44,395 bases of DNA, taken from contig JAWVCV010000110.1 of NCBI GenBank assembly GCA_033858115.1, positions 1-44,395 on the forward strand, in the 5' to 3' direction. Positions 1 to 44,395 of the stretch are shown piece after piece. This DNA comes from Gaiellaceae bacterium. Its GTDB lineage: Bacteria > Actinomycetota > Thermoleophilia > Gaiellales > Gaiellaceae. The notes beneath the pieces are model-generated. The model saw only the letters and a list, made by a program, of their open reading frames with translations, did not search any database and was not told the origin of the DNA. The number at the start of each line of letters is the position of its first letter. The first letter of the stretch is position 1. A program made the translations under genes and the position numbers.

Positions 1-907
1 AGCGCCTCCGGTTGACGACAGCGTCCGCGAGCGACTCGAGCTCCTCGCGGTGGAGCCCGCCGTTCAGGCTTTCGCGGGCTTCTCTAGCGTAGTCGAGGGC
101 AACCTCGCGGGCGCGCTCGAGGGCGCCGGTGGCGGCGACGCGGACGAGGGCGCCCTCGATCGGACCGCCGGCAAGCGCCGCGCGGACGAGCCCGTCCTCG
201 CGCGCGGCGAGCAGGAGCGGCAGCGTCGGTGTCCCCTCGCGCAGGTCGGTGCCCGCGATCTTCCCCGTCTCGATCGTGTCGCCGGAGCAGTCGAGGATGT
301 CGTCCGCGATCTGGAAGGCGATCCCCAGGTTGAGCCCGAAGCGGCCCAGCGCGCCGCCGGATCCGAGCGAGCAGGCGGCCTCGAAGAGCTTGCCGGTCTT
401 CAGCGCGCAGCGCTCCAGGTACGCCTCGACGGACGTGTCCGGATCGTGGCGCTGGCGGCGCTGCATCGCCTCGCCGCGCGCGAGGGAGAGACAGGCGTCT
501 GCGAGGACCGCGACCGGCTGGACGTCGCCGTCGGCGGCGAGCTCGGCGAACGCGCGTGCGAAGAGGTAGTCGCCCGTCGCCCGTGCGGCATCGGAGCCGT
601 GCGCGGCCCACGCCGCGGTCTTCCCGCGGCGCACCGTGGCGCCGTCGATCAGATCGTCGTGGACGAGCGTCGCCATGTGCACGAGCTCGACGGCCACACC
701 CGCCGCGACCGGCGCGGGGCCGGCGGCGGGCGCGCAGAGGAACGCCAGCAGCGGGCGCAGCCGCTTGCCACCGGCGGCGAGCGCATCGGCGCCGACCTCG
801 GCCACGCGGCCGTCGTATGCCGCGACGGCCGCGCCGAGCCGGTCCTCCACCTGCTCCATGTAGCTGTCGAGGCCCGGCAGGAGCCGGACGTCCTCGAGAA
901 TCGTCAC
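1..907 (-). CDS. Polyprenyl diphosphate synthase (long-chain trans-isoprenyl, quinone side-chain type). The C-terminal end runs off the window.
   Basis: Absent from the ORF track because there is no stop in the window. My translation of the minus strand from GTG at 907 gives VTILEDVRLLPGLDSYMEQVE...GGKRLRPLLAFL...LVHDDLIDGATVRRGK (first DDxxD)...GIAFQIADDILDCSGD (second DDxxD)...GKIAGTDLREG. The GTG start overlaps the menG stop as GTGA. Confidence 0.85.
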   Translation of the reverse strand, partial: MTILEDVRLLPGLDSYMEQVEDRLGAAVAAYDGRVAEVGADALAAGGKRLRPLLAFLCAPAAGPAPVAAGVAVELVHMATLVHDDLIDGATVRRGKTAAWAAHGSDAARATGDYLFARAFAELAADGDVQPVAVLADACLSLARGEAMQRRQRHDPDTSVEAYLERCALKTGKLFEAACSLGSGGALGRFGLNLGIAFQIADDILDCSGDTIETGKIAGTDLREGTPTLPLLLAAREDGLVRAALAGGPIEGALVRVAATGALERAREVALDYAREARESLNGGLHREELESLADAVVNRRR

Positions 908-1596
908 CGCGCCACTCCCGTGTGCAGCGCGACGATGCCGCCCGCAAGCCGGCGGTACCCGACCTCGCCGAAGCCCTGCGCGCGCATCAGCGCGGCCAGC
1001 TCGCCCGGGCCGGGGAAGCGGCGCACGCTCGCCGGGAGGTACGTGTAGGCCTTGCCACCTGGAAGGATCTTGCCCGCAAGCGGGATCAAGGCGTCGAACC
1101 AGAGGCGGTAGAAGAGCCGCAGCGGGCCGCGCGGCTTGGTGATCTCGAGGATGCCGACGCGTCCGCCCGGGCGGAGCACGCGTCGCAGCTCGGCGAGCGC
1201 GCCCTCCAGGTCGGCCACGTTGCGGACGCCGAACCCGACGGTCGCGGCGTCGAACGACTCGTCCTCGAATGGCAGCTCGAGCAGGTCACCCTGGACCCAC
1301 TCGACCTCCGCGTCCTTGCGGCGCGCGCGCTCGAGCATCTGCTCGGAGAAATCGAGCCCCACGACGGCTGCGCCCGCCGCCCGGGCTGCGACTGCCAGAT
1401 CCCCCGTGCCGCAGCACGCGTCCAGCACCCGGTCGCCGGGCGAGACCACCTCGCGGACGGTCAGTCGCCGCCAGCGCTGGTCGAGCCCCCCGGTCATGAC
1501 GCGGTTCATCAGGTCGTAGACCGGGGCGATCCGGTCGAACATCGAGCGCACGCCCTCCGCGGGCAGCGTGCCGGATTCGTGGCTCATTGCCCCCAC
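904..1596 (-). CDS. menG: Demethylmenaquinone/ubiquinone C-methyltransferase (UbiE/MenG family)
   Basis: 230-aa ORF with a UbiE-type N-terminus (FDRIAPVYDLMNRVMTGG) and SAM motif VLDACCGTGDL. An alternative ATG at 1587 forms an ATGA overlap with the ubiX stop. Confidence 0.9.
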   Translation of the reverse strand: MGAMSHESGTLPAEGVRSMFDRIAPVYDLMNRVMTGGLDQRWRRLTVREVVSPGDRVLDACCGTGDLAVAARAAGAAVVGLDFSEQMLERARRKDAEVEWVQGDLLELPFEDESFDAATVGFGVRNVADLEGALAELRRVLRPGGRVGILEITKPRGPLRLFYRLWFDALIPLAGKILPGGKAYTYLPASVRRFPGPGELAALMRAQGFGEVGYRRLAGGIVALHTGVAR

Positions 1597-2150
1597 CTCG
1601 AGACGAGCGCGTTGTCGAGCCCGAGCTGGTCGAGGATCCGCGCGACGACGAAGTCGACGAGGTCGTCGATTGTCTCCGCGCCGTGGTAGAAGCCGGGCGC
1701 GGCGAAGAGGATCACGGCGCCCGCCTGCCGGAGCGTGGCGAGCCCGTTCAAGTGGATCAGCGAGAGCGGCGTCTCGCGGGGCACGAGCACGAGCCTGCGG
1801 CCCTCCTTCAGCGCGACCGAGGCCGCCCGGTGGATCAGGTTCGCCATCGCGCCCGCCGCGAGGGTGCCCACCGTCGACATCGAGCAGGGGCAGACGACGT
1901 AGGCGTCGACCTTCGCCGAGCCCGACGCGTAGGGGCTCTTGTAGTCGTTGACGCCGTAGACGGTGACGCCCGCCGCGCCGGCGGTGAGCCGGTCGAGCAC
2001 CTCGTCACGCGGCAGCGTCGCGTCGCCGTAGAGCTCGGTCGCGAGCACTTCGATTCCGGCCGCGGAGGCAGTCAGCCCGACCTCGCAGCCCGACTCCGTG
2101 AGCGCGCGCAGCAGCCGGGCGGCGTACGGCGCGCCCGACGCGCCCGTCAC
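1584..2150 (-). CDS. ubiX: Flavin prenyltransferase UbiX/Pad1 family
   Basis: 188-aa ORF with family-typical MTGASGAPYAARLL, VVCPCSMSTVGTLAAG and LVLVPRETPLS segments. Confidence 0.9.
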   Translation of the reverse strand: MTGASGAPYAARLLRALTESGCEVGLTASAAGIEVLATELYGDATLPRDEVLDRLTAGAAGVTVYGVNDYKSPYASGSAKVDAYVVCPCSMSTVGTLAAGAMANLIHRAASVALKEGRRLVLVPRETPLSLIHLNGLATLRQAGAVILFAAPGFYHGAETIDDLVDFVVARILDQLGLDNALVSRWGQ

Positions 2151-2172
2151 GCCGAGAAAGACGTTCAGTGTC

Positions 2173-2994
2173 TTAGCCCTTCGGACCCTTGGAGGCGTCG
2201 AGGAAGACCGCGATCTGGTGCAGGTTCTCCTCGCCGAGGCTCGCGAACGGGGGCATGGCGGTGTTGCCGAACTCCGCCGGGTTCGCGACGTAGCGCTGGA
2301 AATAGTCGACGCCCTTGTTCGTCGCGCCGATGTCGGACAGGTCGGGGGCGCCGAGGTTGGACGAGCCGGTTCCGAGATACGTGTGGCACTGGAGGCAGCC
2401 GGCGACGGCGAACAGCTTCGCCCCTGCCACGGCCTCCTGGTTTGCGGCGAAGCCCTCCCGCTGCGACCAATCGGGCACCGCGGCGAGGGTCTCCGAGCCG
2501 AGCGACTCCTTCGCGGTCGCGCCCTTGTAGGTCAGCGTCCCCATTGCCAGCACGACGATGATCGCCGAAACGAGTGCGACCGGCCTGCGGCTGAGCCGCC
2601 GCTCGCGTCGGACGTCGATGAACGGGAGCGCGATCAGGATCCCGAGCAGGATGTTCGGCACGCCGACGGTGCCGAGGACGACCGTGTCCGGCCACTTGAA
2701 GACCCGCAGGAGATAGAAGAGGAAGTAGAAGTACCAGTCCGGCCGCGGCACGAAGTTGGTCGTGCCCGGGTCGGCCTCCTCGGTGTAGTACGGCCCGAGC
2801 AGCCCCGCGTCCTCGGAGCCCTCTGCGGTGAAGTACCAGACGCACGTGAGCCCGACGATCACGCTGACGACGACGAGGCTCATCACCGTGTCGTGGAACA
2901 TGGCGTGCGGGAAGAACGGCTTCCCGTTCCGGTCGACGTCCTCCTTGTAGCGCTTGTGCTGCGCGCGGCGCTCGATGATCCTGCGGCTGGCCAT
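2173..2994 (-). CDS. qcrC: Menaquinol-cytochrome c reductase subunit IV fused to a mono-heme cytochrome c (QcrC, Bacillus type)
   Basis: The N-terminal half has the subunit IV / cytochrome b C-terminal motif PRPDWYFYFLFYLL and transmembrane helices. The C-terminal half has the heme c site CLQCH and a Met ligand region NTAMPPF. Confidence 0.85.
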   Translation of the reverse strand: MASRRIIERRAQHKRYKEDVDRNGKPFFPHAMFHDTVMSLVVVSVIVGLTCVWYFTAEGSEDAGLLGPYYTEEADPGTTNFVPRPDWYFYFLFYLLRVFKWPDTVVLGTVGVPNILLGILIALPFIDVRRERRLSRRPVALVSAIIVVLAMGTLTYKGATAKESLGSETLAAVPDWSQREGFAANQEAVAGAKLFAVAGCLQCHTYLGTGSSNLGAPDLSDIGATNKGVDYFQRYVANPAEFGNTAMPPFASLGEENLHQIAVFLDASKGPKG

Positions 2995-3789
2995 CTACTC
3001 CGAGCCCCCACGGCGGCCCGGCCGGACGAGCCCTTCGCGGCCGTTCGTCGGTGCGGCGGCCTCGGGCCGCTCCCGGCCCGCGGCGTCCGGCGACCACGGC
3101 GGCGAGGTGACGCCCAGGCGGATCACGAGGTAAAGATGCAGCCCGATCAGGGCGAAGATCGCGCCGGGGATCGCGAGCATGTGCAAGGCGTAGAACTTGC
3201 TCAGCGTGTCGGCGCCGATCTCGGTGCCGCCCGCTAAGAACTGGGCGAGGAAGGGGCCGATGATGGGCGCGGTGCCGTTGAGGTTGATCCCGACGACGGT
3301 GGCCCAGTAGGCAGTCTGGTCCCACGGCAGCAGGTAGCCCGTGAAGCCCTCGAGCATGCCCATGGCGAGCAGCAGCACGCCGATGATCCAGTTCAGCTCG
3401 CGCGGGTACTTGTAGGCGCCGAAAAGGAACACGCGGGCCATGTGGAAGAACATCAGGATGATGAAGACGCTCGCGCCCCAGCGGTGCATGCCGCGCACGA
3501 GCCAGCCCAGCGTCAGGTCGTTCGTGATGTGCTGGATCGACTCGTAGGCCGAGTTCGGGTCGGGCTTGTAGTACATCGCGAGGATCACGCCCGTGATCGC
3601 CTGGACGAGGAAGGCGGTCAGCGTCGCGGAGCCGAGCGTGTGGAACCAGCCCGTGTCGCGCGGGACCTTGCGGAAGAGGAAGTACTTGACCCCGCCGACG
3701 AGCCCCGAGCGCTCCTCGAGCCACTCGAGCGGGTAGAGCGCGGCAGCCTCGAGCTGCGCGCGCCGGGCTGACTTCGCCTGCGGGCTCAC
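2995..3789 (-). CDS. qcrB: Cytochrome b6-type subunit (QcrB)
   Basis: This is the tail of listed ORF 2995..4026. The in-frame GTG at 3789 overlaps the Rieske stop as GTGA. His pairs are in GMHRWGASVFIILMFFHM and FYALHMLAIPGAIFALIGLHLY, and PWDQ is present. Confidence 0.9.
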   Translation of the reverse strand: MSPQAKSARRAQLEAAALYPLEWLEERSGLVGGVKYFLFRKVPRDTGWFHTLGSATLTAFLVQAITGVILAMYYKPDPNSAYESIQHITNDLTLGWLVRGMHRWGASVFIILMFFHMARVFLFGAYKYPRELNWIIGVLLLAMGMLEGFTGYLLPWDQTAYWATVVGINLNGTAPIIGPFLAQFLAGGTEIGADTLSKFYALHMLAIPGAIFALIGLHLYLVIRLGVTSPPWSPDAAGRERPEAAAPTNGREGLVRPGRRGGSE

Positions 3790-4715
3790 CGCGGCACCTC
3801 GAGCGGGTAGAGCCAGGCTTCGGGGCCGTCGACGTGAACGCCCGGTGGCATGCGGCCGTACTTCTGGATTCGGGCTCGTTCGCCTGTGCCCTCGACCTTG
3901 GCCACGCTGTAGAAGCTGCCGATCACGAGCTTGCCGTTGCGAATCGAGAACTCGGCGCGGTCGAGCGCGCGCACGGGAGGCCCGGCGGTGCGATTGCCCT
4001 CGGTGTCGTACTGGCCTCCGTGGCACGGGCAGCCGAAGCCCGCGGGCTTGGTCGGCGTCAGCTCGACGTGGTCGCCGATCGTCTTCTTCTCGTCGTCGAA
4101 GACCGGCCCGTTCGGCTGCACCGGGCAGCCGAGGTGAGCACAGCGCGAGTAGAGGACCGTGAAGCTCGGCTGACCTTCGAGCTGGCCGTTATTGCGGATG
4201 AACATCGTCCGCCGGCTGACCTCGCCGATCTTGGGGTCCTCCAGGAAGGTCGCGATCACGAAATCGCCCTCCGGAAAGTCCTCGATCGGGCCGAGCTCGA
4301 CGTTCGGCTCGTGCTGGTTCGTGAACGAGGGCAGGACGGCGAAGCCGAGCACCGGCACCGTGATGATCCCGCCGATGACGCCGCCTAGACCGAGCGTGGC
4401 AATCGAGATGAACGTGCTGCGCGGATAGGTGGCGATCTCCTCCTCGCTCATCACCGGCATCGCGTCGCCCTCCGCGGGCGCCGTAGCCTCGGTCGCGCGC
4501 GACGGCCGTGACTCCGGCTCCACCTCGGGCGCGGGCGTGCGCACGGGCCTCGTGACGTCCCGCAGCCAGAGGAAGCCGAAGACGAGCGCGATCCCGAAGC
4601 CGACCACGGCTACGAGGACGCTGATCACGAGCCCGATCAGGATGCATGCGATGCCGGCGGCAAAGCCGATCGGCCAGAGGCTCGGGGCGGGCAGGTGCGG
4701 GCCTTGGTCGCTCAA
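3786..4715 (-). CDS. qcrA: Rieske 2Fe-2S subunit of the menaquinol-cytochrome c reductase (QcrA)
   Basis: Rieske boxes CAHLGCPV and CPCHGGQY are present, with N-terminal transmembrane helices. The start is TTG at 4715. Confidence 0.9.
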   Translation of the reverse strand: MSDQGPHLPAPSLWPIGFAAGIACILIGLVISVLVAVVGFGIALVFGFLWLRDVTRPVRTPAPEVEPESRPSRATEATAPAEGDAMPVMSEEEIATYPRSTFISIATLGLGGVIGGIITVPVLGFAVLPSFTNQHEPNVELGPIEDFPEGDFVIATFLEDPKIGEVSRRTMFIRNNGQLEGQPSFTVLYSRCAHLGCPVQPNGPVFDDEKKTIGDHVELTPTKPAGFGCPCHGGQYDTEGNRTAGPPVRALDRAEFSIRNGKLVIGSFYSVAKVEGTGERARIQKYGRMPPGVHVDGPEAWLYPLEVPR

Positions 4716-4749
4716 GTCAGTGGATTCAATCCCCGCAGGACGTGTGATG

Positions 4750-6255
4750 TCAACGACGTATCAGCTGCCGCAACCCGCGGCGAGAGCCATTCTGTACCAG
4801 GTCGCGGTCGCCGTGCGCCGGTATCCCGTACTCGTTCCACCTTCGGTCGACCAGCGCGCGGACCTCCTCGCTCATCGCGATCTCCTCGGGCCACTCACGC
4901 GTTCCCTCCGCCGAGCCCTTCGCGGTTGCGTCGATCCCGATCTTGCCCCCGAGGAACTGGAGCGTCGGCGCGTGGTCGAGGTGATCGAGCGGCCCCTCGG
5001 CGATGACGACGTCACGCTTGGGGTCGACGTTCGCGCCGACGTAGAAGAAGACCTCCTCGTAGTCGTGCACGTTCACGTGCGCGTCGACGACCACGACCGC
5101 CTTCGAGAGGCTGAGCATCCCGAGGCCCCAGATCGCGTGCATGACCTTGTGCGCGTGGCCGGGAAACGCCTTCTTGATCGAGACGATCACGCAGTTGTGG
5201 AACGCGCCGGCGACCGGCAGGTCGTAGTCGACGATCTCGGGGACGGTCAGCTTGATCGCCGGCAGGAAGATCCGCTCCGTCGCCTTGCCGAGCCAGGCAT
5301 CCTCCTGCGGCGGCTTGCCGACGACGATCGACGGATAGATCGCGTCGCGCCGCATCGTGATCGCCGACAGTCGGAACACCGGAAAGGGCTCCGCCGCGGT
5401 GTAGTAGCCGGTGTGGTCGCCGAACGGCCCCTCGAGCCCGACCTCGCCTTTCTCGATCGTCCCCTCGAGGACGATCTCGGCGTTCGCCGGCACCTCGAGG
5501 TCGACCGTCTTCGCCTGCACCAGCTCGACCGGCTCGCCCTTGAGGAAGCCCGCGAGCATCAGCTCGTCGATGTGCTTCGGGAGCGGCGCACTGGCCGAGT
5601 AGGCGGTGACGGGATCGAGCCCGATCGCGACGGCGACCGGGATCTTGCCGTCCGTGGCGAGATAGTCGGCACGCCCGTCCTTGTGGATCTGCCAGTGCAT
5701 GTAGGTCGAGCGCGCGTCGATCTTCTGCATCCGGTACATGCCGACGTTGCGCACGCCCGTGTGCGGGTCCTTCGTGATCACGGCCGGCAGGGTGATGAAC
5801 GGGGCGGGGTCGCCCGGCCAGCAGCGCTGGATCGGCAGCAGCCCGAGGTCGACGTCGTCGCCCGTCAGCACGACCTCCTGGCAGGCCCCGCGGGAGACGG
5901 TCTTCGGCAGCGAGTCGGCGATCGACTTCAGCTTCTTCAGGCCGCGAACCTTCTCGACGAGCCCCTGCGGCGGCTGCATCTCCAGCACGTCCTCGAGCTT
6001 TGCTCCGATGTCGTCGAGCCGCTCGACGCCGAACGCGAGGCACATCCGCCGCTCGGTGCCGAACTGGTTGATCAGGAGCGGGTGACTGGAGCCCTTCGGC
6101 TGCTCGAACAAGAGCGCGGGCCCGCCGGACTTCACCGTCCGGTCGACGATCTCGGTGATCTCGAGGTCGGGATCGACTTCGGCAGAGACGCGGACGAGCT
6201 CGCCCTCGTCCTCGAGCAGGCGAATCCAGTCGCGTAAGTCGCCGGGCGGGGCCAT
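4750..6255 (-). CDS. ubiD: UbiD-family (prenylated-FMN dependent) decarboxylase, likely a late menaquinone biosynthesis step
   Basis: 501-aa ORF with a UbiD-like N-terminus DLRDWIRLLEDEGELVRVSAEVDPDLEITEI and GGPALLFE. It sits with ubiX, menG and a prenyl synthase. Confidence 0.88.
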   Translation of the reverse strand: MAPPGDLRDWIRLLEDEGELVRVSAEVDPDLEITEIVDRTVKSGGPALLFEQPKGSSHPLLINQFGTERRMCLAFGVERLDDIGAKLEDVLEMQPPQGLVEKVRGLKKLKSIADSLPKTVSRGACQEVVLTGDDVDLGLLPIQRCWPGDPAPFITLPAVITKDPHTGVRNVGMYRMQKIDARSTYMHWQIHKDGRADYLATDGKIPVAVAIGLDPVTAYSASAPLPKHIDELMLAGFLKGEPVELVQAKTVDLEVPANAEIVLEGTIEKGEVGLEGPFGDHTGYYTAAEPFPVFRLSAITMRRDAIYPSIVVGKPPQEDAWLGKATERIFLPAIKLTVPEIVDYDLPVAGAFHNCVIVSIKKAFPGHAHKVMHAIWGLGMLSLSKAVVVVDAHVNVHDYEEVFFYVGANVDPKRDVVIAEGPLDHLDHAPTLQFLGGKIGIDATAKGSAEGTREWPEEIAMSEEVRALVDRRWNEYGIPAHGDRDLVQNGSRRGLRQLIRR

Positions 6256-6276
6256 GCGGTCAGTCTACGGCCGTGC

Positions 6277-6420
6277 TCAGTGGCTGCGGCGACGGTGCCG
6301 CAGCGCGCGGGACGTCTCGCCGAGGGCGATTACGCCGATGAAGATCAGGCCAACGACCAGCATGCCGGTGATCACGTGCTTGCCTTCTTCGGCGGCGTTC
6401 GCGAGGAGCCAGGCGGTCAC
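6277..6420 (-). CDS. Candidate small single-pass membrane protein (47 aa)
   Basis: Not in the ORF track. My translation from GTG 6420 gives (M)TAWLLANAAEEGKHVITGMLVVGLIFIGVIALGETSRALRHRRRSH, then stop at 6277-6279. It has one hydrophobic helix and a basic tail, and it fills the gap between two co-directional genes. The SD is weak (GAGG about 16 nt upstream). Confidence 0.35.
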   Translation of the reverse strand: MTAWLLANAAEEGKHVITGMLVVGLIFIGVIALGETSRALRHRRRSH

Positions 6421-6430
6421 GCCCGTAACG

Positions 6431-6892
6431 TTAACGCCTCACGCGGCCGGCGTGCGCAGCAAGGGCGCGTTCGACACTCGTCGCGTCCGGCTCGGCGCCG
6501 AGCCTGCGGACCGCGCCTACCCAGGCGTCCCCATCGCCTTCGGCCTGCTCGGCTCGCAGATGCGCGCAGGTGGAGATCAGCTCGGCCAGCGCCGCGACTG
6601 CATCGAGCTCGCCGGTGGCGGCGATCCGGACGAGGCCGTGGGCATAGAGGTAGTCGCCGAGCAGGAGCGCCGCCTCGTCGTCGGCGGGCGCGAAGAGGCG
6701 CGGCCAGCCGTAGTGGACGAGGTAGCCCTCGTAGATCGTCTCGAGCCCGAGCGCGAACCGGTCGGGCGCCAGCGGGCCGAAGATCCCCTCGCGCTCGGCG
6801 TCCGCTCGCAGCGCTTCCCCCCAGAGCGGGCTCTCGGCCGCCGCCTCGGCGGCGATCAGGTCGAACAGGTCAGTCGCGGAAGAAGTCGGCAA
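6431..6892 (-). CDS. Hypothetical protein (about 150 aa); start uncertain
   Basis: This is the C-terminal part of listed ORF 6431..7093. The N-terminal Ser/Arg-rich part overlaps hemL and is discounted. The only plausible in-frame starts are TTG 6892 or CTG 6868. The sequence ...ETIYEGYLVHYGWPRLF...LLLGDYLYAHGLVRIA has normal composition. I do not recognise the family. Confidence 0.5.
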   Translation of the reverse strand: MPTSSATDLFDLIAAEAAAESPLWGEALRADAEREGIFGPLAPDRFALGLETIYEGYLVHYGWPRLFAPADDEAALLLGDYLYAHGLVRIAATGELDAVAALAELISTCAHLRAEQAEGDGDAWVGAVRRLGAEPDATSVERALAAHAGRVRR

Positions 6893-8132
6893 CGGCCTCG
6901 ACGGTGCGGTCGATGTCCTCGTCGGAGTGCGCGAGCGAGACGAAGAGGCACTCGAACTGCGACGGCGCGATGTAGAACCCCTGCTCGAGGAGCTGGCGGA
7001 AAAGACCGCCGTAGCGCTCGACGTCGCTCGTCTTCGCGTCCTCGAAGTTGCGGATCCCCTGCTGCGCGAGGAAGAGCGTCGCCATCGCGCCAACCCTGTG
7101 CACGCACCCGAACGGGGCGAGCCCGGCCTCGAGCCGTGCGCCCTTCCGCTCGAGCTCGTCGTAGACGGCGGGGTCGCGGAGGCGCCGCAGCACGGACGTC
7201 CCGGCGGCCGTGGCGAGCGGGTTTCCGGAGAGCGTCCCCGCCTGGTAGACGTCGCCGACGGGAGCGAGACGCTCCATCACGTCGGCGCGGCCGCCGAACG
7301 CCGCCGCGGGCAGGCCGCCGCCGACGATCTTGCCGAGGACGGTCAGGTCGGGCAGGACGCCGTAGCGCTCCTGGGCGCCGCCTCGCGCGACCCGGAACCC
7401 CGTGATCACCTCGTCGAAGACGAGCAGCGCGCCCGAGGCGTCGCAGAGCGCGCGCAGCGCCTCGAGAAAACCGGGCGCCGGCGGGACGACGCCCATGTTC
7501 CCGGCCACGGGCTCGACGATGATCGCCGCGAGTCCCTCGCCGTAGCGCTCGACCGCAGCCGCCGCCGCGTCGACGTCGTTGTACGTCGTCACCACCGTGT
7601 CCGCCGTCGTCCCGGTCGGGACGCCGGGGCTCGCCGGGATGCCGAGCGTCGCGAGGCCGGAGCCCGCGCTTGCCAGCAGCCCGTCGGAGTGGCCGTGGTA
7701 GCAGCCGGAGAACTTGAGCACGCGGTCGCGGCGGGTGAAGCCACGGGCGAGCCGGATCGCGCTCATCGCCGCTTCGGTGCCGGACGAGACTAGCCGCACC
7801 ATCTCCACCGACGGCACCGCGTCGACGATCTCGGCCGCCAGCTCCACCTCGCCCTCGGTGGGCGCGCCGAAGCTCGTGCCGCGCTGCGCCGCCTCCTCGA
7901 TCGCGGTCAGCGTCTCGGGGTCGGCATGGCCGAAGACGAGCGGTCCCCAGCTCATCACCCAGTCGACGTAGCGGTTCCCGTCGACGTCCTCGATCATCGA
8001 GCCCTCGCCGCGCCGCATGAAGACGGGCTCGTCGAGCCCGACCGACCGCATCGCCCGGACGGGAGAGTTGACCCCGCCCGGAATCAGCTTCTCGGCGCGG
8101 CGGGCGAGATCCGACTTCTGCTTCAAAGCCAC
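6870..8132 (-). CDS. hemL: Glutamate-1-semialdehyde 2,1-aminomutase
   Basis: This is the tail of listed ORF 6870..8801. The in-frame GTG at 8132 overlaps the hemB stop (GTGGCTTTGA). The sequence [27 protein letters not shown]...[10 protein letters not shown] is typical HemL. Confidence 0.92.
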
Positions 8133-9076
8133 CGCGCGAGGTCCTTCGTCCAGTAGGAGAAGACGAGGTCGGCGCCGGCCCGCTTGATCGCCGTCAGCGA
8201 CTCGAGCGCCGCCTCCCTCTCGTCGAGATGCCCCGCTGCTGCGGCCGCCTTCACCATCGCGTACTCGCCCGAGACGTTGTAGGCCGCGAGTGGGCAGTCG
8301 AAGCGCTCGCGCACGGCGCGGATGACGTCGAGGTAGGGCAGCGCCGGCTTCACCATCAGGACGTCTGCCCCTTCGGCGAGATCCAGCTCGCATTCGCGCA
8401 GCGCCTCGCGGACGTTGGCGGGATCCAGCTGGTAGCCGCGCCGGTCGCCGAAGGAGGGAGCGGAATCGGCGACGTCCCGGAACGGGCCGTAGAAGGCGGA
8501 GGCGTACTTCGCGGCGTAGGCGACGATCGGCGTCTCCGGCAGCACCTCGCGGATCGCGCCGACGCGCCCGTCCATCATGTCGCTCGGCGCGACGGCGTCC
8601 GCGCCCGCCTCGACGAGGCTCACAGCCGTGCGCGCGAGCAACTCGAGCGTCTCGTCGTTGGCGACCTCGCCGTCGCGGATCACCCCGCAGTGCCCGTGCG
8701 ACGTGTACTCGCAGAGGCAGACGTCCGTGACGAGGACGAGCTCCGGCTGCTCTTCGCGGAGCGCCCGCAGGGACTGCTGGACGATCCCGTCCTCGATCCA
8801 CGCGCCCGAGCCCTCGTCGTCCTTCTCGCCCTCACCCGGCACGCCGAAGAGCAGGATCGCCTTGACGCCGAGCCCGGCGAGCTCCGCCGCCTCGGCCACG
8901 AGGTCCTCGACCGCGAAGCGGCTCATGGCCGGAAGCTGCTCGTTCCGAATCGTCGACGGGCCGGCGAAGAGCGGCATCACGAAGTCGTCCAGGTCGAGGC
9001 GCGTCTCGCGGACGAGGCCGCGCAAAGCGTCGGTGCGCCGCAGCCGGCGCAGGCGGGTGGCGGGGAAAGCGCTCAT
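8123..9076 (-). CDS. hemB: Porphobilinogen synthase (delta-aminolevulinate dehydratase), Cys-rich Zn type
   Basis: 317-aa ORF with [31 protein letters not shown] (Zn site) and [10 protein letters not shown]. Confidence 0.92.
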
Positions 9077-9143
9077 CGGGCCAAGGTTACGTCAGGAGGG
9101 GGCCGCTCCACCGCTGCGGTGGAAGGTTTCCGGAGGGTCGGCT

Positions 9144-9959
9144 ATGGTGCCGCCCATGGCTTCGGCCCGAAACCGGCACCCGGTGCGGCCGCGCGCGTCC
9201 AGAGAGCTGCAGCGCATGCGCGCGCGCAACCGGCGGCAGGAGCGGCACGCCGGCCGACTCGTCGCCACTGCGGTCCTTTCGACGGTCCTGCTCCTGACCC
9301 TGCTGGTGACGGCTTTCGGGACGTGGGGCTCGACTCCCGTGGCGAACAAGCCGCTCGCCGGACCCGAGGTCCTGCCCGGCGGCCAGCCGCGCGCGCAGAT
9401 CGTCAGCACAGCCGGCGCCCTCCACTTGCAGCTTCCCGTCGCGCAGAGCGCCGTCACCGCGATCGGGTACCACAACGCCGGCAGCGGCGCGCTCGCCCTC
9501 GACCCCGTCGGCCGGCAGGGGAACGAGGGCCTCTTCGGCCGGCTCTGGCACCGGCTCGCGGGCTCGAACGAGAACCGCCTCGTCTGGTACCAGCTCCGCG
9601 GCGACCGAGGGCCCGGCACGTCCTCCCTCTCGGTGGGCGCCGCGCCCGGCACCGACGTCTACTCGCCGGTGACCGGCACCGTCGTCGGGATCACGGACTT
9701 CGTGCTCTCGAACCGGACCTACGGCGCGCGGATCGACATCCGGCCCCAGACGGCGCCGTCGGTCGTCGTCTCGCTGACGCATCTGCGGGCAGACCCGGCC
9801 CTGACTGTGGGCTCGGCGGTGGCGGCGGCCCGTTCGAAGATCGGCGTCGTCGTCGATCTCTCGGGCGTCGAGAGCCAGGCGCTCGCCCGCTATACGCAGG
9901 ACGCCGGCGACAACGTCTCGCTGACGGTTCGCCCGGCCGCGTCGCTGTCGGTTCGCTGA
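9144..9959 (+). CDS. Membrane-anchored protein with a LytM/M23-like (possibly degenerate) C-terminal domain
   Basis: This is the tail of listed ORF 8577..9959. ATG 9144 lies 5 nt after GGAGGG. It has a basic N-terminus, a transmembrane helix (LVATAVLSTVLLLTLLVTAF), then VYSPVTGTVVGI...SLTHLRADPALTVGSAVAAARSKIG, which resembles M23. I did not see a clear HxH motif. Confidence 0.5.
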   Translation: MVPPMASARNRHPVRPRASRELQRMRARNRRQERHAGRLVATAVLSTVLLLTLLVTAFGTWGSTPVANKPLAGPEVLPGGQPRAQIVSTAGALHLQLPVAQSAVTAIGYHNAGSGALALDPVGRQGNEGLFGRLWHRLAGSNENRLVWYQLRGDRGPGTSSLSVGAAPGTDVYSPVTGTVVGITDFVLSNRTYGARIDIRPQTAPSVVVSLTHLRADPALTVGSAVAAARSKIGVVVDLSGVESQALARYTQDAGDNVSLTVRPAASLSVR

Positions 9960-10735
9960 AGATCCTCTTCATAGGGGATGTCGTCGGCGCACCCGGCCGG
10001 CGGGCGATCGAGGACCGCCTGGGCGGGCTCCGACAGGAGCTGGGCGCCTCGTTCTGCATCGTCAACGGCGAGAACGCGGCGGACGGGGTCGGGATCACGC
10101 CAAAGCTCGCTGCCAGGATCCTTGCGGCCGGCGCCGACGTGATCACGCTCGGCAACCACACGTGGCGCCGCTCCGAGATCGCGCCCTATCTCGCCGGCTC
10201 CGAGACTGTGATCCGTCCGGCCAACTTCTCGTCGACGGCCCCCGGACGCGGGCTCACCGTCGCCCCGGCCGAGGACGGAACCCGGGTAGCCGTGATCAAC
10301 CTCCTCGGTTCGCTCTTCCTGTCGCCGGCGGTGTCCATGTTCGAGCTCGTCGACGGCCTCGTCGAGGAAGCGCGCGCCCAGACCCCGGTGATCGTGGTCG
10401 ACGTGCACGCGGAGGCGACGAGCGAGAAGGTCGCGCTGGCGCGCTGGCTCGACGGGAGGGTCACCGCGGTGATCGGCACGCATACGCACGTCCAGACCTC
10501 GGACGCCCGCGTGCAGCGTGGTGGGACAGCGGCGCTGACGGACGCGGGCATGACAGGCCCGCACGACTCCGTGATCGGCGTCAAGGCCGACCTCGCGATC
10601 CACCGCATGCGCACCGGCATGCCCGTCCGCTTCGAGACGGCGGAAGGCGGAGTCCGGATCGAAGGCGCCCTCGTCGAGTGCGACGCGTCCGGCCGCGCTA
10701 CGGCGATCGAGCCGGTTCGCGTCGACTATCCCTGA
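9956..10735 (+). CDS. ymdB: YmdB-family metallophosphoesterase (2',3'-cyclic-nucleotide phosphodiesterase-like)
   Basis: This is the tail of listed ORF 8228..10735. The sequence (L)KILFIGDVVGAPGR...VNGENAADGVGIT...GNHTW...VDVHAEATSEK...GTHTHVQT is typical of the family. There is no ATG/GTG/TTG in frame near the family N-terminus. CTG at 9956 overlaps the upstream stop as CTGA. Confidence 0.85.
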   Translation: MKILFIGDVVGAPGRRAIEDRLGGLRQELGASFCIVNGENAADGVGITPKLAARILAAGADVITLGNHTWRRSEIAPYLAGSETVIRPANFSSTAPGRGLTVAPAEDGTRVAVINLLGSLFLSPAVSMFELVDGLVEEARAQTPVIVVDVHAEATSEKVALARWLDGRVTAVIGTHTHVQTSDARVQRGGTAALTDAGMTGPHDSVIGVKADLAIHRMRTGMPVRFETAEGGVRIEGALVECDASGRATAIEPVRVDYP

Positions 10736-10789
10736 CCGATCGCGCAAGGGGGGCCCCGCAGCCCGGACTCGCCTGAGCCGGCGCAAGCG

Positions 10790-11992
10790 CTAGGACAGGT
10801 GCTCATCGCGCGGAGAGCGCTTGAGCAGGACGGCGAGCAGTCCGAGCAGGACGAGGTCGCGCGCGAGAACGAGCGTCGAAGGGAGCGGATCCAGGTCGCG
10901 CGCGAGCTCCCAGTAGCGTGACGGGAACCAGAGCTGCGTCAGGACGAGCGCCGCCGCGAGCAGTGCCGACGCGCGCAGGCCCCGCAGCCCCACGACGAGC
11001 GGCACGGCCGGCAGCAGCCAGACGAGGAACTGCGGCGAGAGCACCTTCCCGAGCCCGACGAACGCGACGAGCGCGGCGGCGCTCCAGCGGACGAGCTCCT
11101 CCGGCGAGCCCGGCCGGCGCATCCAGATCCAGACGAGCACTCCGACCTGGACAAGGCTGAGGAGCACGGCGGCGGCGCCCGTCCCGGGCCCGTGCAGGTT
11201 CTGCGAGCCGTGACCGGAGCGCATCTCGACGTCGAGGCCCACGAGATGGTGAGCAGCGAGGTAGAGCGCGGAGCCGAGACTCTCGATCTGGAGCGGTCGC
11301 GACAGCTGTCTCCCAAGGCTGTGCGCCACGCCCTCGGGCGCCAGCACCAGGAACGGGAGGAAGACGAGCCCGACGACGGCGACGAGCAGGCCGAGGCAGA
11401 GGAGCGCCTCGCGGCGACCGTGCCGCCGCCACACGTAGGCGATGGCGAGCGGCGCCAAGACACCGGGGTAGAGCTTCACCGCGACCGCGGCGCCGAGCAC
11501 GACGAAGCCGAGACGCTGGCGGCCGTGGACAAAAGCAGCCAGGGCTCCGGCCACGAGCGCGGCGGGATAGAGGTCGAACCGAGTCAGCACGACCGACCCC
11601 AGCAGCAGCGGAAAGCCGGCCACGAACGCCAGCACCGCCGCCGTTCTCAGGGGCGGCGCGCGGAGACCGGCGAGCGCGACAGCCGTCAGCAGCACGAGCG
11701 CCACCCCGCACGCGGCCATCAGCCACTCGAAGACGTCTCGGAAGCCCTCGTCATCGTCGCTCAGGAGCGCAGGCACGACGAAAGCCGCGAGCGCGCCCGG
11801 CGGGTATTCAGGCTTCACGTCCCGGTAGGGAAGCGCGCCCGACTCGATCGCGCTCCCGTAGGTCTCGTACACCGGGGTGTCGACGATCTGGCCGTCGTCG
11901 TACCCGCCCACGTGCAGGGCGCCCCAGGAGACGAGGAAGAGCGCCGCGGCGGCGGCCGCAGCGACCTCAGTGAACCGGCGCGAGGCGGTCAC
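10790..11992 (-). CDS. Polytopic GT-C type membrane glycosyltransferase-like protein (DUF2029/GT87-like)
   Basis: 400-aa ORF with about 10 or more hydrophobic helices and an early loop motif YRDVKPEYPPGAL, typical of DUF2029-type mannosyltransferases. Confidence 0.65.
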   Translation of the reverse strand: MTASRRFTEVAAAAAAALFLVSWGALHVGGYDDGQIVDTPVYETYGSAIESGALPYRDVKPEYPPGALAAFVVPALLSDDDEGFRDVFEWLMAACGVALVLLTAVALAGLRAPPLRTAAVLAFVAGFPLLLGSVVLTRFDLYPAALVAGALAAFVHGRQRLGFVVLGAAVAVKLYPGVLAPLAIAYVWRRHGRREALLCLGLLVAVVGLVFLPFLVLAPEGVAHSLGRQLSRPLQIESLGSALYLAAHHLVGLDVEMRSGHGSQNLHGPGTGAAAVLLSLVQVGVLVWIWMRRPGSPEELVRWSAAALVAFVGLGKVLSPQFLVWLLPAVPLVVGLRGLRASALLAAALVLTQLWFPSRYWELARDLDPLPSTLVLARDLVLLGLLAVLLKRSPRDEHLS

Positions 11993-13709
11993 GATGCCAG
12001 AGCAGCGAGAAGGCGACGAAGGGGAAGAACCATGGCAGGTAGAGATAGAACCAGTGCGTCAAGACGAGCTCGAAGCCGATCAGCACCGCGGCCGTGAGCG
12101 CGGCGAGCTGGAGAATCGACTTCCGGCGCGGCACGAAGGCGACGGCGAGGGCGCCTGCGGCGACGAGCACCTGCAGCACCTGCTGCACTACATGGAGGTC
12201 CGGGACGCCCTTCGCGTGGTACTGCCCCCAGCCCCAGAGCGAGAACGGGGACTCGCGGTCGAGCTGGAAGCCGAACGTCCGCTCGGCGAAGACGCGGGCC
12301 GCGTGGAGAGGATCGGGCTCGAGCAGCAGCACGAGGAACGCGGCGACCGTCGCGACGGCGAACCCGAGCGCATAGCGCCGCAGCGGCGCCCGCAGGCCAT
12401 GCGGGTAGGAGAGCCAGAGCGGCGCGAGCAGCAGGGCGGCGAACTTCGTCCAACCCGCGAGCGCGACTGCCGCGCCGCGCGCCCACGCGGACGAGGCGAG
12501 CCAGAAGCCCCAGATCAGGAAGGCGGGCATGATCGCGTCGTTCGTGTTCGAATTCGACGCGTAGAGCGTGAAGGGGTAGGCGGCCCACGCGAACGCCAGC
12601 GTCGCAGCGAGACGCGCGCCGCCGAACCGGCGGCCGACGAGCACGAGCCCGAGCAGGCAGAGCCCGTCGAAGAGCAGCGACGTCGCATGGGCCGCCCAGA
12701 GCTCGTCCCATTTCCCGGTCCAGCCGAAGACGGCGTAGCCGGGCAGGTAGGAGAGGTACGAGACGGGGCCGTAGGTGTCGCCGCGAGGGTTCGACGCCTC
12801 GCAGCGGCCGTTCATCTGGATCCGCTCGCGGATCTCTCCTTCGGCGTCCGCCGTGCCGCAGGGCTTCTGCTCCTCCTGCACCGGCATGTGACCGTACGGC
12901 ATCTCGCCATTCGCGATCCTCTGCGCTCCGACGACGCCCGCGAAGCCGACGTCGATCACGCTCCGCTGGGCCTCGACGTTCAGCCCGATCCGGAAGCCCG
13001 CGAGAAAGACGGCGGCGGCAGCGAGCAGCCACACCGGCCACACGGGAGGCGACGCGCGCGGCGGCCGGTTGCAACGTGCGATCCAGATGCAGCGGCCCAG
13101 CAGATAGACGAGCGGGGGGTAGACGAGCGGCACGCTCCAGAAGATCTGGCCCTCGTTGAAGAAGCGGAGCGAGATCGAGAACGAGAGCAGGGCGAGCAGA
13201 TCGAGATTGCGCACGGAGAGCGGTCGACGCAGGTTGGCCAGCCCGGCGAAGAAGACCGCGCAGAAGCCCAGCCAGAGCCAGACGCCGTTGATCGTCCTGC
13301 CGCCGAATGCGCCGGCGCCGCCGCGGGCCATCGACCAGGCGACCTGCGGTCCGGTCCAGGCCTCGCGGACCGTTCCCGTCCCGTCGTCGACCTTCCCGAG
13401 CACGATCTGCCCCGCCTGGCCCGACCACGCCTTCACGATCCACTCGTCGGTCGCCGGCCGGTATTCGGCATCGGTCTGCGGCTTGGGCGGGTAGCGGTCG
13501 AGCCACCCCGCCACCTTGGGATCTCGCAGCAGGATGCGCGTCGCCTGCTCCTCGGTCAGCTCCTTCGCAGCCGCCGGAGGCGCGAAAGGCGTCTGCACGA
13601 GGCGGCCCTGAGCGTCGTAGACCGGCTCGGTCGGCGCCGGCGCAGCCGCGGCCGCCCCGGCGAGCGCGAGCGCGGCGAGAGCCGCGGTTAGCGCCTGCCG
13701 AAAGACCAG
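11967..13709 (-). CDS. Large polytopic membrane protein (GT-C-like) with an N-terminal signal peptide and an extracytoplasmic domain
   Basis: This is the tail of listed ORF 11967..13913. The ATG at 13913 would overlap gtrA by 226 nt. The signal-peptide-like segment (L)VFRQALTAALAALALAGAAAAAP begins at CTG 13709. The next canonical start (GTG, VQTPF) would delete the signal peptide. The start is uncertain. Confidence 0.6.
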   Translation of the reverse strand: MVFRQALTAALAALALAGAAAAAPAPTEPVYDAQGRLVQTPFAPPAAAKELTEEQATRILLRDPKVAGWLDRYPPKPQTDAEYRPATDEWIVKAWSGQAGQIVLGKVDDGTGTVREAWTGPQVAWSMARGGAGAFGGRTINGVWLWLGFCAVFFAGLANLRRPLSVRNLDLLALLSFSISLRFFNEGQIFWSVPLVYPPLVYLLGRCIWIARCNRPPRASPPVWPVWLLAAAAVFLAGFRIGLNVEAQRSVIDVGFAGVVGAQRIANGEMPYGHMPVQEEQKPCGTADAEGEIRERIQMNGRCEASNPRGDTYGPVSYLSYLPGYAVFGWTGKWDELWAAHATSLLFDGLCLLGLVLVGRRFGGARLAATLAFAWAAYPFTLYASNSNTNDAIMPAFLIWGFWLASSAWARGAAVALAGWTKFAALLLAPLWLSYPHGLRAPLRRYALGFAVATVAAFLVLLLEPDPLHAARVFAERTFGFQLDRESPFSLWGWGQYHAKGVPDLHVVQQVLQVLVAAGALAVAFVPRRKSILQLAALTAAVLIGFELVLTHWFYLYLPWFFPFVAFSLLWHRDRLAPVH

Positions 13710-14137
13710 AGCTTGTTCCCCACGAAGTTCAGCGGGGTGACGAGCACGATTGCGATCGCCTGCGCGAGCACCTTGCCGGTGTCGAACTCCTGGACGAGCA
13801 GGCGCAGGATCACGAGGTTTGCGACGAGCGCGACCGTCGAGACGACGAGGAAGCGCAGTCCCTGGTAGGCGACATGGCCCCGCTGGCCGCGGAAGGTCCA
13901 GTGCCGGTTCCACATGTAGTTGTTCGTCACTGCGACGAGGAAGGAGCAGGTGGCGGCGAGCAGGTAATGCATGTCCGCGCCGTGCAGCAGCAGCGTGTAG
14001 ACCACGAGGTTGACCCCGTAGCCGATCGCCCCGACCACGCAGAAGCGGGCAAGTTGGAGCCAGTTGTGGGGCCGGCGCAGCGCCCCACGGGTCCGGGCGA
14101 GCGCGCTCGAGGCGCGGAGGGCGGATGAGCGCTGCAC
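13688..14137 (-). CDS. GtrA-family membrane protein (glycolipid translocation-like)
   Basis: 149-aa ORF with four hydrophobic segments, LARFCVVGAIGYGVNLVVY and NYMWNRHWTF motifs, and a C-terminal NFVGNKLWSF. Confidence 0.85.
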   Translation of the reverse strand: MQRSSALRASSALARTRGALRRPHNWLQLARFCVVGAIGYGVNLVVYTLLLHGADMHYLLAATCSFLVAVTNNYMWNRHWTFRGQRGHVAYQGLRFLVVSTVALVANLVILRLLVQEFDTGKVLAQAIAIVLVTPLNFVGNKLWSFGRR

Positions 14138-14149
14138 GACGCGGGCAAC

Positions 14150-14500
14150 CTAGCAGCGGGCAGCGAGCGGAACGACGAGCGCGCCCCCGGGACCGACGAG
14201 CGCGCCGGCCAGCTCCGGCACCGAAGCGAGCGTCCGGCCGCGGCTGCGGTAGAACGCGAGCTCGTGCGGATCGAGCAGCGTCAGCGTGCTCTCGATCTCG
14301 ATCCCGCCCTCGGCGAAGCGGGCGGTGGAGTACGGCAGGAAGCGGTTCGAGCCGTCGCCGCAGAGCACGTCGAAACCGAGGATCCGAGCCTGCTGCGCAT
14401 CGAGCAGCACGTGCTCGACCTCGCCCAACCGGATGCCGCGCACGAAGATCGGTGCCCGCACCAACCCGGCAGCCCTCTGCCCCCTTGCCTGACCCCTCAC
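14150..14500 (-). CDS. Hypothetical protein, PRC-barrel-like
   Basis: 116-aa ORF. The pattern IRLGEVEHVLLDAQQARILGFDVLCGDG resembles PRC-barrel proteins. The start could be an internal GTG/TTG. Confidence 0.4.
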   Translation of the reverse strand: MRGQARGQRAAGLVRAPIFVRGIRLGEVEHVLLDAQQARILGFDVLCGDGSNRFLPYSTARFAEGGIEIESTLTLLDPHELAFYRSRGRTLASVPELAGALVGPGGALVVPLAARC

Positions 14501-14522
14501 GGAGCAGGGCCTACCCGCCGCC

Positions 14523-15152
14523 CTACTCGGCGAACCCTTCTGATCCGATCAGCGGGACGAACCGGCAGGGCACGGACCGCTCGACCGACGGGCCGCCGGG
14601 ACCCTTGGCGACGACCTCGAGCCACTGATCGTGCAGGCTGCCGACCGGCACGGCGATGCGGCCTCCGGGTGCGAGCTGGTCGTACAGCGCCCCGGGCACC
14701 TCGGGCGCGGCCGCGCCGACCGCAATCGCGTCGTACGGCGCCCGGTCCGGGACTCCAAGCGTGCCGTCGCCGACACGAACGTCGACCCGGCCGTAGCCCG
14801 CCCGCTCGAGCGTCTCGCGCGCCTGCTCCGCCAGCTCCGGCACGCGCTCGACCGTCACGACCTCGTCGGCCAGCTCCGCGAGCACCGCCGCCTGATAGCC
14901 GGAGCCGGTGCCGACGTCGAGCACGCGCTCTCGGCCGTCGAGACGAAGCGCCGCGCAGATCGTCGCCACCATGAACGGCTGGGAGATCGTCTGCCCGTGC
15001 CCGATCGGCAAGGCGCGGTCGGCATAGGCCCTGGAGCGCAGCTGCTCACGGACGAAGAGCTCTCGCGGGACGCGCGCCATCGCGTCGAGCACGCGCTCGT
15101 CCGCGATCCCGCGCCGGCTGAGGAGCCCTGCGAGCTCCGCGCCGCCCGTCAT
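14523..15152 (-). CDS. pcm: Protein-L-isoaspartate O-methyltransferase
   Basis: This is the tail of listed ORF 14523..15350. ATG 15152 overlaps the upstream stop as ATGA. The sequence has IGHGQTISQPFMVA and VLDVGTGSGYQAAVLA. Confidence 0.9.
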   Translation of the reverse strand: MTGGAELAGLLSRRGIADERVLDAMARVPRELFVREQLRSRAYADRALPIGHGQTISQPFMVATICAALRLDGRERVLDVGTGSGYQAAVLAELADEVVTVERVPELAEQARETLERAGYGRVDVRVGDGTLGVPDRAPYDAIAVGAAAPEVPGALYDQLAPGGRIAVPVGSLHDQWLEVVAKGPGGPSVERSVPCRFVPLIGSEGFAE

Positions 15153-16471
15153 GCGCGTGCGAGCAGCCGCGCGTACGCGGGCGGAGCGACGCCGAAGTGC
15201 TCCAGTACCGCCGGCATGACCTCGACGATCGAGCCAGGAAGGGCATCGACGCCGACCGTGAGCATCGGCACCTCGGAGTCGCCGGCCAGCAGCGACCCGT
15301 GGGAGCCACCACCGGAGTGATTGCGGCCGGCGAGGTCGGCGAACTCCCATCCCGCGGCAGCCGAGACGATCAGCTCCCCCGCATTCGGGTTCGCCAGCGC
15401 TGCCCAGGCGCGTTCGAGCCCATCCGGGTGGTCGAGGATGGAGGCGTCACCACGAGCTCCGGCGCGAGTGAAGCGCAGCTCCTCACCGTCCCGGCGGGCC
15501 ACTGCCTCGTCTCCCTCGCGCCACAGCACGACGTCGACGGCGGGGTTCCCGTCCAGCCTGGGCGCGAGCGTGCGCGGCTCGGCGCCGGTGTAGACCATGG
15601 CCGCCCGATTCGAGGCGGTCACGATCTCGTCGCGGAACACGTCCTGCAGGCGCGCCGCATCCTGAACCGGCGTCTGACCGTGGTCGGAGCAGAGGATCAC
15701 CGCGTACCGCTCCAGGAATTCGTCCGCCCCGCCCGCCGCGGCGATCAGTGCGCCGACCGCGTCGTCACAGCGGGCGAGCGCGGCGTGCGCCGCATCCGGG
15801 CCCTGGGCATGCGAGGCGTAGTCGTAGTCGGAGAGATAGAAGACGAGGAAGTCGAACCCGTCGCGCGTGACGAGCCAGCGGCCGACCGCGGTCGCGTAGG
15901 CGTCTATCGTGCCCCGCGGGCGGTTGCGGACCGAGAGCGGCGCACCGGTGACGTCCGACTCGAACAAGTTGTAGAAGAAGAAGCGGCTCGGGCCGTAGGC
16001 AGGCCTGGTCAGGAAGGGGACCGTCGGGATGTGTGGGGTCCGCCCGCGATAGCACGTGATGTTCACGGCCGCGGCGACGAGCCCCGCATCTTCCAGGGCC
16101 TCGTAGACGGTCACCGCGCCTCGGCCGAGGTGGCTCGCGTTGAGGCCGTAGACGGTGTCGACCAGCGACTGCTTCGTACCTGCGGCACGGACGGCGCCGA
16201 ACGAGGAGCCGTACTCGACAAGGCGCTGCTCGCCGCGGTGGTACCAGACGAGGTGCGGGATCTCGTGCACGTCGGGATGGGCGCCGGTCGCAAGCGACGA
16301 CAGGCAGACCGGCGTCAGCGAGGGAAAGGTCGAGACCGCCCGCCGGTAGCGACCGTGCTCGGACAGGAGCGCGAGCGCCGGGGCGGTGCCGCGCTCGAGC
16401 GTGGCCTCCAGCATCGACGGGGTCAGCCCGTCGATGACGACGAGGATGAGCTTCTTCCTAGTCGCGGGCAA
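15149..16471 (-). CDS. Alkaline-phosphatase superfamily enzyme (type I phosphodiesterase / nucleotide pyrophosphatase-like)
   Basis: This is the tail of listed ORF 15149..16597. The metal-site motif KKLILVVIDGLTP must be included, which leaves TTG 16471 as the nearest in-frame start. Later motifs are FPSLTPVCLSSLATG, YLSDYDYASHAQGP and LCSDHGQ. Confidence 0.72.
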   Translation of the reverse strand: MPATRKKLILVVIDGLTPSMLEATLERGTAPALALLSEHGRYRRAVSTFPSLTPVCLSSLATGAHPDVHEIPHLVWYHRGEQRLVEYGSSFGAVRAAGTKQSLVDTVYGLNASHLGRGAVTVYEALEDAGLVAAAVNITCYRGRTPHIPTVPFLTRPAYGPSRFFFYNLFESDVTGAPLSVRNRPRGTIDAYATAVGRWLVTRDGFDFLVFYLSDYDYASHAQGPDAAHAALARCDDAVGALIAAAGGADEFLERYAVILCSDHGQTPVQDAARLQDVFRDEIVTASNRAAMVYTGAEPRTLAPRLDGNPAVDVVLWREGDEAVARRDGEELRFTRAGARGDASILDHPDGLERAWAALANPNAGELIVSAAAGWEFADLAGRNHSGGGSHGSLLAGDSEVPMLTVGVDALPGSIVEVMPAVLEHFGVAPPAYARLLARA

Positions 16472-16877
16472 GGCTGCGCAGGCCGGCGTACCGCTCGGCC
16501 TGGCTCCGGCGGAGCCGCGCCGCGATCGCGGGCAGCGCGACCGCCTCCAGGTAACCGGCGATCGGGACGAATGCCAGCCCGGCGAGGCCGGCCGCAACGG
16601 CTGTGACGATCAGGGCCAGCCCGCCGCGCGTGCCCCCGCGGCGAAGTGCTCCCGCGACGACGATCGCGGCGGCGAGCGCGGCGGCGACGCCTCCGGCCAG
16701 GCCGGCTACGAGCTCCGTCCAGTCGTCGATCACCACGCCGACGACTCCGCCGGCCGCAGCGGCGAGCGCAACGGCCGCCGCCCGGCCCAGCGGCGTCGCG
16801 GCGAGCAAGCCGGCGAAGAGCGCGCCGAGAGCCGTCCCGAGCCCGAGCGCCAAACCGATCGTGTACCACTCTCCCAT
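16458..16877 (-). CDS. Hypothetical Gly/Ala-rich integral membrane protein
   Basis: 139-aa ORF that is almost entirely hydrophobic (MGEWYTIGLALGLGTALGALFAG...). It is co-directional with and overlaps the downstream gene. Confidence 0.5.
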   Translation of the reverse strand: MGEWYTIGLALGLGTALGALFAGLLAATPLGRAAAVALAAAAGGVVGVVIDDWTELVAGLAGGVAAALAAAIVVAGALRRGGTRGGLALIVTAVAAGLAGLAFVPIAGYLEAVALPAIAARLRRSQAERYAGLRSLARD

Positions 16878-16973
16878 CCCTCAGACCAGTGTAGTGGCGG
16901 GCCGAGTTTCGACGCCGCGTTTTCTGGACATAAAACAAGCGCCCCGGATCACCCGCACCGCTCAGGAGGAGAA

Positions 16974-17270
16974 ATGATGAACGACGATCGGCCCTTGCTC
17001 GTGTTCTTCTGGTCCGAGCGATCCGGCCCGGCCCGGCGCATGGAGAGCCTGCTGGCCCATCTCGAGCGCAAGGAGCGCGATCGTCTCCGAGTTCGGCGCG
17101 TGGACGTGGATGCGAACCCGGAGATCGCGGAGCGCTTCAAGGTCGACCTCGTCCCCACCCTGATCCTGGTCAAGGACAAGCGGGCCGTCTCCCGGCTCGA
17201 CGGCCGCACCAGCGCGCCGCGGATCGAGGCGATGCTCGAGCCGCACCTGCCGCAGCCGATCGCCGCCTAG
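16974..17270 (+). CDS. Thioredoxin-fold protein with a degenerate (Cys-less) active site
   Basis: This is the tail of listed ORF 16386..17270. ATG 16974 lies 5 nt after AGGAGGAG. FFWSERSGPARR aligns to the FWAxWCGPCK position, and VDVDANPEIAERFKVDLVPTLILV is the typical Trx core. Confidence 0.7.
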   Translation: MMNDDRPLLVFFWSERSGPARRMESLLAHLERKERDRLRVRRVDVDANPEIAERFKVDLVPTLILVKDKRAVSRLDGRTSAPRIEAMLEPHLPQPIAA

Positions 17271-18373
17271 GTCTCGAGCCGGCGGATGACGTCGAGCGTG
17301 AACGCCGCCGCCCGGGCGCCGTCGACGACTCGATGGTCGAACGTGACGGACACGTTGCCGAGCTGACGCACGGCCAGCTCGCCGTCGACGACAGCGGGCC
17401 GCGGCGCGATCCGGTGGATGCCGAGGATGGCCACCTCGGGGTGGTTGACGAGCGGCGTCACGAGCAGCCCGCCGAGCTTGCCCGCGCTCGTGATCGTGAA
17501 CGTGCCGCCGCGGAGCTCCTCGGGCTTCAACGTCCCGCCTCGTGCGGCTTCGGCGAGCCGCGAGACCTCGGCCGCCAGCTCCTGCAACGAGGCCGTGCCG
17601 CAGCCGCGGACGACCGGGACGACGAGCCCTTGGTCGGTCTGCACGGCGACGCCGATGTCGAACCGGTCGAGATAGACGATTTCGTCGCCTTCCAGCCGCG
17701 CGTTCAGCTCCGGGTACTCCTCGAGCGCCGCTGCCGTGGCCTTGAGCGCGAGCGGCAGCAGCTGCTTGACGTCGACGCCCGTGAAGTCGCACTCCTCGAC
17801 GAACGTGACCGCAGGCACCTCGCGGTGGGCGCGCGTCAGGTGCTCGACGATCTGCCGGCGCACCCCGCGCACCGGCTCCCGCCGCTCGCCGACGGGCTTG
17901 TGTTGTTTCAACACAAGCCCTTCTCCGGCGGCGTTCCGGACGTCCTCCTCGGTGATGCGTCCGTTCGGCCCCGTGCCGCTCAGGGAGCCGAGATCCACGC
18001 CGAGCTCCTGCGCGATCCGCCGCACGATCGGTGTCGCCTGCACACGAGCTTGTGTTGATTCAACACTTGCCCTCGGCGCCGGTCGCGGTGCCGACGCGGC
18101 GGCAGTCGGGGGCTGCTCTAGGGCCGCGGTGTCGGTCTCGACGCCGATTACGACGAGGACGGTGCCGACCGGCACGACCTCGCCCTCGGCGACGAGAATC
18201 CTCGCGACGGTGCCGGCCGCCGGAGACGGAATCTCGACCGTCGTCTTGTCGGTCTGGATCTCGACGAGCGGATCGTCCTCGGCGAGCTCCTGCCCCTCGG
18301 TCACGAGCCAGCGCGCGACCTCGCCCTCGGTCAGCCCCTCGCCCAGGTCGGGCAGCTTGAACTCGTACGCCAT
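17267..18373 (-). CDS. Dihydrolipoamide acyltransferase (E2) of a 2-oxoacid (branched-chain type) dehydrogenase complex
   Basis: The lipoyl domain has EIQTDKTTVEIPSP. The subunit-binding domain is TPIVRRIAQELGVDLGSLSGTGPNGRITEEDV. The catalytic motif is DHRVVDG. Confidence 0.9.
   Translation of the reverse strand: MAYEFKLPDLGEGLTEGEVARWLVTEGQELAEDDPLVEIQTDKTTVEIPSPAAGTVARILVAEGEVVPVGTVLVVIGVETDTAALEQPPTAAASAPRPAPRASVESTQARVQATPIVRRIAQELGVDLGSLSGTGPNGRITEEDVRNAAGEGLVLKQHKPVGERREPVRGVRRQIVEHLTRAHREVPAVTFVEECDFTGVDVKQLLPLALKATAAALEEYPELNARLEGDEIVYLDRFDIGVAVQTDQGLVVPVVRGCGTASLQELAAEVSRLAEAARGGTLKPEELRGGTFTITSAGKLGGLLVTPLVNHPEVAILGIHRIAPRPAVVDGELAVRQLGNVSVTFDHRVVDGARAAAFTLDVIRRLET
17894..17920. 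repeat. 27-bp AT-rich perfect palindrome inside the E2 gene (copy 1)
   Basis: GGGCTTGTGTTG-TTT-CAACACAAGCCC has 12-bp perfect arms. It is 23/27 identical to the copy at 18046-18072. Confidence 0.85.
18046..18072. repeat. 27-bp AT-rich near-palindrome inside the E2 gene (copy 2)
   Basis: GAGCTTGTGTTGATTCAACACTTGCCC has the core palindrome GTGTTGA-T-TCAACAC. It lies 152 bp from copy 1 (not a multiple of 3), so it is read in a different frame. Confidence 0.85.
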
Positions 18374-18385
18374 CGGCGCGTGAGC

Positions 18386-18772
18386 CTACCGCGGTGTCCC
18401 GAGCCAGGCGTCGGCAGGGACGATCAGCACCCGCAGCCCGCCCTCGACGCGCCACAGCGAGACGGCCTGCTCGTCGCCGGCGAGCTCGGGAGCCACCGCA
18501 GCCGGCACATAGCCGACCTGGAGCGTCCGCTCCCCGTTCCAGATCGCCACCGCGTTCGGGTCGTGCTCGTTGGCGGGCTCCGGCACGAGCGCGAGTCGCC
18601 GCCCCGGGTCGAACGAGGGATCCGGCAGCGCCTCGGCCCGGTAGGAGACGCCGGCCGCGGGGACGACGCGGATCCGCGGATCCTCCCAACGCACGGCCGC
18701 GCCCGTCTCTGCATCGCGCAGGTAGAAGCCTGCCTCGCCGCGCTCGAGCCAGAGACGCAGCCGTTCGGCCAC
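18386..18772 (-). CDS. Stand-alone HIRAN-domain protein
   Basis: This is the tail of listed ORF 18386..19669. GTG 18772 shares one nucleotide with the upstream TAG. AAGVSYRAEAL...LALVPEPANEHDPNAVAIWNGERTLQVGYVPAAVAPELA matches the HIRAN signature (EPxNxxDxNAV...GYV). Confidence 0.72.
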   Translation of the reverse strand: MAERLRLWLERGEAGFYLRDAETGAAVRWEDPRIRVVPAAGVSYRAEALPDPSFDPGRRLALVPEPANEHDPNAVAIWNGERTLQVGYVPAAVAPELAGDEQAVSLWRVEGGLRVLIVPADAWLGTPR

Positions 18773-19626
18773 TAGAACGCGTCGTCGCGCAGGACCGCGT
18801 GCACGCCGAGCACCTCGTTGACCACCTGCGTCACCCGGAGGTCGACGACCACGGAGGCGAGCCCGAGCGCATCGGAGCGCTCGACGCCGCGCTCGCGCTC
18901 CATCAGCTCGAGCATGCCGTCGACGGCGATGCGGGCGGCGAGGCCCAGGTGCTCGTCGAAGCCGAACGTGAGCCAGGCGCCCTCGATGCGAGCGACCGGC
19001 CACTCGAGCGAGAGGTCGTCGCGCAGCTCGATCGTGAGCTGCGCCTCGACCGGGCTTTCGATCGCCGTGCCGGAGACCTCGCCGTCCCCCTGCGCCGCAT
19101 GGCCGTCCCCCGCCGAGAGGAGCGCGCCGTCGACCGGGATCGGGAGGAAGAGCGTCGTGCCGGCGACGAGCTCCTTGCAGTCGATGTTGCCGCCCCACCG
19201 CCGCGGCGGGATCGTCGAGTGCACGCCCGGTTCGGGCGGCGGCATCCCGATCACGCCGAGAAACGGCGCCAGCCGAACCCGCCGGTCCCCGTAGCGACCG
19301 AAGCCCTCCGCGAGCTCCCAGTCGATCCGGTGCGGCGGCTCCGAGCGCGTCATGCCCCACGAGCCGGGCACGACCTCGTCGACCGTGACCGCGAGCGTCT
19401 GCCCCGCCCGAGCCCCGCGCACCGCGATCGGGCCTGCGAGCGGGTGGCCGGTGTCGAGCAGGGGATCGCGCGACTCCACCGGCTCGTCGCGATCGCGCTC
19501 CCAGCCCGCGTTCGGCACCGAGATTCTCACCGAATCCCCCGGATCGACGACCAGGACCGGATCGAGGTCGCGGGAGAAGTAGCCGCGCAGGTAGGCGGGG
19601 TCGAGCGGCAGCTCGTGGAGCGCCAC
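18772..19626 (-). CDS. Acetamidase/formamidase-family amidohydrolase
   Basis: This is the tail of listed ORF 18772..20328. GTG 19626 shares one nucleotide with the upstream TAG. GHPLAGPIAVRGARAGQTLAVTVDEV, GGNIDCKEL and GDGHAAQGDGEVSGTAIE are typical of FmdA/AmdA. Confidence 0.78.
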   Translation of the reverse strand: MALHELPLDPAYLRGYFSRDLDPVLVVDPGDSVRISVPNAGWERDRDEPVESRDPLLDTGHPLAGPIAVRGARAGQTLAVTVDEVVPGSWGMTRSEPPHRIDWELAEGFGRYGDRRVRLAPFLGVIGMPPPEPGVHSTIPPRRWGGNIDCKELVAGTTLFLPIPVDGALLSAGDGHAAQGDGEVSGTAIESPVEAQLTIELRDDLSLEWPVARIEGAWLTFGFDEHLGLAARIAVDGMLELMERERGVERSDALGLASVVVDLRVTQVVNEVLGVHAVLRDDAF

Positions 19627-20594
19627 TAGAAGGCGAGCACCCGCCGTGCGGCATCGACGACCCGGGCAACCGACGGCATGTACGCGTCCTCGATCTGCCA
19701 GTAGGGATACGGGACGTCGTAGCCAGTCACGCGTACGACCGGTGCCTGCAGGTCGAGCAGTGCCTTCTCGGCGAGGATCGCGGCAAGCTCGGCCGCGAAG
19801 CCACACGTCCGCGGTGCTTCCTGCACGAGCACGACGCGGCCGGTCTTGCCCGCAGAAGCGAGCAAGGCGTCCTCGTCGAGCGGCTTCAGCGAGCGGAGGT
19901 CGAGCACCTCGACGGACGCGTCGATCTCGTCGGCCGCGCGCTCGCACAACGGCACCATCGCCCCGTAGGCGACGAGCGTCAGATCGGTTCCCTCGCGAGC
20001 GAGGCGAGCCTTGCCGAGCGGGACGACGTGCTCCCCCTCCGGCACCTCGCCGCGCTCGGTGCGGTAGACGAGCTTCGGCTCGAAGATCACGACCGGGTCG
20101 GGATCGCGGATCGCCGCTGCCAGCAGGCCCTTCGCGTCCGCGGGCGTGGACGGGATCGCGACCTTGATCCCGGGCGTGTGGACGTAGTACGTCTCGGGCG
20201 AGTCGTCGTGCAGCTCGGGCGCGCGCACGCCGCCGCCGTAGGGCATCCGGATCGTGATCGGGAAGGCCATCTTGCCGCCGGTGCGCCAGCGGTAGCGGCC
20301 GACGTGCGTGATCAGCTGGTCGAGGCACGGGTAGGAGAACGCGTCGTACTGCATCTCGCAGACCGGCCGGAACCCGGCCATGCAGAGGCCCACGGCCGAG
20401 CCGAGGATGCCCGCCTCGGCGAGCGGCATGTCGACGCAGCGGTCGGGGCCGAAGCGGTCCCTCAGCCCCGCGGTCGCGCGGAAGACGCCGCCGGCGCGGC
20501 CGACGTCCTCGCCCATGACGAGCACGTCGGCGTCGCGCTCCATCTCGACGTGCAGCGCGTCGTTCACGGCCTCGACGAGGAACCGCTCAGCCAG
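19626..20594 (-). CDS. 2-oxoacid dehydrogenase E1 component beta subunit
   Basis: This is the tail of listed ORF 19626..21116. (L)AERFLVEAVNDALHVEMERDADVLVMGEDVG is the family N-terminus. CTG 20594 is preceded by GGAGGA with a 6-nt spacer and overlaps the E1-alpha stop (CTGGCTGA). The next canonical start is a GTG 8 codons downstream. Confidence 0.88.
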   Translation of the reverse strand: MAERFLVEAVNDALHVEMERDADVLVMGEDVGRAGGVFRATAGLRDRFGPDRCVDMPLAEAGILGSAVGLCMAGFRPVCEMQYDAFSYPCLDQLITHVGRYRWRTGGKMAFPITIRMPYGGGVRAPELHDDSPETYYVHTPGIKVAIPSTPADAKGLLAAAIRDPDPVVIFEPKLVYRTERGEVPEGEHVVPLGKARLAREGTDLTLVAYGAMVPLCERAADEIDASVEVLDLRSLKPLDEDALLASAGKTGRVVLVQEAPRTCGFAAELAAILAEKALLDLQAPVVRVTGYDVPYPYWQIEDAYMPSVARVVDAARRVLAF

Positions 20595-21654
20595 CGAGGA
20601 TCCTCCGCAGCTCCGCGAGGTCGTGCTCGAACGAGGCAGGCGGGTCGGCGAACGCGTGCTCGAACAGCAGCCCGACGTCGGCAGGGGGCTCGGCCTCTGC
20701 GGCCGCGATCGCCGTGCGCATCGCGTCCGCGGCCTCGCGCTTGATCCGCTCGGCCTGGTCGTCGTCGAGCAGGCCGAGCCGCCGCAGGTAGCGCTCGTAG
20801 CGCCCGACGCACTCGTTCGCGCGCTCCTCTTCGACCCGGTCGTGATCGATGTACGCGCTCGGATCGTCGGCGGTCGCGTGCGGCGCGGGCCGGTAGGTGA
20901 CCGCCTCGATGAAGCTCGGGCCCTCCCCGGCGCGCGCCCGGGCGACCGCCTCGCGTGTCGCCTCGTAGACCGCGAGCACGTCGCCGCCGTCGACGCGCAC
21001 TCCCGGAATCCCGTAGCCGGCCGCCTTGTCGACGAGCGCCGCGGCGCGCGTCTGAGCCGCGAGCGGCGTCGAGATCGCCCACTGGTTGTTGTTGCAGAGC
21101 AGGACGAGCGGGGCACGCATGACCGCGGCGATGTTGGCGCCCTCGTGGAACGCCCCCTCCGACGTCGCGCCGTCGCCGAAGAAGGTCAGCGCGCACCCGG
21201 GCTCCCCGCGCAGGCGCTTCCCCCATGCGAGCCCGGCCGCGTGCGGGACCTGCGTCGCAATCGGGACGGAGATCGAGGCGACGTTGTAGTCGGCCGGGTT
21301 CCACCAGCCGGCCGGATGGCCGCGCCACCACGAGAGCACCGTCGAGGCCGGCATGCCGCGGAGGAGGCCGATTGCCGACTCGCGATAGCTCGGGAAGATC
21401 CAGTCCTCGTCGTCGAGCGCATGGAAGGCGCCGACCTGCATCGCCTCGTGGCCCCAGAAGATCGCATAGGTGCCGATGCGCCCCTGCCGGTGGTAGATGA
21501 CGGAGCGCTCGTCGTAGGTACGCAGCAGCACCATCGAGCGGTAGAAGGCGAGCAGCTCCTGCTCGCCGACGCCTACGAGCTCGCCGTCGGGAACGGTCTC
21601 GCCGTCGCCGATCACGCGGCGGAGATCGCGCTCGGCGGGAATGGTGCTCGCCAT
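20587..21654 (-). CDS. 2-oxoacid dehydrogenase E1 component alpha subunit (TPP dependent)
   Basis: 355-aa ORF with FPSYRE, the TPP motif FFGDGATSEGAFHEGANIAAV and LLCNNNQWAIS. Confidence 0.9.
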   Translation of the reverse strand: MASTIPAERDLRRVIGDGETVPDGELVGVGEQELLAFYRSMVLLRTYDERSVIYHRQGRIGTYAIFWGHEAMQVGAFHALDDEDWIFPSYRESAIGLLRGMPASTVLSWWRGHPAGWWNPADYNVASISVPIATQVPHAAGLAWGKRLRGEPGCALTFFGDGATSEGAFHEGANIAAVMRAPLVLLCNNNQWAISTPLAAQTRAAALVDKAAGYGIPGVRVDGGDVLAVYEATREAVARARAGEGPSFIEAVTYRPAPHATADDPSAYIDHDRVEEERANECVGRYERYLRRLGLLDDDQAERIKREAADAMRTAIAAAEAEPPADVGLLFEHAFADPPASFEHDLAELRRILAG

Positions 21655-21667
21655 CGCGGCGCGGACT

Positions 21668-22582
21668 CTATCGGAGGCCCAGCTGGTCGACGAGCCAGGC
21701 GATTCGCTCTCTGCCGGCGGTCTCGCCGAGGTCGTGGTCGGCGTCGTACCAGCGGATCTCCTTGGGCTCGCTCGCCTCCCGCTCGAGCAGCTCCATCTCG
21801 CTGCGCGGGATGATCGAGTCGTACTCGGCGCCCTGGAGGAGGAGCCTCGTCGGCGCCAGGTTGTCGACGAAGTCGACGGTGTCGATGGCGCCGAACAGCT
21901 TCCGCTCCTGCGGATCGTTCGGCAGGCCGGACGGGAAGGCGCGGCCCGCCATCAGCACGAGCGCCCGGATGCGCGGGTCGAGCGCCGCGGCAAGCGCAGC
22001 CGGTTGGGCGCCCATGCTGTAGCCGACGACCGCCAGCCGCTCGGGATCGACGCCGTACTGGTCGACGAGGATGTCCAGTGCCCGGAGGATGTCCTGGACG
22101 TCCTGCACCATCGTCGCGTAGGTCGGCTCGAGGTCGGCGGTGCCCTTGCGAATCTTCGGGTCCGTGGAGCGCGTGAACGGAGAGTCGATCGTCAGCGCGA
22201 CGGCGCCTCGCTGGGCGAGCAGCCGTGCGTCGCGGAGGAAGTCGGCCGCCTTGCCGCCGCCACCGTGCATGAGCACGATCCCGGCGGAACCGTCGTCGGG
22301 CTGCGAGGGGCGAACGACGTAGCCGGTGACGTTGTCGGGGCCCTGGGACGGGTAGACGATCTCGGCGACCGCCACGCCGTTGCGGGCCTTCGCCTCGCCC
22401 TCACGCAGCGTCGCCCCGAGGCGCGGAAAGTCGAAGCGCTCCGCGAGCTCGGGCTCGACCGGCCTGTCCTTGGCCGGGGCGTCACCGCCGCAACCGGCCA
22501 GCAGGAACGCGGGCAGCAGCGACAGCAGCAGGCAGGCTCGCATCGCCGAGTTAGACGCCTCGGCCGCGCCGTGGTCAGTCAC
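21668..22582 (-). CDS. Alpha/beta-hydrolase lipoprotein (dienelactone hydrolase / S9-like)
   Basis: It has the lipobox LLAGC, the nucleophile elbow GYSMG and an HGGGG oxyanion-like region. The GTG start forms a GTGA overlap with the upstream stop. An alternative ATG is at 22543. Confidence 0.72.
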   Translation of the reverse strand: MTDHGAAEASNSAMRACLLLSLLPAFLLAGCGGDAPAKDRPVEPELAERFDFPRLGATLREGEAKARNGVAVAEIVYPSQGPDNVTGYVVRPSQPDDGSAGIVLMHGGGGKAADFLRDARLLAQRGAVALTIDSPFTRSTDPKIRKGTADLEPTYATMVQDVQDILRALDILVDQYGVDPERLAVVGYSMGAQPAALAAALDPRIRALVLMAGRAFPSGLPNDPQERKLFGAIDTVDFVDNLAPTRLLLQGAEYDSIIPRSEMELLEREASEPKEIRWYDADHDLGETAGRERIAWLVDQLGLR

Positions 22583-23436
22583 ACGAGCACGTGCACCGCG
22601 TCGCGCTCGGCTTCGAAGACCACCTCCGTGACGTCGCCGGCGTCCTCGCCGTCCAGCTGGAGCGGCAGCGGCGCGTCGCAGCGGACCTCGATGCGATCGG
22701 CGTCGTGCAGCAGGAGCAGCGGCAGCCGGGTTCGCCCGGTGACGAGATACCGAATCACTCCGGGGAGCTGCCGCGCCCTGAGCGAGCGCGGCGCGAGCAG
22801 GTCGAGCCCGCCCTCGATCCGGGCGCCGCGCGGCAGGCGCAACGGCAGGCGCCCGACGTAGCTGTAGGGGTCGGCGTTCGCGACGAGTGCGAAGGCCGCC
22901 CGGCCGTGCCCGCCGACCTCGAGCGCAGGGTCGAAGCGCACCCGGTGCTCCGTCAGGGCGCGGAGCGCCGTCAACGCGAAGACGAGATCGCCGGGGCGCT
23001 TGCCGCTCTCGTCGCGGCCGCGCGCGTCGATCCGGCGCACGAGCTCCGCGTCGAGGCCGATCCCGGCCGCGAATCCGAAGCGTCGGCCGTTCGCGCGGCC
23101 GAGCGAGATGCTGCGCGTCCGGCCGGCCGCGATCACGCGCGCCGCCTCGACGGGGTCGCGCGGCAACCCGAGCGCACGCGGCAGCACGCTCGTGCCGCCC
23201 CCGGGGACGAAACCGAGAATCGTGTCCGGCCCGACGCCGTTCAGCACCTCGTTGAAGCCTCCGTCGCCCGAATAGACGACAACCGCCTCCGTGCCAGCGT
23301 CGCGCGCGAGCTCGACGGCATGACCTGCGCGCTCCGTGAAGACCGTCTCCTCGGCGCCGAGCGCCGCCGCCACCTGCTCCGTGAGCGCGGGCGTGACCCG
23401 GCTCGCGTACGGGTTCACGATCAGGGTCGTGCGCAC
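22579..23436 (-). CDS. Diacylglycerol-kinase-family lipid kinase (YegS/BmrU-like)
   Basis: 285-aa ORF with the pattern LIVNPYASR...VVVYSGDGGFNEVLNG...LGFVPGGGTSVLPRALG. Confidence 0.85.
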   Translation of the reverse strand: MRTTLIVNPYASRVTPALTEQVAAALGAEETVFTERAGHAVELARDAGTEAVVVYSGDGGFNEVLNGVGPDTILGFVPGGGTSVLPRALGLPRDPVEAARVIAAGRTRSISLGRANGRRFGFAAGIGLDAELVRRIDARGRDESGKRPGDLVFALTALRALTEHRVRFDPALEVGGHGRAAFALVANADPYSYVGRLPLRLPRGARIEGGLDLLAPRSLRARQLPGVIRYLVTGRTRLPLLLLHDADRIEVRCDAPLPLQLDGEDAGDVTEVVFEAERDAVHVLV

Positions 23437-23462
23437 CGGCAGATCCTAGGAGGCGCGGCGCG

Positions 23463-23705
23463 TCAGCGGTTGCGAGCCGCGTACCAGAGCTCGAAGCGTC
23501 CCCGCGGCGAGGCGAGGTACGACGCGATCTGGGGCTCCAGGGCCTCGATCTCGTCGCGGAGCTGGAAGAGCTGGTAGTCGGCCCACCGCGCTTCGTCGCA
23601 CTCGTGACTCACACGAGCGTCGAGATCGAGCGATTCGCCGCACTCGGGACACGGCATGAAGCGGGGCTGTGGGAGCGATGGGAACATCGACGCGAGAACG
23701 TTCAC
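23463..23705 (-). CDS. Small hypothetical protein with a CPxC...HxC zinc-ribbon-like motif
   Basis: 80-aa ORF containing MPCPECGESLDLDARVSHEC. The start could be the internal ATG (MFPSLPQ). Confidence 0.4.
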   Translation of the reverse strand: MNVLASMFPSLPQPRFMPCPECGESLDLDARVSHECDEARWADYQLFQLRDEIEALEPQIASYLASPRGRFELWYAARNR

Positions 23706-23771
23706 GTCCCATCGGCAGATACGGCCTCGAGCACGAGGGGCCGCGAGCGCGGCGGCCCCTCGTCTCGTCGG

Positions 23772-24200
23772 TCAGGCCGTGGCCAGAGCGGGGACGGTGC
23801 CGAGCTGCTGGAGCATTCCCAGCGTGTCCCAGTTCGTCCGCGTCTCGACGATGCGGCCGTTCTCCAACCGGTCGATCGTCATGCCCGTCACGGTCGCCTG
23901 CTTCCCCGTCGCGGGCATGCCCATCAGGTCGCCGCCGTGCGTCCCGCGCGCGCTCCAGCGGGTGACGACGCGGTCGCCCTCGGCGACCTGCTCGTCGATC
24001 GTGATCTGCAAATCGGGGAAGCCCGTCCGATAGCCGGCGACGGCCGCCTTCACCGCGTCGATCCCGACCATTGGCCCGGGCATTGCCGAGTCGTGATTGA
24101 CGATCTCCGGCGCGGCGAGCTCGTCGATGACGCTCAGGTTCCCGTCGTTGAACGCTTCCAGGAAGAAGCGGCGGGCGAGCGCCTTGTTTTCAGCAGACAT
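23772..24200 (-). CDS. SnoaL-like ester cyclase / NTF2-fold protein
   Basis: 142-aa ORF with NKALARRFFLEAFNDGNLSVIDELAAPEIVNH...GMPATGKQATVTGMTIDRLENGRIVE, typical of predicted ester cyclases. AAGGGAG lies 6 nt upstream of the ATG. Confidence 0.8.
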   Translation of the reverse strand: MSAENKALARRFFLEAFNDGNLSVIDELAAPEIVNHDSAMPGPMVGIDAVKAAVAGYRTGFPDLQITIDEQVAEGDRVVTRWSARGTHGGDLMGMPATGKQATVTGMTIDRLENGRIVETRTNWDTLGMLQQLGTVPALATA

Positions 24201-24274
24201 GCGTGCTCCCTTCGTTGATGTCCGCCGTGCTCGAGCCCGACCCTACGCCTGCCGGCTCCGCGAAAGCAAGGCCG

Positions 24275-24856
24275 TCAACGACCGCCGTAGCCGCGGATGC
24301 CTTCGACGAGAATCCCGGCGAACGCGTCGGCCACGTCGTCCGTGTCGCGGCCCGGCGTCAGCCAGGTGTACGCCCAGTTCGCGGCCGAGAGGACGAGCAG
24401 CGCGGCGGCCGCGTCGTCGAGGTCGGTGCGGAGCTCTCCGTGCTCCCGTCCCTCACGGAAGAGCGCGCGCAACCGCTCCTCGTAGCGGCGGCGCTCGGAG
24501 ACGATCTCCTCGCGGCGGGGGCCTTCGAGGTAGCGCCACTCGCGGATGAAGACGGTGGCCGTGTCGAGCTGCTCGGCGACCAGCCTCAGATGCGCCCGTA
24601 GCGCCAGCCGGATCCGCTCCGAGGCGCCGAGGTGCTCCGGGATCGCGTCGAGACCGGCGTGGAAGGCGGTGGCGCCGTCGCGCATGGTCTCGTAGAGCAG
24701 CTCCTGCTTCGACTCGGTCAGCGAGTAGAGCGAGCCCTTCTGGACACCCATCGCCGCCGCGAGGTCGCCCATCGACGTGCCGTGGTAGCCCTTCTGCGCG
24801 AAGAGACGGGCGGCCTGTCGGGTGAGCTCTTTCCGGCGAGTGGGGATAGACTCCAT
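24275..24856 (-). CDS. TetR-family transcriptional regulator, probable PaaR-type repressor of the divergent paa genes
   Basis: It has the TetR HTH region LFAQKGYHGTSMGDLAAAMGVQKGSLY and is divergent from paaA, only 31 bp away. Confidence 0.85.
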   Translation of the reverse strand: MESIPTRRKELTRQAARLFAQKGYHGTSMGDLAAAMGVQKGSLYSLTESKQELLYETMRDGATAFHAGLDAIPEHLGASERIRLALRAHLRLVAEQLDTATVFIREWRYLEGPRREEIVSERRRYEERLRALFREGREHGELRTDLDDAAAALLVLSAANWAYTWLTPGRDTDDVADAFAGILVEGIRGYGGR

Positions 24857-24857
24857 G

Positions 24858-24871
24858 CTAACGAACGTTCG
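24858..24871. promoter_or_regulatory. Candidate PaaR operator in the tetR/paaA divergent region
   Basis: CTAACGAACGTTCG contains the perfect 10-bp palindrome CGAACGTTCG. It fits the AACG-NN-CGTT arrangement I recall for Thermus PaaR operators (CNAACGNNCGTTNG). Confidence 0.5.
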
Positions 24872-24887
24872 GCAGGGAGGCGGAACC

Positions 24888-25787
24888 TTGGAAGCGCGTG
24901 AGCAGGAGTTTCTCGACTACGTCCGGACCGGCGGGCTCGTCGAGACGGACGACTGGATGCCGGACGAGTACCGACGCCGGCTGATCAAGTTCATCGAGAT
25001 GCACGGCAATTCGGAGCTGATGGGCGTGCTCCCGGAGCGCGACTGGATCCTCCGGGCGCCCACGTTGCAGCGGAAGCTCGCCCTCACGGCGAAGATCCAG
25101 GACGAGGTCGGCCACTGCCAGCTGATCTACCGGGTCGTCGAGGATCTCGGCAAGCCGCGCACGGCCTGCCTGGACGACCTGATCGGCGGCAAGTCGAAGT
25201 TCCACAACGTCTTCCACTACCCGACGAAGAGCTGGGGCGACGTCGGCGTGATCGCCTGGCTCGTCGATGCGGCCGCGATCATCAGCCAGAAGGCGCTGCT
25301 CAAATGCTCGTACGCGCCCTACGCGCGCGTGATGAAGAAGGTCTGCTGGGAGGAGTCGTTCCACATCCTCCACGGCCGCGACACCGTGCTCGCGATGGTC
25401 ACCGGGACGCCGGAGCAGTTCGAGCTCGTGCAGGAGGCGCTCAACCGCTGGTGGGAGCCGCTGATGCACTTCCACGGCACGCCGCTGCCCGCCGAGGACG
25501 ACCCGATGGTGATCTGGCGGATCAAGAGCCAGGCGAACGAGGCCGCGCGGCAGCAGTTCCTCGAGGGGTACGTGCCGCAGATCCTCGAGCTCGGGCTCGA
25601 GCTCCCCGACCCGAAGCTGCGGCGTAACGACGCAGGCGTCTGGGAGTACACGGAGCCCGACTGGGACCGGCTGCTCGAGGTCGTCACCGGCCACGGGCCG
25701 GCGTCGCAGGAGCGGCTCGAGTTCCGCCGACTCTCGCGCGCCGAGACCGACTGGGTCTCGCAGGTCGTGCTGGCGGAGGCGGCTTGA
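24888..25787 (+). CDS. paaA: 1,2-phenylacetyl-CoA epoxidase subunit A
   Basis: This is the tail of listed ORF 24822..25787. TTG 24888 lies 7 nt after GGGAGG. It has the di-iron motifs HGNSELMG and QDEVGHCQ plus EESFHILHG. Confidence 0.92.
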   Translation: MEAREQEFLDYVRTGGLVETDDWMPDEYRRRLIKFIEMHGNSELMGVLPERDWILRAPTLQRKLALTAKIQDEVGHCQLIYRVVEDLGKPRTACLDDLIGGKSKFHNVFHYPTKSWGDVGVIAWLVDAAAIISQKALLKCSYAPYARVMKKVCWEESFHILHGRDTVLAMVTGTPEQFELVQEALNRWWEPLMHFHGTPLPAEDDPMVIWRIKSQANEAARQQFLEGYVPQILELGLELPDPKLRRNDAGVWEYTEPDWDRLLEVVTGHGPASQERLEFRRLSRAETDWVSQVVLAEAA

Positions 25788-26062
25788 TCTACGAGGTCTT
25801 CAGGCAGGAGCGGAAAGGTCAGCCGTTCGTCCACGGCGGCTCCTTCCATGCGCCCGACCGTGCCTTCGCGGACGCCTACGCGCGCGAGTTCTACGCGCGC
25901 CGCGGCGAGTCGGTCGCGCTCTGGGTCGTGCCGCGGGAGGAGATCGTGGAGATCGACGAGTTCCCGGACGAGTTTGATCTCAAGTACCGCCGCGTGGACG
26001 GCTACTCGATCAAGGCGAGGCTGAAGGAGGCACGTGCCCGAGCGGGTACAACTGCTGCTTGA
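25784..26062 (+). CDS. paaB: 1,2-phenylacetyl-CoA epoxidase subunit B
   Basis: 92-aa ORF starting MIYEVFRQERKGQPFVHGGSFHAPD, which is typical PaaB. The TTG start forms a TTGA overlap with the paaA stop. Confidence 0.9.
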   Translation: MIYEVFRQERKGQPFVHGGSFHAPDRAFADAYAREFYARRGESVALWVVPREEIVEIDEFPDEFDLKYRRVDGYSIKARLKEARARAGTTAA

Positions 26063-26678
26063 GCTCGCCGACGATGAGCTGATCCTCGGCTGGCGCAACT
26101 CCGAGTGGACGGGGATCGCGCCCTTTCTCGAGGAGGACGTCGCCTTCTCCTCGATCGCCCAGAACGAGATCGGCCACGCGCGCGCGCTCTACGAGCTGGC
26201 AGCGCGCGACCTCGGCACAGACGCCGACGCCCTCGCGTTCGACCGCAAGCCCAAGGAGTACCGCTGCGCGCCGCTGATCCAGCTCCGCCTCGTGCCGGAC
26301 TGGGCGCGGACGATCGCGCGCCACGTCCTCTACGAGACGGCCGACGCGATCCGGATCGCGCGGCTGAAAGAGCACGAGGATCCGGAGCTCGCCGGGATCG
26401 CGGCGAAGATCGAGCGCGAGGAGGTCTACCACCGGCTGCACGCGGAGATGTGGCTCGAGCGGCTGGGCCGGGAGCAGCGCTATCGCGAGGCAGTGGACGA
26501 GCTCTGGCCGTACGCGCTCGGCCTGCTCGAGCCGGAGCTGCGGCCCGTGCTGGCGGACCGGGTCGGTCGCCCCGACGTCGAGGCGGTCGAGCGCAGCGCG
26601 CCCGGCGAGGAGTTCGCCGAGCTCTGGAACGAGATGACGATGGTGCGCCGCTCGGCGCCAGTGGGCGCGCAATGGTGA
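26034..26678 (+). CDS. paaC: 1,2-phenylacetyl-CoA epoxidase subunit C
   Basis: 214-aa ORF with LLLELADDELILGWRNSEWTGIAPFLEEDVAFSSIAQNEIGHARALY. Confidence 0.85.
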   Translation: MPERVQLLLELADDELILGWRNSEWTGIAPFLEEDVAFSSIAQNEIGHARALYELAARDLGTDADALAFDRKPKEYRCAPLIQLRLVPDWARTIARHVLYETADAIRIARLKEHEDPELAGIAAKIEREEVYHRLHAEMWLERLGREQRYREAVDELWPYALGLLEPELRPVLADRVGRPDVEAVERSAPGEEFAELWNEMTMVRRSAPVGAQW

Positions 26679-27157
26679 CCGAGGCGGCGGTGTGGGACGC
26701 GCTGGCCGAGATCCCGGACCCGGAGATTCCCGTGATCTCGCTCGTCGACCTCGGCGTCGTCAAGGACGTCGCGGTCGACGGCGACCGGGTGCGGATCGGG
26801 TTCACGCCCACGTTCATGGGCTGCCCGGCGCTCGAGGTGATGCAGCGGCAGATGGAGGAGGCGGTGACCGCGCTCGGCGGCGAGCCGCAGGTGGACGTCC
26901 TCCTCGACGACTCCTGGTCGACCGACAAGATCACGCCAGCCGGCCGCGAGAAGCTCCGCGACGCGGGCCTCGCGCCGCCGGCGCCGCGCGAGCGGGCGGC
27001 GCCGACGCTGCTCCAGCTCCAGCGGGCCGTCCACCGCTGCCCCTACTGCAGCTCGACGGCGACGCGGCTCGACAACATCTTCGGCCCCACCCCGTGCCGG
27101 TCAGTGCGCTACTGCGAGAGCTGCAGGCAGCCGTTCGAGCAGTTCAAGACGATCTAG
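26672..27157 (+). CDS. paaD: 1,2-phenylacetyl-CoA epoxidase subunit D (SUF-like domain plus C-terminal Cys cluster)
   Basis: This is the tail of listed ORF 26105..27157. ATG 26672 overlaps the paaC stop (ATGGTGA). The sequence is VWDALAEIPDPEIPVISLVDLGVV...TPTFMGCPA...CPYCSS...CESCRQPFEQFK. Confidence 0.88.
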   Translation: MVTEAAVWDALAEIPDPEIPVISLVDLGVVKDVAVDGDRVRIGFTPTFMGCPALEVMQRQMEEAVTALGGEPQVDVLLDDSWSTDKITPAGREKLRDAGLAPPAPRERAAPTLLQLQRAVHRCPYCSSTATRLDNIFGPTPCRSVRYCESCRQPFEQFKTI

Positions 27158-27171
27158 GGCGGCGGCTTCGG

Positions 27172-27489
27172 TCAAGTAGCGCCGGCCTCGTCGTCCTGGC
27201 CGGCGGCCTGCTCGCCGAGGCTGAAGTGGAAGTGGTCGTCGTGCTTCTCGGCGTCGAGCACCTTGTCGTCGAGGAGCGATGCCGCGGCCGGCTCGAGGAA
27301 GACGCGCGTGCCGTCCTCGTCGAGGACCTGATCCCCTTCCGCCGGCGCCGCGGCCACCTCGAGCGAGAGCGCCGGCTCCCCGTCGGCGCTCTCAGCCGTC
27401 GCGATCCGGAGGCCGCTTCCCTCGGGTGCCTCGCCGGCGTCGACGATGTCCCGCACCATCTCCTTCGCGGACTGGGTCAGTGTGAGCAT
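27172..27489 (-). CDS. HesB/IscA-like domain protein lacking all conserved cysteines
   Basis: 105-aa ORF. MLTLTQSAKEMVRDIV...GLRIA...DGTRVFLEPAAASLLDDKVLDAE follows the IscA/HesB layout. It contains no Cys and has an acidic tail. Confidence 0.6.
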   Translation of the reverse strand: MLTLTQSAKEMVRDIVDAGEAPEGSGLRIATAESADGEPALSLEVAAAPAEGDQVLDEDGTRVFLEPAAASLLDDKVLDAEKHDDHFHFSLGEQAAGQDDEAGAT

Positions 27490-27931
27490 GACGCTCTCCT
27501 TTCTCGTCGCTTGGGCTTCCGGTGCCCGCTTTCGCGGCGCCCAATCCCGTCCCGCCGAGTTGCTCCAGCAGGCCGGCGAACGCCCCGCCGCCGACTACCC
27601 GCTCGACGGATGCGGCGACGCGGACGCGCAGCTCGCGGTCCGACGAGACGAGCCAGACACGCCGCCCGGCGGCGTGCAGCTGCGGCGCCCGCTCCGCGAT
27701 CCAGTCGTCCGCGATCTGGCCGCCCGTGCCCACGAGCGTCGTCCGCTCGTCGAGCGCCCGCTCCCCGACGAGGCCACCGGGTGCGCGGCCGTCGAAGACG
27801 ATCACCGCGTCCACCCCCTCGCGTGCGGCCCACTCGCGCGTCCGCTCGACGAACCAGTCCTCCGCGAGGTTCGGCCAGCGCGAGCGGATCGCGTTGCGCG
27901 CGTCCACGAGGACGACCGGCTGGGACTGCAC
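27392..27931 (-). CDS. NYN/YacP-like predicted RNA-binding/nuclease domain protein
   Basis: This is the tail of listed ORF 27392..28075, starting at GTG 27931. VVLVDARNAIRSRWPNL...AVIVFDG...ADDWIAE...VWLVSSDRELR resembles the YacP/NYN family. The last 50 or so aa are low-complexity and overlap the HesB-like gene by 98 nt. Confidence 0.55.
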   Translation of the reverse strand: MQSQPVVLVDARNAIRSRWPNLAEDWFVERTREWAAREGVDAVIVFDGRAPGGLVGERALDERTTLVGTGGQIADDWIAERAPQLHAAGRRVWLVSSDRELRVRVAASVERVVGGGAFAGLLEQLGGTGLGAAKAGTGSPSDEKGERHAHTDPVREGDGAGHRRRRRGTRGKRPPDRDG

Positions 27932-27955
27932 GGGTCGAGTATGGCCTCTCGTATG

Positions 27956-27969
27956 CGAACATGTGTTCG
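27956..27969. promoter_or_regulatory. LexA SOS box (Cheo-type GAAC-N4-GTTC) overlapping the dinB start
   Basis: CGAACATGTGTTCG is a perfect match to the CGAAC-N4-GTTCG core of Gram-positive/actinobacterial LexA sites. It sits in the 31-bp divergent region between the NYN-like gene and dinB. Confidence 0.65.
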
Positions 27970-29159
27970 TGCCCCGAGAGGCGACGATCCTGCACGCCGA
28001 CCTGGACGCGTTCTTCGCGGCGGTCGAGCAGCGGGACGATCCCTCCTTGTGCGGGCGGCCCGTCATCGTCGGCATGGGCGTCGTGCTTGCCGCGAGCTAC
28101 GAGGCCAAGGCTCACGGCGTGCGCACCGCGATGGGCGAAGCGCAAGCCCGCCGGCTCTGCCCCCACGCGGTGACGGTCGCGCCCAGGTTCTCGGCCTACT
28201 CCGAGGCGAGCAAGGCGGTGTTCCGCGTCTTCGAGGACACGACGCCGCTGGTGGAAGGGCTGTCGATCGACGAGGCGTTCCTCGACGTCCGGGGGATGGA
28301 GCGGAGCTTCGGCACCCCGACCGAGATCGCGATGCGGTTGCGGCGCGAGGTGCTGGAGCGGGTGGGCCTGCCGATCACCGTCGGCGTGGCCAGGACGAAG
28401 TTCCTCGCGAAGGTGGCGAGCGGAGTGGCCAAGCCCGACGGCCTGCTCGTAGTGCCACCTGACCGCGAGCTGGCGTTCCTCCATCCGCTTCCGGTCGAGC
28501 GACTCTGGGGCGTCGGCCCGGTGACCGCGGGGAAGCTGCGCCGGCGGGGAATCACAACCGTCCTGCAGGTCGCCTTGCTCCCGGAGGCCGTCCTGGTGTC
28601 GATGCTGGGCCGGGCGTCGGGTCGCCACCTGCACGCCCTCGCGCACAATCTCGATCCCCGGCCGGTGCAGGCACGCCGTCACCGCGGCTCGATCGGCTCG
28701 CAACGGGCGCGCGGCCGCTCCCCACGCACGGTGGACGAGGTCGAAGCCGACCTGATCGCGCTCGTCGATCGCGTCACCGGGCGGATGAGGGCGGCCGGAC
28801 GGGTCGGGCGCACCGTCGTCCTCCGGCTGCGCTTCGACGACTACACGCGGGCGACTCGGTCACACACGCTTCCCCACCCGACCGCCCAGACCAACATCAT
28901 CCTCGCGACGGCGCGAGCGCTTCTGGCCGCGGCGATGCCGACCATCGAGCGCCGCGGGCTCACCCTCGTCGGTGTCGCCGTGGCCAACCTCGAGAACGCC
29001 GACGCCGTCCAGCTGCCGCTGCCGTTCGATCGCCGGGACGACGAGGCGCTCGACGCCGCGCTCGACGAGGTCCGGGAGCGCTTCGGGGCGGCTGCGATCA
29101 CTCGCGCAGTCCTGGTCGGCCGCGACGGCGGCCTGACGATGCCGCTGCTCCCGGACTGA
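27963..29159 (+). CDS. dinB: DNA polymerase IV (Y-family)
   Basis: This is the tail of listed ORF 27522..29159, starting at GTG 27963 or 27969. The sequence is ILHADLDAFFAAVEQRDDPSL...SIDEAFLDV...GVARTKFLAKVAS...KPDG. Confidence 0.9.
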   Translation: MFVPREATILHADLDAFFAAVEQRDDPSLCGRPVIVGMGVVLAASYEAKAHGVRTAMGEAQARRLCPHAVTVAPRFSAYSEASKAVFRVFEDTTPLVEGLSIDEAFLDVRGMERSFGTPTEIAMRLRREVLERVGLPITVGVARTKFLAKVASGVAKPDGLLVVPPDRELAFLHPLPVERLWGVGPVTAGKLRRRGITTVLQVALLPEAVLVSMLGRASGRHLHALAHNLDPRPVQARRHRGSIGSQRARGRSPRTVDEVEADLIALVDRVTGRMRAAGRVGRTVVLRLRFDDYTRATRSHTLPHPTAQTNIILATARALLAAAMPTIERRGLTLVGVAVANLENADAVQLPLPFDRRDDEALDAALDEVRERFGAAAITRAVLVGRDGGLTMPLLPD

Positions 29160-29174
29160 GCGTACAGTCGCGGC

Positions 29175-30875
29175 GTGACGCCGAAATCGCAGGACGCGCT
29201 TCGCAGTCGGGCCCGGTCGGGGCTGACGTCGGGCGCCGCGCGGGCGCCGGCGCGAGCGCACTTTCGCGCGATGGGGATCGACCCGTCCCGGCTCGGCGGG
29301 CCGATCATCGGGGTCGCCTCGACGTGGACCGGCACCATGCCGTGCAACCTGAACCAGCGCGAGCTGGCCGACCGTGTCGGCGAGGGCGTGACCGCCGCCG
29401 GCGGCGTCGCGCTCGGCTTCAACACGATCGCCGTCTCGGACAACCAGTCCCAGGGAACGCCGGGCATGCGAGCCTCGCTGATCTCACGCGAGGTGATCGC
29501 CGACTCGATCGAGTTGATGGTGCACGCGCACGACTTCGACGGCCTCGTCTGCGTCGTCGGTTGCGACAAGACCGTGCCGGCCGCCTTGATGGCGCTCGCC
29601 CGCGTGGACAAGCCTGCGATCGTCCTCTACAGCGGGCCGATGCGAGCCGGGCGCTGGCGGGGACGCGACGTGACGATTCAGGACGTCTGGGAGGCGGTCG
29701 GCGCCGAGGAGCGGGGCTTGATGCCACGCGCCGACCTCGACGAGCTGGAGCAGCTCGCATGCCCGGGCGCCGGCACGTGCGCCGGCCACTTCACCGCCAA
29801 CACGATGGCGATCGCCCTCGATTGCCTCGGCCTCGCTCGCCTCGGCGACGGGCTGATTCCGGCCGACGAGCGGGAGGCGAAGAACGAAGCAGCAGCGGCG
29901 GCCGGCAGGCTCGCCGTGCAGCTCGCCGAGGAGGGTCTGGGCTCTCGTCGGTTCCTGGACCGGCGCGCGCTGCTGAACGCGATGGCCGGGATCGCGGCCA
30001 GCGGCGGCTCGACCAACGGGATCCTGCACCTGCTCGCGATCGCGCGCGAGGCCGGCACCCCGCTGACGCTCGGGGACCTCGCGGAGACGGCGCGCCGGAC
30101 GCCCGTGCTCGCGAACCTCGCCCCCTCCGGTGACTGGATGGCGGCCGACCTCCACCGAGTCGGCGGCGCGCGAGCGCTGATCCGCGAGCTCGTGCGCGGC
30201 GGCCACATCGACGGAGCCGCGCCCACGGTCGAGGGCGCGACGCTCGAGGCGGCGACGGCGAGCGGTGCGCCGCCTGACGGCGAGGTGCTGTTCCCCCTCC
30301 AGGCGCCGTTCAAGCCGAGCGGCGCCCTGTACGCGCTCCGCGGCAACCTCGCCCCGGAGGGAAGCCTCGTCAAGGTGACGGACAGCGGCCACCGCCTGCA
30401 CAGCGGGCCTGCGCGCGTGTTCGACAGCGAGGAGGCGTGCGCCGATGCCGTGCGCTCGGGCCTCGTCCGCGAGGGTGACGTGCTCGTGGTGCGCTACGAG
30501 GGGCCGGCGGGCGGGCCGGGGATGCGGGAGATGTTGAGCGTGACGGCTTCGGTGGTGGGCGCCGGGCTCGGCGAGTCGGTGGCGCTCGTGACGGACGGGC
30601 GCTTCTCCGGCGCCACGCGCGGCCTGATGGTCGGCCACGTCGCGCCCGAGGCGGCGCGCGGCGGCGCGCTCGCGATCGTCCAGGACGGAGACCGGATCAC
30701 GATCGACATCGACGCCGAGGCGCTCCGCCTCGAAGTCGACGACGCCGAGATCGCCAGGCGACTGGCCGCCTGGGAGCCGCCGCCCGAGCGATACACCGGC
30801 GGCGTCTTCGCCCGCTACCGCGCACTCGTCGGCTCGGCGTCCGAGGGCGCCGTCCTCGCGGCGCGGCCGACATGA
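29175..30875 (+). CDS. ilvD: IlvD/Edd-family dehydratase (dihydroxy-acid or sugar-acid dehydratase)
   Basis: 566-aa ORF with PIIGVASTWTGTMPCNLN, AVSDNQSQGTPGMRASL, VGCDKTVPAALMA and TDGRFSGAT. Substrate assignment from sequence alone is uncertain. Confidence 0.85.
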   Translation: MTPKSQDALRSRARSGLTSGAARAPARAHFRAMGIDPSRLGGPIIGVASTWTGTMPCNLNQRELADRVGEGVTAAGGVALGFNTIAVSDNQSQGTPGMRASLISREVIADSIELMVHAHDFDGLVCVVGCDKTVPAALMALARVDKPAIVLYSGPMRAGRWRGRDVTIQDVWEAVGAEERGLMPRADLDELEQLACPGAGTCAGHFTANTMAIALDCLGLARLGDGLIPADEREAKNEAAAAAGRLAVQLAEEGLGSRRFLDRRALLNAMAGIAASGGSTNGILHLLAIAREAGTPLTLGDLAETARRTPVLANLAPSGDWMAADLHRVGGARALIRELVRGGHIDGAAPTVEGATLEAATASGAPPDGEVLFPLQAPFKPSGALYALRGNLAPEGSLVKVTDSGHRLHSGPARVFDSEEACADAVRSGLVREGDVLVVRYEGPAGGPGMREMLSVTASVVGAGLGESVALVTDGRFSGATRGLMVGHVAPEAARGGALAIVQDGDRITIDIDAEALRLEVDDAEIARRLAAWEPPPERYTGGVFARYRALVGSASEGAVLAARPT

Positions 30876-30880
30876 GCTCC

Positions 30881-31741
30881 CTAGTCCGCAAACGGTCTTG
30901 CGGGAGGCCCGCTCACGCCGGCGTCGGCGACGAAGACGCTGCCCGCCAGCGGCTGCTGCCGGCGCCGCTCGGGCGTGAGCTCCTGCGTGGCTGTCGTGAT
31001 GTAGAGCGAGCGGCCGTCGGCGCCGCCGAAGCAGCAGGCGGTGACGTTGTCCGCGGGCACCGGCAGCACCCGGTCGAGGCTGCCGTCGGCGTCGTACCGG
31101 CGGACGGCGCCGCCACCGTAGAGGGCTACCCAGACGCCTCCTTCGTCGTCGACCGCGAGGCCGTCGGGCGTGCCCTTCGCGCGGTCGATCGTGACGAAGG
31201 GCCGCCGGCCGGAGAGCGCTCCCGACGCGACGTCGAAGTCGAACAGGTCGACGCGGTAGCTCATCGAGTCGATGAAGTACATGCCCCGGCCGTCGGGCGT
31301 CCAGCCGATCCCGTTCGAGAGCGTGACGTCCGCGAGCACGCGCTCGAGGGTTCCATCGGGCGAGTAGCGGTAGAGCGCGCCGGCGCCGGGGGCGAAGTCG
31401 AGGGCCATGCTGCCGACCCAGAAGCGGCCGGCGGGATCGCAGGCGCCGTCGTTCAGGCGCAACTCCGGCCCATGCGGGATCTCGGCAAGCGTGCGGACGG
31501 GCTCGCCGTCGAGCTCGACGACCGCGAGCCGGTCGGTCAGCGCCACGAGGATGCCGCCGCTGCGCGTCGGGGCGACCGCACTCACACGGTTCCCGAGCAG
31601 GACGACGCGATCCAGCCCGCTCGACGGATCGAAGACGTGCAGAGCACCGGCCTCGATGTCGACCCAGAGCAGGCGCCTGGCGGCAGCGTCCCACCGCGGC
31701 CCTTCGCCGAGCACCGCCTCGCTTCGAATTGCCACCTCCAC
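30881..31741 (-). CDS. SMP-30/gluconolactonase/LRE-family beta-propeller hydrolase
   Basis: 286-aa ORF with LGEGPRWDAAARRLLWVDI, RLNDGACDPAGRFWVG, SNGIGWTPDG and GTPDGLAVDDEGGVW. Confidence 0.85.
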   Translation of the reverse strand: MEVAIRSEAVLGEGPRWDAAARRLLWVDIEAGALHVFDPSSGLDRVVLLGNRVSAVAPTRSGGILVALTDRLAVVELDGEPVRTLAEIPHGPELRLNDGACDPAGRFWVGSMALDFAPGAGALYRYSPDGTLERVLADVTLSNGIGWTPDGRGMYFIDSMSYRVDLFDFDVASGALSGRRPFVTIDRAKGTPDGLAVDDEGGVWVALYGGGAVRRYDADGSLDRVLPVPADNVTACCFGGADGRSLYITTATQELTPERRRQQPLAGSVFVADAGVSGPPARPFAD

Positions 31742-31761
31742 GGGAAGAAGGTTGCACGACG

Positions 31762-32832
31762 ATGCTGGCCCTCGTCACACGACCCGGAGTAGCGCATTCG
31801 ACCCGCGTCGCCGAGGTGCCGGACGCAGGCGTCCGCGAGGGGGAGGTCCCCGTCCGGGCGCTCGAGGTCGGCGTCTGCGGCACCGATCGCGAGATCTCCG
31901 AAGGCCTCTTCGGCGTGCCGCCGGCAGAGGACACCACGCTCGTGCTCGGCCACGAGTTTCTCGGCGTCGTCGAGCGGGACGGACACGGGTTCACGCGCGG
32001 CGACCTGGTCACCGCCACGGTGCGGCGCTCGTGCTCGCACTGCCACGCCTGCCACGAGGGCTCGCCCGACTCCTGCCTCACCGGCGACTACAGCGAGCGG
32101 GGCATCACGCGGCTGCACGGATTCGCCCGCGAGCTCGTGGCCGAGGACCCGAGCCAGCTGATCGGGATCCCGCGCTCGCTCGGCCGCCTCGGGGTGCTCG
32201 CGGAGCCCGCGTCGATCTGCGAGCGGGGGATCCGCCACGCGCGCGCAATCGGCGGCCGCCAGCCCTGGGAGCCGCAACGCGCCCTCGTCCTCGGCGCGGG
32301 TGCGATCGGGATGCTCTCGACCTACCTGCTCCGCCTCGCCGGGCTCGAAGTCTGGACCGTTGCGCGCAGTCCCGGCACCGATCCACGCGCCGAGCTCGTC
32401 TCCGCCTCCGGGGCCCGGTACGTCTCGACCACGGACCAACCTCTCCCGGCGCTACGCGAGGAGGTCGGCGGCTTCGACCTCGTGATCGAGGCGACGGGGA
32501 ACGCCCAGGTGATGGCGGACAGCGTCGGGATGCTGCGCAGGAGCGGCGTCGCGTGCCTGCTCGGGATCGACCCCCGCCGGCAGACCGTCGAGCTCGACGG
32601 CCGGGTCCTCGGCGTCGACGCCATCCTCGAGAACCGCGTCGTGTTCGGCAGCGTCAACGCCCACCGAGTAGACTGGCTCTCCGCGGTGGAGGCGCTCGAC
32701 CGCGCCCGGGAACGCTGGCCTGACGCGCTCGAGGCGTTCGTCGGGCTGCGCGTTCCCCTCGACCGCTTTGCCGAAGCGTTCGACCACGAGGGCGTCAAGG
32801 CGACCCTCGTGCTCGCGGAGGCGCCGGCCTAG
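31762..32832 (+). CDS. Zn-dependent MDR-family glucose 1-dehydrogenase (archaeal type)
   Basis: This is the tail of listed ORF 31729..32832, starting at ATG 31762. GVCGTDREI, LGHEFLGVV, the structural Zn cluster CSHCHACHEGSPDSC and GLGVLAEPASICERGI closely follow the Sulfolobus/Thermoplasma glucose dehydrogenase pattern. Confidence 0.8.
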   Translation: MLALVTRPGVAHSTRVAEVPDAGVREGEVPVRALEVGVCGTDREISEGLFGVPPAEDTTLVLGHEFLGVVERDGHGFTRGDLVTATVRRSCSHCHACHEGSPDSCLTGDYSERGITRLHGFARELVAEDPSQLIGIPRSLGRLGVLAEPASICERGIRHARAIGGRQPWEPQRALVLGAGAIGMLSTYLLRLAGLEVWTVARSPGTDPRAELVSASGARYVSTTDQPLPALREEVGGFDLVIEATGNAQVMADSVGMLRRSGVACLLGIDPRRQTVELDGRVLGVDAILENRVVFGSVNAHRVDWLSAVEALDRARERWPDALEAFVGLRVPLDRFAEAFDHEGVKATLVLAEAPA

Positions 32833-33473
32833 CCCACCGCCTCCCGCCGCCGGCGCGCCCACCAGAAGATGCCGCCCGCGAGCCCGAGCGCCACGATCGG
32901 GGCGATCAGGATCGGGTTGAAGCTGCTCTTGGGAGGCGGCTGGTAGTCGAGGCTGCCCCTGATCGCGAGCGGCTCGCCAGCCACGTTCCCGGGAACGTTC
33001 CAGTCGAACACATGGTGCGGCTCATCCTTGGCCTGGCGCACCTTCGGCGGGTCGATCGTGCTCATCCAGTGGATCCGGTGGTCGTGCCACTCGTACGCGC
33101 TCGCGCGCGCGACGCGCTGCCAGCGCGGCGTGGCGGTCTTCGAGGCGGACGCGGGCACGTCGACGGCGCCGTAGCGTTCCTCGTTCAGGTAGGTGGCGGG
33201 CGAGTTCGCGTTGCGGTAGACGTCGCCGTCGGCGTCGAAGCGGAGGTAGGGCTCCCCGTCGTAGCCGGCGATCACCACCTCCCGCCCGGTGTCGTTGCGG
33301 AGGTGCAGCTGGTCGTCGCCGAGCAGCACCTGGACGGTGAGGCCGTTCAGCTCGGGCGTGACCGCCTTGACCGTCGAGGTGTAGCCGCGCGCCGCCCCGT
33401 TGCCGTGCCCTGCGGCAGCAGGGCAGGCGACGAGGGCGGCGAGGACCGCGGCCGCAAGGAGCCGGGAGCTCAC
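32829..33473 (-). CDS. Secreted, C-terminally membrane-anchored hypothetical protein in the copper cluster
   Basis: This is the tail of listed ORF 32829..33818. GTG 33473 forms a GTGA overlap with the ycnI stop. It has a signal peptide (LLAAAVLAALVACPAAAGHG), His-rich stretches (EWHDHRIHWM, PHHVF) and a C-terminal transmembrane helix plus RRRR. Confidence 0.55.
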   Translation of the reverse strand: MSSRLLAAAVLAALVACPAAAGHGNGAARGYTSTVKAVTPELNGLTVQVLLGDDQLHLRNDTGREVVIAGYDGEPYLRFDADGDVYRNANSPATYLNEERYGAVDVPASASKTATPRWQRVARASAYEWHDHRIHWMSTIDPPKVRQAKDEPHHVFDWNVPGNVAGEPLAIRGSLDYQPPPKSSFNPILIAPIVALGLAGGIFWWARRRREAVG

Positions 33474-34123
33474 GAGCGCTTCGGTCTCCGCACGACCGTC
33501 AGCGTGAGCGCCGCCAGCCCTGCGACGAGGCCGGCGATCCCGAGCGCCAGCGCGACCTTGTCCAGATCGGAGCCGCCGTCGGCGGTGTCCGTGGCCGCGG
33601 TCGTCTCCGTCGGAGCGGGCGCCGCCTCCGCGAGCTTCGCCGTCACGGTCACCCGGGGGGCAGGCGTGTCCGCGTCGGGCAGCCCGATCCAGCGAACGAC
33701 CTCGCCGTTCGAGTACGTCTGCGTCGCCGGGAACGCGAGCACGGTCTGCTTGTCCGGCACCTTCGCACTGAGGCCGAACTCGTCGAACTCCCCGGGCGCG
33801 ATCTTGCCGCCCTCCCACGTCACCGTGGCGATCCGGTCGGTGACGGTCTCGCCCTCGTCGTTCGTGACCGGCTTGGCCAGCTTCTCGGTCGTCACGGTCC
33901 GCTCCCAGCCCGGCTTCGGCTGGAAGCTGATGAAGTCCAGCCCCTCGGGGAGCCTCAGCACGATCTTCGTCGTGTCCGCGCTCGGGCGCTCGTTCGGCAC
34001 CCGAACGGCGAAGCGGGAGAAGCTGCCGGCGGGAACGCCATCCGGGTTGACGGTGATGTGCGCGCTCGCGACCGGAACGAGCACGAGCGCGCCGAGGGTG
34101 AGCAGGGTGACGGTCTTTCTCAT
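33470..34123 (-). CDS. ycnI: YcnI-family (DUF1775) copper-binding protein, membrane anchored
   Basis: It has a signal peptide ending ASA followed by HITVNP (N-terminal His after cleavage). The body is FAVRVPNE...TVTWEGGKIAPGEFDEF, with a C-terminal transmembrane helix. Its ATG shares one nucleotide with the copCD stop (TGATG). Confidence 0.85.
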   Translation of the reverse strand: MRKTVTLLTLGALVLVPVASAHITVNPDGVPAGSFSRFAVRVPNERPSADTTKIVLRLPEGLDFISFQPKPGWERTVTTEKLAKPVTNDEGETVTDRIATVTWEGGKIAPGEFDEFGLSAKVPDKQTVLAFPATQTYSNGEVVRWIGLPDADTPAPRVTVTAKLAEAAPAPTETTAATDTADGGSDLDKVALALGIAGLVAGLAALTLTVVRRPKRS

Positions 34124-35799
34124 CAGTGGGCTTCCTCTCTGATCGGGACGGAGACCGTCGCCGTCGCCGCGTCGAAGTCGCCGCGGCGAGCCTCCACGCG
34201 CAGCTGCCAGTCGCCGGCGAGCGCCAGTTGGGCGCGGGTGACGACGAAGTGGCCGGGTCCGGCGCGGTGCGCGCGCAGGCGCAGCGGGCCGATCTCGCGG
34301 CTGGCGAGCGTCGCCGAGACGGAGGCCTCGTCGACGTCGGTCGGTTGTCCAGTGTGATGGCTTGTGAGATAGAGGTGGATCTGGTTGCGGCCCGCCGCCG
34401 CCGGGTCGACGACGAGGTTCAGCTCGAGGTCGCCCAGCGGTGCGGTGGTGGCGTACGGGCCCGTCGGTGCGACCTGCGCTCGCGCCGGCGGCTCCGACAC
34501 GAGTACCGCCGTGACGCTGACGATGGCCACCATCAGCGCGAGCTCCGCGCCGGCTGTGCGGAGGAAGCGGGTCCGTTCGCCCACCGAGGCGAGGCCCTCA
34601 CGCAGCCGCGGCACCGCCCAGCGGTTGTTGTAGAGGCCGAGCGCGAGCAACGGCAGCACGAGGGCGAGCTTGGCGAGCAGGAGCTGGCCGTAGGTGGTCT
34701 CCCAGAGCCCGCGCAGCGCCCTGACCTGCAGGTAGCCGCTGGTCGTGCCGCTGGCGATCAACCACGAGACCGCGACGACGGCGAGCCCGGAGAATCGCGG
34801 CACGGCGCTGACGGCGAGCTCCCACCGCTCCGCTCCCGCCCACGCGAGGGCAAGGACGAGGGCGGCGAGGCCACCGACCCAGACCGCGGCGGCTGTGACG
34901 TGCGCGACGTCGGCAACGAGCGCGATCCTGCCGGAGACACTGGCATGGCCCGAGGCCGACGGTGTCAGCAGCAGGAGCGCGGCCGGGACGAGCGCCGTCC
35001 AGCCGAGCGCCTCGACCCGCCGGCCTGCGACGAGCAGCGTGGCGCACGCGACCGCGAGCCCCGCCTGCAGCAACCAGACCGTGCCGAACCGCGTCCCGAG
35101 CACCGCGGAGACGATGTCCCAGTGGAACGCCTCGCGGACGCCGAAGCCACCGGCCGCCGCGCCCTGGAGCACGACGCCCGCCAGCGCGACCACCGCGAGC
35201 AGCAACGCCGTTCCCCCGAGCAGCCGCGACAAGCGCGACCGCGTCCTCGCCGAGGCGCTGCCCAGCCCCACCGTGAGCATCAGCGTGCCCCCGCCGACGA
35301 CGAGGAGAAACAGGAAGTCGAGCGCTCGCACGACCGAGAACAGCACCGACACGGCCGCCGGGGTCCCGCCCCCGAGCACCTGCGCTGCGATCCCCGCCGG
35401 GTTGGCGCCCGGGGCTCCGACATGGAAGACGAAAGCCCCCGAGACCGGATGGCCGTCAGCCGAGACAGCACGCCAGGTGGCCGTGTACGTGCCTCGTGCC
35501 AACCGGCCATCGAGACCGATACGAGCCTCCGTGCTCCGGGGCCGCTCGATCTTGCCCGCGTCGACTCGATGCGCCCTCGCGTCGTAGACGCGAATCGCGC
35601 CGAACGCCGTCTCCACGGGCTCGTCGAACCGGAGCAGGACGAATCCCGGGCTCTGCTCGAGCACCGCATCGTTCGCCGGCGTTGTCGTGATCAGCCGCGC
35701 GTGCGCGCCCGCGGCCGGCGCCAGCGCGAGCACCACCAGGCAGGCGGCGACCGCGACCGGCGCCAACCGGCGCGAACGGCGGCTCGGGTGATCGACCAT
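34123..35799 (-). CDS. CopC-CopD fusion copper resistance/uptake membrane protein (YcnJ-like)
   Basis: It has a signal peptide, then the CopC domain AHARLITTTPANDAVL...YTATWRAVSADGHPVSGAFVFHVG. This is followed by about 8 transmembrane helices (CopD) and a C-terminal Ig-like domain. Confidence 0.85.
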   Translation of the reverse strand: MVDHPSRRSRRLAPVAVAACLVVLALAPAAGAHARLITTTPANDAVLEQSPGFVLLRFDEPVETAFGAIRVYDARAHRVDAGKIERPRSTEARIGLDGRLARGTYTATWRAVSADGHPVSGAFVFHVGAPGANPAGIAAQVLGGGTPAAVSVLFSVVRALDFLFLLVVGGGTLMLTVGLGSASARTRSRLSRLLGGTALLLAVVALAGVVLQGAAAGGFGVREAFHWDIVSAVLGTRFGTVWLLQAGLAVACATLLVAGRRVEALGWTALVPAALLLLTPSASGHASVSGRIALVADVAHVTAAAVWVGGLAALVLALAWAGAERWELAVSAVPRFSGLAVVAVSWLIASGTTSGYLQVRALRGLWETTYGQLLLAKLALVLPLLALGLYNNRWAVPRLREGLASVGERTRFLRTAGAELALMVAIVSVTAVLVSEPPARAQVAPTGPYATTAPLGDLELNLVVDPAAAGRNQIHLYLTSHHTGQPTDVDEASVSATLASREIGPLRLRAHRAGPGHFVVTRAQLALAGDWQLRVEARRGDFDAATATVSVPIREEAH

Positions 35800-35843
35800 C
35801 TCTCCTCGCTTCGATCAGCGGCCGGGCTCGGCCGTGTGCTGGT

Positions 35844-36434
35844 CTAGGCGAGGAGCGGCGGGCCGCGGCCGGCGTGGCCGCCGGCGAGAACTGCCAGTCG
35901 CGGTAGATCGACGGAGAGCCAGGTGAGGAACGTGATCGCGAGCGCGCGTGGCCGCGGCCGGTGCGCGCCCCTGAGGGCTTGCCCGACTCGCTCGGCGGCC
36001 GTTGCGAGCGCAAAGCCGATCGCCGCCGCCAGGAGCGAGAACGGCAGCTGCGTCGCAAGCCCGAGCAGGAACGGCGCCGACGCAACGAGCCCCCAGTGCA
36101 CGTGCCCGGCGTGCGCATAACGCTCGAGCAGCTCCTGCAGCACGAAGGCGCAGGGTGGCAGCGCCGCGACGAGGCCGAGGTGCGGACGGCGGCCGATGGT
36201 GGGCTCACGACGGACGGCAGCGAGCACCATCGCGACGAACCCGAGCGCGGCGATCGCGGTGCACAGCGCGATCGCCAGCGGTGCGTACGCCAGGTACCCG
36301 TGCCCGCTCGAGGCGAGGACGTGCGCGCGCTCGTGGGCGTCCGGCACCGCTGCCCAGTAGCCCACCGAATGACCGGCGAGCGTGCCGATCACCGCGAGCG
36401 GCATCGCGATCAGCCACGGGAGGCGAAGCCTCAT
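35844..36434 (-). CDS. Hypothetical His-rich integral membrane protein
   Basis: This is the tail of listed ORF 35844..36686, starting at ATG 36434. It has about 5 transmembrane helices and His clusters (GHSVGYW, HERAH, SSGHGY, YAHAGHVHWG). Confidence 0.45.
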   Translation of the reverse strand: MRLRLPWLIAMPLAVIGTLAGHSVGYWAAVPDAHERAHVLASSGHGYLAYAPLAIALCTAIAALGFVAMVLAAVRREPTIGRRPHLGLVAALPPCAFVLQELLERYAHAGHVHWGLVASAPFLLGLATQLPFSLLAAAIGFALATAAERVGQALRGAHRPRPRALAITFLTWLSVDLPRLAVLAGGHAGRGPPLLA

Positions 36435-36462
36435 GGACCCATCGTGACAGATCGGCGGCGGC

Positions 36463-37521
36463 CTAGGGCGTCCCCTGGACGAGCACGAGGCGGTCGCGAT
36501 GGACGGCCTCCACGTTCGGCGGCCGTCCGGCCAGCTCGCCCGCGTCGACAGCGCTGATCCCGCGGGCGAACGGAACGCCGTCGGCGCCGACGATCTCCAC
36601 TCCGTCGCCGGCGCGGAAGTCCGGTTCCCACCCCACCACCCCGACGGCGAGCAGGCTCGCGCCACCCACCACCGCCCGTTTCGCACCCTCGTCGACGACG
36701 AGCCGCGCTGCGATCCGCTTGCCGAAGCGGAGCCAGAGCTTGTACGCGGACGCCGAGTCCGACCCCGGTGCGGCGGCGAAGCGGGTGCCCCGCGCCTCCC
36801 CGGCGAGCAGCGGCCCGAGCACGGAGCCGCCCGCGCCGCCGGCGATCACCGTCGGGATGCCGGCGGCCGCGGCGAGCTCGGCGGCCCGAACCTTGCTCTC
36901 CATCCCGCCACGGCCGAGTGCGGAGCCGGCGCCGAAGGCCGCACCGCGCGCCGCAGAGCCCTCGCTGATCAGTGTTGCCCCAGGCGTGCCGGGCGCGTGC
37001 GTATGCACGCCCTCGACGGACGTCAGCAGGACCAGCAGCCGCGCCCCGACGAGCACGGCGACCTGGGCGGCGAGCGAGTCGTTGTCGCCGAAGCTGATCT
37101 CGTCGGTCGCCGTCGCGTCGTTCTCGTTCACGACCGGGACGGCGCCGAGCGCGAAGAGGGCGTCGAGCGCGCCGCGTGCGTTCACGTAGGCCCGCCGGTC
37201 GGCAATCTCGCTGCCGGTGAGCAGCACCTGGGCGGCCCGGATGCCGTTGCGCGCAAAGACCTCCTCCCAGGCGCGCTGGAGCCGGGACTGCCCGAGGGCG
37301 GAAGCGGCCTGCATGCGCGGCAGCGCCCGCGGGCGCTCGCTCAGCCCCATCAGCGGCAGACCGAGCGCGATCGCGCCGGAGGAAACGACGCAGACCGGCG
37401 TCCCGGCGCCGACGAGCTCGGCGATCTCCGCCGCACGCGCGCGCAGGAGCTCGCGACGCACACGGCCGCGCCCGTCGGCGACGAGGGCCGACCCGAACTT
37501 GACCACGAGAGGACGCTTCAA
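36463..37521 (-). CDS. proB: Glutamate 5-kinase with a C-terminal PUA domain
   Basis: This is the last 352 codons of the listed 1271-aa ORF. TTG 37521 forms a TTGA overlap with the proA stop. The sequence is LVVKFGSALV...VVSSGAIALG...VNENDATATDEISFGDNDSLAA. Confidence 0.9.
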   Translation of the reverse strand: MKRPLVVKFGSALVADGRGRVRRELLRARAAEIAELVGAGTPVCVVSSGAIALGLPLMGLSERPRALPRMQAASALGQSRLQRAWEEVFARNGIRAAQVLLTGSEIADRRAYVNARGALDALFALGAVPVVNENDATATDEISFGDNDSLAAQVAVLVGARLLVLLTSVEGVHTHAPGTPGATLISEGSAARGAAFGAGSALGRGGMESKVRAAELAAAAGIPTVIAGGAGGSVLGPLLAGEARGTRFAAAPGSDSASAYKLWLRFGKRIAARLVVDEGAKRAVVGGASLLAVGVVGWEPDFRAGDGVEIVGADGVPFARGISAVDAGELAGRPPNVEAVHRDRLVLVQGTP

Positions 37522-38780
37522 CGGCGTTGCGTGCCGTCGCCGACGACGCGGTACTGGCGGAGCCAGAGATCCCGATAGGTGACAGGCCCGCGCGGGCCGG
37601 GCACCCAGTCGACGTTGATGCCGGTCTCGGGCGCGCCGGTGAGGGCAAAGCCGTCCGTGAACCTCGTCGGCGCCTGCCAGAAACCGGCCGTCCCGCGATA
37701 GCGATCGAGGAAGAGCTCTGCGACGGCCCGGTCCTCCGCGACGATCGTCGCCGCGAGCGCAGAGGTCTCGCCGTTCGCGATCGCAACGGCTTCCTCGGGG
37801 CCGTCGACGACGTCGACCGAGACGGTGGCCACTCGTTCGGCGTCGTTCGCCCACTCGTGCCCCAGGCGAACGTCGAGCGGCGCCATGTCGGCGTGGACGC
37901 AGGCCCGCTCGGTGCCTCGCGGCTCCACCCCAAGCCCCGCGAGGAGCGGCACGACCCGCGTGAGAACCTCCGCGGCCCCCGCACGGTCGACGAGCAGGAG
38001 GTTGAGCCTGTTGCAGACGCCCAGCCGGTCGAGGCTCGCCTCGATGATCGCCTCGACCTTGTGTGGGTCGGCCGACTCGGCGACGTAGAGGACGCCGCCG
38101 CCCTCCGCGTGGGCAAGCGTCCGGACGCCCTGCTCCGCCGCGTGCCGCGCGAGCGCCGCAGTCGTCTCGCCGCTCCCCCGCAAGATCACGAGCGGCACGA
38201 GCCGCGGCAGCGAGACGAGCACTCGAGCCCCCTCGCGGTCCGGCGAGCGCACGAGCCCGATCGCCTCCGGCGGCAGGCCCGCCTCCGCGAGCGCCGGGCG
38301 CAGCACCTCGTCGACGAGGGCGGTGACGGTGCGGAGCGCCGCGCCGCCGGTGCGCAGCACGGCGCCGTTCAGGCTCTTCAGCAGCTGTCCGGCGACGTCG
38401 ACCGCGACGTTCGGCCGGGCCTCGAAGTTCGCGCCGACGACGCCGATCGGAATCCGGCGCTCCGAGACGTCGAGCCCGTTCGAGAGCCTCCAGGAGCCGA
38501 TCTCGCGCTCGAGCGGCGGCAGGGCGGCAAGGTCGCGCAGTTGCGACCCGATCGCCTCGAGCCTTGGCCCGTCCAGGCGCAGCCGGTCGAGCGCCCCGGC
38601 ATCGAGGTCGGCGCCGCCGGCGAAGTCGGCGTCGTTCGCCGCCAGGATCGAGTCCCGGCGCGCGGTGACGCGTTCGGCCGCGATCGAGAGCGCCGCCGTG
38701 ACGAGCGCGTCGGCAAGTCGCGGCACTGCTTCGTGCGCCGCCGCAGCCTCGTGCGCGACCGATTCGTGGAGGGAGGGCAT
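37518..38780 (-). CDS. proA: Gamma-glutamyl phosphate reductase
   Basis: 420-aa ORF with IPIGVVGANFEARPNV, LRGSGET, VCNRLNLLLV and GFALTGAPETGI. Confidence 0.9.
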   Translation of the reverse strand: MPSLHESVAHEAAAAHEAVPRLADALVTAALSIAAERVTARRDSILAANDADFAGGADLDAGALDRLRLDGPRLEAIGSQLRDLAALPPLEREIGSWRLSNGLDVSERRIPIGVVGANFEARPNVAVDVAGQLLKSLNGAVLRTGGAALRTVTALVDEVLRPALAEAGLPPEAIGLVRSPDREGARVLVSLPRLVPLVILRGSGETTAALARHAAEQGVRTLAHAEGGGVLYVAESADPHKVEAIIEASLDRLGVCNRLNLLLVDRAGAAEVLTRVVPLLAGLGVEPRGTERACVHADMAPLDVRLGHEWANDAERVATVSVDVVDGPEEAVAIANGETSALAATIVAEDRAVAELFLDRYRGTAGFWQAPTRFTDGFALTGAPETGINVDWVPGPRGPVTYRDLWLRQYRVVGDGTQRR

Positions 38781-38826
38781 CCCGTGAGCCTGCCAGATTC
38801 GGCGGGCGCCGTCCTACACTCGTCGG

Positions 38827-41193
38827 GTGGACCAGAACGCCCTCATCGCGCTCGAGTACCCCGCGATCGCCGAGCGGCTGGCGCGTGCCGCGGCGACCGA
38901 GCACGGCGTGGAGCTCGCGCGCTCGCTTGCGCCGTCTCCCGATCCGGAAGAGGTGGCGTACCGCCAGGAGCTGACGGCGGAGGCGATCGGACTGCTCGAC
39001 ACCGCCGAGGAGCCTCCGCTCGACGGCATCCACGACATCCGCGAGGCGACAGCCCAAGCGGCGCGCGGCGGCGCGCTCCCGGCCGGCGCGCTGCGGGCCG
39101 TCGCCGACACCGTCGGCGGCGCGGTGCGGGCGCGCGCGGCACTCGACGGCCACGAAGGCGCGGCGCAGCTCCGCGGGCTCGCCGCGGGGATCGACCTGAG
39201 CCTCGCGCCGCTCGTGAAGTCGATCGACCGCGCGGTCGAGCCGGACGGCTCGGATCTGAAGGACAACGCCTCGCCCCGGCTCCGCAAGCTGCGGGTCGAG
39301 CTCCGCACCGGCCGACAGCGCGTGGCCGAGAAGCTCGAGCAGCTGGTGCGCAAGACGGGCGTTCGCGAGCACCTGCAGGAGGACTTCGTCACCCAGAGAG
39401 CCGGGCGGCCGGTGCTCGCGGTCAAGGCGAGCTCGCGGAGCAGCGTGCCGGGGATCGTCCACGACTCCTCCGACTCCGGCCAGACCCTTTTCGTGGAGCC
39501 GTTCGACGTGGTCGACCTCAACAACCGGCAGTCGGAAGCCGCGGGGGCCGAGCGCGAGGAGGTCGAGCGGATCCTGCGCGAGCTCTCGGCCGCTGTCGGC
39601 GAGCGCGCCGGAGCGCTCGACGCACTCGTGGCCGCAACCGCCCAGATCGACCTGGCCCTTGCGCGCGGCATCGTCTCGCGCGGCTGGCGCGGAGCGCCGG
39701 TACAGGTCTCGGACGAGGTCCGGCTGGTTGCAGCGAGGCATCCTCTGCTCGACGCGGGTACGGCGGTCCCCATCGACCTGGAGCTCGGCGACCTGCGCGC
39801 CCTCGTGATCAGCGGGCCCAACACCGGCGGCAAGACCGTGGCCCTGAAGACGCTCGGCCTGGCCGCTCTGCTCCACCAGTCCGGATTGCGGCCGCCGGCG
39901 GAGACTGCCGCGCTGCCCATTTTCGACGAGGTGCTCGCCGACATCGGCGACGCGCAGTCGATCGAGATGAGCCTGTCGACCTTCTCCGGGCACATCGCCA
40001 ACCTCGTCGCGATCCTGGGGGCGGCACGCGAGCGCTCGCTCGTCCTCGTCGACGAGCTGGCGTCCGGAACAGATCCCGTCGAGGGTTCGGCGCTGGCGCA
40101 GGCGCTGCTGGCGAGGCTCGCGGAGCAGGCGCGACTCACAGTCGTGACGACGCACTACCCCGAGTTGAAGGAGTGGGCGAGCGCGACCGCGGGCGTCGCC
40201 AATGCCGCGACCGGATTCGACCCGGACACGCACGCGGCGCTCTACCGGATCGCTCTGGGGCGACCGGGCACGTCGCACGCGCTGCAGGTCGCGGAGCGGC
40301 TCGGCCTCGACGCCGCTGTGGTCGCGGACGCGCGCGGCCGCGTGGCGCCGGAGCGCCTGCAGATCGAGGAGCTCCTGGCGGAAGCGCAGGCGGCCGAGCG
40401 GACGGCGGCCGCGGAGCGCGAGGAGGCGATCCGCGAGCGCGAGGATGCGGCGGAGCTCGCCGAAGCCGGGCGCGGCCGCAAGGCCGAGCTGGAGGCGGAG
40501 ATCGGCGCCGTCCGCGAGTCGGCGGCGGCCGAGCGCGAGCGGGCGGCCGCAGAGGCCCGCCGTGACCTCGCTTCAGCTCGCGAGGAGCTGGCCGCCCTCC
40601 GCCAGGAGATCCGAATCGCCAGGCGCAGGGATCGAGAGGCGAGCCGCGCAGCCCCCGCTGCCGCCCGCGAGCGCGACCGCCGGCTGGGCGCGGCATCCGA
40701 GCGCGCAGCGCGCGTCGAGAGTGCGATCGGCGCACTCGACGAGCCGCTGCCGGTGACGGGCCCGCTCGCGGCAGGGGATCCGGTCGAAGCCCCTTCGCTC
40801 GGAGTGCACGGCACGATCGCGGCGATCGAGGGCGACGAGGCCGAGGTGGTCGGCCCGGCCGGCCACCGGTTGCGCGTCCCGCTCGCGCGCCTTCAACCCT
40901 CGGCGCGACGCGAACAGGAGCCGGAGGCGCCCGTCACCGTTGTCGCGGCCGCACGCGGCGACGTCAGCGACGAGCTCGACGTGCGCGGGCAGCGCGCGCA
41001 GGAGGCGCGGGAGGCGGTTCGCGCCTTCGTCGACGACGCCGCGCTGGCAGGCCTCACGACTGTTCGCGTCGTCCACGGCCGCGGCACCGGCGCGGTGCGC
41101 GCCGCGGTCCGCGACGAGCTCGTGTCGCACCCGCTGGTCGGCAGCCATGAGAGCGACTCCGCCGACGGCGCCACCCTCGTGCAGCTCGGCTAG
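38827..41193 (+). CDS. mutS2: MutS2 family protein (MutS ATPase plus C-terminal Smr nuclease domain)
   Basis: 788-aa ORF with the Walker A motif GPNTGGKTVALKT and DELASGTDP, a long Ala/Glu/Arg coiled-coil, and a C-terminal Smr domain LDVRGQRAQEA...VRVVHGRGTGAVR. Confidence 0.92.
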   Translation: MDQNALIALEYPAIAERLARAAATEHGVELARSLAPSPDPEEVAYRQELTAEAIGLLDTAEEPPLDGIHDIREATAQAARGGALPAGALRAVADTVGGAVRARAALDGHEGAAQLRGLAAGIDLSLAPLVKSIDRAVEPDGSDLKDNASPRLRKLRVELRTGRQRVAEKLEQLVRKTGVREHLQEDFVTQRAGRPVLAVKASSRSSVPGIVHDSSDSGQTLFVEPFDVVDLNNRQSEAAGAEREEVERILRELSAAVGERAGALDALVAATAQIDLALARGIVSRGWRGAPVQVSDEVRLVAARHPLLDAGTAVPIDLELGDLRALVISGPNTGGKTVALKTLGLAALLHQSGLRPPAETAALPIFDEVLADIGDAQSIEMSLSTFSGHIANLVAILGAARERSLVLVDELASGTDPVEGSALAQALLARLAEQARLTVVTTHYPELKEWASATAGVANAATGFDPDTHAALYRIALGRPGTSHALQVAERLGLDAAVVADARGRVAPERLQIEELLAEAQAAERTAAAEREEAIREREDAAELAEAGRGRKAELEAEIGAVRESAAAERERAAAEARRDLASAREELAALRQEIRIARRRDREASRAAPAAARERDRRLGAASERAARVESAIGALDEPLPVTGPLAAGDPVEAPSLGVHGTIAAIEGDEAEVVGPAGHRLRVPLARLQPSARREQEPEAPVTVVAAARGDVSDELDVRGQRAQEAREAVRAFVDDAALAGLTTVRVVHGRGTGAVRAAVRDELVSHPLVGSHESDSADGATLVQLG

Positions 41194-41819
41194 AGCGTCT
41201 CCTCGACGACCTTCGCGGCGTAAAGCTGGTATGGCAGCGCCTCGAGCACGCGCAGACGCGGCTCGGGGACGTCGAAGAACCGCTCGAGCGCAAGCGGCTC
41301 CAGCCAGCCGAGATCGGCGCGCGACGCCAGCGTCCGCGAGACGGCGGAGCGGTCGCCGCCGAGCGCGACGTGCGCGACGCGGTGGCGCCAGGGGCCGAGC
41401 ACGCGCGCCGCCTCCCCAGCGGCCGCGTCGATGAGCTCACGCTCCTGCTCGGTGCGGCGGCGGCGGAAGCGGTTCGCCGACGAGCCGCCCTTCTTGTGGC
41501 GACCCTTGACGAAGCGGGAGCCGACCTTCGACGCGACGAGCCGCTCGCCCTCGAAGACGCCCACCGCGAATCCGCCCAGCCGCACGAGCACGACGGCGAC
41601 GATCGGCTCGGCTGCCAGGGCGTCGAGCAGCGGCCCGGCGCGCACCACCTCGTATGCGCCGACGTGGTCGAGACCGAACGGAGGGGTGATCGTGAGAGCA
41701 CTCTCGTCGAGCTCGATGCGGGCACTGCCGTCCCGATAGCTGACACGCCCGGTCGCGCCCTCGAGCGCCTGCAGCCGCTTTGCGAGGTTGGCGCGGCCGA
41801 TATAGCGGGTGTCGCTCAC
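41190..41819 (-). CDS. acVLRF1-like (Vms1/ANKZF1-related, eRF1-fold) putative peptidyl-tRNA hydrolase
   Basis: 209-aa ORF. VVLVRLGGFAVGVFEGERLVASKVGSRFVKGRHKKGGSSANRFRRRR matches my recollection of the actinobacterial VLRF1 core (beta-strands followed by a basic GG-S-x-x-RF-RRR loop). The family call was not verified by search. Confidence 0.55.
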   Translation of the reverse strand: MSDTRYIGRANLAKRLQALEGATGRVSYRDGSARIELDESALTITPPFGLDHVGAYEVVRAGPLLDALAAEPIVAVVLVRLGGFAVGVFEGERLVASKVGSRFVKGRHKKGGSSANRFRRRRTEQERELIDAAAGEAARVLGPWRHRVAHVALGGDRSAVSRTLASRADLGWLEPLALERFFDVPEPRLRVLEALPYQLYAAKVVEETL

Positions 41820-41857
41820 AGCGACACGGTACGGCTGCGAGTGGCCACAATGGCGCG

Positions 41858-42301
41858 ATGGCGACTGCCCCGACCAGGCTCGGCGGGTTCGCGCTCGTGC
41901 TGCTCGCGCTCCTCGCCGGGTGCGGCGGCGGCAACTCCCGGGAGAACTTCGTCACCGACGCACTGGCCATCTGCGGAAAGGCCAACGAGCGCGTGCGGGC
42001 TCTGGGCACACCCGAGTCGTTCACCCAGACGCAGCTCTACGCCCGCCAGGCGAAGGATGCGGTTGGCGACGAGCTCGACGACCTGCGCGACCTGACCCCG
42101 CCGCCCGAATTCGAGGACGCCTTCGCCGCGTATCTGCAGACGCTCGAGCGGCGGCACACCCAGCTCGGCCTCCTCGCAGGGGCAGCCGACAACACCGACA
42201 TCAACGCCGTCCGTGAGGTCGGCAGCGAGCTGAGCGTGCTGACGGCGAAGGCGCGAACGCAGGCCCGGCGAGCCGGCATCGAAGAGTGTGAGCCCCGCTA
42301 G
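41858..42301 (+). CDS. Lipoprotein, hypothetical (paralog 1, 147 aa)
   Basis: This is the tail of listed ORF 41780..42301, starting at ATG 41858. It has the lipobox LLAGC and conserved Cys residues in AICGKANERVRALG and the C-terminal GIEECEPR. Confidence 0.65.
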   Translation: MATAPTRLGGFALVLLALLAGCGGGNSRENFVTDALAICGKANERVRALGTPESFTQTQLYARQAKDAVGDELDDLRDLTPPPEFEDAFAAYLQTLERRHTQLGLLAGAADNTDINAVREVGSELSVLTAKARTQARRAGIEECEPR

Positions 42302-42310
42302 GCTGCGCGC

Positions 42311-42526
42311 ATGGCCGTCGAGATCCACTACTGCCCGGTCTGAGCGGGCTACGACGAACGAGCCGCGAGTCTCGCGGCCACGCTGAACGGTCAGGGCATC
42401 CCCGCGTCGATCATCGCAGGAAAGACCAAGCAGTTCGACGTGCTCGCGGACGGCAAGCTTGTCTTTTCGAAGGAGCGCGAGGGACGCTTTCCCGACGAGC
42501 CCGAGATCGTCGCACTGCTTGGCTGA
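42311..42526 (+). CDS. Rdx/SelW-like thiol-oxidoreductase-fold protein with in-frame TGA (candidate selenocysteine, CxxU)
   Basis: Not in the ORF track. ATG is at 42311, TGA at 42341-42343 (codon 11) and the stop at 42524-42526. Read-through gives MAVEIHYCPV-U-AGYDERAASLAATLNGQGIPASIIAGKTKQFDVLADGKLVFSKEREGRFPDEPEIVALLG. The Rdx family pattern is (V/I)EIxYCxxC/U...RAxxL...DG.L(V/I)(F/W)SK...GRFP. Confidence 0.6.
42362..42378 (+). promoter_or_regulatory. Candidate bacterial SECIS-like hairpin downstream of the in-frame TGA
   Basis: GCCGCG-AGUCU-CGCGGC is a 6-7 bp GC stem with a GU-containing apical loop. It starts 18 nt after the TGA. Confidence 0.4.
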
Positions 42527-42566
42527 GCAGCCGGTGACGGCGGCGAGGGCAGGTACCGTTGACGCC

Positions 42567-43010
42567 GTGCGCCGCCTCGCCCTGCTCCTGTTGCTCGCGT
42601 TCGCGGCCGCCTGCGGCGGGAGCGACGACACGCCGGGGCCGCTCTCCCGCTCGGAGTACACGAGGCTCGCCAATGCCAGCTGTGTCGCGGCGGAGCGCAA
42701 GTTGGACGCCCTCGGCGACTTCGCGAACTTCAACGAGCTCTCGCAGGAGATGAAGGTCGGGCACGATGCGCTCAAGCAGTCCGCGGACGAGCTGCGCACG
42801 CTCCTGCCCCCCGCCAAGCTCGTGGGTCGCCACGCCGAGCTCGTCCGTCTCACGGATGAGACGGCCGACGCGGCAACGCGGATCTCGGCCGCGGCCGCCG
42901 ACAACGACCAGGTCGAGATGCAGAAGCAGGCCGAGCGCGCGGAGACGCTGACTCAGGCCGCCAACGACGTCTCGCGGAAGCTCGGCCTTCAGGAGTGCGT
43001 CGCGGGTTAG
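42567..43010 (+). CDS. Lipoprotein, hypothetical (paralog 2, 147 aa)
   Basis: This is the tail of listed ORF 42459..43010, starting at GTG 42567. It has a lipobox-like FAAAC (signal peptide LALLLLLAFAAAC) and conserved Cys residues in ASCVAAERKLDALG and the C-terminal GLQECVAG. It has the same length and layout as 41858..42301. Confidence 0.65.
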   Translation: MRRLALLLLLAFAAACGGSDDTPGPLSRSEYTRLANASCVAAERKLDALGDFANFNELSQEMKVGHDALKQSADELRTLLPPAKLVGRHAELVRLTDETADAATRISAAAADNDQVEMQKQAERAETLTQAANDVSRKLGLQECVAG

Positions 43011-43013
43011 GGC

Positions 43014-43784
43014 CTAGACGCCGCGGAAGCTCGGCGGCCGCTTCTCCAGAAACGCTGTCACGCCCTCGGTGAAGTCGGCCGTCTGGGTCGCCGCTTGCTG
43101 CAGCGCCGCCTCGAGCTCGAGCTGCTCCTCGAGCGACGCGGTGTAGGCGTGCTCGAAGAGCTGCTTCGTCATCCCGATCGCACGGGTCGGCAGCGCTGCG
43201 TAGTCCTGCCCGAGCTCCGCCGCCCGAGCAGGAAGCCCAGCTCCTTCCACGACCTCCGAGACGAGTCCCCAGGCGTGAGCTTCTGCGGCGGTGAGCCTCC
43301 GGTTCGAGGTCATCCACTCGAACGCCCGCGCGAAGCCGAGCAGCCGGTGGATGAACCAGGAGCCGCCGGAGTCGGGGACGAGGCCGATGCCGATGAAGCC
43401 CGGGACGAACGTGGCGGCGTCCGCCGCGATCCTGAGGTCGCACGCGGCCGCGAGGGACAGGCCCGCGCCAGCGCAGGGCCCGTTCACCGCTGCGATCACG
43501 GGCTTCTCGAGCGCGCGGATCAGGCGGATGTTCGGGTGATAGGTCTCCTCCAGACGCTCCCGAATCGAGCCCGCGACCTCCTGGAACTCCTTCAGGTCCT
43601 GACCGGCGCAAAAGCCGCGACCCGCGCCGGTGATCACGACGGCGCGAACGTCCGGAGCAGCCGCCTCCTCGAGCGCCGCGTGCAGACGGGCGTGCAGCGC
43701 GGCGTTGAAGGCGTTGAAGACCTCTGGACGGTTGAGCGTGATCGTCATCACCGCGCCCTCGCGCGACGTCAGCACCTCGCTCAT
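43014..43784 (-). CDS. Enoyl-CoA hydratase/isomerase (crotonase) family, PaaG-like
   Basis: 256-aa ORF with ITLNRPEVFNAF, ITGAGRGFCAGQDL, AAVNGPCAGAGLSLAAACD and a C-terminal DFTEGVTAFLEKRPPSF. Confidence 0.88.
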   Translation of the reverse strand: MSEVLTSREGAVMTITLNRPEVFNAFNAALHARLHAALEEAAAPDVRAVVITGAGRGFCAGQDLKEFQEVAGSIRERLEETYHPNIRLIRALEKPVIAAVNGPCAGAGLSLAAACDLRIAADAATFVPGFIGIGLVPDSGGSWFIHRLLGFARAFEWMTSNRRLTAAEAHAWGLVSEVVEGAGLPARAAELGQDYAALPTRAIGMTKQLFEHAYTASLEEQLELEAALQQAATQTADFTEGVTAFLEKRPPSFRGV

Positions 43785-43800
43785 GCGCAGAGCCTAAAGG

Positions 43801-44124
43801 TCAGGCGAAGAGGGCGCGCACGCGCTGAAGCGCCTTCGGCGCGAGCCGGTAGTAGGCGTAGGTGCCTCGCTTCTCGCGCTCGAGCAGGCCGACGTCGGTG
43901 AGCCGCTTCAGGTGATAGCTCACCGTCGGCTGGCTGATCCCGAGCTCCGGCTCCAGGTCGCAGACGCAGCAGGCTTCCGAGCCGGCGTTGAGCAGCATGC
44001 TCACGATCTTGACGCGGTTCTTGTCCGCGAGAGCGCCGAAGAGCGATTCGAGCTCGCCCGCGTGCTGGTCGGAGAGCTCGTTGGCGAGCGGGGTGCAGCA
44101 GGCGATCAGGGGCAGTTGCTTCAC
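43801..44124 (-). CDS. ArsR/SmtB-family metal-responsive transcriptional repressor
   Basis: 107-aa ORF starting at GTG. It has ALADKNRVKIVSML, an alpha3 metal-site-like ACCVCDL, the HTH GISQPTVSYHLKRL, and an extra N-terminal CC. Confidence 0.88.
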   Translation of the reverse strand: MKQLPLIACCTPLANELSDQHAGELESLFGALADKNRVKIVSMLLNAGSEACCVCDLEPELGISQPTVSYHLKRLTDVGLLEREKRGTYAYYRLAPKALQRVRALFA

Positions 44125-44133
44125 GACTTGAAC

Positions 44134-44155
44134 TATATCGACAGCTGTCGATATA
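44134..44155. promoter_or_regulatory. 22-bp perfect palindrome (candidate ArsR/SmtB operator) in the spacer of a near-consensus promoter
   Basis: TATATCGACAGCTGTCGATATA is a perfect 22-bp palindrome. It is flanked by TTGAAC (44128-44133) and TATATA (44152-44157), giving -35/-10-like hexamers with an 18-nt spacer on the + strand. A second inverted repeat, CATCGA-N6-TCGATG, lies at 44162-44179. Confidence 0.6.
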
Positions 44156-44194
44156 TAACTACATCGACATCTCTCGATGAAAGGAGGTGCCCGA

Positions 44195-44251
44195 ATGAAC
44201 GGTTGTTGCGAAGGTGGTGACTGCTGCGACGGCAGCGAGAGCTGCTGCTGA
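44195..44251 (+). CDS. 18-codon cysteine-rich micro-ORF (MNGCCEGGDCCDGSESCC), candidate mini-metallothionein-like peptide
   Basis: Not in the ORF track. AAGGAGGTG lies 7 nt upstream of ATG 44195. It has three CC pairs in 18 codons and a TGA stop at 44249-44251. It is divergent from the ArsR gene, downstream of the palindrome/promoter, and followed by a hairpin. Confidence 0.5.
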   Translation: MNGCCEGGDCCDGSESCC

Positions 44252-44269
44252 TCGCGTGAAGAGGGGATC

Positions 44270-44302
44270 GAGGACTTAGTGGCTCTGAGCTACTAAGTCC
44301 TC
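44270..44302. terminator. AT-rich 11-bp perfect-stem hairpin between convergent genes (possible bidirectional terminator; no U-tract)
   Basis: GAGGACTTAGT-(11 nt loop)-ACTAAGTCCTC. Confidence 0.45.
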
Positions 44303-44314
44303 AGCCCTCGGTGG

Positions 44315-44395
44315 TCAGCGGTCGAGGAAGCGCCGGACCGCGCCCTGCGCCTCGTCGCCGAGCATCGAGAGCGCCAGCCAGTCGCGCGCATGGCC
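44315..44395 (-). CDS. C-terminal fragment of an unidentified CDS entering from beyond the window
   Basis: My translation of the minus strand gives ...GHARDWLALSMLGDEAQGAVRRFLDR followed by stop (TCA at 44315-44317). Codon usage is GC3-rich. The product was not identified. Confidence 0.3.
   Translation of the reverse strand, partial: GHARDWLALSMLGDEAQGAVRRFLDR

Follow-up and report, generated by a model that had tools for sequence, protein, structure and literature searches.

An in-frame UGA codon and a conserved SECIS-like hairpin in a predicted SelW-like selenoprotein gene of Gaiellaceae bacteria

A TGA triplet that lies early in an otherwise uninterrupted reading frame can mark the end of a very short peptide, reflect damage to a gene, or serve as a codon that is decoded by the ribosome. 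This choice is posed by positions 42311-42526 on the forward strand of a contig from a Gaiellaceae bacterium, whose entire 44,395-nucleotide stretch was analysed and is referred to here as the window. The first-pass annotation of this DNA had pointed out that the frame is absent from the ORF track, that it carries a TGA at 42341-42343, and that read-through yields a recognizable peptide. All of these coordinates and the translation were reproduced. The ATG at 42311-42313 is the sole start codon between an in-frame TAG located upstream (42299-42301) and the TGA. Translation of 42311-42526 with read-through produces MAVEIHYCPV[U]AGYDERAASLAATLNGQGIPASIIAGKTKQFDVLADGKLVFSKEREGRFPDEPEIVALLG, a product of 71 codons in which the single internal in-frame TGA is codon 11, and a terminal TGA at 42524-42526 is read as the stop. 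The list of ORFs is empty for this frame, and the only entry across the region is a spurious ORF of 32 amino acids in a different frame. Codon usage is of the coding type on both sides of the internal TGA, as judged by a model trained on the confident genes of the window, and this is the sole TGA in the window for which this is so. A scan for further TGA codons with two-sided coding potential, covering the window and all related loci, recovered only this gene and junctions between genes that share a frame.

The protein encoded on both sides of the TGA belongs to the Rdx (SelW/SelT/SelH) family and has a thioredoxin fold. When cysteine is substituted at the TGA, the product matches the Pfam Rdx profile PF10262 with 42.1 bits against a cut-off of 22.6 (E = 1e-10), such that protein residues 3-69 align with profile positions 2-71 of 74, and it matches the NCBIfam profile TIGR02174 (CXXU_selWTH) with 37.5 bits against a cut-off of 34.2. 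Rdx-like sequence around the TGA had been recognized in the first-pass annotation, which had also argued that such resemblance is not accidental, and profile scores in excess of both curated cut-offs bear out these two statements. The NCBIfam equivalog NF041051 (SelTWH_Campy) yields 53.3 bits, which is under its cut-off of 88 bits. By this score, the SelW-like protein is related to the NF041051 group but does not belong to it as an orthologue.

The position of the TGA within this family is also informative. The motif Cys-Pro-Val-Sec (CxxU, 42332-42343) follows a tyrosine, and alignment with MIEN1 (2LJK, E = 2e-4) places the C-E-P-C of that protein on C8 through U11. The TGA corresponds to the second cysteine of the MIEN1 CxxC motif, in agreement with the earlier proposal that it occupies the place of the second redox residue. 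A structural model was built with 23 homologues for the orthologue P0002, which is 62% identical to the window protein, and it was obtained with a pLDDT of 93.3 and a pTM of 0.81. The modelled topology is thioredoxin-like, with the order beta1-alpha1-beta2-beta3-beta4-alpha2 (E2-7, H14-28, E32-37, E43-47, E50-54 and H64-70). In this model of the orthologue, the CPVx loop resides between strand beta1 (residues 2-7) and helix alpha1 (residues 14-28), which is the basis for placing the CxxU motif of the window protein at this junction. The best 23 PDB matches of the model, found using Foldseek, are SelW-related Rdx proteins, including 2FA8 (TM-score 0.85), 2P0G, 2OBK, 3DEX, 2OJL and 2OKA, followed by MIEN1 and mouse SelW (2NPB).

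If the TGA is a codon of this gene, it should be evident in related genomes. Orthologues were retrieved by using only peptide motifs from the C-terminal half of the protein (SK[QE]REGRFP and QFDVL..), and therefore the retrieval was blind to the codon present at the selenocysteine (Sec) column. From the GTDB representatives, which comprise one genome per species, 80 loci were kept, and these derive from metagenome-assembled genomes (MAGs) classified as Gaiellaceae, Gaiellales, Thermoleophilia or ‘Actinomycetes’. A second set of 80 loci was kept from JGI soil metagenome contigs. TGA occupies the Sec column in every one of the 80 GTDB species genomes (81 of 81 when the window is included), at protein identities of 54-74%. 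The same is true for all 80 JGI metagenome loci, and for 87 of the 88 loci that lie beyond the GTDB set. Overall, when the window is pooled with the 168 loci that were fetched, the column holds TGA in 168 of 169 sequences and CGA in one; TGC and TGT are found in none, and hence no cysteine form exists among these 169 sequences. The surrounding motif is similarly rigid, in that every orthologue except the one with CGA has C-P-[V/T]-TGA, with valine changed to threonine in a few.

The one exception is locus L081 (ENA contig k141_5201, positions 684-686; protein P0001), which encodes arginine with CGA and retains an intact copy of the hairpin described below. The CGA could have arisen recently as an inactivating or escape mutation; alternatively, the assembly of this contig, which is only 1 kb long, could be in error.

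Viewed alone, a short ORF that is interrupted by one in-frame stop and is missing from the ORF track might be attributed to a pseudogene, or to an error in sequencing or assembly. However, the same TGA recurs in 167 other independently assembled loci, and purifying selection is apparent on both sides of it. These comparative data lead us to reject this explanation, which we consider scarcely conceivable.

The sequence upstream of the TGA is also maintained as protein. Across the eight codons that precede the TGA, amino acids are kept while synonymous sites vary, and the codons for valine and isoleucine vary likewise. For example, the proline codon before the TGA is CCC in 110 sequences, CCG in 23, CCT in five and CCA in one. 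No frameshifts between the N-terminal and downstream parts were found among the orthologues. The preservation of amino acids despite synonymous variation indicates that the short N-terminal part is translated, and in the same frame as the remainder. Among 150 distinct orthologues, 95 have their first start codon 10-11 codons ahead of the Sec codon. The first-pass annotation had anticipated that relatives might lack the N-terminal ten codons, or might carry neither cysteine nor Sec at the critical column, and that either outcome would speak against its proposal. Instead, the orthologues keep these ten codons and, in 168 of 169 sequences, the TGA. Taken with the family assignment, these observations indicate that 42311-42526 is a real and functional gene of 71 codons for a small redox protein of the SelW/Rdx type.

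Existing databases depict this gene quite differently. A database search returned 39 homologues, 35 of which are fragments of 43-59 amino acids (most of 48-52) that begin after the TGA, and some of these fragments are labelled ‘predicted Rdx family selenoprotein’ by JGI. If the gene callers are right, the true product would be a protein of about 48-52 residues that starts 3ʹ of the TGA, and the ten upstream codons would be an untranslated leader or an independent micro-ORF. The consistent annotation of those 35 entries speaks for this arrangement. However, the Rdx fold of a truncated product would be missing strand beta1 and part of helix alpha1, together with the CxxU motif, and the annotated starts are inconsistent, with M, V or L used at different columns. 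Moreover, the best internal ORF in the window encodes only 28 amino acids, and the upstream codons, which show the amino acid conservation and synonymous variation described above, never depart from the frame of the downstream part. We therefore judge a product that begins after the TGA to be very unlikely indeed.

The four longer homologues in the databases carry tryptophan or arginine at the Sec column. For P0002 and P0005, the underlying DNA reads TGA where the protein entry shows W, and for P0001, from locus L081, the codon is truly CGA. The gene is thus absent, truncated or W-bearing in essentially all annotations, which is a systematic mis-annotation that extends across the clade. These bacteria accordingly offer a clean example of how selenoproteins are systematically mis-annotated in MAGs.

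Bacterial selenoprotein mRNAs carry a selenocysteine insertion sequence (SECIS) within the ORF, and the first-pass annotation had proposed such an element at 42362-42378. The coordinates of this hairpin, and its start 18 nucleotides 3ʹ of the TGA, were reproduced. The A and U assigned to its loop of five nucleotides form a pair (A42368-U42372), and this yields a putative SECIS upper stem-loop with seven base pairs (GCCGCGA/UCGCGGC) that close an apical G-U-C loop at 42369-42371, beginning 25 nucleotides after the UGA. The predicted folding free energy is -11.4 kcal/mol (z = -3.3 relative to shuffled sequences). The published consensus for bacterial SECIS elements (bSECIS) comprises a loop of 3-9 nucleotides with a G in the first two loop positions, a stem of 4-16 base pairs, a spacing of 16-37 nucleotides and a minimum free energy of -7.5 kcal/mol or lower (PMC13188914). 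All features of the window element lie within these ranges: the loop is 3 (or 5) nucleotides, the stem is 7-8 base pairs, the spacing is 24-25 nucleotides and the free energy is as given above. Likewise, AGUCU fits the loop pattern N1-G-[G|U]-N-N2, wherein N1 and N2 are paired, of the same model (PMC13188914). Thus, in spacing, stem, loop and stability, the element conforms to the consensus employed by bSECISearch.

Agreement with such rules can arise by chance in DNA of this composition. When perfect-stem hairpins located 16-37 nucleotides after each TGA in the window were counted, 18.8% of the 690 TGA trinucleotides (window GC content, 71.8%) were found to precede a hairpin that falls within the bacterial SECIS rules. 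Hairpins at least as stable as that at 42362-42378 follow 4.6% of these trinucleotides, or about one in 20. In a single sequence from a window so rich in GC, the hairpin by itself is weak evidence. Furthermore, when contexts of 45-76 nucleotides are considered, the minimum free energy fold of the window sequence is no better than that of shuffled sequences, and an alternative fold competes with the hairpin. We therefore relied on an alignment in place of single-sequence folding.

An ungapped alignment of 81 sequences, extending from the TGA to position +48, was examined using RNAalifold, and the consensus structure predicted is exactly the hairpin at 42362-42378. In most orthologues an eighth pair (G-C) is present at the positions equivalent to 42361/42379, which in the window are A and C and are unpaired. 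Over the helix of eight pairs, 98.0% of alignment cells are standard pairs, compared with 25-51% in controls with the 3ʹ arm displaced by one to three columns. Changes on both sides are observed for three of the eight pairs, relative to a mean of 0.7 for shuffled alignments, only three of 500 of which reach this number. The covariation score of 0.098 is not reached by any of 500 shuffles (0.079 ± 0.003), and its small absolute size reflects how little the element varies; these counts refer to sequences rather than to independent events. Beyond the eighth pair, no support for a lower helix extending towards the UGA was obtained from RNAalifold, and alignment columns 18 and 41 exhibit no consistent pairing.

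Several orthologues preserve the helix through compensatory changes. A pair formed by two third-codon positions passes from C-G through U•G to U-A among loci L013, L016 and L079, and the same path from C-G to U-A is seen in metagenome loci L084-88, L110, L127 and L130. At another pair, the progression from G-C through G•U to A-U in L029 and L062 involves two changes that each alter an amino acid (Ala to Thr and Ala to Val). Finally, a C-G pair is flipped to G-C in L153.

Codon choice within the hairpin reveals a second sign of constraint. The serine codon at +9 relative to the TGA is AGT in 135 of 137 distinct sequences, although AGT accounts for only 2% of the serine codons in window genes. 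The leucine codon at +10 is CTC in all 139 distinct sequences (57% of leucine codons in window genes), and the alanine codon at +8 is GCG in all 134 (52% of alanine codons in window genes). In contrast, leucine +14, which lies just outside the hairpin, is encoded by six different codons. The AGT of serine +9 provides the G and U of the loop, of which the G is invariant and the U is present in 80 of 81 sequences. The hairpin occupies codons 18-23, within a conserved R-A-A-S-L-A-A segment (codons 17-23) that forms the first half of alpha1. Because the SECIS hairpin lies within the coding sequence of this helix, the stretch is under double constraint. The absence of a conserved SECIS-compatible structure had been named at the outset as a finding that would count against recoding; what emerged is a hairpin that is conserved, constrained at synonymous sites and supported by compensatory changes.

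Some additional features of these sequences were noted. A divergent sub-lineage represented by L021 (positions 3025-3069) and L154 (near position 572) carries a variant SECIS, GCCGUGAGCCUCGCG, together with the helix sequence RAVSLA[KN]. This variant has a GCC loop in which the G is kept, a U•G pair and a shorter stem, and the lower stem is lost. Its sequence could help to define which SECIS features are needed by the SelB protein of this clade. Near the UGA, the valine codon at -1 (42338-42340) is GTC in all 136 distinct sequences, whereas the valine eight codons upstream uses GTC, GTG and GTT. The aspartate codon at +4 (42353-42355), which is outside the hairpin, is GAC in all 139 distinct sequences. 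These invariant codons may reflect a requirement for a particular UGA context during recoding, or merely codon bias. Searches against Rfam with gathering and permissive thresholds gave no match in the window or around the gene, and this database apparently does not include a model for bacterial SECIS elements.

Two UGA codons in one short gene must be interpreted differently. TGA ends 13 of the 24 confident genes in the window and, among 150 distinct orthologues, serves as the final stop in 88, the window gene being one of them. TGA is thus an ordinary stop elsewhere in these genomes, and the decoding of the internal UGA is specific to its position and involves no reassignment of the codon. 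Such reassignment, to tryptophan or glycine, is one form of a reading in which the UGA is read through without Sec; the other is insertion of Trp, Cys or Arg by near-cognate or suppressor tRNAs. The tryptophan shown at this column in database entries P0002, P0003 and P0005 would favour read-through of this kind, as would the CGA codon that accompanies an intact hairpin in L081, and the genes for Sec machinery that were sought in the window and in 845 kb of related loci were not found. However, the W of the two entries checked, P0002 and P0005, is an artefact of translating TGA, and the frequent use of TGA as a terminator argues against reassignment. In addition, Trp, Gly or Arg at the second, catalytic residue of CxxC/CxxU would abolish redox chemistry, and simple leakiness leaves unexplained why a hairpin that matches the SelB-type SECIS consensus is conserved. 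Decoding of this UGA as a residue other than Sec is, in our estimation, very improbable.

The machinery required for Sec incorporation was sought near the gene. Pfam scans of approximately 48 ORFs, ARAGORN and Rfam identified no selA, selB, selD or tRNA-Sec in the 44-kb window, which contains no tRNA genes of any kind according to ARAGORN. No tRNA-Sec was found by ARAGORN in the 845 kb that make up the 168 related loci, and tblastn searches of the same loci with approximate E. coli SelD and SelA queries gave no match. Any Sec machinery of the genome that carries this gene must lie outside the window.

The evidence from sequence comparison leads us to conclude that codon 11 of this SelW-like gene is very probably recoded to selenocysteine, with the aid of a bacterial SECIS located within the ORF. 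The proposal of recoding made in the first-pass annotation is therefore strengthened by three lines of evidence, namely the match to the family HMM, the TGA in 168 of 169 sequences, and the conserved SECIS-like hairpin. We infer from these that the residue inserted is Sec and not another, that insertion depends on SelB, and that the protein functions in redox chemistry. In the mechanism envisioned, the hairpin at 42362-42378 would act as a SECIS during translation, 18 nucleotides 3ʹ of the UGA, by binding SelB, the elongation factor loaded with Sec-tRNA(Sec), and thereby delivering this tRNA to the UGA. No element of this kind accompanies the second UGA, at 42524, which would cause termination. 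The resulting pair of residues, Cys8-x-x-Sec11 at the N-terminus of helix alpha1, could then cycle between selenol/thiol and selenenylsulfide forms, as has been proposed for proteins of the SelW type.

The genomic neighbourhood includes genes of diverse metabolic function. Pfam domains encoded by the window represent a quinone/cytochrome bc cluster, hemL, hemB, a 2-oxoacid dehydrogenase complex and a paa cluster, as well as dinB, ilvD, copCD, proBA, mutS2, an acVLRF1 release-factor-like gene, an enoyl-CoA hydratase and an ArsR regulator. The selenoprotein gene is flanked by genes for two paralogous predicted lipoproteins of 147 amino acids each, at 41858-42301 and 42567-43010, both on the forward strand. 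These lipoproteins are 25% identical to one another (E = 2e-8), have signal peptides that end in A-[GA]-C-G-G and conserved cysteines near both ends, and yield no Pfam match. Apart from the window, this sandwich of lipoprotein genes was observed only for its nearest relatives, L011 and L012. The neighbour proteins of the window gene are 77-89% identical to their counterparts in L012, a similarity that points to a Gaiellaceae source for the window. A convergent gene for an enoyl-CoA hydratase (ECH_1; 43014-43784, reverse strand) lies next to the SelW-like gene, on its downstream side, in 48 of 80 genomes. Within another lineage (L084-L088), the SelW-like gene is positioned approximately 4 kb from a TetR-paaABCD cluster, and the same cluster is present at 24275-27157 in the window. 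These arrangements suggest a loose but conserved association of the gene with metabolism of the phenylacetate or fatty acid type.

Two other arrangements in the window merit description. The genes for MutS2 (MutS_V plus Smr domains; 38827-41193, forward strand) and for a member of acVLRF1/baeRF family 10 (41190-41819, reverse strand) are convergent and overlap by four nucleotides at their 3ʹ ends, and the pair is kept in at least ten related genomes. This neighbourhood is notable in that ribosome rescue has been associated with both the MutS2 and the acVLRF1/baeRF families. The 2-oxoacid dehydrogenase operon (17267-21654, reverse strand; E1 alpha, E1 beta and E2) holds two extra ORFs between E1 beta and E2, one encoding a formamidase/acetamidase-like protein (18772-19626) and the other a small protein with a HIRAN domain (18386-18772).

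Neither the protein family described here, nor the mechanism of recoding, nor the architecture of the SECIS is new. Structurally characterized Rdx proteins such as Atu0228 (2FA8), VcR75 (2P0G), SAV_2001 (3DEX) and PaR82 (2OKA) share the fold, with TM-scores of 0.76-0.85 to the P0002 model, and they carry their redox motif, presumably CxxC rather than CxxU, at the same place. However, they exhibit only 22-28% sequence identity and are 10-30 residues longer. Mammalian SelW (2NPB) and MIEN1/C17orf37 (2LJK) also adopt the Rdx fold, and their CxxU or CxxC motifs fall residue for residue on C8 and U11. The window gene employs a simple hairpin inside its ORF, whereas eukaryotic SelW relies on a SECIS in the 3ʹ-UTR. 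Insertion of Sec in eukaryotes is directed by 3ʹ-UTR SECIS elements that contain a kink-turn, with the participation of SBP2. Compared with other bacterial SECIS elements, including that of E. coli fdhF, the window element conserves only the upper stem-loop and displays no evident bulged U. The apical GGUC loop of fdhF is likewise closed by an A-U pair and presents its G and U to SelB.

Gaiellaceae and allied Thermoleophilia rank with the most abundant Actinomycetota of soil and are mostly uncultured. Bacterial SelW-like selenoproteins have been known since the mid-2000s (Zhang, Romero, Salinas and Gladyshev 2006; PMC1794560), and they constitute a recognized family with few or no cysteine homologues within Sec-using lineages (PMC1794560). 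The window gene resembles its published counterparts in encoding a protein of about 70-90 amino acids with CxxU directly after beta1 and with a SECIS in the ORF just downstream (PMC1794560). Unlike those examples, which derive mainly from Deltaproteobacteria, Clostridia and Symbiobacterium (PMC1794560), its host is a member of the Gaiellaceae/Thermoleophilia, which are high-GC soil Actinomycetota. Our search of the literature on Sec use in Gaiella, Thermoleophilia or Conexibacter returned nothing relevant, and none of these genera is listed in the supplements of the deep-Sep paper. What appears to be unreported in the literature that could be searched is the presence of a Sec-only SelW-like gene, with a near-invariant SECIS, in all 80 species-level genomes retained from Gaiellaceae and allied Thermoleophilia. 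The 168 sequences that carry TGA also provide a high-quality alignment of one SECIS type that can be used for training predictors.

These proteins use Sec exclusively, with no cysteine variants among the 160 orthologues that were retrieved, and this argues for a functional requirement for Sec in the SelW-like protein. A more speculative proposal is that Gaiellaceae/Thermoleophilia represent an unrecognized Sec-using lineage whose members all retain a Sec-only SelW-like protein that perhaps sustains the Sec trait, and we consider this broader view doubtful at present. In other bacteria, FdhA or SelD has been proposed to maintain the Sec-decoding trait (PMC1794560). If the broader view is true, the SelW-like protein, rather than FdhA or SelD, might maintain Sec decoding in these aerobes, by way of a near-invariant SECIS that doubles as the coding sequence for helix alpha1. 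The presence of this gene implies that at least one conserved redox protein of Gaiellaceae requires selenium.

Follow-up and report, generated by a model that had tools for sequence, protein, structure and literature searches.

The window, the 44,395-nt stretch of DNA analyzed here from a Gaiellaceae bacterium, carries near its end a divergent gene pair in which an ArsR-type repressor and a cysteine-rich micro-ORF share an operator-bearing intergenic region. The arsR gene is a GTG-start ORF on the minus strand (43801–44124) that encodes a protein of 107 aa. It is probably leaderless, since no Shine-Dalgarno (SD) sequence precedes it; a putative −10 box read from the sequence, TATAGT on the minus strand (44132–44137), is located 7 nt upstream of the GTG. 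The plus strand contains a −35-like hexamer, TTGAAC (44128–44133), and a −10-like hexamer, TATATA (44152–44157), as putative promoter elements of the micro-ORF. Operator box 1 is a perfect 22-bp palindrome, TATATCGACAG/CTGTCGATATA (44134–44155), composed of two 11-nt arms that are 100% complementary, and harbors the conserved core ATCGA-N6-TCGAT at 44137–44152. Operator box 2, CATCGACATCTCTCGATG (44162–44179), has a core identical to that of box 1. The plus strand continues with the SD sequence AAGGAGGTG (44181–44189), whose GGAGG core is positioned 7 nt before the ATG, and with the micro-ORF itself (44195–44251), which starts at the ATG at 44195, comprises 18 codons and reads MNGCCEGGDCCDGSESCC before a TGA stop codon. 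A GC-rich hairpin with 16-nt arms that are 94% complementary (44270–44302) separates the micro-ORF from the 3′ end of a convergent crotonase/enoyl-CoA hydratase gene on the minus strand (44315–44395, ending in RRFLDR and a stop; gene end at 44315–44317).

These sequence features (arsR, the palindrome, the inverted repeat, the SD, the ORF and the hairpin) all lie where the initial annotation had placed them, and the divergent pair that it described, an ArsR-type repressor and a Cys-rich micro-ORF under an operator, is real. The AT-rich island is evident as well, with a GC content of 0.43–0.45 in 60-nt windows compared to about 0.65–0.75 in the surrounding sequence.

The repressor is a member of the ArsR/SmtB family. 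It matches the Pfam model HTH_5 (PF01022) with 56.8 bits (cutoff 22) and the NCBIfam ArsR/SmtB model NF033788 with 85.6 bits (cutoff 55). Its score of 77.5 bits on the Rv2640c-family model NF041413 is below the equivalog cutoff of 155, and a look-up of the exact ArsR sequence returned no record. The top PDB match is 6J0E, the 'Arsenic responsive repressor ArsR' of Corynebacterium glutamicum (E = 1.8e-14), followed by CadC and SmtB at E-values of 6.8e-10 to 2.5e-8 (CadC E = 5.8e-9). The N-terminal Cys9-Cys10 pair and Cys53-Val-Cys55 are invariant among the orthologues in a 19-sequence alignment (A1). The CC pair of 6J0E is aligned to Cys9-Cys10, and the window protein thereby displays the vicinal-pair feature of type 3 sites. 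In the C. glutamicum protein (CgArsR), As(III) is bound by Cys15-Cys16 plus Cys55′ (PMC11868830). In the alignment, the Cys55 column of 6J0E precedes the CCVC cluster of the window protein by a few residues; the nearby Cys53 and Cys55 of that protein stand in other columns. The window protein also has the cysteine feature of CadC-type α3N sensors, an N-terminal Cys plus CVC in α3. Its cysteine pattern resembles those Cd/Pb/Zn sensors too, and the effector is therefore not readable from the sequence alone.

The core ATCGA-N6-TCGAT occurs exactly twice in the 44.4-kb window, both times in the arsR/micro-ORF intergenic region; 0.14 occurrences are expected, and two were reached in 1 of 100 shuffles. 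The site had been taken for a 12-2-12 operator, but it actually consists of these two copies placed about 25 bp apart. The conserved operator is a 5-6-5 core, extending over 18 bp with its flanks, and the perfect 22-bp palindromy is confined to the window among the loci compared. The loci of relatives, given L numbers here, come from uncultured MAGs or metagenome contigs throughout. The box 1 core is present at the conserved position with zero mismatches in 14 of the 18 loci analyzed and with one mismatch in three others (L081, L083 and L147); the layout is shifted in L043. In the window, the center of box 2 lies 26 bp from that of box 1 and 24 nt before the start codon of the micro-ORF. The distance from the center of box 2 to the start codon is 21–24 nt at micro-ORF and arsM promoters alike.

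Box 1 overlaps the putative −10 elements of both divergent promoters. The promoter proposed earlier, TTGAAC-N18-TATATA, was retained in part: both hexamers are present, but a sigma-70 consensus scan gave 0 sites, and the micro-ORF hexamers stay putative. The sequence TTGACT is found in L084, L085 and L141 at the position of TTGAAC, and the TATATA position is occupied in relatives by TGTAAT, TGTATT, TGTACA or TATATA. An in-frame ATG at 44177, which would give a 24-aa form of the peptide, was rejected as the start codon; it belongs to box 2 (TCGATG), no SD precedes it, and in L002 it is not in frame with the micro-ORF.

The predicted micro-ORF peptide contains three vicinal Cys pairs; it is 33% Cys and acidic, with no basic residue and no His. 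A six-frame pattern scan of both strands of the window and L001–L146 yielded 17 matches, all of which (17/17) are divergent from an arsR gene. An SD-like purine run (AAGGAGG, AGGGAGG, AAGGGG or similar) is present upstream in 17/17 of these copies. Further copies outside that scan are found in L147–L154, L155 and L157. At least 16 distinct peptide variants exist, with lengths of 15, 17, 18 or 25 aa, so that every length change is a multiple of three and the frame is kept. The ArsR orthologues encoded beside the variants show 54–88% identity.

Substitutions in the micro-ORF follow a coding pattern. The six Cys columns never vary among the nine 18-codon sequences, their codons switching between TGT and TGC, and the variable sites number 6, 7 and 11 at the three codon positions. 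The mean dN is 0.13 versus a dS of 0.70 (ratio 0.19), and the TGA stop is replaced by TAG in one copy. Non-Cys positions (acidic, Gly and Ser) are likewise constrained. The SD, the start and the stop are conserved among the micro-ORF copies, and the nucleotide identity is 83% in the ORF versus 35% (ungapped) in the following 57 nt. The initial annotation had made its reading depend on conservation of the peptide frame in relatives, and the frame is clearly conserved. These data indicate that the micro-ORF is a real, conserved and unannotated protein-coding gene.

In annotated loci showing the slot, the micro-ORF is either uncalled or over-extended to a 49-aa 'hypothetical protein'. When two variants were joined into a 43-aa query for a search of a large protein database, the one candidate was P0121, such an over-extended 49-aa call of the same micro-ORF, from the arsR-arsC context described below. 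Pfam and NCBIfam scans of the peptide in its 24-aa extended form found no family at E ≤ 1. A tblastn search of a 25-aa variant against plasmids, in which the low-complexity filter may mask the query, gave no match, and Rfam found nothing over the whole window. The metallothionein likeness suggested initially does not hold at the level of sequence families, as the peptide matches no metallothionein or other family model; with 18 aa, no His and no Pfam/NCBIfam match, it falls outside the bacterial metallothioneins (SmtA/BmtA). The literature searched contained no description of an ArsR-linked Cys-rich small ORF or native arsenic-binding peptide, and no native bacterial gene-encoded As(III) peptide in the 15–25 aa size range.

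The 75 nt past the micro-ORF stop codon fold with −37.7 kcal/mol (z = −4.9), and each of the 14 loci folded has a strong hairpin, unrelated in sequence, after the stop codon. A T-tract terminator scan did not call the hairpin, which has no T-tract; it probably serves as a bidirectional terminator that lacks a U-tract. The identity of the crotonase gene was established by synteny with the L001 ORF at 2649–3812 and with the called ECH_1 genes of L139, L143, L155 and L157, and its 3′ end delimits the module. In every locus with enough downstream sequence, the micro-ORF is followed by a hairpin and a convergent gene. The earlier statement that no same-strand gene lies downstream of the micro-ORF is thus correct for the window, where the hairpin is followed by the convergent crotonase gene.

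This arrangement bears on whether the micro-ORF is a sensor rather than the source of a functional peptide. Actinobacteria are known to use Cys-rich short ORFs as cysteine-responsive attenuators (bioRxiv 10.1101/834739), and the micro-ORF is followed by a hairpin; ribosome pausing at its Cys codons might report cysteine/thiol depletion under arsenic stress and act on termination at the hairpin, on the fate of the mRNA, or on antisense interference with the convergent gene. Such a function is highly improbable. The next gene is convergent, with no same-strand cistron in any locus with enough sequence, and the downstream gene varies between contexts. The micro-ORF has a strong SD and a 5′ UTR and is not leaderless, the hairpin begins 10–20 nt past the stop codon and is not interleaved with the ORF, and the constraint extends to the non-Cys positions. 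Leader-peptide and RiPP readings were also rejected, as there is no downstream cistron and no modifying enzyme in any context.

The arsR/micro-ORF pair occurs in at least four genomic contexts. In the first, it is placed between two crotonase genes (window, L001, L139, L143, L155 and L157); the others are represented by L084/L085, by L043 and by L147–L154. In L147–L154, a micro-ORF variant faces an arsR-arsC(LMWPc) operon located between pit/phoU and pstS-type phosphate-transport genes. The genes arsC, ACR3, MIP, arsM or arsI lie within the flanks of 77 of the 124 ArsR-clade loci, and arsC, ACR3, MIP, arsM and arsI are the neighbors in the sister clade. An unbiased Pfam census of 150 neighboring ORFs counted LMWPc 18 times, SBF/ACR3 13 times, MIP 9 times, polyphosphate kinase 8 times and PstS 5 times. 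No arsA was seen in the loci examined. Other ars genes are absent from the 44-kb window and from the flanks of the crotonase-slot micro-ORF loci, and the arsenic link of the window locus consequently rests on orthology. The effector of the repressor is probably arsenite and not Zn/Cd/Cu, because close orthologues drive arsM via the twin operator, arsenic genes are the neighbors, one variant faces arsR-arsC and the protein matches CgArsR. Of the SmtB/SmtA logic put forward in the initial annotation, the divergent layout stands; the Zn/Cd effector does not, the ArsR clade being embedded among arsenic genes.

A miniature metallothionein for Zn, Cd, Cu or Pb, a thiol peptide released from repression by a CadC/SmtB-like sensor to sequester these cationic soft metals rather than arsenite, would fit the N-terminal cysteines and the CVC motif that ArsR shares with CadC-type α3N sensors, the CadC and SmtB structures that come next among the PDB matches, and the ArsI/CadI-family genes in the sister clade. 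Six thiolates plus carboxylates would, by general coordination chemistry, bind Cd(II), Zn(II), Cu(I) or Pb(II) too. However, heavy-metal transporters of the P-type ATPase or CDF kind are absent from the 25 most frequent Pfam families among the 150 neighboring ORFs, and the linked Cd/Zn/Pb efflux gene of CadC-type systems (a cadA P-type ATPase or CDF) is accordingly not seen among those families. The neighbors are instead arsC, ACR3, MIP and arsM; the closest orthologues regulate arsM via the same operator; one variant faces arsR-arsC amid phosphate/arsenate uptake genes; and the metallothionein models are unmatched. A response to these metals is accordingly quite unlikely.

ArsR orthologues of 73–88% identity drive arsM in L081, L083, L138, L140, L142 and L156, through the same twin boxes with the same spacing to the start codon. 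The arsM product of L083 scores 303.5 bits on NF008823 (cutoff 263). In L138, L140, L142 and L156, arsM occupies the syntenic slot of the micro-ORF, and L138 has kept a piece of the L139 hairpin arm past the arsM stop codon. In a neighbor-joining tree of ArsR, which is of low resolution (107 aa), the micro-ORF state is found on deep branches and arsM is nested within them. The ArsM proteins of these loci bear N-terminal extensions with CC-x7-CC-x7-CC, ACCGDDCCS and SCCGTEGGCCG, and the same vicinal-pair module is present in an ArsI/CadI tail, ACCSGESACCSA. Most of the best local DNA alignments between the micro-ORF and arsM (81%) lie in the arsM Cys loop (nt 40–140), with z up to 4.9 against mononucleotide shuffles. 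Against a codon-shuffle null, the median z is 0.14 and p ≤ 0.05 is reached in 4% of the pairs. Alignment to the arsM Cys loop was rejected as evidence of descent, as it is not above this null.

The alternation of arsM and the micro-ORF in one syntenic slot, with the same operator and SD, raises the question of whether the micro-ORF is what remains of arsM after a deletion that spared the promoter, the SD and a short Cys-rich fragment; the ORF would then be decaying or a by-product, and only autoregulation of arsR would matter. The placing of the best alignments in the Cys loop and the hairpin-arm piece in L138 agree with such an origin. Against it, the peptide architecture is kept down to 54–70% ArsR identity and in at least four contexts, with a dN/dS of about 0.19, invariant Cys columns, in-frame indels and a conserved SD, start and stop. 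Moreover, the sequence just downstream of the ORF is unalignable, arsM is nested within the deep micro-ORF branches of the low-resolution tree, and the similarity is not above the codon-shuffle null. The micro-ORF may still descend from arsM, but a leftover without function is unlikely, and this reading has very little chance of being right.

The reading that we favor, with a probability of roughly 55%, is that the micro-ORF encodes an arsenite-binding thiol micropeptide, repressed by ArsR and induced by As(III), and that arsR and the 18-codon gene form a self-contained divergent module. Without arsenite, ArsR dimers would occupy both ATCGA-N6-TCGAT boxes, box 1 lying between and over the −10 regions of both promoters and box 2 over the start of the micro-ORF transcript, so that arsR and the micro-ORF would both be repressed. 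As(III) would be bound at an S3 site formed by the N-terminal Cys9-Cys10 pair and the Cys53/Cys55 region, upon which ArsR would leave the DNA. The resulting monocistronic mRNA, about 140 nt long and terminated at the 44270–44302 hairpin, would be translated efficiently in vivo from the strong SD. In the acidic hexa-cysteine product, the three vicinal Cys pairs would chelate As(III), with two AsS3 sites expected per peptide. The peptide would act as a buffer or sink for arsenite, or pass arsenite on to other arsenic enzymes or transporters, and would be a ribosomally made functional analogue of phytochelatin or metallothionein. A peptide of 18 aa may be unstable or oxidized in vivo.

An arsenic-induced peptide might also serve as an As(III) chaperone for ArsM, ACR3 or another acceptor, as a feedback buffer competing with ArsR, or as a sacrificial thiol/redox buffer. 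Vicinal Cys pairs are the As(III) ligands of ArsD. A vicinal pair binds As(III) in CgArsR as well (PMC11868830). The CC modules appended to ArsM and ArsI-like enzymes would feed the catalytic site, and one and the same promoter serves either arsM or the micro-ORF. These other roles are rather unlikely, as the micro-ORF has no linked partner gene in the crotonase slot; the sequence cannot separate them from simple sequestration.

If the favored reading of an arsenite-binding micropeptide is right, the peptide is a new and extremely small arsenic-resistance determinant that adds sequestration beside efflux, reduction and methylation, and a methyltransferase and a chelating micropeptide take each other's place behind a single ArsR-controlled promoter in soil Thermoleophilia. 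Biosensors and bioremediation could then draw on a naturally occurring 18-aa tag for As(III) and on the repressor/operator pair that goes with it. More tentatively, and at somewhat less than even odds, the variants may represent an unrecognized class of stand-alone ArsR-controlled, phytochelatin-like micropeptides of 15–25 aa, with 5–8 mostly vicinal Cys and about two As(III) per molecule, that are evolutionarily interchangeable with arsenite methyltransferase at the same promoter; no bacterial gene-encoded peptide known to bind a metal or metalloid would then be shorter. The micro-ORF also illustrates cleanly how a functional gene can fall under the length threshold of annotation pipelines and escape current gene callers.

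The layout is that of SmtB-SmtA of Synechococcus, in which the repressor gene is divergent from a gene for a thiol-rich binding protein, the operator is located in the shared intergenic region, and derepression is by the ligand that the product sequesters, as proposed here. SmtA has about 56 aa and a Pfam family, and its fold encloses a Zn4 cluster held by Cys and His. In contrast, the micro-ORF peptides have 15–25 aa, with Cys in vicinal pairs only, and are covered by no family model; the operator is a twin 5-6-5 site rather than 12-2-12, and the context is arsenic rather than zinc. The ars operons of C. glutamicum under CgArsR1/2 (type 3 site, 6J0E) provide the best structural homologue, with the N-terminal Cys-Cys aligned. 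They also feature an actinobacterial ArsR divergent from its targets; orthologues of the window ArsR regulate arsM, arsC, ACR3 and MIP. Unlike CgArsR, the window ArsR keeps the α3 CVC motif of R773-type and CadC-type sensors, and the gene that it would regulate is an 18-codon ORF, not a transporter or an enzyme. ArsD, which is ArsR-controlled, binds As(III)/Sb(III) by vicinal cysteine pairs. At about 120 aa, it has a thioredoxin-like fold and three vicinal Cys pairs and partners the ArsA ATPase; the micro-ORF peptide, with its 18 aa, shares only the vicinal pairs and has no sequence relationship to it.

The polycysteine sORFs of mycobacteria are leaderless first cistrons of cysteine-metabolism operons and act by ribosome stalling (bioRxiv 10.1101/834739). 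They resemble the micro-ORF in being unannotated, very short and Cys-rich and in belonging to Actinobacteria. The micro-ORF, by contrast, is preceded by an SD and followed by a terminator-like hairpin of its own, with no cistron downstream, and it is tied to ArsR. In plants, As(III) is chelated mainly by phytochelatins, which enzymes produce from glutathione. These compounds, engineered (Glu-Cys)n peptides, small fungal metallothioneins (about 25 aa) and MymT are, like the micro-ORF peptide, short, acidic and thiol-dense, and such chelators are induced by toxic metals or metalloids. The Cu(I)-binding MymT of M. tuberculosis is 53 aa long and is controlled by a Cu-sensing repressor (PMC11672702). 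The Cys-rich N-terminal loops of ArsM and the C-terminal tails of ArsI/CadI-like proteins contain the same kind of CC-x(3-7)-CC(-x-CC) module as the micro-ORF; the module is part of a larger protein in ArsM, ArsI and CadI, whereas the micro-ORF encodes the module alone.

The final 600 bases of the window form a compact module, in which all of the elements listed by the initial annotation were found. An arsR gene (43801–44124, minus strand; GTG start, 107 aa) is separated from a divergent micro-ORF (ATG at 44195, stop at 44249–44251, plus strand; peptide MNGCCEGGDCCDGSESCC) by 70 nt of 43–45% GC in a genome of ∼70% GC. The intergenic region contains a perfect 22-bp palindrome (box 1, TATATCGACAGCTGTCGATATA, 44134–44155), a second inverted repeat (box 2, CATCGACATCTCTCGATG, 44162–44179) and a Shine-Dalgarno (SD) sequence (AAGGAGGTG, 44181–44189) preceding the micro-ORF ATG. 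A hairpin with 16-nt arms (44270–44302) follows, and then a convergent crotonase gene, whose stop codon is at 44315–44317.

Both boxes share the core ATCGA-N6-TCGAT, which occurs twice in 44.4 kb, only in this intergenic region (0.14 copies expected; two copies reached in 1 of 100 shuffles). Paired boxes with a centre-to-centre distance of 23–27 bp are present in 17 of the 18 loci analysed, and the promoter-proximal box centre lies 21–24 nt from the start codon, the exception being L043 (36 nt); the upstream layout deviates in L147 and L043. The conserved unit of the predicted operator is a 5-6-5 site, 18 bp counting the Y/R flanks, rather than the 12-2-12-type site proposed earlier, and the perfection of the 22-bp palindrome is a local elaboration of this putative operator. 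Box 1 is flanked on either side by TATA-type hexamers. A putative −10-like TATATA (44152–44157) would serve the micro-ORF and a putative TATAGT (44132–44137, minus strand) would serve arsR. The hexamers of the previously suggested TTGAAC-N18-TATATA promoter are there, but fell below acceptance in a promoter consensus scan. Because, within 44122–44137 (minus strand), TATAGT is 7 nt upstream of the arsR GTG and no SD sequence precedes that codon, the arsR mRNA is probably leaderless, its −10 box being supplied by one end of the palindrome.

Loci were gathered around ArsR relatives (80 from genomes and 57 from metagenomes, plus loci from exact protein look-ups). A divergent Cys-pair micro-ORF accompanies ArsR orthologues of 54–88% identity (L001, L002, L003, L043, L084, L085, L087–L091, L139, L141, L143–L146, L147–L154, L155, and L157). 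The variants include MSACCEGGDCCDSGGDCC (18 aa), MASCCDSGESCSGDDCC and MASCCDGGECCSGDGCC (both 17 aa), VEPCCPPDSCPPDCC (15 aa), MDRDAIAPLGCCEGGDCCDGTDDCC (25 aa), and MSGCCEGGDCCDGTDDCCDGTDDCC (25 aa), which has one additional repeat and eight cysteines; lengths differ only by multiples of three. The SD sequence and ATG are kept among copies, and the stop codon, otherwise TGA, is TAG in a single copy. Among the nine sequences with 18 codons, none of the six Cys columns varies, although their codons switch between TGT and TGC, variable sites at codon positions 1/2/3 number 6/7/11, and mean dN and dS are 0.13 and 0.70 (ratio 0.19). Across the ORF, copies share 83% nucleotide identity, vs 35% across the following 57 nt. 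When the window and L001–L146 were scanned for the pattern in six frames, 17 matches came up, all 17 arsR-divergent and all 17 with an SD sequence. Conservation of the peptide frame in relatives, the check proposed by the initial annotation, is borne out with a coding-like substitution pattern; judged by sequence, the micro-ORF is a conserved coding gene. A strong hairpin, unrelated in sequence among lineages, lies 3′ of each copy folded. A Cys-sensing leader, as in mycobacterial polycysteine sORFs, fails as an explanation, since the SD sequence and a putative terminator are present but a downstream cistron is absent.

Gene callers left the micro-ORF uncalled in the annotated loci that show its slot, and the protein record P0121, a 49-aa 'hypothetical protein', is an over-extended version of it. 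An upstream in-frame ATG (44177) was rejected as the start in favour of the SD-proximal ATG, because it belongs to box 2 and does not keep the reading frame in L002. Elsewhere in the window, a Rdx/SelW-like ORF (42312–42526, plus strand) contains an in-frame TGA (42341–42343) and reads MAVEIHYCPV-TGA-AGYDERA...ALLG, where CPVU is a redox motif of the CxxU type. Translating the TGA as Cys gives a match to Pfam Rdx (PF10262) of 42.1 bits, above the cutoff of 22.6. The only 'Rdx' products annotated in syntenic loci are shortened to 48–53 aa, as expected if UGA is treated as a stop. This ORF is a probable unannotated selenoprotein.

The repressor scores above ArsR/SmtB family thresholds in Pfam and NCBIfam profiles (NF033788, 85.6 bits, cutoff 55; PF01022, 56.8 bits). 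Its close relatives number over 200, and most of them come from soil metagenomes and from MAGs of Gaiellaceae or other Thermoleophilia. N-terminal Cys9-Cys10 and Cys53-Val-Cys55 are unvarying in an alignment of 19 orthologues. The CVC motif is also present in R773-ArsR and CadC; therefore, the cysteine pattern alone leaves the effector unfixed. Among solved structures, the top match is the Corynebacterium glutamicum ArsR (CgArsR; 6J0E), which responds to As(III) and whose Cys-Cys pair aligns to Cys9-Cys10. The As(III) site of CgArsR is formed by this N-terminal pair and Cys55 from the other subunit (PMC11868830). The regulator is nearest to arsenic-type ArsRs.

Three independent lines point to arsenic as the probable effector. 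At L081, L083, L138, L140, L142, and L156, where ArsR is 73–88% identical to that of the window, the divergent gene encodes an arsenite methyltransferase (arsM; L083 product vs NF008823, 303.5 bits, cutoff 263), with the same twin boxes and SD position as at the micro-ORF. The flanks of 77 of 124 wider ArsR-clade loci contain arsC, ACR3, MIP, arsM or arsI. When Pfam families were counted without bias across 150 neighbouring ORFs, the tally was LMWPc (18), SBF/ACR3 (13), MIP (9), polyphosphate kinase (8), and PstS (5), and the 25 commonest families included neither a heavy-metal ATPase nor a CDF family. This gene context speaks against a Zn/Cd/Cu metallothionein. At L147–L154, the micro-ORF lies opposite an arsR-arsC(LMWPc) operon between pit/phoU and pstS-type phosphate-transport genes; such genes (pit, pstS-type) encode arsenate entry routes. 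The window has no further ars genes elsewhere, and the arsenic inference for its locus therefore rests on orthology. Polyphosphate kinase, PstS-type phosphate-binding, and GAPDH genes recur beside sister-clade arsR (L004–L039 flanks, e.g. L009, L011, L012, L019, L024, L027, and L029). The neighbourhoods suggest that, in these Thermoleophilia, the handling of arsenate is linked to phosphate or polyphosphate metabolism.

The slot crotonase/X/arsR/crotonase is occupied by either gene under the same twin operator and SD sequence: arsM in L138 (5189–5935), L140 (2196–2933), L142 (1536–2282), and L156 (2164–2943), and the micro-ORF in the window (44195–44251), L139, L143, L155, and L157. Closely related Gaiellaceae-like genomes are thus polymorphic for the presence or absence of each gene at this slot. 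In L138, the arsM stop is still followed by part of the L139 hairpin arm. Purifying selection on the micro-ORF, its presence in four contexts, and a low-resolution ArsR tree that places it on deep branches with arsM nested within make it unlikely that the micro-ORF is a dead remnant of arsM; its similarity to the arsM Cys loop is no higher than the codon-shuffle null. The syntenic contigs L139 (9842–10489) and L142 (4715–5344) carry a release-factor-like gene with baeRF_family10/acVLRF1 domains a few kb away from the module, with no evident tie to it.

Cysteines, arranged in vicinal pairs, make up a third of the acidic peptide, which lacks basic and aromatic residues. CC-x(3–7)-CC modules are also appended to arsenic enzymes in the ArsR loci: CC-x7-CC-x7-CC in ArsM N-terminal extensions (L026, L038, L039, and L044), ACCGDDCCS and SCCGTEGGCCG in ArsM of L052 and L156, terminal ACCSGESACCSA in an ArsI/CadI-type protein (L007, 3505–3936), and CC-rich tails in an ArsO-like flavoprotein (L068, 2354–3880). 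These vicinal-cysteine modules near related ArsRs are of the same kind as the free micropeptide. Vicinal Cys pairs act as As(III) ligands in ArsD. The As(III) ligands of CgArsR include such a pair (PMC11868830). The most economical reading is that the micro-ORF, if translated, yields a thiol micropeptide that is induced by As(III) and chelates arsenite. Two AsS3 sites would be expected, and the peptide may serve as an arsenite sink, a buffer, or a donor to other arsenic proteins; ArsR would repress and autoregulate the module. A chaperone, feedback or redox role is an alternative that sequence cannot separate from sequestration.

No ArsR-linked Cys-rich micro-ORF or native bacterial arsenic-binding peptide was found in searches of the literature outside subscription journals. 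The likeness to SmtB-SmtA drawn by the initial annotation holds for the logic of a repressor with a thiol product, but profile searches place the peptide in no metallothionein family. The arsR/micro-ORF pair would belong to a known kind of pairing, in which a repressor responsive to a metal or metalloid is coupled with a binding product rich in thiols, and is unusual in its very small product, its putative arsenic specificity, and its evolutionary swap with arsM.
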